Part shown: one piece after another, positions 1 through 64,000 of the stretch
Numbering within the stretch: position 1 is the stretch's first letter
Layout: each line of letters opens with the position of its first letter
From: Hypanus sabinus
Lineage: Eukaryota
NCBI RefSeq assembly: GCF_030144855.1
Contig: NC_082706.1
Coordinates: forward strand, 185,876,001-185,940,000
DNA: 64,000 bases
Reading direction: 5' to 3'
The notes under the pieces: model-generated
Seen by the model: only the letters and a program-made list of their open reading frames with translations
What the model was told of the DNA's origin: nothing
The model's database searches: none
Made by a program: the position numbers and the translations under genes

Positions 1-974
1 AATAGGGAAGCTGTCAGTAAAGCTTTGTTATGAGCTGGCAGCTTGTTTCTCCCTCAAGATTGACATTGTCTTTGATTTCAAACTGTGATATTGAAGTGTA
101 TTTACAAACGCTGGTGACAATAATTAAAACATCAAATATATTGTTAATAAATTCTCCACCTTGATTCGACACCACTGCTTCTGTGTAAAAATTACCAAGT
201 ACAAAATGTATGCCGTAAAATATAGAGATGTCACAGTTGCTGATTTGTTAAACATCAGAATATTAGCGTTTTAGAACATTTGCTTGCTCTGACTGAGAAC
301 AGCTAGAACTATAATTATGTGCACAATGTTCATCATAGATCAGATTAAAGGAATATTCACAGCCACACAGTCCATCTTGAGATTTAGAAAGACAAATTTT
401 AATTGCAGTGGGTGAAGTATTTTCTCAGCTCTCAAAGGTTTTCTTTGTTTCTACCGGTATCATTGCTCCTTATGAAGAGGACATTGTTTCAGAAACGCAT
501 CAATTGAAGGGATTTCCAGGGGGATAAAGAGAATGTGAATTGTAACTTAAATTCTGTACATATTTTATTTTTCCCCTGAACAGTCAGTGCAATAACGTGA
601 TTAGTGTTGTTTGAATATAGCACAGGCTTGTTATAAAATGCAAATGGGAATCTTTTGGGAATAAATTCATGCTAAAACATTCTATATCCAGCATTTATGA
701 AAAATACAGGAGCTAACTTGTTGGTTAAATTTTCATTTTTTTTTTGTAGGCTGATATATTTTTAATGTTTATGTATTTGCTTGGTTAAGAAAACCCCAAA
801 GCAAGCCAGTAAACCGAATAACTAATAAAATGAATAAATATCAGTATTAATCAATGAAACTTTAGAAAAGATTTTTGCTAGTTATGATTTGTTTCATGAT
901 ATTTGAAGGTGCACCTTTCAATCAATATTCCTGATGATCAAGTTTTTTTTATGAAGTATGTTAAAACATTCTGA

Positions 975-1465
975 GCCAGAGCTGCAGAAATGGATACAGC
1001 CAGTCCATTTCAGGAAAAGTCCTCCTGCCATCGAGCACATCGACAAGGAGTGCTGCCACAAGAAAGCAGCGTCCATCATTCAAGATCCCCTCCATCAAGC
1101 AGTGGCCATCCTGACCCTTCTCACTGCAGTCATCGGGAGGGAGGTACGGGATCAGGTTCAGAAACAGTTAATACCCTTCAACTATCAGGCTTCTGAACCA
1201 GTGTGGACGACTTCACTCACCGTAGCACTGAAATGATTCGGCAACCAATCGACTCAATTTAAAGCACTCTACGGCACTCGGTATTTTTTTTTAGTATTTG
1301 TACAACTTGTCTTCTTTTGCACACAGATTGTTTGTCAGCTTCTGTCTGCAGCTTTTCATTGCTTCTGTTGTATTTCTTTGTTCCACTGCAAATGCCTGCA
1401 AGAAAATGAATCTCAGGGTAGTTTATGGTGACCTAGACATACTTTGATAATAAATTTACTTTGAA
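975..1465 (+). mobile_element. Rex1/Babar-type LINE, 3' fragment (decayed)
   Basis: ORF 958-1236 contains 'PPAIEHIDKECCHKKAASIIQDP', which resembles a Rex1 ORF2 C-terminus. It is followed by a T-rich 3'UTR ending 'gaatctcagggtag...aataaatttactttg', a tail shared with copies at 22670-22945, 33790-34590 and 42795-43070. Confidence 0.75.
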
Positions 1466-4400
1466 ATTTGCCAATCCATTCCCCTGTAAAGAATCACCTC
1501 CACGGTCCACCATGCATGTGCCAGGTGAGGGAATAAACTTGCTGGTCCAAAGCACACCTGCGTTCCGGCAGCATAGCTTGTCGGTGACATCCTTCTGTGC
1601 AGTGAGGAGATGCTATCTCCAAAATTGCCCTGATAGCTTGACCACCTATCAAATCTATGAGTGAGTCTTAATAATTTTTAGAAGCCTTCCACCCTTGAAT
1701 TGGTGAGACTGCTGGAAATATTGACAAAATATTAACATTATTTAAAATATTTTAGTCACATAATTGAAACAGTTAAAAGATCTAAACCAGATAGAATATC
1801 TTTTTAAGAAGTAGCATGAAGTTGGGCTCAACAGTCGTACAATCTGCACTGAAGTCAATAAGATCTTGGATCTTACTACAGATCTAATCCTAGACCAGAC
1901 TGGACACCTCCACTGGACTCAGTGTGGAGTTCAGCTGCCAAGCCAATAGATACATTTATCACTCCAAGTCTGACAATACATCTGGAACTTCTGATTTTGT
2001 TAGAGGATCCATACAAATTGGAAACCTATTTCCATTTAAATGGCAAAATGCCAGTGGTTGTATTCAGAGCTGCCAGTGGTCATCAGCAAGATTTAGCTGT
2101 GCATGTTTTGCATATTTCCTCTTCTATCGGTGGAAGCCTCCTTTCTGCCTTTTTAGTAAGCTGCATATATTCAGGTCATTGAGCTAATTCCATGAATTCT
2201 TGATTCAGAGTCCATTCTAGCAAATAGTTCTTGACTCTGCAGATTCTTTATCATGTAAAAACTAACTTCTAAATTGAGAAATTTAATCAGTTTAACATTA
2301 TCTGTAGTCAAAAATGGTCATTTGTGAAGTTGTTGGTAGATTTTGGCGTCAGCCAACATGAACTATATGACATATGGGGAGTCTGTCATATTGACTTGAC
2401 AGGTAAAAAACTATTTTCAGGTAAAGCGCCATATTTTGAGTTGAACAGAGATAGCACAAGTGAAGATCTCAAATTTTCAATAATTTGCTGTTAATCCAGT
2501 CTACATTACCACAGAAAGTTTATTAAATAATTCATTGTGCTTAGGTACTTTTATTTGTGGCCACCATTTTAATCTATTACTGATTTGAGACTGATGTTTG
2601 TAAGGTACAATTCAGAATTGTGGCTCCTGCTCTACAATGCAGACTAAATTCAGTTCCACAGCCAAGGAAGTGGACAAAACTCTGTTCCCTGGCTGCGTAA
2701 TTTAAACAGTTTCAGGACTTAAGTCAGAAGTATCCAGTTTTTTAAGTATTATTAAAAGCTATGATTAAGTTTAAAAACAATCTGGGAGGTCAAATGCAAT
2801 GTCTGTATATTTTAAACTTGACCCGACACCATTCCATAGTGTCAGCAAGTCTGATATAGGCTTCCGGAGAGAGAGGCATCAAACCATTGATAATCAAGTC
2901 TTTGCAGTTACTGTATATTATCACCTCAGTGTAGTAGGAATGCTTCGATGCAAGTGTAAAAGTTCCATTATAGCAATGCCTTCTCATTTTATTAAATATT
3001 ATTTAGAAAAGAGATCACCTCATGAAAAGTCTATGATAATACTAGATTTTGCAAATAAAAGTAAGTCAAATACGATGATCAAGCAGATGTTATTTTTGTG
3101 GTCACACGAGGAAAAATAATTCAACACCAAAAGCTAAGTGTGCTGTTTCATCAATGATTTATCATTGTAATGTTACAGGTTGTTTAAGTGTCTAGCATGT
3201 TGAATCTTTTTGTTTAATTTTCTCACAGTCAGTCGGTAATTATTATAGTCCTGCAGTTTCTGTGGAATGCTGAGGAGGGTCAAATGCCAATGGAATCCAG
3301 CTTTATAGGGTAATTAAGACAGTCGACATAGTTATTAAATACATTGTGCTAAACTGGGATGGAATGTTGTGCTGTGCAACAGGAGAGGAAAAAAAAACCC
3401 TAAAATCCAGTATCATAAATAAAAGCTGACTGAATGAAATACATCTGTAACTGCACGTTGAGGTGGGGGGGCTCAGACAGAGACTGCACTGGCTATTCAG
3501 TTTAATTAGAAGCCTTAAATCCTTGGACACATGAGGCTTGATGGCAGGAGGCAAAAAATGCGGAGAGAAAAGCAGAACATCCTGGAAAGCATGGCTCAAA
3601 ATGTTAACATTCATGGAAGCAGTGAATCAGATAATTATTCCAATCTCGAGCGAGTAGGGGAAGGGGAAGGAGGAGGGGGGAGAGGGGGATGGGGCTGTTC
3701 TTGGATAAAGGAAAATGAATGAAAATGTATTTCCTATAGTAATAGCAGAAGTGGAAGCAAAAGTGAATATTTGACAGGCAGCAAGCCAAATCACTTCAAG
3801 ATCACTGGTCGTTTTCCCTCACATTATTATTCTGATTTCCACATGGAACAGATTTGAGCTAACGATGTGTAGTTTGGCATCGAATTTGTTTTTCTTTGGC
3901 GTGTAGCACTTGGTCCAGTTTTGAACATTTCTCTTTTCCGCCTGCCCATGGGTGCACTGTTGCTGAGTTACTCCTAAAGTGGTGCTCTGAGAAAGGCAGC
4001 TGGGGACCGCTTACTAGAAAATGTTTATATATTATATATATTTTGTAGTAAGGATCAGCTGTTCCCATTTAGACAGTCTCAGCTGATGGCACTGAGTGAA
4101 TGCAGCTGATAATGGGTGTGTGGGGGAACCCAATCCCTTCTTAGGCCTTTCTGCCCTTGGGTCAGAAATCAGCCTTGGCTATGAATAGGGAGGTGTGATG
4201 AAACACTACCCAGCTGAACCTTCACAGATGATTTATCAGTGACCTGCTGCTACCTCAGGCAGCTGGGGAGGGTAGAAATGCAAATCTTTGGACATTGGTT
4301 CCACATGATCTGTGGCGAGTCATCATATTGGTGACCACTGCATCTGACTGGAAGCAGATAGACCTCTGCTATCTTCAAACAAGGAATGGACCTGTTCAAA

Positions 4401-7400
4401 GGGAAGTTGTTTATTTCTGCTGCTGCTGCTGCAATCATAAACACTAGTATTGCTGCTGTCTGCGCTAGTTCTGCCGCATTAAATTCCAGTACCTCACTGG
4501 CCTTTCCCGACTAACCACTGGATCTTATTCCCTTGTGAATATATCTTATGGAAAAGATAATCTATCCATGGTGCAGGTGTACAGTTGTCCACAAATCCAA
4601 TTACAGTACTCAAAAATAAGTGCACACAATATTTAAAAAAAGACCCAGTCATATTCAGTATGACTCACACCAGACAATAGAGTTTCATTTCTTCTGCAGC
4701 TCAGCACACTGCAAGGAATTTTGTTTGGAAGTGATAGCTACTGTCAATGTGATATTTAAGGCTTTTTTGCAGACCAGTTGGCAGACAATGACAGAGTTCC
4801 ATCCGCCAGCATATGCTGAAAAAGGATGTGGTCCTATGCCTGCTCCTCCTTGCCTGACTCTTTGCAAATAGTCCAACATAAGAGACAGTTGTTTCTGGCT
4901 GCCCCGCTGCCTGTCATGGCTGTCAAGTAAAATCCTATGAATTATTGCTTCTCCAGATGTAAGAGATTTCCAGGCTGCTCGAAACAGGCTGTGGTCTGCG
5001 GTGCAGAAGCGAGAATGAGATTATACTCCCTAGCATCAGTAGAAATCTAAAAAAGATTGCAAAGAGGACATAATTAGACCTTCTTCATTCCAAAGCAGAG
5101 CTCGGGATGTGGTGGTTGTAACAACAGAGGCAGTTATTTAGGTTTAGGACTTGGTAACGAAAGAGAAAATGGTGTTTTGAGGAGGTTTTTTACATCACTG
5201 TAAAACTGATGGAAACAATGATTAAGGTCAAATAAATTTTGATGAGGCTTGCAGTAAAATAAGGTAAGGAATGCCAAATAGGCCAAGTTATTCTGTTTTT
5301 CTAGTTGTTGACAAAATTGTTAGCTGAATAGCTGGCACAATTTTAGCTGTGATGTGTGAAACTTGTATTTGACTGTTATTAATGCAGGAGAGTTAAACTT
5401 GAAACTATTCAGGCTGGATTGCTTAGCCCATTATTTTTCCTGCAGCCAGATGTAAAATTAACTGCAATTATTTGTAGGCTTTATATATTGCTGTACACAT
5501 GTCTTAACCTTTTGCCCTCACATGAGACTTTTTTCAACAAGAAGCCATTCACTTCAATTGATTTTTTTTCCGGGTGAAAACAAAGAGATAACTGACATTA
5601 ATCGGTTGAACTAATGAATTGCATTAATTGATTAACCTGAAGTTCAACAACTTTTAAGAAACGTTATAGATCATCCACAAAACTCAAATTATTCATAAAA
5701 AAAATGTTGTGCTTTTAGGATTAATCTGTTTATGGAAGGAATACTCATTTCATTATGCTAGGGGTGGATTCTGCTTAATTATCCCACTGCGCAAATACTA
5801 TTTCAAAATTTTAATTAAAAGAGTCAAAACCAGAATTCCATATCATACTAACTATCCTTTTGCCTTGTTAAAAAGCACAGCACCTGGAGATTATTACTTC
5901 AGATGATGGGCGTGACACATGAATACACAATTATGGCTGAATTGAGCAATTTTAGTAACTGTGTGCACTTTATGACGTGACTTCATTATTTATGTAAAAT
6001 TAGATATGTTTAGGCCTGTAATATCTTGGCAAGGGAAAATTAACAGAATAAGATTAATTTTAAGTTTGCAAAGTATATGTTTTATTAAAAACACATGGCA
6101 ATGATTGACATAAAAGTATATATGTCCAATGTTAGCCAGAAACATTTTGCAGACATAATTGTTTTAATTCAGCTCTCCAACTTTTTGAAACCTGACGTAA
6201 CTTATTTAACTGAATGAGAGGCAGAGTGGTGCCTACCAGATGTAAGGACTGTCAGTCTTGCTTCCCTCTTCATTTGAAGTCATGCAGTTCAGATAGACTC
6301 ACTCGTGTAAGGAACCCCAGTCAAAAGTGATGAAAATCACAGGTACAAATGGCTGCAGTGTCTCATGTGAATGCATTTATTGCTTTTCATGCAACGTTAC
6401 AAAAAACCGGATGGAGTCCTATTCTTCTTGGTGCTGATTGTTTTCAGTGAAAATACGTTAATTATTTGACACTGGTTTTTGCCTTGAAGTCATTTTATAC
6501 CGCAGGACATAAATGATAGATTGCAGCTGAAAAAATCATCAGCATACTTGAGGTAGGCTCACTGGGTCTTTTTTTTTAAATGTTCTACGTGAAGTTATCT
6601 TGAACTGAAACCTCTGCTCCACCAGGATTAAGGGATTGAAGAGCAAAGACTTAAGATGGTGTAATTTAAAACCTCCTGATTCTTTAGCACAAAGGAAGAG
6701 AAATGTACTTAGTCATTCTGATAATTTGCTGCTTCAGTTTAGTAATTCATTTCTTCGTTGTAAAGTTTTATTTTTAGAATTCAAAAAACAGTTCACTAAC
6801 ATTAAACTATATTGCAGCTCATCTTTTCTTTTGAGATTAGTGAATCTAAACAAAGAAAACTGATATCTCGTAACACCTTTGAAAATCTGTACCTTTCGAT
6901 AGCAAAGTAAATAAGATGCAGTCTTAACTGTTCGTGCTACTTTTACCTCAGTAAAATTGTAATACATTGTAAAGATTACATGTGGCCTAATAATTCCATG
7001 TCATCAATGAAAAATAATTAGATGAATATTGGATGTATCATTTATTTAGTGAAGATTCTTTACCAGCTGTCCCTTTTTTGTAAAACATGTCATATTGCTT
7101 CATTCTTAACATCATGTATTTGCATCTATTATAACTCACGGAAATCTAGTCAAACTGAATACTTTGTGCAGGCAGTTCAAACAAGGTGAATGTTAAAGGA
7201 ACACTTTCCACTTATGCAAACCAAATGTTCAATAAGCATTATTATAAGGAGCAAATATAGGCTTATAGGCATAGGTGGACAGATATAAAGATAATCTGCT
7301 GTGATGCCCTATATAATGACTTCATGTTGATAATTTGTATATGCATTGTAATAAATCCTACTTAAAAGCTTTGGCTTTAGCTTAAAAATTGTATCAGAAG

Positions 7401-8554
7401 GATTATATTTGAGTAATACCTCAAGTGGAAGGATATTGCATACGTTTCTTTCTGAACAAGATTTACCTTGCAAATTGTTCATCTATAATTTTACTTCTTG
7501 ATTTTTTTAATATTGCATCCTGATGCAGCAAGCAATAGATTAGATTTCAAATGCAGTGTTATTAAAGTAACTGAATGTATTTTTGAGTGCAATTATGACA
7601 TCACTTGATCAATGCTGCATTTTCATTTTTACTGAGCATGGAAACACCCAAAATGTTGCCATCTGTAAGTTTTTATGGTGCTGTACTTTAAAGATAATCA
7701 GTGGAACTGTTTGGAATAACATTCAAAATGAAGCAAGCAACAAAATGAAATGTGGGTTTATTTATTACCATTTCATTATGTTATCACTGTTTCTTATACC
7801 TAACTAACTACAAAGTAATTCTTGGTGTTAATTGGTACATAAAACTTGCCATTAGTTAATAGATATCATTTGAACATACATATTTCTGACAGAGTAATGC
7901 TTAATAGAAACAAAATTTCAGTGTAACTTCGTTGTTAGGTGATTTCGCCAAGGTGCTATATCTAAAATAATGTATGCCTTGCTGGGTAATAATTGCAAAC
8001 TGGTTGTTCTCTTTCAGAATTTCTTTACGCATTCAAAGATTTCTTTCCACAGTTTCCTTCTGGTTACTCCTCAGTGTAAAGTTGCCACAATTGTAATTGA
8101 AAGCCAAAAGTAAACACAATATAAATTCAACAAAGTTTGGATGTTTTTTTTGTGCACTGCAATGTTTCAGTTATACTTTAAATTAAATACCTCTAATTTA
8201 CTGCTAATACTTACTTTCTCTAATACTTTTAAAGTATAACGTGAAACAAAACAGCAAAATATTTCTGTAAAGGAAGGAAATTAATGATTTTCAATAGGTT
8301 TGCTTAATGCAGAATTGACTATTGGAAGTGAAGTTTTAAATTCTGAGGCTATTTCTATCTTAAGAAACATATTGTACAAGTAAAAAATTCTCGTTTTTAC
8401 AGCTATGCCATTAAGGAATGTTCCACTTGTATGGTATGAGTTAAGATTCTTGGGATTATAAGCTTAAAGAAAGTGCGGAGGGCTGCCTAAGGTTGACATT
8501 GTCATTTTGTAATGGTAGGGAATAGTGTTTTTTTTCCAATACGTGGTAATCTAA

Positions 8555-8760
8555 ATGGCTGGAGACTTAGCATTACATGTCAGATTGCTTCCTTTCACCT
8601 CCGGGACCTGAGTTTGAATGTGACTCAGGAATGCAATGAAAGTCTCCTCTAACTAATGCTGTCAAGGCTTCTATGTAAAATCATTTCGGCCATTCTCAAT
8701 CCAGTCTGAATGAGAATGTGTGCATAGATGAAATTGCATTCTGATTCATCAATAACTATT
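8555..8760 (+). mobile_element. Ancient tRNA-derived SINE relic resembling LF-SINE
   Basis: The ordered motifs 'cctttcacctc..gg..ctgagtttgaat....cagg', 'gaaagtc', 'gctgt...ctatgtaaaat' and 'tctcaatccagt' are collinear with the LF-SINE 5' half as I recall it. Not verified by alignment. Confidence 0.5.
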
Positions 8761-9759
8761 GCATTCTGAACCTCATCTAAAGTGGCACCGAAAATAGAAG
8801 GCGTGTATTATCTATAAATGACTGCAATGTGTTTGTTTGGGGATTTCAAAGCTAAAATTAAGATATATAATTCTGAGTCATATAACTCATGCCATATCTC
8901 TGATGGTATAAAGCAGCGATAGAAAATAGCAGAGTGTTACATTTCCTGGTATTACAAATAATTGCAAATAAATATAGACATTTCACAAGAAAGAAAGAAT
9001 TATATATTATAATGAAATATAATATTCAAGTTTTTCAGTCGTTAATGGGAAGTTTTGAAATATTTTATCTGACCAAAAGTGATTTTTCTTGTAATCGCCT
9101 TGACTGAAGAATCAATGCCAAGAAAAAATGAAAAAAAGAGAAAAATATGTTATTTTATGTGAAGAACAGTTAAGTGGAAATATTATGCAAAACAATCATC
9201 CCATCCACAGTAACCATTAATGTACTTCTGGTGCTTATGTGTCATAATGGTTGTCTGTTTTACTTATTTATAAAAAGTTACTCCTCTGTCTTCATGAACC
9301 TGAGAGAAATGACATGAATTCAAAGGAAATTGCTCCTTCAGTGCCAAATTATGTAAGAATAGAATATACAAGAAAATAGTATTATTGCAAATATGGTTGG
9401 AAATCCTTTAGAACTTCACATATAAAAATCAGTATTTTTTCAGAAATGAAAATTAGATGCACTGTTTTGTTTTAAAATAACAAACGTATTAACATTAACA
9501 GTGACAGTGAAATAAATATGATGCATTCCACTGTACTATTTTAATAATTAAACTTGCTGCATTTTTGGGGAGACAAGAATTTCTGCTTTTGCTTATCTTA
9601 ACTGACAGCAAAGGAATTGTGTCTTTTTTTTACTTGTGCAGTTCCAATTGAAATATCCAAAGCCATTTTCCAGCCGCAGATTAATTTCTCACCATCACAT
9701 GCCAACCCATCGAGTGGGCTGACTCAGAAGTGAGTAAGTGTGTATGGTTGTAGTGAATG

Positions 9760-9850
9760 GGCTTGAGTGACAGCAGCTTGAAACTCATGCATGGAACCTT
9801 CTGGCTGAAAGCCAGCTCCTCAACTGCCTGAACAACTGGGCAGCCCCAGT
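9760..9850 (-). mobile_element. Degenerate tRNA-derived SINE head
   Basis: Minus strand reads ggggctgcccagttgttcaggcagttgaggagctggctttcagccagaaggttccatgcatgagttt, with eroded A-box/B-box-like tRNA spacing. Confidence 0.3.
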
Positions 9851-10244
9851 AGGGTTGAATCTTTGACAATTTACCCATCACTCGGAACTGCCTCAGGCAA
9901 TGGGCAAAGTTCTGATGAATTTCAAGAAACTTTAATCATTGAATATTATGGTAATATTGCAACAATCATTCGGTTGTTTCTTTTCTTTTAGCTGCAGTAG
10001 GAAATTTAGACCGTTTTGTAAATATGATTGTAAGAGTATCATGTGCAAGAGTAGTATATCTAAGAGGAGTACCCACAAAGGATAGAGCTTTAATACATTG
10101 AACGTTATTGCTTCTTTACTCAAACAGAATACACATTGCATACAAATTGCACAATAGCTTCAAATGTGCTCAACAATAATACTCCTCTTTAAAAATAGTA
10201 TTGTGTAACAGTCCTAAAACCATGGTTTGTGTCAGTGAGGGACA

Positions 10245-10560
10245 TGCCCTCTTCTAACTGCTACCATCAGGAAGGAGGTACAGAAGCCTGAAGGCACACA
10301 ATCAATGATTCGGGAACAGCTTCTTCCCCTCAGCCATCTGATTTCTAAATGGACATTGAACCTATGAACACTAGCTCACTACTTCTTTTATTTCTATTTT
10401 TGCACTACTTATTTATCTTAACTATTTAATATATATATATATACTTACTGTAATTTATAGGTTTTTTCTATTGTTATGTACTTTATTTGTACTGCTGTCA
10501 CAAAGATAACAAATTTCATGACATATACCGGCAATATTAAATCTGATTCTGATTCTGATC
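10245..10560 (+). mobile_element. Rex1-like LINE 3' end with (TCTGAT)n tail
   Basis: 'ctgctaccatcaggaaggaggtacagaagcctg...aacagcttcttccc' encodes the LLPSGRRYRSL...NSFFP motif. It is followed by an AT-rich UTR and the tail 'attaaatctgattctgattctgat'. Confidence 0.75.
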
Positions 10561-13500
10561 CTGGGTACCAAAGTAAAGCACCTTCTCAATCCTTTGATAA
10601 TCATAACCCAAATCCAATCTTCAAAATGTACCTTCCGCCTTTTCTAATCTCTTTCACTTACAAGAAAACACTGTGACATTCAGCATATATATATCAAACT
10701 TACTTCAGTTTTTTTTTTAACCTCTGAATCACTATATGTAGATGTTAGGAATCTGGCAATATATGCTGATGAAGCAGAGGCAACCAGATCACGATACCTA
10801 ATTAGGGAGTTATCTCAATGTTCAATCAATATCACAGTTATAAAAGGAAATTTGGAGACATGCACCAGTAAATACATTTAACATTATCTTTGCATAGTCA
10901 TTCATGGCGTAGTTATGCACATCGTCTAAGATATCAAACACTTCATAAAGTGCAACCTCAAAATGACCACTCCAGGCAATTTACAAACGGGAATTTCATC
11001 TGGATATGTGTCAACATAAATCAGCAGCTTACAGGCGTAGTTTTTTTTTCCTATGCATGCCATAACCTTTGCAAGCCCCATTTCTGACTAGCTGCCATAA
11101 ATCTACCCTATCATGCTGTCTCGTCACATTCCACCCCAAATCAGAAAAACTCTGGATCTTTAATTCTTCACTTACTCTGAAGCATACATAAAACACTATA
11201 TGGAGCTATTTCATGATTACGCCTAATGTCATTCAGTATTTCTGCTATGGACAATACGTAAACTGGTATTCAGCACATGAACATAATCAGAAGCTCATTT
11301 TTTAAAAAATACTGTGCTTTCATATTTGTTTCTTCCATGGTATTTTGATATTATACCAATGATTTTTTACGCCATTGCAGGTTTGAAAATCTATTGAACG
11401 TCTGTGAATATGGAAGTGCCTACAGACAAATGAAGCCCATCTTTGAGCGCAGGATTCTTACTTAGTCCCACCTCATAATGCATCAGCTCATTACCCCTGC
11501 CTACATAACACTTCCATTTCAATTGTTAAATAGCCAAAACAGCAAGAACACTATGAGCTCCTAAAATTTGAAATATTTTATGTAATCTTAAGAACTGCAG
11601 TAACTACACAAATTCAATAAATTATCTTTACTCAGTTTGCTTCATTGCATAAATATCCATGATTATTTAAAATGCATTATGTTCAAATTATTTGAAATAT
11701 GCTTGTTAATTCTCCAGGGCAAAAACATGATTGATGCTTTTAACATATTACAAGGTGTAAACATAAAAGTCAGTTGCAATTATAAGTGAGAATTTTGTAT
11801 CCAGATCTATTTTCTGCATTAAATATATAATAACCGACTTTCAGATGTTCAGATGTCTGGAAGTACTTGTACATTTTTTAACAAGAGAACTCAATTTCAC
11901 TCTTTCTTGACATCATACTATCCTTCGAAATAGATGGTTTTAATTCAACGTCAACCAGATACAAAATGGAACCAATTTTCTGGTGTATAAGTGTGACAAA
12001 AGGTGGAAGTGGCATAATATTAGCAAATTATTTGCTGTACAGATCTGAAAAAAAATCTAAATGAAATTGCAAAGTGCTTTTGAAAGGCATTTTCTCCCCT
12101 CAAATTTAAGTAAAGTACTTGATAATGAATGAGCCTTTTATGAGAAGCTGATGCTGTAAGGTTAACATATGCTGCAAAATAAGAAGTTGCATTGTAAATA
12201 TTAATATCCCCACATCAGTACAGGCACTTATAGAAAATGCCTTTTTACATTTAAAAATCTTCATCCAAATAAAATCAGACAAGTTCTAGTTTTTAAACAA
12301 GTGTACACTTGGTTTGCTTTTTACATTAATCATAAACAAAACCGACTTTGTGTACATGACAGCAAAGACTAAAAATGGTTGTATAATTGCATTTAAAATA
12401 TGGATGCACAGCAAGTTCTGAAATACAAAATCTTCACATTGCCATCTTGCTGCTTTTATGGACTACATCCAAATTTAAGTTTGCCCATTTCAAATTAACA
12501 TTAAATGCTGTCTTAATATTCCAGATTAACCACCCACCCACCTTCCGCTTGGCGAAAATGCTATTTAGTTCATTTTACTTCTAATGCTAAAAAGGCAACA
12601 AAACTAGTATTATCTCAAGCAGTCTATCTTTTATACAGGTGATGACAGGTGATGTCTCGTTCCACCCACCATAGCACTGGTGATGTTTGCAGGACTCTCC
12701 TCAAATGATAGTAACACTGAATACTGTTGAACTCAAGTTAATAAATACTTAATATTAACCAGCAGGTTTCAGCTTTGCACATAGAATTTCATGCAAGCAT
12801 AACATGGATTATCCTTCCAAATTAAAACAGCTGTCAACATTACCATTTGGTTGAAATATCTTAATCATATTAAAAATTTTGCTTTAAGAAAATTGGTATC
12901 AATCAGCAAAGTTTTGAGTGCTGAGTTAAAACTTCCATCAGCCACAGTGGTGTACACATTTTATTTTCGGTTTGATGTGCAGAAATGCATGCTCAGTATG
13001 TGCTCTCAAGCCAATTCTGCAAGAATGAAATGGATTCTGATTTTTTTAATACTTGAATACTTATCATATATATATTCTCGAAAGAAAGAAACATGATTTT
13101 GAAGGAGCTGTTTTTCATAGAACTCTTGTATTACTTGCTCTAGACACAGTATAACATTGCCTCAGGGAACATCTAGTACCTTTGCATTAATTTGGTCCTT
13201 GTTTGAACACCAGGCTACATATAAACTTCTCTTTTGTCTATTATCGCAATGTTGTTTTATTCCCAAATATTGACACCGTCTACTTTTATCAGTACTAACT
13301 GCTCTGAAACCTTCAAGTCTCATGCTCATCTCTATTTCCTTGTATTGATTACCTTCTTCACACCGTCAGGTAGCCAGACAGCAAGACTGTCCTGAGGAAT
13401 AGCTTCAAATGACTTTATATGGGCAATTTACAAGAAAGTGTTTAAAGAAGATATTAGTCTCAGTACAAATCAGTGAATCTAATTTTGTCAATACTGTTAG

Positions 13501-13934
13501 GTTTCATGTTTGCACATGGTCAAAAGTTATACTTTAAAAGTGAAAAACCCTAGACAGTACATTAAGTCAATACAGTATACAGTTTTGGTAAAATTACAAA
13601 CTTTTTGCTGAGATTATTAAACATGGCTCAATATTTTCCTTTGTAGTTCATGTTCATCCACAATATTTTATGTTTTATCATCTGCTTTTCTTAATTTTCA
13701 GCAAGTTTATTATTAAGAAAACTACCATAATATTTTATAATGTATACTTGCTGTCAAGTGCATGGAACAAATATAAATTGGTGTAGCTTTGATAATTTGT
13801 TGAATATTTACATATAAAATACTGAAGATAAGATTTAACTAATGCACCATTTTGGTGCATCATTAAATTTCAGTACAAAAAGTTCAATTTTACTGATTGA
13901 AAAGAACAATTATTGTACAAGAACAAAAAACAAC

Positions 13935-14045
13935 AGAAAGTGATGAAAATTCATCAGTCTGAAACACTAACTCCTTTTCTCTTGCCACAGATGCTGACTG
14001 ACTTGTTGGATGTTTCCAGTATTTTCTGTTTTTATTTCAAATTCC
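13935..14045 (+). repeat. Penelope pLTR-derived short interspersed repeat (degenerate hammerhead)
   Basis: 'gtgatgaaaattcatcagtctgaaacactaac...ccacagatgctgactgacttgttgga...ccagtattttctgtttttatttca' follows the same motif order as the pLTR copies at 19530-19665 and 39411-39505. Confidence 0.55.
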
Positions 14046-14429
14046 TTGAACAGTTTAAGTACAAATACTCTAAACATTTGAAAATTATACAATGTTATAA
14101 TAAATAACAAATAATATCTGCATGCAATGTACATCTGTAACTAAAATATTATTTTATTTTGCAAACTCAATATGTTCTGCAGAGGCTGGAAATCCAGAGT
14201 AACACATAGAAAATGCCGGTTGGGTCAAAATATCGACTGTTTATTTCTCTCGATACAGGCCACCAAGGTGTTTGTTTCAGAAGTTGTAAGGAGCTCAGAA
14301 GTTTTTAGTTCAGAAGTTATATTTAGACTATAGTTACTGCCAACAGTCAAAGAATAGCCACTACAATGTTGGCAAAGAGTTAATAGTATCAGGCAGCTTG
14401 CCCTGTTCTGAGTTTCTCTAAATAAATTA

Positions 14430-15605
14430 GCATGATTTTTTTTAAGGGGAAATCTTGCCTGACAAATCTGTTAGAATTTTTGAGGAAATATCAGGCAGAA
14501 TAGACAAAGGAGAGTCAATGGATGTTGTATATTTGGATTTTCAGACCTTTGACAAGGTGCTGCACGTGAGGCATGAGGAAAGATACTGGCATGAATAGCG
14601 GATTGACTGATTGGCAGGAGGGAAAGAGTGGAAACAACGGGGGCCTTTACTGGTTGGCTACCAGTGAGTACTGCTGTTCTGCCAGCGGTATTGGGATCAC
14701 TTCTTTTTACGTTATATGTCAACAATTTGGATGACAGAATTGATGGCTTTGTAACCAAGTTTGCAGACATTACAAAGATGGGTGGAGAGGCAGGTAGTGT
14801 TGAGGAAGAAAGAGGTCTGCAGGACTTGGACAGATTGGGAGAAAGGGCAAAAAAGTGGCAGGTGGAACATAGTGCAGTGAACTCTATGGTTATTCACTTT
14901 TTTAAATAAGGATAAAATTCAAAAACCAGAGTCTCAAAGGATCTTTGGAATCTTTATTTAGGATTTCCTAAAGGTTAACTTGCAGGTTGAGTCAGTGGTA
15001 AGGAAACCAAAAGTAAGGATGTAATGCTGAGGCATCGGTCAGACCGTACTTGGAATATTATGAGTAGTTTTAGGCACCTTAACTAAGAAAAAATGTGCTG
15101 GCATTGAACAGGGTCCTGAGGAGGTTCACAAGAATTATTCTGGAAATGAAAGGGTTAGCATATGAGGAGCATTTGATGGCTCTGATCCTGTACTCACTAG
15201 AGTTTAGAAGAATGGGGGGGGGGGGGGAAGGATCTCATTGAAACCTATTGATTTAAAGGCCTAGACAGAGTGGATTTGGAGAGGATGCTTTATATAGTGG
15301 ATAAATCTAGGACCAGAGAGCATAGCCTCAAAATAGAAGGATTTCCATTTAGAACAGATATGAGAAGGAATTTCATTAGCCAGAGGGTTGTAAATCTGTG
15401 GAATCCATTGCCACAGTAGCTGTGGAGACCAAGTCATTGACTATATTAAAAGCAGAGGTTGATTGGCCCTTGATTGGTCAGGGTGTCAAAGGTTACTAAG
15501 AGAAGGCAGGAGAATGGGGTTGAGAGGGTTAATAAGTCAGCCATGATGGAATAGCAGAGCAGACACAATGGGCTGAGTGGTCTAATTCTACTCTTATGCC
15601 TTTTG
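14430..15605 (+). mobile_element. CR1 LINE, 5'-truncated, decayed RT and 3'UTR
   Basis: Contains 'SCLTNLLEF', 'VLGSLLFTLYVNNLD..FVTKFADITK' (ORF 14628-14909) and a CR1-type 3' end 'atgggctgagtggtctaattctactctt'. Many frameshifts. Confidence 0.9.
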
Positions 15606-16676
15606 GGTGAAACCTGGTTCAATTGGCAATATTACAATTTCATTTTTAATACAGAAAATGAGTGGTACATTACTTCCTCACCTGGAAATAGGGAAGTTAT
15701 CTTGTAATTCCACTGCTGACAATTTTAAAATAATAGCCGACTTATCAGATCTCAATCAATATTACAAGTGCACACATGAAGAAACCAGATCATTTTAAAC
15801 AAAATGAACATAGCTTTCATCATGATTGAAAGATATAAAATGATGGTAATGACTGTTTTGTTGTATAGGACTCAAACTCAGCCTCCATCATATAAGCATC
15901 CTTTACTTTCTATTTTGGTCTTGTATTTTGATGTAGCTTTTGTTATCTGCCCATATCAATATACTAACCTAGGCCAGTTTTAATATTCACCATTGTGGTT
16001 ATTAAAAGCTGAAATGTATAACCTTAAAGTAATTTTTTTCCAAGGTCCCTAGAGAAACATTGGCTAACAGAACTTCGGTGTCTCAAAAGAGTGGCGTTAG
16101 ATTCAGAGTATATTTTTCAAAATCTGATTGAAGGGTTATATATTGGTTTGTATTAAAACAAAATGTTGAAGGCTGCAAAGTGGATTCTGAGGCCAGTAAA
16201 ATGGAACATTGCAGTTTTAATAATGAAAACCTTACTTATTATCTTTATATCTGTTGTGTCTAAAATGCCCTACCTTAATGAATTATTTAAGACTTTTATG
16301 CTGTTATGCTTTACGAGCATCCAATCATTAATACAGCTAATAAGCTATATTAGACTATTATTTTGACATTTCCAATATTTTTGTTTACTTGAATAAACTA
16401 AATGTCATGGGAAATTTAACAGAATGTGCAATCATTCAGACAAACTATATTTCCTATTATTGACTGTGGAAAGTAAAAGCTTACTGAAAGTGCAAGATTT
16501 TTTTTTTCAAAACACAGCTTATGCATTTTGTATGACCTCTACTTCTTTCTCTTTTTTTCTGTCCCTCTGAAGATCAACGAAGAGGGAACCAGGATTCCAA
16601 ACTGTAGGTAGCCGTGAGACAAGCTGAAAGATAACTGTCCTGGCCTTCGCCTGGATCTCCCTGTTCTTCGACTTAC

Positions 16677-16748
16677 GGCAAGAACTTGGAGGTGGATTTT
16701 GCAAAGATACAACAGCATCTACCGAACCCCCCCCCCCCCCCAGAATAC
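16677..16748 (-). other. Candidate 72-nt cassette exon of an unidentified host transcript
   Basis: On the minus strand the acceptor is 'tgtttgttttcatgctcgttcttctccccctgctgcag|' and the donor is 'TGCC|gtaagt'. Length is 72 nt and it is open in phase 1 (GILGGGGGSVDAVVSLQNPPPSSC) and phase 2. The block is not TE-like and retains CpGs. Length depends on a 15-G homopolymer. Confidence 0.4.
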
Positions 16749-17958
16749 CTGCAGCAGGGGGAGAAGAACGAGCATGAAAACAAACACAAGGCAGGTGTAC
16801 TAGAGGAGTATTTAGTATGTTTCAAGTGCAGAGTTGTCACTATTGTTTTCACTTTCTGAATGAACTTTCAAGCTATTTTGATGCCCTTGATGCAGTTATA
16901 TCACTGGTGCAGTATTATGAGAGAGGGCTATCATTTTGAATATTCTGTTTTATTTATTTTGATGCACTTTTTTGTCAGATATAATGGCTGAAGGCATTTG
17001 TGGTCCTGGAATGCATTAAGTGCTGTTTATAGTGTAGCTGCGTGATATTTTATGTTTCAATTGATTTAAGGAAAGCAACTGCAAGAAAATTATGTTCTAA
17101 TAATTTGGTAGCTGGACTTACTTGGCTCTGCTTTCACAAAGATCATCAAATTAATGCTGGTTCCTTATTGAAAGAATTATTTCTTCAACCAATGCATTAT
17201 TCAAAAAAAGAAATTACACAGTCCCTGGATTTTCACTGTAGTATTTAATAGTTACTAATCTTTAGAAAAAAATCTTTTCATTTGATAAATTGATAGAGAA
17301 CACAGATTAAAGGAAATTAAGACATCAAGTCATAGTTTGAATGATCATCACAAAATATAACAACTAAATTTGCTTATTAGAATGGTTTCCAAATCAATTT
17401 GTATGAAGCAGATTTTTAATTAATATAACTAATGAGGGGAGATATTAACATTATGCAAAACATGTCTGCATATATATCTCAGACACTGTTCATAAACTGA
17501 AGGAGGATGTTAACCAGAATAATGTTATTTGAATGTGACAGAATTAGTACATTATATTAAAGTTTAAATATATTTTTGCAATCTTTAATAAAATAATCAA
17601 TCCATTAATTAAAAAACATAAACATTGATCCTATGCAGTTTTATTTTCCCAAGTCATTGTTAAGTATGTGCAACTTAACCTTATTGAAACACCATAAATA
17701 AAATCAAAGCACTGCAGATATTGGAAACCTGAAACAAAAGTAGAAATCGCTAGAAAATGTAATAGATCCATAGGGACAACAAATTAGTTAACTTTCCTGA
17801 TCTGCTTTCAGGTCTTGCAGGCCTTTTGTCAGAACTAACTGCAACTACAGGAGGATAAAAATTAACAAGGAGCAAAACGAAAGGAAGTGATGGCTTTGGT
17901 GGGTCAAGTGATGCCCCTATGTGTATGCATGCAGCAAAAAAACATAGATAAGATCTGT

Positions 17959-18125
17959 AACACACACAAAATGCTGGAGGAACGCAGCAGGTCAGGCAGC
18001 TTCTATGGAGGGGAATAAAGAGACAAGCTTTTGATGAGGAATCTCTGTCTGAAAGGTCAGCTCTTTGTTCCCCTCCATTGATGCGATCGGATCTGCAGAA
18101 TTCTTCCAGCACGTTGTGTTTCTCT
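17959..18125. repeat. Palindromic element made of two inverted Penelope pLTR ends
   Basis: Left arm acacaaaatgctggaggaacgcagcaggtcaggcagcttctatggaggggaataaagag matches the reverse complement of the right arm, acacaacgtgctggaagaattctgcagatccgatcgcatcaatggaggggaacaaagag. The spacer holds an eroded TGATGA..GAAA motif. Confidence 0.7.
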
Positions 18126-18599
18126 GGATTTTCTCTTGTGGAAAATATTTGCAATGTATGTTGTAATGGAAAGCAAGGGCTAGCTAAGTGGCAGAAGGAT
18201 ACAGACATGTGACAATAAACAGTGGATATACAGAATATAAGATGGAAAATGTGCAAATAGGTGAGCATGGAAGCAGACACAAGCTAAACCGACAGAGTGG
18301 ATACAGCGCCACTGTCGAAGAGCATGGTTCTTTTTAAGAGGAGACTGAACCAATGATTAGTAACTACTGGTAGCATGCAAATCACTGCTTCCAAAATCTG
18401 GAATTACTGGTGGGGGTGGGGGGGGGGGGTGGTGTGTGTGTGTGTGTGTGTTTCAATTTATATGTGTAAACAATCTCTCAGAGTTGGTGAAGTTTAACCC
18501 TCGTTAACAGATGGTAGTGGTAGAGAGGTGAGAGTCGAAAGTAAGGATGGGGTAAACACAGGTGACAACAAAGTCAAAGACAGCATCAAAACAAAAGAT

Positions 18600-20995
18600 A
18601 GGGTATATAACAGAGAAAAATAGTGGCTAGCGAAATGATTGGGAAGCTTTTAAAAATCAATAGAAGTCAATTAAAGAATCTATAAGGAGGGAAAAGATTA
18701 AGTATGATGGTAAGCTAGCCAATAATATAGAAAAGGCTACCAAAAGTGTTTTTTTTTCCAGATATGTAAAGAGTAAAGGAGAGGCAAGAGTAGATATTGG
18801 ACTGGGGAAAATGTTACTGGAGAGGTAGATCTAGGGAAACAATGATAAAATGGATGAAATGAATAAACATTTTGTGTCAGTGTTCACTGTGATGACGTCA
18901 GGAGGGTCAGGAAACAAGAATGAGTGTAGTTCCTATTACTAAGGAGAAGGCACTTGAGAAACTGAAAGGTCTGAAGGTAAATAAGTCATCTGGACCAGAT
19001 GAACCACAACCCAGGGTTCTGAAAGAGGTAGCTGAACAGATTGTGGAGGAATTTGCAATGATCTTTCAAAAATCAGTAAATTCTAGAATGGAGGACCAGA
19101 AAATTGGAAATATCACTCCACTCTTTAACAAGGGGGGGAAGGTAAAGGACAGGAAATTATAGGCCACTTAGCTTGAATTCAGAGGTTGGCAAGATGTACA
19201 TTATTGGCAATGAAGATTTGGGGTACTTAGAGACACATGATCGTATCTTCTGGTAATACCCTCCCTTCACCATTCCCCATCCACTTTTCCCCCTCTCACC
19301 TTATCTTCTTGCCTGCCCATTGCCTCCCTCTGGTACTCCTCCCCACTTTTCTTTCTTCCATGGCCTTCTGTCCTCTCCTATTAGATTGCCCCTTCTCCAT
19401 CCCTGCATCTCTTTCACCAATCTACTTCCCAGCTCTTTACTTCACCCTTCTGCCTCCAGTTTCACCTATCACTTTGTTTCTCCCTCCCCTCCCCACACCT
19501 TTTAAATCTACTCCTCATCTTTTTTTTGTCCAGTCCTGCTGAAGGGTCTCGGCCCAAAGCGTCAACTGTAGTCTTTTCCATAGACACTGCCTAGCCTGCT
19601 GAGTTCCTCAGCATTTTGTGTGTGTTGCTTTGATTTCCAGCATCTGCAGATTTAATGTTGTTTGTGAAATCAGGATGGTTTCCTTTAGAGCAAATCTTGC
19701 CAGACAAATCTGTTAGAATTCTTTCAGGAAATAACAGGCAAGATAGACAAAGGTGTCAGTGGATCTTGTGTACTTGGATTTTCAGAAGTTCTTTGACAAG
19801 GTGCCACACATGAGGCTGCTAAACAAGGTAAGAGTCCTGATATTACAGGAAAGGTACGATCATGGACAGAAGATTAGCTGACTGGCAGAATGCAAAGAGT
19901 AGGAATAAAAGAGGATCTACTCTGATTGGCTGCCGGTAACTTACGGTGTTCCACCAGGCTCAGTGTTGAATCTGCTGCTTTCATATTATATGTTAATGAC
20001 CTGATAATGCTTTGTTGCCAAAAATAGATGGAGGGACAGGTATTGAGGAAAAAGATATGTCTGCAGAGGTTCTCCACCGTTTTTATGCCATGAACCAAAT
20101 CCATTAAGCAAGGGGTCCATGGACCTCAGGTTGAGAATCCCTGGATTAAGAGAATGGCAAAGAAATAGCAGGTGGAATGTAGTGTAAAGAGATACACAGT
20201 CATTAACCTTAGTAGGAGGAATAAAGGCATAAACTATAACTGGGAAATCAATTCAGAAATCAGAAGTGCAAAAAGATTTGGCATTCCTCGTGAGGGATTT
20301 CCTAAAAGTTAACTTGCAGGTTGAGTCAGTGGTAAGGGAGGCAAATGCAAAATTAGCATTCAGTTCAAGAGGGCTAGAATATAAAAGCAAAAATGTAATG
20401 CTGAGGCTTTATAAGGCTTTGGTCAGGTCATATTTGAAGTATTGTGAGCAGTTTTGGACCCCACATCTAAGAAAGGGTGTGCTAGTATTGGAGAGGTTCC
20501 AGAGGAGGTTTACGAGAATGATCCTGTGAATGAAAGGGTTAATGTTTGAGGAGTGTTTGATGGTTCTAGGCCTGTACTCTCTGGAGTTTAGAAGAATGGG
20601 AGAAATCTCATTGAAACTTACCGAATGTTAAAAGGCCTGGACAAAGTGGATTTCGAGAGGATATTTCCAGTAGCGGAGAGTCTAGGACCAAAGTGCACAG
20701 CCTCAGAATAAAAGGTTGTCTCTTTTGAACAGACATGAGGTAGAATTTCTTTAGCCAGGGGTGGTGAATCTGTGGAACTCATTGCCACAGACAGTTGTGG
20801 AGGCCAAGTCATTAGGTATATTTAAATCAGAGGTTGCTAAGTTGTTGTTTAGTAAAGTTGCTAAATGTTATGGGGAGAAGGCCGGAGAATGGCATTGAGA
20901 GGGAAATTAAATCAGCCATGAATTCATGGTGGAGCAGACTCAATGGGCTGAATGGCCATATTCTGCTCCTATGTCTTATTGTTTTATGGTCGTAA
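18600..20995 (+). mobile_element. CR1 LINE ORF2 remnant, interrupted by a Penelope fragment
   Basis: Contains 'LKGLKVNKSSGPDEPQPRVLKE' (18920-19162), 'LDFQK.FDKVPH' (~19773), 'LYKALVRSYLKYCEQFWTP' (20266-20529) and a CR1 3' tail at ~20935-20990. Confidence 0.9.
19243..19665 (+). mobile_element. Penelope-like element 3' end / pLTR inserted in CR1
   Basis: A pyrimidine-rich tract is followed by cagtc-CTGCTGA-agggtctcggccc-aaag-cgtc-aactg (mutated hammerhead, 19531-19568) and 'cctgctgagttcctcagcattttgtgtgtgttgc'. The layout matches that downstream of the GIY-YIG ORF ends at 38840 and 47061. Confidence 0.8.
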
Positions 20996-22669
20996 AAGTT
21001 AGTACCTGCAAGTCAGGGCCAGTCAACAAAACTTCTCTCAAGAGATATGTCAGACATGGAAGTTTCATCAGGAAGCTGTTTACCTCAAACAGGACTTTTA
21101 CTTCTGGCTCTGGGTTGTGTGTAAATGAGTTGAGAATAGCTAAGTTTCTAAGTTAAATGCATTTACTTATTCCAAGGCAAGGAAAGAGTGTTTCCACTTC
21201 AAAATATTGCAGAATACTGAACTAGCTAACCACAAAATTCAACATCACGATCTCAAATTTCAACACCTCTGCCGATACTCTCTGACTCCCCCCTTTTCCC
21301 CATTTGTTGACTATGCCTCACCTTTGACTTTGACACTCAAGATCTCCGATTTCTCAGTCTCTGACTCACATTGACACCTTGAGCCTGACTTCTCATATCC
21401 TTCTTCACCACGTGGTATCAGCCCCACACCCTCACCATGTCCATCTGTTATCAATCCCTCTGCTACTTTCCCTGATGGCTAGGAGCCAGTTGGTCCATCA
21501 TCTCAGTACAGGTTATGAAAATCTTAAGAACTTCCTTTCAATCATTTGGGAAATGGGTAACTCCCAAAATTCTCTACCCACCTTTTTTTTACCGAAGACC
21601 ACCTGTCCTGCCATCTCCTCACTGTACACTGTACTAAGTAACCACTATCATTGACATTTCAGCACAGAAAGCCAAGAAAATCACCTAGCACCCCTTTCCC
21701 CACTGATACTCCCTGCTTCATATTGCACTTCTTGGCCTCAAATTCATCATATCTACTGCAAAAAGATGGTGGTTGATAGAAAACAAAATTAGAAAACAAA
21801 TTAGAATTCTAATGAAAGAAAATACATGAAATTATGTATTTCAATTGCAAGAAATTACAAGAAAAGCTTAGAAAAGGATTTAACTATAATTCAATCCTCT
21901 GATAAAGGTGAGGTTCATAGGCAGCTGCAATGATATTTTCAGAATCCTGAAGTAAACCTTACAGCTTATGGTAAGCAATCTATTATACTCCAGTGATAGG
22001 ATAATGTGCTGGAACAAGGTGAAGTTAAGAAAAAGGAGGTCCTGGAATTACTGAAAAACATTTGAATAGACAAGTCCCCAGGGCCGTATGGGATATATTG
22101 CAGGTTACTACAGAGAAGGGAGAGAAGAGGTTGCTGTGCCATTGGCAACAATCTTTGCATCCTGACTGGCTACAGGAGTAGCACCAGAAGATTGGAGGAT
22201 GGGAAAATGTTATTCCTTTGTTCAAGAAAGGTAACAGAGATAATTCTGGAAATTATAGACCAGTAAGTCTTACATCGGTGGTGAGTAAATTATTGGAGAC
22301 GTTTCATAGAAATGGGATTTACAGGCATTTAGAGAAGCCCAGACTAATTAGGGGTAGTAATCATTTCTTCGAGAGGGGCAGGCCATGCATTAAGAGCCTG
22401 ATTGATTTTTTTCGATGAAGAGACAAAAGACATCGATGAAAATACAGCAGTGGAATTGGTGTGCATGAACTTTAGCAAGGTGTTTGGCAAAGTTCTCCTT
22501 GGAAGGCTCATTTTGAAAGTCAGAAGGCACAGGATCCAAGGAAACTTGGCAGCATGAATTAAGAATTGGCTTGTCCACAGAAAGCAGAGGGTGGTAGTAA
22601 ATGGAGTATTTTCTCTCTGCAGGCCCATGTCAAGTATTGTTCTACAGGAATCTGTTGTGGGGTCCCCAT

Positions 22670-22945
22670 TAGTTCTGACTCATTATCTTATGTTCTTGAT
22701 ATTTAATGCTTAGTTTTTTTCTCATTTGTATTTGCAGTTTGTTGACTTTTGCACATTGTTGTTTGTCCATCCTGTCTTTCATTGATTCTATTGTGTTTCT
22801 TGGATTTCTTACCCACAAGAAAACGAATCTCAGGGTTGTATATGATGACATAATACAGTACTATGCAAAAGTCGTAGCCACCCTAGATATATATACAATA
22901 TGAGCCTGGGATTTTTGCATTGTACTGTATTTACTTTGAACTTTG
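22670..22945 (+). mobile_element. Rex1-like 3'UTR fragment inserted in CR1
   Basis: Same 3'UTR as 1290-1465 (tttgcacattg...aagaaaacgaatctcagggttgta...tttactttgaactttg). Confidence 0.7.
22856..22927. mobile_element. 72-bp Tc1/mariner-type MITE with TA target duplication
   Basis: TA|cagtactatgcaaaagtc ... gatttttgcattgtactg|TA. The 18-bp TIRs have 3 mismatches, begin CAGT, and are flanked by TA at 22854-55 and 22928-29. Confidence 0.75.
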
Positions 22946-24259
22946 GAAGAGTGTGTTAGTTAGTTTGCAGATGGCATGAAGGTTGGTGCTGTTGTAGATA
23001 CTGTAGAAGTCTGTCTGAAGTTACAATAACCACTAATAGAATGCATAGTTGGGCTGAGGAGTGGCAGATGGAGCTCAGTCTGAAGACGTGTAAAGCGTAC
23101 ATGTAGGAAGATCAACTTTGAAAGCAGAATACATGGTTAATGGCAGAATTCTTAGGAGAGTGGATGAACAGAGGATGCTCCAGTCCACATCCATAAATCC
23201 CTCAAAGTTACAATGCAGGTTGATAGGGTGATTATGAAGGCGTTCATCAGTCAGGGTTATAGAGTTCTATAGCTCTGAGATAATGTTCCAACTCTATAAA
23301 ACTAAGAAAACTCTGGTTAGACTATACTTGGAGTTTTGTGTTCAGTTCTGGTCACCTCATTATAGGAAGGATGTGGCAGTTTTAGAGAGGGTACAGAGGA
23401 GATTTATCAGTTTGTAACCTGAATTAGAGAGCATGTCTTGTGAGGAAAAGCAGAGCAAGACAGGGCATTTCTTTTTGGAGCAAAGGGGGATGAGAGGTGT
23501 CTTGATAGAAACATATAAGATGATAAGGAGATATAGATAGATTGGACAGCCATTGCATTTTTCCTAAGGAGGTAATGGTTAATATAAGAGGGTATAACTT
23601 TACAATGATTGGAGTAAGTATAGAGACATGGATGTCAGAGGCAGGTTTAATACACAGAGAGAGGTAAATGCATGGAATACATTGTCCTGGGAACTGATAG
23701 AGGAAGATATATTAGGGACATTGAAGAGCTCTTAGATAGGCACATGGACGAAAGAAAAATGGAGGGTCATGTGGGAGGGAGGAGTTAGATTGATCTTCGA
23801 GTAGGTTAAAAGGTTCACACAACATAGTGGGCTGAAGGACCTACACAGTGCTATACTGTTCTACATTCTACAGTATGTTCTAACATAGTTAGTTAATAAC
23901 AGGTCAGTATCCCAGCTAAGAAGAAATATTTGTTGTGATCTAAATATTATTTATTGGAACTCAGATTCATATCAGCTGACTCTATTGGATTTGAAACAGC
24001 TGTTAACTTCTTTTGTCACTCTGATCACTCTTTTATCCAAAGGAATAACTAACGTTCAATAGAGCATCAGAGATGAAACAGAAATTACTTAAATGACATT
24101 TGCAGTTTCAGAATGAGGACACATAACTTTGCCTGAATACTTCCCTCCAAGTAGAACACTAAACTTCAAAGGCAATTTTTTATTCATGTTTTAAGTTGTT
24201 GGGCTTTTGGTAACCATTTCCGTATGTTTTAGAAGAAAAATACAGAAACATATATTAAG

Positions 24260-24625
24260 CATATTTCATGACCCCTGCTCATTCCAAACATTGACAGTTA
24301 GTGTTGCAATGCAGAAAACACACATCCAATTTGCACACAGGAAACTCCCATAATCAGCCGCATGCTTTGAACAAATAATCTGACTTTTCTGCGGTACTGT
24401 TTGAGGAATAAATATTAGTCAGGGCACCAGCGAAATTTTCATTGTTTAAAGAATTCCAGTGGGTCATGTCCCCAAATAGGAAGGCAGTGTTGTCAATTGG
24501 TTGGCAAGACCAATGCTGCATTCCCTAGGCACTGCACTGAAGTACCAACCTTCATTTTCCATGCTCCTGGGGTGAGGCGGTCATCTGACTACAGAGCAGG
24601 AATGCTATCAACTGAGTCATGGTTT
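24260..24625 (-). mobile_element. Deu-domain SINE relic (SacSINE1/AmnSINE1-like)
   Basis: Plus strand shows 'ccaatttgcacacag..aactccca..aataatctg..ttgaggaataaatatt..cagggcacc' and a reverse tRNA-like head 'ctgactacagagcaggaatgctatcaactgagtca'. Confidence 0.65.
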
Positions 24626-26786
24626 ACATCATAGCCTCATTCTTTTTTATACCCCCAAGGATGCATTAAAAACCTGACCAGAAAATGTTATCATATGTGT
24701 AATTTGTATGCCAGAAGATGGAGTGATTTAAAATATTTGAATACATGTGTAAATTAGATGCATATCATCTATGTGCAAGAAATATGTTTACAATGGCTTA
24801 TGTAGTGATGTTAAGCAGTGCATAAAGATTGTTTGGACTTGACTTGCACACAGCTATACTTGATGTTCAATATCTGAGATGCCAGGGGCCCTATATACTG
24901 AAATGGACATGAACTACCTGTGTGAGGATATTCAATTCCACTTACAGAAACCGATCTTCTTTGTCTTCTATCTTCAGCTTCTTCCACATTGAATTTTCTT
25001 TAATCATTCCCATAATCACTCTCCCAACCCCAGATACTGCCAGTGTCCTCCAACATCGCTCATAAACACCTTCCCACCAGTCCTCAAGCCAACCCTTCCT
25101 TCCAGACCAACCACCTACTTTCATCACCATAATCCTCTGCTACTCCCTACAATCCTCTTCAGCTCAGTCATCATCCTTTCTCCCTTCTAAAACCTGTCAG
25201 ACTCTCTCTGTCTCTCACGCACACACACACACATATGGTTTCTTTTTCTCACTGTCTCCAATATTTCTGCCTCCCAAAAGGTTCTCCATTTCCTCCCAGT
25301 CTTACTTCCCTAATCTCTAAACTCCTCAGTGGGCCTTGAGCCTTGTTTCTTGGGGATTCACACAAAATTCACGCAGGATGCCCTAAATTGTGAAGCAGAC
25401 TTGATAGGCCAAATGGTCTTATCCTGCTCCTATATCTTACAGTTTTACATCACAAATTCCAGTCCACCAGTGTAATATCATTATTTATCAAAACAGAACA
25501 TTTCAATGAGGCGAGCTTCAGACCAGAAACTATCATTTAAGCATTTACAGTAATGTGTTCTTAGCATTTTTTTTGCATTTTGGGCTGCTATTTTCAAAAG
25601 GCTATCATATTTATTAGAGATGTTAATTTTTAAAAAGGAAAGAAAGTTGTATTCTCCTGTGGCTAAATATTTTTAAAGAAATGAATTTATTCCTCTGCTC
25701 ATGTGACTATTGAAACATTACCAATTGATACAAATATTTCATCGATTTTGCAAACTCATTGGAAAAAGCTAAAGATGCTGTGCATTTTTTTAAGAAAAGA
25801 ATTACACCATTGTTCCTTATCATTAGGCACTGATTATCTCATACTGAGATTAGGCTGTATGTTGCTTTGAAAAAGTATTGCAGTTTTAAAAGGAGCTGAG
25901 GCTTGATTAGATATGCATGGTTCTGCCAACTTGTTTGTTTTAGCTCCTCGTGAACATGATTTTGTCCAGTTTATTTAACCTCTTCTCTAATTGTGTATCA
26001 TATAGATTTTAGAGTTAAAATATACCTTGTTAGTCAGTCAATAATTGGTGTTGCTTGAAAAAACAGTTCTTAATTCACACTGTTTATCGTTAACATAGCT
26101 CTGTTATATTTATGTTTCAAATGCATTGATTTCAGTTGATTTTCATTTTTGTAGCATTTCTCTTGTGCCAGGGTGTAGAAAGTGTTTCCTCTTCTCTGTA
26201 CACTACATATGATTTGCAGTGACATAGTCTAAACCTTTGAAAGTCTTTATGAAAATTCTCATGGTCATGAATTTGATAAAGGAGGGAACAAAGAAGCTTT
26301 CTTGCAGCAAGCATTGTTTAAAATTATATTTTGAAATGATAAATAAAAGGATTACTAAACAGGGAGGATATAGCTTTTTTTTTAAACCAGGAACTGTTTT
26401 GTTATATGGCAGATGCATGATAGATAAAAGGAAAGTAGAGGAATATATAGAAAAGCAAGAACAAAATATATTTTTGTTAATATTTTGTTGTAGGTCATTA
26501 TTGCTTGCATTTCGATGACACCTTGCCACAGCAGTGTGCACTGCAATGATTGTGGCTTTAATCAAAGTGAAGATAAACAATGGAGATGGGGGTGTCAAAG
26601 AAAAGATTCCAAGCATCATTCTGCCATGAAAATGGCAGTCAGCAGAGTGTAATGGAAATGTGTTGAGCGTAGAAAATTCTTGAATGGGTCTGTGAAGGGC
26701 TGCAGGCCCAATTATTTTTTTTAGCATTAACTGAGCTACATCTTCCTATGCTCAGCTGCACTGAGTGACACTATTTGCGATGCCCA

Positions 26787-26934
26787 NNNNNNNNNNNNNN
26801 NNNNNNNNNNNNNNNNNNNNNNNNNNNNNNNNNNNNNNNNNNNNNNNNNNNNNNNNNNNNNNNNNNNNNNNNNNNNNNNNNNNNNNNNNNNNNNNNNNNN
26901 NNNNNNNNNNNNNNNNNNNNNNNNNNNNNNNNNN
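26787..26934. other. Assembly gap (148 N)
   Basis: Run of N in the sequence. Confidence 1.
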
Positions 26935-29569
26935 TTGATAGTACACGAGGGGAAAAAAAAGGTTATTAACTGTCTTCCTATTAAACTCAATATATTACCC
27001 CTCTAGGTGTAACTCATAGTTCTGAGGGTGCATGTTGGCTCAGGTGAGGTCATAGAGGAACTCTATAAAAAAAATTGTAGGTTGAGGGTTGGCAGCTTTA
27101 CTGCAGAAGAAGGAAGACATTTCCACATTATTGTGATGCCAGTGTCACTAATATCTGTGTGAAAAAAGCATCCGTTACTGATTGGAAATCTGTCAGTGTG
27201 TCAAATAGAATACAAAAAGTGGACTGAACAATATACTGAAATGTTTTAACAATGATTACATGCAAACACCTGATTGAACACAAGTACAGGCTGTGTGTCC
27301 ACAGACATACACACAAACTTTTAATCATTGCTTTATTTTTGGTTACAATTGACATAATAAGAAATGCAGTGACTACAAGGGAATGAAATCATTCTGATAG
27401 CATATTAATGCATACATTATCACTAGTGTAGACAAATGCTCATATAAAATAAGCCATCGGATTTTGCTCTTTGACATAGTCCCCACTGCATTTGTTAATA
27501 TGGACGTTATGTAAAAATGCCAGGTATGAAGAGGCACTTATGTTGAAAAAGAAAAGATCCGTTCATGGGAAAAGAAACGATAGAGCCAACCACTTACAGA
27601 GAACACTCAGACTGCTGTAACCAAACCTTGTGGTCCCTTGGCGTTTTTACCATTATAAATACAATACAAAGAAATACATGGGGAGAAAGGAATCTGTTAT
27701 ATACCAAATGAAAGAACCTAACATGATTTCCAGAATATAATAAAACATGGGTGGGAAAGATTTATTACACTGATTTATCATGCAACAGCTGTCAAAAAAT
27801 CCAACAATAAGAAGTGTCTGCATTGTGCTTGCAACAACCCAGAGAAGTTGCTCAAGAGAAATGACAGGGAAGAATTATAAAGATTAGGGTACCTGTGTGT
27901 AAAATTCATGACTGTAGCATGACATTGATTCATTGAATGTTTAGACGTTTGAGTCTAACATGTAATTGTTCATTCGGTATCAAAGATTGAATTCTATACT
28001 TGTTAACATAATATGGATTTGACAAAGTAAACATGACAGTTATTAGGCTTTGTCACCAAAAGTAGTAAAGCAAAAACTACAACAAATCTTTGCTAAAGAA
28101 AGCCTATTTCAATTTAGGATTTTAGTTTATGAAAATTGAGTATGCTGTATACTTGTCAGGATAGTACAGTGACATTGATACCTTCAGGGTCTTATTGGCG
28201 CAATTTTCTCCTGATTTTAAATTAACATTTAAAATTTAAAGAAATCTGTTTACCAAAGCAATTAGTTGTTTTTAGACTATGTATTCCGCTTTGTGTTTCC
28301 CCAAATCATTGATCTGGACATTTGCTAATGAGCACCATTGAATCAAAAGAAAATTAGCAGTTTTCCCATTCATCAGCATTCTTATGCTGTGTAATATTGA
28401 AACATTAAGAACTCATTTTATTGGTCATGAATAATTCTGCTTAGAAATATGGCTTTTAAAAGCAAGGCACTGCACAGAATTTTAAAACATCAACATTCCT
28501 TGTTGGCAGTTTAGTGGTTTAAAAGTCTGCTTACGTTGCAGGCACTACTTCCACAACAGAGCCTTGAGTAAAGCAGCCAAGAGAAGAGAAGTGGAGAGAT
28601 TTATATTCTCTCCACTTTGGATTTAAAAGGGTATGAAATTGCTGTTGCTTCTTGAAAGTGAAAAAATATGCACTTAGGTTGTGACTAGGTATAGTAAACT
28701 CCTGAAAACTGGAGGTGCATGGGGACTGTTGAAAAGTGACAAGAAGCAAATCTGGAAATGATCAAGGTGATGAAAATACCATGTATGTAAAGTAGTTCTA
28801 TTGCACTTTCACTACACAGAAAGCACTGTCATGGGAAAATATAATTGCCATAAGCAACATTTGTGCTACCTGTTTTGTACAGCAATCGTTGTGCTGTCAC
28901 CCAGCAGATCTAATTAGTCGACCCTATGATTAGGAAGTTTTAGCTGAAGAGGAACAATTGAAAGAAAATGCTTTCATTTTTGTTATGACCTAGCTTTCTT
29001 CTTTGTGTGTTCTTTCATTTACAGGTATTCATAGAAAATCTATAGTTAAAATAAATATTTGTTGCTGGGATATTTTACAAGTCTTGCAGTACCATAGCTT
29101 TAAAAATTTACAGGAAAGATATTACTTGATTTAGTTCAGACACCTTTGTTATTGGAACCATAAACTACCACACATTTAATGGTCAGCATAAATTTAACAC
29201 AACAAATCTCTTTCCAAAAGAGAGAATCAGACTAATTTTATGTTCTTTAAAGAGCAGTGACCAGCTGGGCAAAGGAGCGGCTAAAATGCAGTGGGACTGC
29301 TTACCCACTCGTTTCCCTTCCTGATTGGGTCAATTGTGAACTACAGGATGCAAAGTCATCTATTCAATGCCAGCAAAATTTTCTTTAAATATGCACCTTC
29401 CCCACAGCCCTGCCATGATGGTAGCCAATAGCAGAAGAAGCCAACAAAGGTAAATTCTTCTTAATAAATTATTTCCTCAGAGACCACGAATGTTTCTAAC
29501 TGTGGATCATTGGCCCTCCCCGATTCTGGACTTCACCAATATTTGGCGAAGAGAGACTAAGATCCCCCT

Positions 29570-29860
29570 TATTATGTCCTCTGGGACCCCAGAATTTCCC
29601 AAAGCTTTACAGGCACCAAAATAATTTTGAAGTATACTCACTATTGAGGTGCTATGTTATTTTTGTGCATAGCACAGAGAGATAGTGATCTGATAAACCG
29701 TTAAGTGGTTGAGGGGAAAATGTCAACCAGGACACCAAGGATAATTCCTCTGCTTTTTTTTCCCCAAGCATGAGAACTTTTACATCCAACTGTCAGTAAC
29801 AGGGGAATTGCATCCAAATACATTATCTTCTGTGGTGCATCATCCTTTCAGATTTACACT
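29570..29860 (-). mobile_element. Second Deu-domain SINE relic
   Basis: 'cccaaagctttacag..ttttgaagt..tcact..ggttgaggggaaaatgtcaaccaggacaccaaggataattcctctgct..ttttacatcca' is collinear with 24260-24625. Confidence 0.55.
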
Positions 29861-31249
29861 TATTATAAAAAGAATATTGAGTTATTGAAAAAGCTGCAAA
29901 AGTGTTCACAATTGATAATTCCAGAAATGGTAAGCCCATATTATTTAGGAATAGGACTTTTAGCCTCACATTTTTTAACTTGGAAATAGGAATGAATTCA
30001 GCACTAAATATGATTTCATTTGATGCTGAACTGAAGGACAGGATTCACTTTGTATCTGGCTCCTCAAGGGTTTGTCATGCACATTGTAAAAAGGATTAAA
30101 TGAAACTGAAAGATATTTTCCCCTTAATTTTCCCCTTATTTAGATTAATGCTTTAAATAAATCTACACAAGTGGTTTACAAATGATTTTATCTCTTTTAA
30201 ATTTTAAGTATTATTTTAACTAACTCTATTTCAATAGGTTCTAAATGCTTCTGCACATCTGAGCCATTAAAAACACAGTAAAAAGGAGTTGTCGCAACAT
30301 GAGATGTCCGAGGCCATCAACATGTTTCATAAACATAGCTTTAGTTTCAATGCCACTGGCCTAATCATTGTTTGTTAACCATTCTGCCTTACAGATGTTC
30401 AAAATTGTAAACCCTCAATAGAATCTATAAATACAGTTATTCCATGGCTGATGCATTTCAGATAAAGCACGTGCTAACCCTGTTCTAAAGCTTTCTTGCT
30501 TTAGAAGAATATAGTAATTCATTCCCTTGTGATTAATTTGGGAAACTCTACAAAGGTTTAGAAACAATATCAAAACTGCTTGAAAATTAATCTAATTAAT
30601 GCAAAAACTGAGTGTTGTTGGTACACAATGATCATTTCCAGGAACATTGTTGTTCACAATTTACAATAGAAATTGGGATCAAATGTCAGAGTTCAATTTC
30701 AAAGTCTGAGAATGGCAAATAATTAGAGGTGAGCTAAAAACAGAAAATGCTTGAAACATTCAGTGGGTCAAGCAGCAACTGTGGAAATTGAAGAAGTTAA
30801 ATTTCATAGGTCAAAGATCTGCGTCCTTAGATTTTAATTAGGAGTGGGAGATGCTGTAGCCATTCTACAAAATGTGAGAAAATAAATTTTAGTATTTATT
30901 TCAATGCAGATGTGGTATATTTCGGTAGGAAGAACAAGAGGTTCATACGCTTCTTGGATAATAATTTCTGTCTTTATTTATAATCACTAGTGCTAAACTA
31001 TATAGTGGCAGCCCGGCTTCTGAAATTTTGCTCCATTGAATTCAAGCAAAGAAAACCACTTAGCCTTTGTCATGTTGCACATTTAGCCCTTGTGATCAAG
31101 GGCGATGATGTACCACCAGGTGTCTAAAGTGAACTGGTAGAACCATTTAAAATGTACTACTATTCATTTCTAGAGGGATTCAATAGTTAAGTAGAGAATT
31201 CATACTAGCCATGCATAGAACTTCAGTTTAACCGTGGAGTATTATAAAT

Positions 31250-31745
31250 AGTTCTGATTCCTCACATTGGAAAAAGGGTACTGAGGTATCAGAGAAAGTG
31301 CAAAAAAATTCACAAGGATGATCGAAGAACTAAGGGATTAACAATATCTGAAAGACCAAACAACCTAGAACTCCTTTCTCTAGAAGTGGAAGGTTGAAGG
31401 ATAAACTGATTAAGATCTCTTACATAATGAAATGGCTTGATAGGAAAGATATGGAGAATAGGCTTTCATTGTTGCAGGGAAGCCACAGCTAAAGAATATA
31501 AATACAAGAGTGTCATTAACAAAACCAAGAGGGAACTCAGCAGAAAAGCAAGAATGGTTAAAACGTGGAATATGCCAAAACAGAGGCCTGTTGAGAAAAA
31601 GACGGGAATACTAGATGGGGACATTAAGAGAAAAGAAAGAAAAGGATTTGCTGTTGGTGTTGGCCAAAGACAAAGAAGAAATAGCATGGGGAATATTAAC
31701 TGTAATTTAAACCAGATTGAATTCTGTTTGGTGGATGTAATATAA
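31250..31745 (+). mobile_element. Old, heavily decayed CR1 3' fragment
   Basis: Eroded 'agagaaagtgcaaaaaaattcacaaggatgat..aactaaggga' (ERVQRRFTRMI-like) and 'tttctctagaa..gaaggttgaagg' motifs. Confidence 0.55.
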
Positions 31746-32089
31746 CTAAATGACTAGCTGTTCCTATATTTTCCAACACTTGTAGTAGGAAAAGATCAAA
31801 AGTGAGAACTATTCCTTCTCATTTAGGGTCTATCTTTATGCTCGCCAAATTTACAGCCACCTGCGTACAGTTGAACTGGTTCATTGAAGTTTCTCTGATT
31901 CTGAGAAGATCTCAGGGTAACTCAGAGTAGATGGACATTCCAAACGTTCCAGAACAATCTGATGATGTAGCCACCCACGCTGGCCCCTTCCATCAGTGAC
32001 ATAGTTAAGGGCATGTCACTGACATTTAGGAGTTCTCTGATGGAACTTGGTTACAGTATTAATCAGTGGAGCCAGATAAACCAATATAT

Positions 32090-32435
32090 TCAAATATAGA
32101 TAGATGCTTTATTGATCCAAAAGGAAACCATGGTAGCACTACAAGCGCACAGATATACAAATATTAGAGGAGAAGAAAGAAAGAATAAAAAATAAGTTAC
32201 TTCAAACAGTCTAACAGGACTTCCCATCACTTCCCCGGCTATGGGTTGACTCATTATAGAGCCTATGGCCACTGGTAAGAATGACCCCATATAGTGCTCT
32301 TTGGAGCAGTGCAGTTGTCTTAGTCTATTACTAAAAGTTCTCCTCTGTTCAGCCAAGGTGGCATGCAGAGAGTAAGAAACATTGTCAAGAATTTCCAGGA
32401 TTTTCCTTAGGGTCCTTTGTTCTACCACAGCTGCC
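32090..32435 (-). mobile_element. Rex1/Babar-type LINE 3' fragment
   Basis: ORF 'ILDNVSYSLHATLAEQRRTFSNRLRQLHCSKEHYMGSFLPVAI' followed by an AATAAA and (TCTA)n tail. Confidence 0.7.
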
Positions 32436-33789
32436 AGCCAGGTTGGTTCCAGATAATTTCAAACTTCCTGGAAGCAGATGATATATACTCACTTAGTCAC
32501 CTATTTATTATGATGAAGAAAGTGGCTATTCGGCCCATTGAGTCCATGCTGGATCTAATCAGAACAATCCCATTAGTCCACTTTATTCCTCTGTAACTTT
32601 CAACTTATTCTGTCTCACATGCCCACCCCAAACAGGAGCACAAACTTGTAAATTGGTGATGATGTCCTCTCAGTTAAATATGGAATTGGAATTGATTAGT
32701 TATTGCCACATGTCCCTAGCCAATGTTTGCCTTGTGTACTGTTCTTACAGATCAAATGATTACACAGTGCAAGATAAAGCAATAACAATGCTGAATAAAG
32801 TGCAACAGCTACAAAGAAAGTGTCCTGCTGCTAGGTATTGAGGTGCAGGATTATTACAAGGTAGATTGTGAGGTCAAGACAGCATCATTCATGCTCAGGA
32901 ACTCTCCAATAGTGGAGTAAATTTTGTCCTTGAGCCTGGAGATCCAGATTTTCAGACACAATCTTCTGGGAATCTTGAGGCCCTTACTACATGCCCACTG
33001 ATTTATTTTTTCCTTCATCTTCCCTCTTGTCCTTTAGTCCTTTAATACTTTATGTCTATGCCCTTGATTTTTCTGCTAAGCAAAATCGGTTCTTCATATT
33101 TTCTCGTGATGCATAAAAATTGTAATCTCAATTAAATCTCCCCTTAGTCTTCTATTCCAAAGAAAACAATTTTCACCAATGCAGTGTTTCCTCATAGATA
33201 CAACTTCCCATTCTGGCAAATTGTTCATAGATGTCCTCTCTTCCCCTCCAGTATTACCATAGCCAGCCTCTGATGAGTTTGATAGCCTATGAACTGCATG
33301 CTGTGATCTAACTATTCTTCTATGAATGATCTAGCAGACTGCCCTGCTCTTGTCGAGAGCTTCCAGACATGCACCAAACTCTATTGGGCTAACAGCACTG
33401 CCCACTGCAGTAAAAATTGAGCATAATCAACCAAGACTCAGCAAGTAAGTTTTTTTTATTCCCCACAGTGAATATAACTGGTGCGTGGTGCAAGTTGTGA
33501 AGGGGGAAAGATAGTTCTAAGGGGGGAGGGAAAGTTCAGAAAGAGATGATTAGGGAGAGGGGTGAGAGAGAAGGGAGGTCAAAAGAAGATCAACAGACAG
33601 AAAGAGACAGGGAAGGAGATTCAGATGGCAGATTTTGTGAAAGAAAAACTGACCTTCAGCCTTCAGTGCAACTGCAGCTCATGTGGAATGGATAGAAAAC
33701 AAATGGAAGACTGAGAGGGAAGGGGAGAGGGGAATGAAGAGTATCTGAGAGTTCCTCAACGTATTTCCCTGCCAGTTGAGTACTTCCAA

Positions 33790-34590
33790 ATTTCAAAGAA
33801 AATTTATTATCAAAGTACATATATGTAAGCATATACATCCCTAAGATTTGCTATCTTGTGGGCATCCACAGCAAATCCAAGGAACACAATAGAATCACTG
33901 AAAGACTGCACCCAGCAGGATGGACAAATGGCCAATGTGCAAAAAACAATGAAATGTGCAAATGCAAAAGAGAAACATAAAAATAAATGAATAAGAAAGC
34001 AGTAAATATCGAGAACATGAGGTGAAGAGTCCTTGAATGTGATGGTACGAGTGAGTTCGAGTGAAGTTCAGGAGCCTGGTGGTTGAGGGGTAATAACTGT
34101 TCCTGATCTGATGGTGCGGATCCCGTACCTTCTTCCTGAAGATGCAAGGAAATAGCATGGCCTGGGTAGTCGGGATCCTTGATGACAGAATTTCAGGATC
34201 TTTATTGTATACATTTCTGTGACATTAAATGTACCTATTGAAATACTGCTTTTTCTGCAACAGTGCACCGTGTAGATGTGTGCAATGGTCGGGAGGGCTT
34301 TATCCATGAAGGACTGGACCATATCCACTACTTTTTATAAGATTTTCCAATCAAGAGCATTGGTGTTTCTGTACCAGGCTGTGATGTAGCCAGTCAATAT
34401 ACTCTCCACCACACACCTCTAGAAGTTTGTCAAAGTTCTAAATGTCATGACAAATCTTCACAAACTTCCAATGAAGTTGAGGCACTACCAGGCTTTCTTC
34501 ATAATTGCACTTTTGTGCTGGGCCCAGGACAGAACTTCTGAAATGATAACATCAAGGACTTTGGGGTTTCTGGACCTCTCCACCTCTCCT
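33790..34590 (-). mobile_element. Rex1/Babar LINE 3' fragment
   Basis: Minus ORFs 'QSFMDKALPTIAHIYTVHCCRK', 'SSGRRY' and 'RNSYYPSTTRLLN'. The 3'UTR is shared with 975-1465. Confidence 0.8.
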
Positions 34591-34914
34591 GATCTTCCAG
34601 AGTTGAGCGAACAACCAATGAAATGGCAGCCATTGGGGACGTGCTGTGCCAATCGGCAAATTGGAGTGGATCCAAATTTTGGCTGGAAGACACCAGGAAC
34701 TCTAGCATATGATGAAATCGATCACTATGAATCAGGCAGGTGCAGGAGGAAGTAGCTTGGGGAATGTTAAAATGATCTAAATCAGACTTGAGAAATAGGT
34801 TTGAAAAGAAGCTTAATCCTAACTGTTGATGGATGGAGATTAGTTGCTGTGAGCAGTGAATGTGGAATATACCAGTGTCTGAGTATGTTACTCAGCTTCT
34901 GAAATTTTAGTTCA

Positions 34915-37900
34915 TTAGAACCATACAACATTATAGCACAGAAACAGGCCTTTTGGCTCTTCTTGGCTGTGCCAAACTGTTTTTGTGCCTAGTCCCACTG
35001 ACCTGCAGCTGGCCCATATCCCTCCATACACCTCTCATCCATGTACCTGTCCAAGCTTTTCTTAAATATTAAAAGTGAGCCCGCATTTACGACTTCATCT
35101 GGCAGTCCATTCTACACTCCCACCACACTCTGTGTGAAGAAGACCCCCCTAATGTTCCCTTTAAACTTTTCCCCCTTCTCCCTTAGCCCATGTCCTCTGG
35201 TTTTTCTCTCCCCTAACCTCAGTGGAAAAAGCCTGCTTGCATTCACTCTATCTATACCCATTATAATTTTATATGCCTCTATCAAGTCTCCCCTCATTCT
35301 TCTATGCTCCAGAGAATAAAGCCCTAACCTATTCAACCTTTCTCTGTAACTCAGTTTTTCAAGTCCCAGCAACATCCTTGTAAACCTTCTCTGCACTCTT
35401 TCAACCTTATAAATACCCTTCCTGTAATTCAGTGACCAAAACTGTACACAATACTCCAAATTCGGCCTCACCAATGCCTTAAACAACCTCACCATTACAT
35501 TCCAAATCTTATACTCAACACTTTGATTTATAAAGGCCAATATACCAAAAGCTTCCTTTACTACCCTATCTACCTGTGACACCACTTCTAAGGAATTTTG
35601 TGTCTGTATTCCCATATCCCTCTGTTCTACTGCACTCCTCGGTGCCCACCATTTACCTTGTATGTTCTACCTTGGTTTGTCCTTCCAAAGTGCAATACCT
35701 CACATTTATCTGTATTAAACTCCATCTGCCATTTTTCAGCCCATTTTTCCAGCTGGTGCAGATCCCTCTGCAAGTTTTGAAAACCTTCCTCACTGTCCAC
35801 TACACCATCAACCTTTGTATCATCAGCAAACTTGCTGATCCAATTTACCACATTATCATCCAGATCATTGATATAGATGACAAATAACAATGAACCCAGC
35901 ACTGATCCCTGTGGCACACCACTGGTCACAGACCTCCACTCAGAGGAGCAATCCCCCACTACCACTCTCTCGCTTCTCCCATTGAGCCAATGTCTAATCC
36001 AATTTACTATCTCATCATGTATATCTAGCGAATGAATCTTCCTAATTAACATCCCATGTGGGACTTGTCAAAGGCCTTACTGAAGTTCATGTAAACAACA
36101 TCCACGGCCTTCTTTTCATCCACTTCCTAGTAACCTCCTCGAAAAACTCTAATAGATTTGTTAAACATGACCTACCACACATAAAGCTGTGTTGACTCTC
36201 CCTAATAAGTCCCTGTCCATCCAAATAATTGTAGATCCTATCTCTTCGTACTCCATCCAATAATTTACCTACTACAGATGTCAAACTTACCAGCCTATAA
36301 TTTCCCGGATTACTTCTAGAGACCTTTTAAACAACGGAACAACATGAGCTATCCTCCAATCCTCCGGCACCTCACCTATAGATACTGACACTTTAAACAT
36401 ATCTGCCAGGGCCCCTGCAATTTCAACACTAGTCTCCTTCAAGGTCAGAGGGAATACCCTGTCAGGTCCTGGGGATTTATCCACTCTGATTTGCCTCAAG
36501 ATAGCAAGCACCTCCTCCTCTTCAATCTCTATAGGTTCCATGACCTCACTACTTGTTTGCCTCATTTCCATTGACTCCACACCAGTTTCCTTAGTAAATA
36601 CAGAGGCAAAAAAAAAACATTTAAGACCTTCTCTATTTCTTTTGGCTCCATACATAGCCGACCACTCTGACCTTCAAGGGGACCAATTTTATCCCTTACT
36701 GTCCTTTTGCTCTTAATATACCTGGAGAAGCTCTTTGGAACTTCCTTCACCTTGACTGCCAAAGCTACCTCGTTTTCTTTTAGCCCTCCTGATTCCTTTC
36801 TTAAGTGTTTTTTTTTGCACTTTTTATACTCCTCAAGTACCTTATTTGCTCCCTGTTTCCTATACATGTCATACATCTCTCTCTTCTTCTTTATCAGAGT
36901 TCCAATATCACTAGAGAACCAAGGTTCCTTATTCGTATTCACTTTGCCTTTAATCCTGGCAGGAACATACAAACTCTGCACTCTCAAAATTTCTCCTTTG
37001 AAGGCCTCCCACTTACCAACAACATCCTTGCTAGAGAACAACCTGTCCCAATCCACGCTTTTTAGATCCTTTCTCCAAATTTGGCCTTTTTCCAGTTTAG
37101 AACCTCAACCCGAGGACCAGATCTATCTTTATCCATGATCAAGTTGAAAATAATGGTGTTATGATCACTGAAACTAAAGTGTTCCTCTACACACACTTCC
37201 TTCACCTGTCGTAACTTGTTTCCTAATAGAAGATCTAATATTGCATCCTCTCTAGTCAAATATATTGATTTAGAAAACTTTCCTGAACACATTTTACAAA
37301 CTCTAACCCATCTAGACCTTTAACAGTATGGGAGTCCCAATCAATATGCGGAAAATTAAAAAGCCCTACTATCACAACTTTATGTTTCCTGCAGTTGTCT
37401 GCTATCTCTCTGCCGATTTGCTCCTCCAATTCTCGCTGACTATTGGTGGTCTATAATACAACCCCATTAATGTGGTCAAACCTTTCCTGCTTCTCAGCTC
37501 CACCCATATGGCTTCGGTAGACAAGCCCTCTAATCTGTCCTGCCTGAGCACTGCTGTAACATTTTCCCTGACTAGCAATGCCACCCCTCCCCCGCCCCCC
37601 TTCATTCCTCTGCCTCTATCACATCTGAAACATCGGAAACCTGGAACATTAAGCTGCCAGTCCTGCCCCTCCTGTAGCCAAGTTTCACTAATGGCTACAA
37701 TGTCATAATTCCACGTGTCAATCCACACCCTCAACTCGTCAGCATTCCCCACAATACTCCTCACATTGAAGTAGACACACCTCAGAAGATTATTACCACC
37801 ACACACAACCCTTCTATTTGTGACTTTGCATGAAACTTTAACATCATTTATTTTCACCCCTGCTCCACTATCTACTCTGTCACTCTTGTTCCCATCCCCC

Positions 37901-38696
37901 TGCAAATCTAGTTTAAACCCCACCCCCACCAATAGCACTAACAAACCTCCCTGCAAGGATATTGTCCCCTTGTAATTCAGGTGTAACATATCTCTCTTGA
38001 ACAGGTCCTACCTGCCCCAGAAGAGGTTCCAATGATCCTGAAATCTGAAACTCTGCCCCCTACACCAGTTCCTCAGCCACGTTCATCTGCCAGAGCATCC
38101 TATTCTTACCCTCACTGGCACGTGGCACAGGTAGCAATCCTATAGATTACCACCCCCGAGATCCTGCTTTTTAACTTCCTACCAAGCTCTCTATACTCAC
38201 TCTTCAGGACCTCCTCACTCTTTCTTCCTCTGTCATTGGTACCGATGTGTACCATGACATTTGGCTGCTCAACCTCCCATTTCAGAATTCTGTGCACGTG
38301 ACCAGAGACATCCCCAACCCTGGCACCCGGGAGGCAACAAACCATCCGGGAATCTCTGTCGTGACCACAGAACCTCCTGTCTGTACCTCTAACTATCGAG
38401 TCCCCTATCACTACCACTCTCCTCTTCTTCCCCCCTCCCTTCTGCACTGCAGAAACAGACTCAGTGCCAGAGATCCGGCTACCGCAGCTTGTCCAGGGTA
38501 GGTCATCCCCCAACAGTACCCAAATCGGTATACTTGTTCTTGAGGGATATGGCCACAGGGTAACCTTCTCCGGATCCTGCTCCAGTCCCCTAAAGCGGTT
38601 TGTTAGGAGCTGCAGCTGGATGCACTTCTTGCAGGTGTTGTTGTCAGGGAGACCAGAGGTCTCCCTGACTTCCCACATCCTGCAAGAGGAGCATTA
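34915..38696 (-). mobile_element. Near-full-length CR1 LINE (ORF1 + ORF2, frameshifted)
   Basis: Collinear minus-strand fragments: ORF1 'CSSCRMWEV..CKKC' and 'VVVIGDSIVRG..CLPGA..VHIGTND'; APE endonuclease 'CVYFNVRSI..DIVAISETW..GGGVALLV'; RT 'GVPQGSVLG..FADDTK'; C-terminus 'LEYCVQFWS'; 3' microsatellite tail at ~34915-34935. Confidence 0.95.
37910..38696 (-). pseudogene. CR1 ORF1 pseudogene (N-terminal CxxC..CxxC + SGNH/GDSL esterase)
   Basis: GDS block I, G block II (CLPGA) and GTND block III lie in ORF 38112-38678. The frame is broken. Confidence 0.85.
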
Positions 38697-38839
38697 AAGT
38701 CAATGGTTTTAGAAATATCACACACAATGCATTGGCCTTGCATGAGACATTGGACTTCTCAATACCTCCAAGCACATTTAAGAAAGCTAAGATTTTATTT
38801 ATTTTTGGATTACGTTCTGTGAAATAATAAACTGGAGAT

Positions 38840-39565
38840 TTCCATCTGGGGAGCCTCCAACCTGATAGCATGAATATTCATTTCTCCTACTGGTAAAAAA
38901 ACTTCCCCCTCCCATCTTCCTTTATTCTCCACTCTGACCTTTCACCTCTTCTCACCTACCTATCACTTCCTCCTGGTCCCCTTCTCCTTCCCTTTCTCCT
39001 ATAGTCCGCTCTTCTTTCCTATCAGACTCCCTCTTCTCCCGTCCTGGGCCTTTTCCATCCACCTGGCTTCCCCTATCACCTTCCAGCTAGCATCTTTCCC
39101 CTCCCGCCACCTTTTTTATTCTGGCGTCTTCCCTCTTCCTGCTCAGTCCTGAGGAAGGGTCTTGCCCCAAAACGTCCATTGCCCCCCCCTTACCCCATCT
39201 CTATCTATAATTTTAGTCCAGTTCTCTTTCTCTCTCTTTATCCCCCCTCACTATAATCTCCCCCCCAGCCCTACCTTTCTTTCTCTTTTATTTCCCATAA
39301 TTCTCCACCTTCCCCAGCCCAATTCCCTCCAGCCTATCACTTCCCAGCTCTCTACTTCATCCCTCCCCCCACTTTTTATTCCCCCCCCCGACCATCCCAT
39401 GTTACTTCACTCCTGATGAAGGGTTTTGACCCAAAACGTCGTCACTACCTCATCCCATAGATGCTGTCTGGCCTGCTGAGTTCTGCCAGCATTTTGTGTT
39501 TTTATTACTGTTTACTCATGCTGCCCGACCTGCTGAGCTCCTCCAGCATTTTGTGTGTGTTGCTC
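38840..39565 (+). mobile_element. Penelope-like element 3' end with a second pLTR nested in it
   Basis: 38840-38896 encodes FHLGSLQPDSMNIHFSYW* (GIY-YIG C-terminus). A pyrimidine tract follows, then hammerhead-like cores CTGAGGA (39149) and CTGATGA (39413) and two copies of 'atgctg...cctgctgag..ccagcattttgtgt'. Confidence 0.85.
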
Positions 39566-41685
39566 CCAAACTTACTTCTTCCTTCCCGAAAGTCCGAAAT
39601 CCTTATGATATTGACCTTCCTTTGTTACCCAATACAATCCTTCCTCTAGGTATTTAGCTGACACTATTGACTCTTTCTCCACATGGGACAAACTGCTTGC
39701 AAAGGTAATTATGTACCCCAGTAACTTGTCACAAACTACCAAGAAAATCTCAGGCTTAATTTATGGGCCATTTTGGGCCTTCCTGCTTTCTAGGATATAG
39801 ATTTGTCTGTCCTTCAATATATCACATCTTTAAAGACAACTAGGTACCAGGTAATGAAGAATGTTAATGTGTGTGAGAATGCAAAGAAGATATGATTGAA
39901 TTAGCCTTATCAGCTGGTAAGCAATGGCAGGCCAAATGAATTGTCTGCTCTACCAGTCCATGATCCACGTGTTCAAAATTTTAGAAAATATTTGTGTGGA
40001 ATTTAAATAAAACGTCTTCTGTAAGCAATAAACCATTAAACTGCAAGGCAAGAATAAATGTCTTCCAGTTCCATCATAGCTATGTTCATACATAATCTTT
40101 AATGATATGATCATGACAAAATTAGGATAGAATTCAGTTTGAAAGAAACTTTTGCAGTCTCAGAGAAATTAGAGATGAAATTGATATTTTGTCCTGCACA
40201 GGTCTGATCTGTGAATGATAATGGTTTCCCTTAACAAGATGATTGGGTTATTTGATTCAGTGAATCAGAATACAATAATTAATGAGCAATATATGATAAA
40301 TAAATTTATCTCAAACTTCAGATGTGTTTAAAGTTACAATCATTTCTGAGCTATAATTAACAACATAAAAAAGAAACTTCATCATGAATGAATCAAAACT
40401 GCTGAGCTAGGATCATTCTCTCACAAATGTTTAAAATTCAACATTACCAACATGATCGAGCAATGATACCGTTTCCCATAAGTGAAAGAATACGTGGAAC
40501 TCAGCAACTCAGATAAAAAGGCCTTCGTGTTTTGTAGTTGCATAAGTGTGCAACTACAAAATCCACAATGAAGATAATAATTTGACATACTTGTGTTTAG
40601 AAGCAAGCAAAGAGTTTTTTGTTTAGTTAATCGTATCTGCTGAATCTTTCTTCCCTATCAGTCATTAACTAAGCAGGACTGAAAATCTGAAGAAGTTTAT
40701 AAGCCAATGTAGAAGAAATTCCTGGACTGGGAAAATATAATTGCCTTTAGTACATTTTAAAATGAGTTCTCCAGCTATTGGCACTTGTCAATGACCTCAC
40801 TTGAAATATTGTATTGGCTGGTTATTATTGAATTTTCTTATGCTATATACAGTGTAAACCTTTTGGTTCTGTCTAAAACATGAAGTGCTCTTGCAAGATA
40901 AATTATGTTACGAGAATGCTCAAGAGAGAGAAGAGAGGTAATATTCTAATTGATAACTTGTAATCTCACCTTTAACCTGTAGTCTATGCTTAAACTACAT
41001 CAAAAGGAATTAAAAATTCAAGGCCCTACTTAAAACTACAAATATGGATGATATCAAAATCCACATTGAAGAAAATGCCTTTTGATTATTAGGCATTTGA
41101 TAAAAAGTGTGTCATAGTTAAATGCAGTCTCCATGCAATCAGGATAAGATCCATTTTATTAACAAAAAATAGTACGTTTGTATCAAATAGGCCTGACCAA
41201 AATAGATTCCACCAATGTTACCAAGGAAAATAAAATCATTTTCTCAGAACAACAAGAAAATCAATTATTTTATATGATGTACAATGCGTCACAGTTAGGC
41301 AATAAAACAAGTTCCACCTTTATAGTCTTCTAGGCATCAAGCAGAGTGAAATTACATTATTGCTTCCACTTCATATTCTGCTGAATAACAAAGGAACTCT
41401 GCACTTGATGTGCAGTATCTATGGGGGCAAATTTACGTTCTTTATCATTAAAGTGAACAGTTACCCCTTTTATGCTTGTTGATCTCATTACTGGAGGTAC
41501 AGTGTCTCTCAACCCTGCCACTTTGGTCTGGTCCACTCCTTCAGTAACTTGGTCCAACATTGTCTGCTTTTATTGGGATCTTTCTCTTTCTATTATCTAT
41601 CTGAAGGTTTACAGTTAGGAATATGCTAAGGGTTTGTGGAGCTAAGGCTGATAGGATTATTGCTTCTGGTTGGGCGTGGTTTGAA

Positions 41686-41778
41686 AGGAATGTGCTTAGG
41701 GTTAGGGATATGTTCTGATGTTAGGAATGTGTTTAGGGTTAGGGATGTATTTAGGCTAGGGGATGTATGCTAAGGTTT
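41686..41778. repeat. Degenerate ~18-bp tandem repeat containing TTAGGGTTAGGG
   Basis: Units: ggaatgtgcttagggtta / gggatatgttctgatgtta / ggaatgtgtttagggtta / gggatgtatttaggctag / gggatgtatgctaaggtt. Confidence 0.75.
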
Positions 41779-42794
41779 GTTGAAAGAGGAGTGGGCCAGG
41801 GTTTGTGAGGATGTATGGTCTGGGGTTAGTGGGGGTAATGGACCAAGGGACTGGAGGAGGGAGTGGGGTGGAGGAAAGAAGGGGTAAAGGAGGGAGGGGT
41901 ATGGAGGCTATGGTTAGGGTAAGGTTAGTGGATGGAGGACGAAGGGCTACGAAGGTTAGGGTTAGAGTTAGGGGATGGAGGTGAGGGTCTAGTAGGGAGT
42001 TGGCAGTAGAGGAGAGAGGGGCTGAAGGAGGAATGGGAGTGGATACTAGGTTTAGGATTAGAGGTTGATGGTGAGGGGCCTACTGGAGAGAGGGTTTTGT
42101 TTGGAGAGAGGAGCTGACAAAGGAGGTTTTTGCCTGGTTTGCTTTGGGAGCAGTCATTCTGGAGCAGCATATTGCCGTTTATTTATCTGCAAGATAGGAC
42201 GGGGTGTCACTTGAGTAGGTCTGCCTTAAGAGGGTTCTGTACTGGGAGATGTACAGGAGTATACATGAGTTTATAGAGGACATACTTTCCCTGCCTTGTA
42301 TAGTTTTTTTGTGGTCCTTTTTTTAAATTTGGATACAGGGGCATGTATGTATTCTGGGTTAAATTAATAGGAATGTGTCGCCCTATTCTCAGTGCTTTAA
42401 ACTTATATAGTGGATTCCATCAGCATTTTTTAAGGCCAGTGATTAGGTTTAGTTTAGCCTTTTTGGGGAGTTTGTTTTATAGGCCTAGTTCTTAGCCTTA
42501 ATTTAGACCTTATGGGTAGTAGATTTTTTTTAGAATTAATGTTAAGTTTAGTTTTGACCATTTGGGGAATAGCTCAGATTTAGGCTGAGTTATTAGGTGG
42601 ATTAATGGTTCAGCATGGACTAGATGGGCCAAAAAGCCTTTGTTGTAGGGTTCTGAGACTCCTAAGCAGCCACCATTGAAAAGGATGATTGCTATATTTA
42701 CATACAATGGTAAAGGATTACTTCCAGACAAATTAACTACAGTACTGGAACAAACTGAATTTATAATTTATAAGTGTTGGTTGTCATGTTAATA

Positions 42795-43070
42795 TAAAGT
42801 TCAGTATTCAAAGTAAAATTATTATCAAACTACATATATGTCACTATATCCAACCCTGATTTGCTTTCTTGCGGGATACTCAGTGAATCCAGGAAACAAT
42901 ATAGAATCAATGAAAGACCACACGCAACAGGACGGACAAACAAACAGTGTACAAAAGACAACTATGCAAATACAAAAGAAAATAAGAATTAATAATAAAA
43001 CATAGAAAATAGAAGAGTACAGCGCAATAATAATACATAAGCAATAAATGTTGAGAACATGAGAACACGA
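42795..43070 (-). mobile_element. Rex1-like 3'UTR fragment
   Basis: Closely similar to 33790-34020 ('attcaaagtaaaattattatcaa..agaatcaatgaaagac..gagaacatgag'). Confidence 0.7.
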
Positions 43071-43080
43071 TCTTGTACTG

Positions 43081-43277
43081 AGTACCCTGACTGTACCCTC
43101 ACTCAGGTGTAGTACCCTGACTGTACTCTAACTCAGGTGTAGTATGTTAACTGTACCCTCACTTAGGTGTAGTACCCTGACTGTACTCTAACTCAGGTGT
43201 AGTATGTTAACTGTACCCTCACTCAGGTGTAGTACCCTGACTGTTCTCTAACTCAAGTGTACTACCCTAACTGTACA
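43081..43277. repeat. 30-bp minisatellite, ~6.5 units, with 60-bp higher-order period
   Basis: Unit agtaccctgactgtaccctcactcaggtgt, with variants alternating ccctc/ctcta and accctga/atgttaa. Confidence 0.95.
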
Positions 43278-43489
43278 TTTCCTGCTTTCATTGTTCTGTT
43301 GATAATAATTTAGTCTGTTCATATATTCACATTTATTTAAGTTTGAATGTCGATATTTGTGCATGTGACCATTCTGCTAATTATTGATTGCCCATGGCTA
43401 ATTGCACTATTGTTTTCTAAACTGCTGCTTGCTATTTTTTGTCTGTTATGGTATTGTCCTGTGTTCTGTGCTTGCCACCGAACTACACC

Positions 43490-44165
43490 TTAGAACCATA
43501 AAACATAGGAGCAAAATTAGGCCATTCAGCCCATCAAGTCTGTTCTGCCATTCCATCATGGCTTGTCCTGGCTCCCACTCAACCTCATACACCTGCTTTC
43601 TTTCCAAATCCTTCGATGCCTTGACCGATCAGGAAACTTATCAATATAAGCACGGACTTGGCTTCCACCGCAGTTTATGGCAGAGCATTCCACAAATTCA
43701 CCACTTTCCAGCTGAAAAAAAAAAATTCCTCCTTGCCTCTGTTCTGAAGGGTCACCCCTCAGTTTTGAGGTTGTGCCCTCTAGTTCTGGCTAATCCTGTC
43801 ATAGGAAACACACTCTCCACGTCCACCCTATCCTGTCCTTTCAATATTCAGTAGGTTTCAATGAGATCCCACTGCATTCTTCAGTGAGTACAAGCCCAAG
43901 GCTGCCAAACACACCTCATATGTTAACCCCTTCATTCCCGGAATCATCCTCGTGAACCTCCTCTGGACCCTCTCCAATGATAGCACAATCCTTCTAAGAT
44001 ATAGGGCCCAAAACTGTTCACAATACTCGAAGTGCGGCCTGACCAGTGTCTTATAAAGGCTCAGCATTATCTCCTTGTTTTTATGTTCTATTCCTCTTGA
44101 AATAAATGCAAACATTGCATTTTCCTTCTGTACCGCAGACCCAGCCTGTAAATTAATCTTCTGGG
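43490..44165 (-). mobile_element. CR1 3' fragment
   Basis: ORF 43858-44265 'LYKTLVRPHFEYCEQFW..ERVQRRFTRMIPGMKG'; tail 'agaaccataaaacataggagc'. Confidence 0.9.
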
Positions 44166-44269
44166 TGTATTCACATACTGGTAATAAAGTTACTTTGATT
44201 CTGATTCTGATTATAGTGCAGGTCAGTATAAAGAGAGTACAGGCTGTGGATGTGCATTGAATCATTCAT

Positions 44270-45860
44270 AGTCGTAGAATCATAGAGAAATACAGCACAG
44301 AAACAAGTCCTTTGGCCTATCTAGTCCATTCCAAGACAAATTAAACTACTTACTCTCAACAGCCAGCACTGGACCATAGCCTTCCATATCATTACCATCC
44401 ATGTACCTGTACAAACTTCTCTCAAATTATGAAGTTGAGCTTGCATGCACCACTTGTGCTCACAGCTCATTCCCCACTCTTACAACCCTCTGAGTGAAGA
44501 AGTTTCCCTTTATGTTCCCCTTAAACTTCTCAGTTTTCAACCTCAACTTGTGACCTCTGATTGTCGTCCCACTCAACCTCAGTGGAAAAAGCCTGGTTGC
44601 ATTTACCCTATCTATGGCCCTCATAATTTTGTATAGCTCCTCTCAACCTTCTATGTTCTAAGGAAAAAAGTCCTAACCTATTTAATCTTTCCTTATAACA
44701 CAGGTCCTCCAGACCTGGCAACATCTTTGTAAATTTTTGCTGCATTCTTTCAACCTTGTTTCCATCTTTCCTGTAAGTAGGTGACCAAAACTGCACATAA
44801 TATTCCAAATTAGGCCTCACCCACATCTTTTACAACTTCAACATGACATCCCATCTCCTGTATTCAATACATTGCTTTATGAAGGCATGTGCCAAAAACT
44901 TGCTTTACTACCCTTTCTACCTGTGATGCTATTTTCAATAAATTTTGGACCTGTATTCCCAGATCCCTTTGTTCTACCACACTCCGCAGTGCCCTACCGC
45001 TCACTGTGTAAGACCTAACCTGGCTGGTCCTACAGAATTGTAAACTATAGAACCATAGAACACTACGGCACAGTACAGGCCCTTCAGCCCTCCATGTTGT
45101 GCTGACTCATATAATCATTTAAAAAAGTACTAAACCCACACTATCCCATAACCCTCCATTTTTCTTTTATCCATGTGCCTGTCCAAGAGGCTCTTAAATA
45201 CCCCTAATGTTTTAGCCTCATCCACCATCCCTGGTAAGTCATTCCAGGCACTCACAACCCTCTGTGCAAAAAACCTACTCCTGTTGTGTTCCCTAAACTT
45301 CCCTCCCTTAATTTTGTACAAATGCCCTCTGGTGTTTGCTATTGGTGCCCTGGGAAACAGATACTGACTATCCACCCTATCTATGCCTCTCATAATCTTG
45401 TAGACCTCTATCAAGTCACCTCTCATTCTTCCATGCTCCAAAAAGAAAAGTCCCAGCTCTGCTAACCTTGCTTCATATGACTTGTTCTCCAAACCAGGCA
45501 AACCTTGGACTTAACTACATTAAATTCCATCTGCTATTTTTCAGCCCATTTTTCCAAATCCCTCCACAAGCCATGATAGCCTTCCTCACTGTCCACTACA
45601 CCTCCAATCCTGCTGTCATCTGAAAATTTGCCAATCCAGTTAACCACATTATCATCCCTATCATTGATATAGATGACAACCAACAGACAACCCAGCGCCG
45701 ATCCCTGCGGCACACCACTAGTCACAGGCCTCCAATCAGAGGGGCAACCGTCTACTACCACTCTCTAGATTTTCCCACAAAGCCAATGCCAAATCCAATT
45801 TACTTCCTCATACCCTGGATGCCAAGTGACTGAACCTTCTTGACCAGCCTCCCATAAGCA
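44270..45860 (-). mobile_element. CR1 RT/3' fragment split by a younger CR1 (45045-45500)
   Basis: 'VRPNLEYYVQFWSP' (44608-44826) and 'GVPQGSALG..FSDDSRIGG' (45534-45761) flank a separate CR1 3' end with its own tail (ORF 45130-45501). Confidence 0.9.
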
Positions 45861-46007
45861 AATTCATCAGGTGTTCAAGCTGCTGACAATTTCATGGTGT
45901 AATAATGAGAGTCAATAGTTTTGCTGTAAATAAAACTGCAAGATATTGGATATAACTTTAGGAAAGTATGCAAAATTGTGATGATACTAAAAGTTTAGCC
46001 AAGAGTA

Positions 46008-46325
46008 GGTCACCATGGTAATGTAGCAATTAGCACAATGCTATAACAACTCAGGGCATTGGAGTTGGGAGCTCCATTCCGGTGTTGTCTGTTAAGAGTT
46101 TGTACATTCCACCTGTGACCTTGTGGGTCTTCTCCTTGTGCTTCAGTTTTCTCCAGGTGCACCGATTTCCTTTCGCCGTCCTAAGATATACCAGTCAGTA
46201 GGTTCATTGGTCTTTGGAAATTGACATGTGTTTGGCTAGGGTTAAATAAGTAGGTTGATGAGCAGCCTGGCTCATTATGCTGGAAGGGCCAATTTTGCAC
46301 TATCTCTCGGTAATAAATAAATAAT
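46008..46325 (+). mobile_element. V-SINE (tRNA head + V domain)
   Basis: Head 'ggtaatgtagcaattagcacaatgct..ggagctccattcc', V-domain-like 'gtgggtcttctcc..tgcttcagttttctccaggtgcaccgatttcct...cctaaga', tail (TAAA)n. Confidence 0.7.
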
Positions 46326-46690
46326 GTTACTTAAAATGAAAATGTGACGCTTTTGAAAGCAATAGTAGATAGTGCCTGGTAAGAGACATTATTGGTTAAT
46401 TCCTTTTAATGCAAAAAGTGAGGAACAAGGAGAAAGATTCTGAAAGGAATACGAAGCATTCTGAAACAACTGGATTTTTTTTGTGAGACATTGAGGGGTT
46501 ATTCCTTTGAAAGAATGAGTGAGATGTGCCAACTATCTTCCTCATTTCTGAGTATCTTGTGAACTTCCATGTCATTGTATGTGTTGCAGAGTACATGTCC
46601 AATATTAATTAGAATCAGGTTTATAATCACTGGTAGACGTACGAAAAGGCTGGATGAACTTAGCAGGTCGGGCAGCATCCATTGAAAGAA

Positions 46691-46730
46691 GCAGTCAACT
46701 TTTCGGGCCGAGACCCTTCGTCAGGACTAA
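46691..46730 (-). ncRNA. Minimal type I hammerhead ribozyme motif (best-preserved copy)
   Basis: agtc-CUGACGA-a-gggu(cucg)gccc-GAAA-ag-UU|gacu. Stem I is agtc/gact, stem II is 4 bp and the core is intact. The stem III palindrome ACGU is mutated to AAGU. Confidence 0.65.
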
Positions 46731-46840
46731 AGAAGGAGGGGGCAGGGGCCCTATAAAGAAAGTGGGGGGAGGGTGGAATGTGCCAGGTGAAAAACAAATC
46801 AGAGGGAAGATCAAGGGGTGGGGAGGGGAAGCAGGGAGGG

Positions 46841-47000
46841 GATAGGCAGGAGAGGTGAAGAAGGAATCTAAGGGGAAATCACTATGGGTAGTAGAAGAAG
46901 GCAGAGTTATGAGCGAGGTGGATAGGCAGGAGAGGTGAAGAAGGAATCTAAGGGGAAATCACTATGGGTAGTAGAAGAAGGCAGAGTTATGAGCGAGGTG
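46841..47000. repeat. Perfect 80-bp tandem duplication inside the Penelope 3'UTR
   Basis: 46841-46920 is identical to 46921-47000. Confidence 0.95.
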
Positions 47001-48766
47001 ATAGGCAGCTAGAAGAGGAGACAGAGTGAAGGTGGGATGGGGGAAGGGAGGGGGAGGGAATTACCGGAAGTTGGAGAATTCGATGTTCATACCAAGGGGC
47101 TGGAGACTACCCAGACAGTATATGAGATGTTGTTCCTCCAACCGAAGTTTGGCCTCATCGTGGCAGTAGAGGAAGCCATGTATGGACAAACCCGAATGGG
47201 AATGTGAAGCAGAGTTGAAGTGAGTGGCAACCGGGAGATCCTGTCTGTTGTTGCGGACGGAGCATATCACTGGTGTACTATGTGTCAAGACATTTGTTGT
47301 TTTGTAGTCGCAGTACTCATTAAAAATTACTGTAAGTTACTGTAAGAAATATAAACTAAATAAATAAATTGTACTAAAAGTTAACTAAAATAGTTATAAC
47401 AAAATAGTGAGGAAGTGTTCATGGGTTCACAGACCATTCAGTAATCTACACAACCTAGCCCAGAATAGCATTTCCTCGACATTAGCTTTTTCCAGGATTT
47501 GCTGTCAATTGTCATTGGATTATGTGATGATGACATCTATCACTGATACAGAGTGCTTTCTTGAGACACAACATTATCAAGCTTGTACCAATGCAGTCAG
47601 GTCCTGACAAGTCCACATGGCAGGCACTGTGTACTGCAGATATGCAGATTTGTTTGGGGTGAATAGTTTGCCATAGTTACTATCTCAAGTTATGTGTGAA
47701 TGCCACTGCTGATACGCCAAGTGACGTGATTGGTAGAGTCTTCCATTCAGATGAACAGCTACATCCCTCGGAAAGGGCTGAAGAACGGGAATGAATTGTA
47801 ATCTGTGAGGAATATCATTTCTGAAATGCTTGATAGACAGCATTTTCATGATCTGTGGTGCAATACTGGAAATGTAGTCCTACTTATTGAGAACAACACT
47901 GTAGAGCGACTCTCAGCAGCATATTCTACATGACAGTTAATTGTACACATAGGTTGATTAACCAATTGCCTTTCCTTTTGAAGAAATCTCAGTGGTAATC
48001 TAAAATAAATGTAATGAGATTTTTTTTCAGTTATGCTGTGTACATTTAATAGTTCGCTTTTGGCCATTAACATTTTGATGCATGTACATTGTTTATCTTC
48101 TGCTATCCAAACCATTGAGAGCATAATGCTTGTCAATTGGTGCCTCATGACACTAATGATTATACACTGCTTTCTACTGAGTCATGATATTTGTTTCTGT
48201 CAGCACTTTAAGTTCCAAGCTGGCCGCTTTCCATGGCTGATTTTTGGCACACATTGAGAACATGTTGGGTGGCTATGGAGTTATTGAGATGCACATTCTC
48301 ATCCAAGCTGCCGTTAATTTGTCCTAGATATGAAGTATTTCTTTCCGATGGTCACAGACCCAGTGAAAACAAATCATTGGCAGTGAGTGATGTGTGAAAT
48401 TCATCAAGTTCCTCTCAATCTAATCTTCAGATCTCCAAAGCTATCTTTTGAGGGCTAAGTTCCCACATGGCCACACTTGAAGGATTTGTAAGGGGAAAAA
48501 ATGGGTCCTAGACATTTCATTGCACAGCAGAAGGAATCTTAACGCAATCCAAGTTGCTACATGCCACACTGGTAAAGCACTTGCAGAATTTAGTTCCAGT
48601 GCTTCATGTTATTGGTTCATACACAGAGAGGCAGTGCAGTGATAACAGTATAGAACCATTCTATGTTTTTTATCAGTGGAGATCCAAAGAACTGGAAGCA
48701 ATAGAATGAAGATTTTATCCCGAGATGTCTGAAAGAAAGAGGTGCAAATTTCAATCCACCTAGAGC

Positions 48767-51700
48767 TCTCTTCTGGGGAAGGTCTGGCCATACAAAAAGG
48801 AGGGGCTGCACCTGAACTGGAAAGGGACCAATATCCTGGCAGGCAGATTTGCTGGAGCTGTTGGGGAGGGTTTAAACTAGTTTAGCAGGGGTGGGGGTGG
48901 GAATCAGAATGTGAGTGCAGACATTAGGGTAGTAGAACAAGGGCATGATGCTGTCTGTTCTGAGTTGGTGGGGAAGGACAGGCAGGAGACAGAACATAAA
49001 TGTAGCCAGTTAGAGGGGTTAAAATGTGTCAATTTAAATGCTAGGAGTATTAGGAATAATGGGGATGAAATTAGAGCGTGGATCAGTACGTGGAACTACG
49101 ATGTTGTGGCCTTTATTGAAACTTGGCTGGAGGAAGGGCAGGATTGGCTGATGCAGGTCCCGGGGTTTAGGTGTTTTAAAGGGAATAGGATGGGAGGTAG
49201 GAAAGGGGGGGGGGAGTAACATTACTGGTCAGGGATAGTATCACAGCTATAGAAAGGGAGGACGCTGCAGAGGGAGTGTCCACTGATCAGTGTGGGTGGA
49301 AGTCAGAAATAGGAAGGGATCAAACACTGTGCTGGGAGTAGTCCACAGGCCCCCAAATAGGCCTCAGGACACCGAGGAGCAGATAAGTAGGCAGATTTTA
49401 GAATGGTGCAGGAAATACAGGGTTGTACTTATTGGTGATTTTAACTCCCCTCATATTGACTGGCACCTCCTGACTGCAAGGGGGATAGATGGGGCTGAAT
49501 TTATCAGGTGTGTTCAAAAAGGATTCCTGACTCAGTATGTGGACCATCCGATGAGAGGAGAGGCCATACTGGATCTAGTTCAAGGTAATGAACCTGGTCA
49601 GGTGACAGACCTCTTGGTGGGGGAGCATTTTGGTGAGAGTGACCACAACCCCCTTAGCTTCAGCATAGCGATGGAAAGGGATAAAAACAGACAAAATGGG
49701 AAAGTGCTTAACTGGGGAAGGGCTAACTATGAAGGGTTGAGGCAGGACCTAGAGAGAGTAAATTGGAAACAGATGTTCAAGGGTGAAAGCACAGAAGTAA
49801 TGTGGAGGAAGTTTAGGGACCACTTGAGCTGGGTTCAGGATAGGTTTGTCCCACTGAGGCAAGGAAAAAATGGTAGGAAAAGGGAACCATGGCTGACGAA
49901 ACATGTGAGGCAACTCGTCAAGAGGAAGAAGGAAGCACATAGATATAAGATATATGTTAGATATAAGAAGCAGGAAGCAAGAGGGGCTGATGAGAAATAT
50001 AGGGTAGCCAGGAAGGAGCTAAAGAAAGGACTTAGGAGAGCTCGAAGGGGGCACGAGAAGGCCTTGGCATGTAGGATTAAGGAGAACCCCAAGGCATTCT
50101 ATGCATATGTAAAGAACAGAAGGATGGGGCTGCTAAAGGATAAAGAAGGCAACATGTGCCTGGAGGTGGAGGAGGTTGGGGAGGTCCTAAATGAATACTT
50201 TGCTTCAGTATTCACAAGTGAAAAGGTCCTTGATTGGGGTGAGGTCAAAATAGAACAGGCCTGTGTGTTGGACAATGTGGAGATTAAGGAAGAAGTGTTG
50301 GATTTTCTTAAAAACATCAAGATTGATAAGTCTCCAGGGCCAGACGTGATATACCCCAGGTTGCTGTGAGAAGTGAGAGAAGAGATCGCTGGTGCAGTAG
50401 CTATGATTTTTGAATCCTCTTTGGCTGCAGGGGGGGGTATCAGAGGATAGGAGAATGGCAAATGTAGTTTCCGTGTTTAAAAAGGTAATAGGGAGAATTC
50501 TGGGAACTATAGGTCGGTGGTCTGCAAACTATTGGAAAGGATTCTTAAGGATAGGATCTACGAGCATTTGGAGAAGTACAGTCTACTCATGGATAGTCAA
50601 CATGGCTTTGTGAAGGGAAGGTTGTGCCTCACGAGCCTAATTGAGTTTTTTTGAAGAGGTAACAAAAGAAATTGATGAGGGTAGGGAGATAGATGTGGTC
50701 TACATGGATTTTAGCAAGGCATTTGACAAGGTCCCCCATGAAAGACTTATCAAGAAAGTCATGAGACATGAGATCAGTGGAACCTTGGCTGTTTGGATAA
50801 ATTATTGGCTTACAGGAAGAAAGCAGAGGGTAGTAGTAGAAGGAGTATCCTGCCTGGAGGTTGGTGACTAGTAGAGTGCCTCAAGGATCTGTCCTGGAAC
50901 CCCTACTCTTTGTGATTTTTATAAATGACCTTTATGAAGAGGTGGAAGGATGGGTGAGTAAGTTTGCGGATGACACGAAGATTGGAGGAGTTGTGGATGG
51001 AGCTGTAGGTTGTCAAAGGTTACAAGAGGATATAGACAGGATGCAGAGTTGGGCAGAAAAATGGCAGATGGAGTTCAATCCAGATAAGTGTGAGGTGATC
51101 CATTTTGGAAGGACAAACCAGAAGGCTGAGTACAGGGTTAATGGTCGGTTACTTAAGAGTGTGGATGAACAGAGGGACCTTGGGGTTCAAATCCATACAT
51201 CCCTCAAGGTCACTGCACAGGTTGATAGGATAGTTAAGAAGGCCTATGGGATGTTAGGCTTCATTAATAGGGGGATTGAGTTCAAGAGTAGAGAGGTCAT
51301 GTTGCAACTCTACAAATCTTGGGTGAGACCACAATTAGAGTATTGTGTTCAATTCTGGTCACCTCATTATAGGAAGGATGTGGAAGCTATGGAGAGGGTG
51401 CAGAGGAGATTAACCATAACATTGCATGGATTGGAAAACGAGTCCTATGAGGCAAGGTTAGCAGAGCTGGGACTTTTCACTTTGGAGCGTAGAAGGATGA
51501 GAGGGGATTGATAGAGGTCTACAATATTATGAGAGGCATAGATAGGGTGGATAGTCAGTACCTGTTTCCCAGGACATGAATAGCAAACCCCAGAGGGCAT
51601 ATGTACAAAGTTAAGGGAGGGAAGTTTAGGGGAGACATCAAGGGTAAGTTTTTTTTCCCCCACAAAGGGTTGTGAGTGCCTGGAATGACTTGCCAGGGAT

Positions 51701-51882
51701 GGTGGTGGAGGCTAAAACATTAGGGGTATTTAAGAGCCTCTTGGACAGGCACATGGGTGAAAGAAAAATAGAGGGTTACAGGGTGGTGTGGGTTTAGTAT
51801 TTTTTTCTTTTTTCAAGGATTATAAGGGTCAGCACAACATTGAGGGCCAAAGGGCCTGTGTTCTGCTGTAGTATTCTAGTGT
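48767..51882 (+). mobile_element. CR1 LINE, 5'-truncated in ORF1, near-complete ORF2 with frameshifts/stops; candidate 7-bp TSD
   Basis: ORF1 end 'EGLHLNWKGTNILAGRF'; APE 'NLNARSIRN..ETW', 'IGDFN', 'GESDH'; RT 'VYMDFSKAFDKVPH', 'PQGSVL', 'FADDTK'. The sequence ctagagc occurs at 48760-48766 and 51883-51889. Confidence 0.95.
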
Positions 51883-51889
51883 CTAGAGC

Positions 51890-51990
51890 CTGGGATGAAA
51901 GGTCTTGGCCCAAAGCATTGATTCATATTTCTTTCCATCGACACTGCCTGACCTGCTGAGGTACTCCATCGTTTTGCATGTGTCACTCTG
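51890..51990 (+). repeat. Degenerate Penelope pLTR short repeat
   Basis: 'gatgaaaggtcttggcccaaagcattga...ctgcctgacctgctgag..ctcca'. Confidence 0.6.
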
Positions 51991-52457
51991 GGGATTAGGA
52001 GGCAGCTTTGGCTAGTTTATCTCATCAAATGATTGATTAGCCCATAAGGATATCTGGACTCAGGATTAAATTATGAGAAATGATCTTAGAAGCAAGCTTC
52101 ATTTTCTCTCAAATTTAAAATCTGTATGGTCAACAGATGGAAGCTTTCAAGAAATTAAGGGTTTAACTTGATTTACTAGTGCTGAGGAATCAAGAACAAA
52201 TGGTATTGTCTAATTAGAACTAATTCTAATCAGGAGGGAAGTCAGGATGTATACTGAATTTGAGAAATCAGGAACTTCCTTTTGCATATGGCAATTGATG
52301 CTCAAGACTAATAGAACATTGTTAATGTGTTATGCAAAAAGTTTGTTGAATGAGCACTTGGAATGATCAAACTATACTTGATGAGAATAAAAATCATTTG
52401 TCCACCAAAACCCATCATTGTGCAACAGCCAGCTGAAATATTATGCTGTTGTCTATA

Positions 52458-52878
52458 GGTGGGAGGCGGGGTTGAGATAATCTCTACCAAAGGAGGTATA
52501 AGGAGCTCCTGTCCTCTGCTACACCTTCCTGCAAATTACCCTTGGGCAAGGTGTAGCACATGCTTAGCCCCCACCCTACCCCCCAAATCAGGGTTATGTG
52601 AAGCCACAGGAGCAGGATAGTCGTATAAGCAACTGGTGCATATCTCAAGTCTTAGTTATGTGACCACAAATGCCTGACAGACAATCTCTGAAGAGTATTG
52701 ATAATGGTGAGAGGCATCCATCTTCTAACAACACTGCCTAAAAGGAAATGATAAATCACTTCTGTAGAAAAATTTGCCAAGAATAATCGTGGTCCTGATG
52801 TAGACCATAATTGCCCACATCACATGACATAACTCATAATGATGATGATCATACGACATGGCACATAATGATGATGAG
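52458..52878 (+). mobile_element. Non-coding SINE-like element with RTE-type 3' end and (GAT)n tail
   Basis: The 3' part 'aaggaaatgataaatcacttctgtagaaaaatttgccaagaa...' resembles RTE/BovB tails. The tail 'cataatgatgatga' is duplicated, and there is an 11-bp perfect stem at 52517-27/52548-58. Confidence 0.5.
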
Positions 52879-53499
52879 ACTATAGGGTTATTGAGTGGAT
52901 TAGTGATTGAAGAGAATAACAGAGAGTCATGGGTCAGAGAGTATTTGCAGTGGAGAAGAGGAAGGATTGGGCAGAAGGAGGTTCGATGGAAGAATAGAGA
53001 GCTAGAGTTGGAATTGGTATAGGAATGATAAAGTCAGGCTTAGGGAAGAGAGGTAGATTTGGGAGGAAGAGGACAGAAAACAAGATCTACACTAGAGTGC
53101 AATGAAATTCTAATTCCTTGTTGACCAATACATTGGTCAATGCGAAACAGTGGTTTGGCACACAGTTTGGAGTGCATTCTGATGTAGTGCAAAAAAAAGA
53201 TAAAGTGACAATCATGAGATAACCGAGAGAGGTAGAGCCAAGACTACATGATTGTAGCAGCAGATGTACAAGAAGTGACTAGTACCAGAGTCTAACGGCT
53301 GTAGGGTAGAAGCCACTCCTAAGTTTGAAAGTCCTGAACATACAGATCCTGCATCTTCTTCAAAAAGGTCAAAGAGCAAAAAGAAAACAGCCAGTGTGGC
53401 AGGCATGCTTGGTGAAACTACTGGCCTTCCTGAAGCAGAGCACTGTGAAGGTGACTGGATGGAAGAAGTGAGAGAACTATGTTGAAGTGGACTGGGGTC

Positions 53500-55490
53500 C
53501 ATAAGATTTAAGACATAGGAGCAGAATTTGTTTGTTCCGTCGTTCCCTCATGGCTGATACTGGATCCAATTCATTCCCATACACCTGCCTTCTCACCATA
53601 TCCTTTGATGCCCTGATGGATCATGAAGTGATCAACTTCTGCCTTAAATATAAGGCCATAAGACCATAAAGACATAAGAGCAGAATTTTGCCATCTGGCC
53701 CATCGAGTCTGCTCCACCATTCAAACATGGCTGATCCTTTTCTCTATCTCTTCCTCAAGCAAGTTCCCGGTCTTATCCCCGTACCCTTTGATGCCACGTC
53801 CAATCAGGAACTTAATCTCTGCCTTAAATACCCCCAACAACCTGGCCTCCACAGCTGCATGTGGCATCAAATTCCACAATTTCACCACCCTTTGGCTACA
53901 GAAATTTCTCTGCATCTGTTTTTAAAGGATGCTCCTCTCTCCGGAGAATATGCCCTCTTGTCCTAGACTCTCCCACCATGGAAAACATCCTTTCCACATC
54001 AACACTGTCTAGCCCTTTCAACATTTGAATGGTTTCAATGAGATCCCCCCCATCCTTCTGAATTCCTGCGAGTACAGGCCCAGAGCCATCAAACGTTCCT
54101 CGTATGATAACTCTTTCATTTCTGGAATCATCCTTGTGAACCTCCTCTAGACCGTCTCCAATGACAGCACATCTTTTCTAAGATGAGCTCAAAACTGTTC
54201 ATGATACTCAAGGTGAGGCCTCACCAGTGCCTTATAAAGCTTCAGCATCACATCCTTTCTCTTGTATACTAGACCTCTTGAAATGAATGTTAACATGGCA
54301 TTTGCCTTCCTCACCACAGACTCAACCTGCAAGTTAACCTTCAGGGTGTTCTGCACAAGGACTCCCAAGTCCCTCTGCATCTCAGATTCCTGGATTTTCC
54401 TATTAGAAAATAGACCGCACTATTACTTCTACTACCAAAGTGCATGACCATGCGTTTTCCAACATTGTATTTCATTTGCCACTCTCTTGCCCATTCTCCT
54501 AATCTAAGTCCTTCTGCATCCTACCTGTTTCCTCAACACTACCTGCCCCTCCACCAATCTTTGCATCATCTGCAAACTTGGCAATAAAGTATCTATTCCA
54601 TCATCAAAATAATTTATATACAGCATAAAAAAAAGTGGTCCCAACACCGACCCCTGCAGAACACCACTAGTCACTGGCAGCCAATCAGATCCTTTCATTC
54701 CCACGGACAGATATACACATGGACTTGACCTCCACCACAACCTGTAGCAAAGCATTACACAGATTTACTATTCATTGGCTAAAAAAAATACTCCAAGTTC
54801 AGCCTGGCTAGTGTCTTATAAAGGCTCAGCATTATCTCCTTGCTTTTATATTCTATTCCCCTTGAAATAAATGCCAACATTGCATTTGCCTTCTTTACCA
54901 CAGACCCAACCTGTAACTGAATGTTCTGGGAGTCTTGCACGAGGACTCCTAAGTCCCTCTGCACCTCTGATGTTTGAACCTTCTCCCCATTTAGATAATA
55001 TTTCCTAACACTGCATACCACCTGCCACTTGTTTGCTCATTTTTTCCATTTTGTCTAAGTCCTGCTGCAATCACATTGCTTCCTCAATGCTTAGCTACCC
55101 TTCCATCTATCTTCGTATCAGCCACAAACTTTCCCACAGTCATCAATTCCATTGTCTAAACCACAAACTATGTGAAAAAATACTGACACCTGAGGAAAAC
55201 CACGTCACTGGCAGCCAACAGAATTCCTACTCACTGCCTCCTACCTGTCAACCATTCTGCTATCCATGCCAATATCTTTTCTGTAACACTATAGGATTTT
55301 ATCTTGTTAAGCAGCCTCATGTGTGGCATCTTAACACCTTCTGAAAATCCGAGTAAATGACATCCATTGCCTCTCCCTTGTCTACCCTGCTTGTTACTTC
55401 CCCAAAGAACTCTAACAGATCTGTCAAGCAAGACGCCCCTTTACAGAAACCATACTGACTTTGACTTATTTTATCATTAGTCTCCAAGAC
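53500..55490 (-). mobile_element. Two nested CR1 fragments (younger ~53657-54703 inside older)
   Basis: There are two CR1 tails ('cataaga..agacataggagcag' at 53500 and 53657) and two 'LQV.SVV.KANAML.FISRG' blocks (54189-54380, 54779-55021). The older copy resumes at ~54705. Confidence 0.85.
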
Positions 55491-55954
55491 AGCATAATGG
55501 GTTTGAGTGTGTTTAGGAGTTTGTAGGGGTCAGTCAGGGATATGATCAGGCCACAGTCATGAATGTCAGTAGTCAGAGCAATAAGTAGTAAAATCAGTGT
55601 TGAATGCCAATGGAAAGGCCAAGGCCTCACAAACCAAAGATGACCAATTTTGGTCTAAGTTAAAGGGAACCCTTCCTTACCTGGTCTGTTGGCATGACCA
55701 AAAGTCATCCATTATTTGTGACTTTGCCTACTATTCCACCTCATTCCTAATATAATCCAGCCAACACTTCCACAATCCTCTTCCAGTAGGAAGAACACTC
55801 CATTTCTTCCCTTTTGGTAATTTGGATGGGTATAGTGAGGGGTGAGGGGGAGGTGAGACACATGGGAAGTGCAACTTTCACACAAGAATACACTGAAAAC
55901 CATTTTCCACAGCTTTTACTTTACAATTGCTTGCTTTAATTCATTAATTTGCTT

Positions 55955-56458
55955 ACTTTGATGGTTGCCCAATGACAACAGGAAACCTGCACAGGAGAGT
56001 TTTTAAAGTGGAAATGCCATTGTGCAGATGCAGTTGCACTCTCAACCTCAGAAGCCCGGGTGCAGTGGAATGAACAAGCGTCACAAACTGGGGTCTTCCT
56101 TGCTTATAGTGGGTGACCATGACACCTTCTGTGCCTTGCCCTTCGCTCCCCCACAGAGCGTGGTAGTACCACCTTTCCAGCCATTGGATCTCACCGTAGG
56201 TCTCATCTGCCCCGTCTGCCAGAACTAAGTTGGGCTTGCCCCAGTCTGAACGGGGTATGAGGCAGTCAACTACCCTCACTTGGTTTAGCCTGCTTGTCAA
56301 AACACTGTACCGGAGAGTGGGCCAGTATCACATGCATACAGCTATTTGGAGCCACAGGTGAGAGCAGAGCATCCGCTGGCGATCGAAGGTCATGAGCTGC
56401 CTCAGCATGGACACGACAAGTCCCTTCACCAGAAGTGCTATCCCTTCATGGACACCCC
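55955..56458 (-). mobile_element. RTE-type retroelement 5' region (non-coding) beginning with an HDV-like ribozyme fold
   Basis: A GC-richer island starts ggggtgtccatgaagggatagcacttctggtgaagggacttgtcgtgtcc, resembling RTE 5'UTRs. No RT ORF follows. Confidence 0.55.
56273..56458 (-). ncRNA. HDV-like self-cleaving ribozyme (degenerate copy)
   Basis: P1 GGGGUGU/ACUCUCC, P2 CUCUCACCUGU/ACCAAGUGAGGG, P3 GGC/GCC, P1.1 CC/GG, P4 UGUUU/AAGCA and J4/2 GGCUAA all occur in canonical nested order. Confidence 0.6.
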
Positions 56459-57404
56459 TTACACCCACTTACTTTAATACCTTTGCAAATTGATCATTCT
56501 TACCTGTACCACTTAGAATGCTGCCAGGCTTGTATCATCATGTAAACTTTATTCTATCACTTTCAACCCCATCACTTAGGTCAGAGATAAATATTTTAAA
56601 CAATTCCAGCCACAAAACAGATTTTTCAAAGAAACTACTAATTGTACCTTGCTAGTTTGAGTTCTTGCTTTATGTCTCCCAATGCTCGGCCACTTTCCTA
56701 GCCAGGCCAATCAGTTACCATCAGTTCTGTGAGCTTTAACTTTTCTAACAGTCTCTTATGAGGGACTTCATCAAATGTCTTCTAGATGACATCTGGCGGC
56801 AGTTCCCTGTCCACTAATTTAGTCACCTCATTAAATAATCAGTCCTGTTCATCGGGCCTGACCTATCCTCAGCAGATTCATCTGGCTCTCTCCGAACAGC
56901 TGAATGTTGTCAAGGTGTTAAAAATGAATTCCCATGAGCTCCAAAGTGTGAAAGAGGTAATAGCTGCAAAATGTGTATTCAAATTAAACTGCTTTAATGC
57001 AATTTTACTATGTACAATCTCTAGTTAGATCCAATTTCATGTTAATTTCAATTACATTTAGATCCCTTTTAACAAAAATTTTGACATGCAAATTCTCATC
57101 AAATAGAAAGTAAACAAGAGCTTTATGTAATTATGAAGACATGCACATTTACATTAATGTAGGATATTCTCATTATGCTTAAAATTAGGTAAGAAATAAT
57201 CTCATAAAGATACTTGGTATATGTACACATTCCTTAACTGATACTCAATGCTAATATGTAGAAAGAATAGCATAGTATTAACAAATAATTTCAATAATTA
57301 TTTATCAAACTGTCACAATTTCTGGTATTTTTGAATCCCTTTAAGTATGTTTTGATTGCCTAAGTTGTTTGTATACAAACTTGCATATTATTAAATCCCA
57401 AGCA

Positions 57405-59195
57405 TTTTCATGTCAACATTAATGTGTACCTGTATATAATGTATATAGAAACGAGACGTTTCCTTGAACCAGGGTATGAAGCACATGACACACATAACAC
57501 GTGAAACTTATGAAGGTAAGGATTAAAATCTACAGATGACTCACACATAACTAACAAAGTAAAGTACATTAACATTATATATTGTAAGATACGGAACAGA
57601 TTAACCAGTGACACTTCGAATCTGATGCGTCAGGGAGTACAAAAACCTAATAGCCAGGGGGAAGAAACTGTTTCCCATCCTGATCGTTCCTGTTTTTATG
57701 CATCGGAGTATCCTGCCTGATGGTAGAAAGTCAAAGAGGAGGCTGGATGGATGGGTGGGATCCATAAAAATACTGAGGGCCCTGTGTATGCAGTGCTCCT
57801 GATTAATGCCCCTGTTGGAAGGTAGGGAGACCCTTATGATCCTCTCTGCTGTTCTCACTGTCCTTTGTAGGGACTTCAGGTCCAATGCTCGACTGCTCCC
57901 ATACCAGATGGAGATGCAACTTGTCAGGATGCTCTCAATGGTGCTCCCGTAAAACACAGTTAAGAAGTGGGGTGGGAGCCTTGCTTGTCTCAATCTTCTT
58001 AGGAAGTGGAGGTGCTACTGTGCCTTTTTGTTCTGGGGGAGTTGATATTCAGGGAGCAGGTGAGGTCATTAGTTATGTGAACTCCCAGGAACTTGGTGCA
58101 CTTAACTCTCTCTACAGAGGAGTCATGTATACGCAGAGGGGAATGGTTTGTCTGCACCTTCCCGAAGTCCTCAACGATTTCCTTTGTTTTCTCCACGTTC
58201 TGGCTTCGGTGTTCCTCTCACACCGGTCCACCAGCCGCTCCACTTCCACTCTGTACTCCGTCTCGTCATCGTTTTTGATGAGGCCAGCCACTGTTGTGTC
58301 ATCCACAAAGTTGATGACAGGGTTTGAGCTGGATCCTGTGACAGAGCCGTGCATCTTTTGAACAGCTGTGGACTGAGCACACAGCTCTGGGGAGTGTCAG
58401 TGCTCGGTGTAAAGGGACAAGAGATGTTGCTCCCCACACGGACTGACTGTGGCCTTTCTGCTAAGAAGTCCAGTATCCAATTGCAGAGGGAAGTGTTGAG
58501 ACCCAGCGAGGACAGTTTCCCCACCAGTTCCTGTGGTGCTAAATGCCGAATTGAAGTCTGTAAACAGCAGCCTGGCACCTGAGACCCCATTTTCCAGGTG
58601 GGACAGGACAGAGAGGAGGGCAGAGACTATTGCATCATCAGTAGATTGATTTGAGGGATAAGTAAACTGGAAAGAATCCAGTGTAACCAGGAGAAAGGCT
58701 CTAATGTGCCGCTCAAAGCATTGTATAATGGTTGATGTTAATGTCACTGGACAATAGTCATTTAGACAGGTTACTGTCACCTTCTTTGGCACAGGAATGA
58801 TGGTGGCTGCCTTGAAAACCGAGGGGACAATGGGCTGTCCAGGGAAATGCTGGATATACCCATCAGCGCCTCGGTCAGCTGGGCTGCACAGTCTTTCAGA
58901 ACCCAACCTGGTACATTATCAGACTCTGCAGCTTTGTGTGGGTTGACTCTGGCCAAGGTCTTCCTCTCCTCAGCTTCAGCCAGACGGAGTGTCTGCTCCC
59001 CTGGGGAGAAGGTGCCTTCCTCACCTGCACTTTGTTCTGCGCATCAAGCCGAGTGTAGAAGACATTCAGCCTCTCAGGGGGTGAAGCATCCTGGTCACTG
59101 ATGCGCAGGGTAGACCTGCGGCCTGTAATCCTCTGAACTCCCTGCCACATGTGCCTCATGTCTCTGGTATCACAGGAATGGCTGTAAATTCTATG
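57405..59195 (-). mobile_element. Rex1/Babar LINE, 5'-truncated RT pseudogene
   Basis: Contains 'FKAATIIPVPKK..CLNDYCPVTLTS', '[17 protein letters not shown]', '[11 protein letters not shown]', 'FYGSTIESILTSCISIWYG' and 'LPSGR..NSFFPLAIR'. Frameshifted. Confidence 0.92.
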
Positions 59196-60159
59196 ACAAT
59201 GCTTTGTGTCAACATTTCTGCTCAATGGCCCTTCGTCTGAACATCTTAATATTTCCCTTATTGCCTGGATATTGTTTCCTACATCCCATTTTGCATTCTC
59301 ATTTGTGTAATGATGAAGGACAGTCATTGATTTGAATTGTTGATTCTGGTTAACACTCAACAGATGCTGCCTGGCTTGCTGAATAGTTGTGGCCTTTTCT
59401 GTTTTTATTTCACATTCTTAGGTTTTGCAGTTGGCTTTTTACTTCAAGTGAGAGCTGGGGGAGAATGGTAATTTCCTTTTTAAATCAGAAGCGTTGAGGA
59501 CTGGCAGGACAATATCTGACTTCCAGAGCAGGTGGCGAGAGCCTTGAGTATTTTTGCATTAAGGCCCTGTTATACTCAGCTGTTACATTGGTGTTTACAT
59601 GTCCAAACACCAGGAAAAAAAAAACACTCCAGAACAGAACTCCATGGACAGAGCTAACCAGGGAAATGGGGGGAAATTTCAAAGATGTGCTCAAAGTATT
59701 TGAAGAAATGCAATATTCCAATTGGCTCCTGGGAATTTCTCAGCCATTCATAGAGGAGAAGGTGCATTTCAGATGATATTGATTATCTTGAACCCATGAA
59801 GATGGAGTACAAGTGGTCACCAGATCACAAACTGACCACCTACCCAGCCTGTTTGTCACCTCCTGCCCCATCTGAGAATCGTATGCTATTCCCATAACTC
59901 ACTCATCAGCTGCCTCAGAGTCTACAATAGCTAAAAGAGGAACCAGGTCATCCTTGATCCCAAAAAGCAGGAATAAAATAAGTTTACATTTTTTTAAATG
60001 CTTCAGGATACAAAAGCATAAATAAACCACCAACTTCTCATCAAGACTGGGGCAGGGACATAAATATGACCTCACCAATGTTGCCACATCAGAAGAGCAT
60101 CATTTGATGTCTTATTTTTACCTGTGATATGTCCTCCAAAAATATAACAAACATGAACA

Positions 60160-60260
60160 TGTGTAGAATGTTGGAGGAACTCTACAGGTCAGGCAGCATC
60201 TTTAAAGGGATGTATACAGTCAACCTTATGGGCTGAGATCCTTCATTGGGTCTGGAAATG
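60160..60260 (-). repeat. Degenerate Penelope pLTR short repeat
   Basis: Plus strand 'aatgttggaggaactctacaggtcaggcagcatct...cagtcaacc...gggctgagatccttcatt' is the reverse of the pLTR motif. Confidence 0.6.
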
Positions 60261-63200
60261 AACATTAGTTGGAGGAGCTCTTTAAGGCTCTAGTTATTAT
60301 ATTTGAAGAAATGTAAATTGGAGTAATCCTGATAATTTTATGCGATATTTAAAAGGAAGCTTTTTAACTTTGGTTTCTTCTTCAGTTTGGTTTCTTAATA
60401 GTTGTGTAATTTGAAATATTAAGAGGTTAATGTGCCTTCATGGCTTTCATTATATAAATGTGAATTCAAAGGGGATGTTGGAAAAGACACCAAGGGAGTC
60501 CTTCACCTGGCATTGAGGGAAATAATAAAATGTTCTTTTATTCATAGTAGAAAGCCTTTATAATTTGCTCCTGTAATGTATTTTGTATTCATGATTCTCC
60601 TTTGTGACATTCATGTATTCATGTCTTACATAAATAAATCTTATGCCTCAAAAAAAGCTAAACTATTTTAAAAGGATATTTATGAAAACATCAGGAATTT
60701 TAATGCAGAATTACAAATATATTGAATGCATAAAATTATGCATTTAATAGATGACTGGCAGTAAGTTGTCAGACAATAATACAACTGAGCCATTTTAATG
60801 ATACCATAAATTGAAAAGAGAAACATGAACAGCTGATAAATGTCAGCCAACTCTGGGTTGGATTCCCAACCATAGGTGGGATTGGATTGAAACTACACTT
60901 CAGTTTGTCCCTCCGACCTGATAGCATCTTTGGGTGCAATTAATTTTGATACCAAGTGCAGGTTTTGTGTGTTATTTGTGCCATTTCAATACAGTTCACC
61001 CTCAGAGGTGAAAGATTGGTCACAAGGTTGGACGGGATTCAAGTTCTGTTTATTACAGCATTGTGAAGTGGTATCTTCGAAGTTATTTAAGAAATTGAAG
61101 CATGGAAAGCCTGGCTGGACTCTAGAAGATGCAGAACCCCCAGGCTTGGACGTGGTTAGAGATGATATCAGTCTGAAATAGAACCGAGTCCAGGTATTTG
61201 GAAGAAGGGAGGAGGACAATGCCCAGTTGCCTATGAATGCCAGACTCTCCAACCACTGCTCAGCTATTGAAAATACTAGAATATCGTCAATGACCTCATT
61301 AGGTTAGCTGTAGTAAGAGAAGAAAACTATTACTACCTACTTTACTATTCTTGTTTGAATCTCAGGAGTTTAGTTATTAAGAGAAAGATACTTACCAAGC
61401 ATCAAACATGATTACAAGCATTGGGGATATAGTGAGATTTTGACCTTAACCAGAAACTGGATAACAGGCAGTTAGAATAACTTCAGATGTTTACCTAATG
61501 GACTGGCTGGGTGTTTTAACCTGTTCAGCTGAGCAGGACCCCACCCAAAGGTGACTGGATGTTTTCATTTGCAAGAGAATCTTCAGGACTCGGGTACAAT
61601 TTTAAATAAGAGACCCAATTGGAAAGTTTGAATGAGTTCACTCCAGTGAGAAAGACTGGTGCCCAGAAAATGCAATAAAAGGTTAATGTAAAAATATAAT
61701 ATAAGAAGTCAGCATATTTTGAGCAATTCTCTATCCAAACAAAAGCAGTAGAAGAGCTCTTTCTGGCCACAGAAAGATTTTTTTTATTTCAGTTTCCAAG
61801 AAACCACTCACCAATGGTCACTGGATACTAATTGGCTGGAATGACTGCCAATCAATCACTTTTACTTGTACCAACAGGTCACTATGGTGCTCTGTGATGT
61901 TCTAACATTTCCTTTGTAACTTATATGTGAATTGGATGGGAATTGAGTTTTTAACAAGCTGCCTTTATTGTGGGCTTAATTGGAGTGTAAAGACGTTCTG
62001 GGATGTAAAGCAAAGAGTTTAAGTTAAGGTTAAAATTAGTCCCTATACTTCGATGGACAAAACAAGTAACAAGAGGTACAGTACAAAACAAAAAAAAGGA
62101 CATACACTGGTTTCTGCAGACTGAGGAATTGCTAGTATTGATTTTAGAAGCACTAATTGATCTGAAACAGGTTGGGAAGTGAATAGGAGAATCAGTTGAA
62201 GAATGAGTCAACAATAGAAGCCATACTTAAGAAATAATACTTATGAAGAGAGTAAAATGTCCATTTATGTTTAGAAGGAAGACCATAATAACAGGAACTG
62301 TATTGTAATGGGAATGGTTCAAGTGCTTCTTAAGTGATGGTGCATGCCATAAGCTTAGCTGACTAATAATTCTCAATTGGCAATGAGCAAGCAATGACTT
62401 CTTGAAGTAAATTCTCAGCCACTATTTATTCTGTTTGCCCTGCGTAATGACCGTCCTCCTTCAAAGACCATGCTAAGTTCTTAGTGAATCACAAGATTCA
62501 CTGAGGGTGAGTAAGTTACAAGTACCAGATATTCAGATGATTTGCACTCTACTCCTAGATCAGTCACGGATGCAAAGCACATTTTTGGAATATGGTCTGG
62601 CTAATGATAAGCCTCACCAAGACAGAGCATCAGAGAGCCAAAGCTCAGCATATTGTAGGAAGCCGTCGAGGGATATCAACTGCTTCTCCAGAGGGTGCCA
62701 CTGAACTCCAATCATCCTCATAGTTGTTTGCTCTCTACGCTAAAATTGTGATGCTGCAGTGAAAGGTCTGAAATTGAAAAAATATTGGTAAATCCCTGAC
62801 TACTGGACTTCATGTACATTAAGTGGTTAATGTGTTTGACACCCACTATGTGGAGACAGGGTAAAAACTCTTTCCTGTGAGGAAGTTAGTCGAGGAAGTT
62901 GTTCGTTGGGAAGGGTACGGTTGATTGCAAGTTGCACCTGTGGTGTTTGTGACATTCCACTGAAGTTGACTGTTTTCAACTTGAGCAACTTTGATAACCA
63001 ATATATGTATCCAGCATGTGCTTGAGTATTGTTAACTGATGGTCTGGCATACACATGTCCTCCAGTGCATTCTGAGAGCAGTTAGTGCTGTGAGACCCAA
63101 TGGTGGTTACAACTTTGAGAGCGTTTGGGTCAATTGTACAGGAGAGCTCCAATTTAGGGGAAAGACTATGGGAACCATTCTTCCATGAACTCACAGAACT

Positions 63201-64000
63201 GCAGTCTAATTTATCCGAACCCTTGACAATGTCATGAAATGAAGGTCATGACCTCTAAATACAGAGTTGTGAGCCTGAATCGACAAATGGCCCCATTAAC
63301 AACTTGGCCTCCCTCAGTTCATCCAATTCTTATTCCCCCAGTAGGGAACTGACTCCCTAAGAGAAACAGTCTTAACACAGTCATATCTACCTCAATAAGT
63401 TCCCTTAAGGAATACAATCAGGGTTTCCAATTTTGTAAGATAATAAGGAATCTACAGTCAGTTTGATATTTTGATATTCCCCTTGATTTTTGTTCCACTG
63501 ACATCAGTATTCAGCAGCAAAATAATTAAAGAATACTCAGAAGACAGTCTTACAATTTAATTCCACCTATTTCAAGTTACCAAACAACTAGAACATCTTC
63601 CTTATGCTTTGTCAGATCAAAGCAGGAAGAGTGGTAATTCACTATTAGACATTCTTTGAGGATTTAAATATAGGTTGTAACTAACAGGTGACTTATTGCT
63701 GAGCCAGGTGTCAATGGTACATTTGGAAGTACATGGTGATGTGATTCTTAAGGGCAGTAATTTACTGAGAAGTCTATCTGTTCAATTTAATCTTTCCAAA
63801 ATTAGACAGAAACAAGTGGGGGAAAATAGGTCTTTTTGAATTACCTTTTAAATTAACTGTCATATATCTTTTCTTCTACATAAGTGCTTTAAGCTTTATC
63901 CCATGTACTGACTGTTAGTTGCTGGTAGTCAACTATTTACCTAAAATTTATGTAATAACCATTAATCCTTCACTGCAGACAAAGTAGACATCAGTTCCAC

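Follow-up and report, generated by a model that had tools for sequence, protein, structure and literature searches.

An ORF-less, RTE-derived repeat family of Hypanus sabinus with a predicted HDV-like ribozyme head and a hairpin inside L3

Introduction

Ribozyme-headed bipartite derivatives of LINEs are known for the RTE, R2 and L1Tc/ingi elements (PMC5786205, PMC3774820, PMC4035085, PMC6765202). Such bipartite non-autonomous elements usually keep the 5' end of the LINE, and RTE 5' ends are predicted ribozymes (Kojima, 2018, PMC5786205). Here, RTE-N2_Lch, RTESINE1/2, WALLSI3, MAR4_MD and Bov-A join an RTE 5' end to a short 3' end and harbor neither an ORF nor a tRNA head; the text of that paper gives no ribozyme structure for its bipartite elements.

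For the R2 ribozymes and the R2 SIDEs, which are likewise ribozyme-headed and internally deleted, a model has been proposed in which a duplicated P1 strand is cut at either copy. A cut at the inner copy removes the duplication and a cut at the outer one enlarges J1/2 (Eickbush, 2013, PMC3774820). In the L1Tc/ingi group, the HDV-like ribozyme Pr77 heads the short non-autonomous derivatives NARTc, RIME and SIDERs; some of these heads have been shown to be active and many are decayed (PMC4035085). In the nested double pseudoknot of the ribozyme drz-Agam-2, J1/2 is large and structured (P1.2) and the linkers are short; these features together with an extended P2 have been shown to speed its cleavage (Webb, 2016, PMC4908430).

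Here, we describe an element on the minus strand of a 64,000-nt stretch of Hypanus sabinus contig NC_082706.1 (positions 185,876,001 to 185,940,000; the window). It is a decayed copy of a dispersed ORF-less family of about 530 nt, family A, and the head of this family keeps an HDV-like double pseudoknot fold, from which self-cleavage is predicted. Family A resembles the bipartite RTE elements described by Kojima in its RTE 5' end, its short 3' end and the lack of an ORF and of a tRNA head. It differs from them by a longer 5' part (~505 nt), a very short tail (~30 nt) and the presence of several sister lineages with swapped tails (PMC5786205). With drz-Agam-2 it shares the nested double pseudoknot, the large structured J1/2 and the short linkers, as well as a long P2 (11 bp, against 12 in drz-Agam-2). 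Unlike drz-Agam-2, it contains a hairpin of 5–6 bp in L3, and the closing strand of P1.2 repeats the P1 5' strand in tandem (PMC4908430). In R2 the duplication stems from the 28S target DNA, whereas here it consists of the element's own first 9 nt and insertion is dispersed (PMC3774820). The lineages look like both outcomes of the R2 duplicated-P1 model within one genome, the duplication being fixed in lineages A, B, C and F and the heptamer mostly single in lineage E (PMC3774820). Pr77 belongs to a different clade and to different hosts, and, as a minimal ribozyme of 77 nt, has neither a large J1/2 nor a hairpin in L3 (PMC4035085).

The type of element is already known, and the fold with a hairpin in L3 is a variant missed by Rfam. 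RTE ribozymes were reportedly drawn by Ruminski in 2011, and the drawings may include an L3 hairpin. This source aside, neither an HDV-like ribozyme with an L3 hairpin nor the present family was found among the titles and abstract openings of the papers that literature searches listed.

The Element in the Window

The element extends from 56467 to 55960 on the minus strand and is 508 nt long, flanked by target-site duplications (TSDs) of 8 bp. Its parts are as follows.

56468 to 56475, minus strand: 5' TSD AAAGTAAG, matching the duplicate in the other flank
56461 to 56467, minus strand: outer heptamer, the P1 5' strand of the family and the element's 5' end; the G1 position, 56467, is T in the window copy
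56450 to 56458, minus strand: repeat of the heptamer (inner heptamer), which closes the J1/2 domain (P1.2) in the family folds
56365 to 56460, minus strand: structured domain of J1/2; the 3' strand of P1.2 lies at 56374-56367, and the family folds have linkers of 3 nt and 2 nt
56354 to 56364, minus strand: P2 5' strand; in the family, P2 is extended to 11 bp and has one 3' bulge
56351 to 56353, minus strand: P3 5' strand GGC
56323 to 56350, minus strand: L3, reading U-CC-NNG-UA, then the inserted hairpin (56342-56324), then one G
56319 to 56322, minus strand: P3 3' strand GCC and an extra C specific to this copy
56312 to 56318, minus strand: P1 3' strand, with two substitutions relative to the family (56316, 56314)
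56310 to 56311, minus strand: GG, pairing with the CC of L3 (P1.1)
56290 to 56305, minus strand: P4 hairpin, with 5 bp in the window copy; that of the family has 6 bp and differs from lineage to lineage by compensatory changes
56285 to 56289, minus strand: J4/2 GCUAA, with 56288 as the predicted catalytic C
56273 to 56284, minus strand: P2 3' strand, with one mismatch in the window copy
55982 to 56272, minus strand: remaining RTE 5'-UTR-derived body, by alignment and by a by-eye comparison with RTE-9_LCh 171-279
55960 to 55981, minus strand: RTE 3'-tail-derived end; a hairpin and a short ACC repeat in the family, with 11 nt deleted here
55952 to 55959, minus strand: 3' TSD AAAGTAAG, matching the duplicate in the other flank

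An earlier note, made from the letters of the window, had read an HDV-like double pseudoknot at this place, and the segments it listed are all found where it put them. This applies to the P1 5' strand at 56458-56452, an 87-nt J1/2, the P2 5' strand at 56364-56354, GGC, a 28-nt L3 and GCC. It likewise applies to a P1 3' strand at 56318-56312 that pairs at six of seven positions with the inner heptamer, GG at 56311-56310, a 5-bp P4, the C at 56288 and the P2 3' strand. The note had further taken G1 at 56458 as the edge of the element. This does not hold, since the TSDs place the 5' end 9 nt upstream, at 56467, on a mutated upstream copy of the heptamer. The absence of an ORF downstream follows from the element stopping after 508 nt.

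A single copy alone would be weak evidence, and the motif is accepted as real because of the family. In the 4.04-Gb genome, a first look gave 3,913 candidate copies of the element, the 40 scored ones having 71–76% identity, and at the 29 loci fetched no more than about 500 nt are homologous to the window copy. A 20-nt motif covering P2, P3 and L3 has 990 exact matches in the genome, and its control has none. Among 28 independent loci anchored at the tail, 14 are near full length and the others are 5'-truncated, interrupted or inverted. Truncation at the 5' end and TSDs are expected products of target-primed reverse transcription. The copies diverge from the family majority by 13% on average and the window copy by 18%.

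Origin from RTE-Type LINEs

Longer elements with the same head were reached via a variant copy, L096, which derives cleanly from lineage B by deletion. One of them, L169, is about 4.1 kb long with a TSD and carries broken Exo_endo_phos and RVT_1 segments; in full-length elements with this head these domains were matched with E-values of 4e-7 and 3e-11, respectively. Lineage E, a second long lineage, was discovered by the same route. Positions 1-505 of the family A majority align at 69–75% to the 5' UTRs of the two EN/RT-bearing lineages. The last ~30 nt agree by eye with the tail of lineage E at 25 of 31 positions and with that of lineage B (L169) at 23 of 31. The end of the body (last ~60 nt) is, by eye, about 80% identical to the 5' UTR of RTE-9_LCh as given in the supplement to PMC5786205. 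From this homology to both a 5' UTR and a 3' tail it follows that family A is an internal-deletion derivative of an RTE-type LINE. The assignment of the partner lineages to RTE would be in line with their single EN-RT ORF layout, a C-terminal CCHH-like motif and the likeness of their 5' UTR to RTE-9_LCh.

This agrees with the earlier description of an HDV-like 5' fold heading a non-autonomous and ORF-less element of RTE type. The element is an internally deleted LINE derivative and not a Pol III SINE: instead of beginning with a small RNA (tRNA, 5S, 7SL), it aligns to RTE 5' ends from position 1. ARAGORN found no tRNA gene in L001 and L071, nor did Rfam match such a head.

An autonomous parent of family A did not emerge from the searches made. 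One pattern search gave four loci, none of them a LINE as judged from 300 nt upstream, and a further search with exact patterns, which can miss old copies, gave no match. Translation upstream of eight tail-anchored loci revealed no RTE ORF running into the tail. A LINE family bearing DUF6451, for which 30 of 150 scored loci were inspected, was considered as partner and rejected, since its tail differs and it does not resemble family A. This family (L111-L140) is young, with copies ~95% identical, long open frames and its own tail.

Short elements of family B (L083, L089-L109, L149-L168; 940 candidates) have the head and ~380 nt in common with the lineage B RTEs and a different end of ~150 nt with the motif GGCAAACCAC and ACG repeats, which suggests tail exchange with another RTE derivative. 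Four short lineage E/F derivatives (L266, L281, L275, L287) contain by eye a tRNA-like segment after the ribozyme-bearing 5' UTR, 330–560 nt after P3, in which ARAGORN found no tRNA. In L266 and L281 the RTE tail follows this segment, and in L287 there is tandem repetition. This order reverses the usual arrangement, where the tRNA head sits in front.

The HDV-Like Fold of the Family Head

Majorities were built from family A (53 copies), family B (30 short and 17 long copies) and family C (7 copies). In all three, P1 forms seven of seven pairs with the outer heptamer, compared to five of seven in the window copy. P2 has 11 bp with one bulge, P3 is GGC/GCC, P1.1 is CC/GG and J4/2 reads G-C-Y-A-A. 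The pairing of P1, P1.1 and P2 that the earlier note had expected from a consensus is thus restored, along with P3 and J4/2. The inner heptamer pairs with a strand just before P2 and thereby closes a J1/2 of 94–97 nt, leaving linkers of 3 and 2 nt; the J1/2 domain is predicted to be 8–13 kcal/mol more stable with the inner heptamer than without it.

Across five lineage majorities, drawn from 24 of 30 rows given and for C from no more than three, 46 of the 51 positions of the core are invariant, and invariance outside the core amounts to 0.45 in J1/2, 0.40 in P4 and 0.37 in the downstream UTR. The U and G of L3 and the candidate catalytic C in J4/2, placed by the earlier note at 56288, are kept in all five. 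Among 27 hand-picked, well-preserved copies, 86.9% of the cells are paired overall, compared to 38–47% in slid controls, with 92% for P2, 95% for P3 and 85% for P1.1. Compensatory changes occur in P4 (CG to GC in 5 of 27 rows, CG to UA in 7 of 27) and at the base of the L3 hairpin (GC to AU in 4 of 27). Over these 27 hand-picked rows, pairs with two-sided change do not exceed shuffles (8 vs. 8.2; 309 of 500). Since P1, P1.1, P2 and P3 are nearly invariant, conservation is demonstrated rather than the covariation of P1, P2 and P3 that had been anticipated.

Nested-fold z-scores are weak, with +0.78 for the window copy and -1.07 for the best copy. The Rfam families of HDV type, proposed as a check, gave no match in window positions 50000-64000, nor in six further loci that contain good copies. 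The sole match in the window of a relaxed HDV descriptor devised here is at this site, against a random background of 0.17 per 64 kb (30 sequences). A sub-threshold twister-P1 match with the core motifs was noted at L149:2961-3015 on the plus strand (27 bits, E 0.025).

The L3 of HDV-like ribozymes is canonically 7–8 nt long. Here, it has 26–28 nt with a hairpin in all lineages. Lineages A and E share the stem GCUGU/ACAGC, B has GCUGU/GCAGC and C has ACUGU/ACAGU; due to these lineage-specific compensatory changes the hairpin is placed inside L3. The alternative considered in the earlier note, a canonical P3 of GGC/GCU with the hairpin between P3 and P1, was rejected, as lineage C has ACU and the hairpin partner has changed too. 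Of the two options in the note, the hairpin in L3 thus holds, but its GUAU/AUAC register is specific to the window copy, the family stem being GCUGU/ACAGC; similarly, the extra C is present at 56319 but is a mutation of this copy and absent in the family. The eight nucleotides before the inserted hairpin line up with the canonical HDV L3. Lying next to the active site, the hairpin could impair catalysis.

Where the Copies Start

The family head consists of a heptamer, AT and then an identical heptamer. Among 74 copies chosen without regard to the outer part, conservation reaches background between -9 and -10, and 45 of the 74 match the outer 9-mer at seven or more positions, compared to none for the next 9 nt upstream used as control. 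TSDs were identified in 23 of 60 copies, where 18 ends lie at -10 to -7 and three at -1 to +1; this set was partly chosen by head pattern, and in the control 4 of 470 mismatched pairs gave a TSD. An unbiased sample of 80 loci was collected by an internal motif only. The inner G is reached in 54 of them, of which 31 match the outer heptamer at five or more of seven positions, and seven of the eight TSD-defined ends are at -11 to -7, the eighth being near the inner G. The base preceding the outer G is T in 36 and G in 4 of 54. For three sets of DNA data from other organisms, the 5' loose ends with the best support are at the outer G, within one base of it, or 3–4 bases inside, and the inner G is absent among the best six loose-end rows per data set. 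The boundary, the TSDs and the loose ends together therefore show that 56458 is not the 5' end of family A. A second cut register in A, B and C was considered, but the few starts near the inner G fall within a continuum of truncations and do not establish it.

Lineage E has mostly a single heptamer and starts there (six of eight listed heads; four of four in the unbiased sample), with two heptamers in the copies L204 and L208. It retains the partner strand for the inner heptamer and adjoins the duplicated-head lineage F in a midpoint-rooted tree, for which reasons loss of a heptamer in E appears to be the simpler reading. Extra head repeats are found in L094 and L026. As a guess, the 9-nt repeat may have arisen by re-priming of the reverse transcriptase on a short G-run.

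Proposed Mechanism and Rival Readings

We hold it to be highly probable that the element is an ORF-less derivative of an RTE 5' UTR, whose HDV-like head was likely self-cleaved at the outer G (56467) and which was likely copied in trans. Here, read-through transcription of the element would be followed by release of the RNA through self-cleavage 5' of the outer G1 (56467) by means of the J4/2 C. The ~30-nt tail would then be bound by an RTE protein acting in trans, and the released RNA would serve for target-primed reverse transcription. The inner heptamer, held in P1.2, is predicted to be blocked as a second cut site and to pinch P1 and P2 together as in drz-Agam-2. In one run guessed as RNA, 45 contigs contain the element head and show neither its strand nor its 5' end.

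An unlikely alternative takes the inner heptamer (56458) as both P1 strand and cut site, with the outer 9 nt re-made by reverse-transcriptase slippage at each insertion. This would suit the window copy, whose P1 3' strand pairs better with the inner (six of seven) than with the mutated outer heptamer (five of seven), as well as the single-heptamer starts of lineage E, the extra head repeats that do arise (L094, L026) and the minority of A/B/C copies starting near the inner G (1 of 8; 3 of 23 with TSD-defined ends). However, most A/B/C copies carry one outer repeat and no more, sharply bounded at -9, a partner strand dedicated to the inner heptamer precedes P2 in every lineage, and the gain of 8–13 kcal/mol in predicted J1/2 stability depends on that heptamer. 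The position of E beside a duplicated-head lineage in the midpoint-rooted tree favors loss in E. Cleavage as such is questioned by a further reading, which we regard as quite improbable: the fold would be kept for RTE protein binding, as an internal promoter or for translation initiation, with the L3 hairpin disrupting the active site. An L3 four times the canonical length would fit to this, and in L1Tc and R2 the HDV-like heads serve as promoters, in an IRES-like manner and in protein binding (PMC6765202). Yet the positions conserved across lineages are the catalytic ones (U, CC and G of L3; G-C-N-A-A of J4/2), and the 5' ends fall at the predicted scissile G, with G rare just upstream (4 of 54).

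Coming back to self-cleavage at the outer G, a more detailed reading is offered tentatively, with slightly more doubt than trust on our side. The heads would be an active variant of the HDV family with a hairpin in L3 and two cut sites created by tandem duplication of the P1 strand. Four lineages would have fixed the outer site and recruited the inner repeat as a rate-enhancing P1.2, and in one the cut would have moved to the inner site, with loss of the duplication. If cleavage is true, the conservation of an L3 hairpin over five diverged lineages would extend the HDV fold in the very loop that forms the active site, and searches by descriptor and Rfam would undercount such ribozymes in animal genomes. 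The duplicated P1 strand would then be a test in natural sequences of the R2 model of cut-site shift and J1/2 growth (PMC3774820). If the reading with two cut sites is true, the growth of J1/2 would have been caught in the act, in a class of structures overlooked by standard searches of animal genomes.

State of the Window Copy

The window copy has a T at G1, two changes in the P1 3' strand, an extra C after P3 and a P2 mismatch. Furthermore, its L3 hairpin is decayed and the conserved G of L3 is A at 56345; in a Nasonia R2 ribozyme, the G-to-A change in L3 abolished cleavage (PMC3774820). Due to the loss of G1 and of the conserved L3 G, the copy is likely no longer active. The site is covered by contigs of four other organisms at ~96–97% identity with the element in place, and the repeat depth in these organisms extends from bin 55959 to bin 56468, the same span as the TSD-bounded element. 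In organism D, a contig lacks 18 nt across P3, P1 and P1.1. The insertion thus appears to be old and neutrally decaying. Retention of this copy as a functional ribozyme of the host, an exaptation comparable to CPEB3, would accord with its presence at the orthologous site in four other organisms. This is largely refuted and hardly credible in view of its divergence from the majority (18% vs. a mean of 13%), the lost G1, the L3 G-to-A change, the extra C, the mismatches in P1 and P2 and the 18 nt missing in organism D.

Surroundings and Arrangement of Other Copies

The surroundings in the window (53500-55500 and 56550-56900) are other repeats, which we take to be CR1-like by their look, and there are many self-matches within the window.

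Among the other copies, the 5' part is inverted in L057 and L206. Tandem repeats of 66 bp comprising tail plus flank are present in L040-L042, L043 and L010; a short unit is expanded internally in L043 and L067, and L053 contains an array of a longer unit.

Copies of family A recur at two fixed positions in a repeat of ~850 bp, in 8 of 80 unbiased loci: at the first position in L240, L242, L256, L267 and L294, and at the second, in opposite orientation, in L265, L268 and L276. The host repeat is found without insertion at L137:2270-3099, and insertions into it are a top loose-end class in three other data sets. The host repeat resembles a remnant of a DNA transposon of the pogo/Tigger type. 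The recurrent insertions reflect either hitchhiking inside a DNA transposon or an insertion hotspot.

Near-identical copies with a spacing of ~2 kb and common flanks occur in L002, L005, L006 (G000:C87, ~10.25 Mb), L004 and L007. This cluster is a segmental or tandem amplification rather than a series of new insertions.
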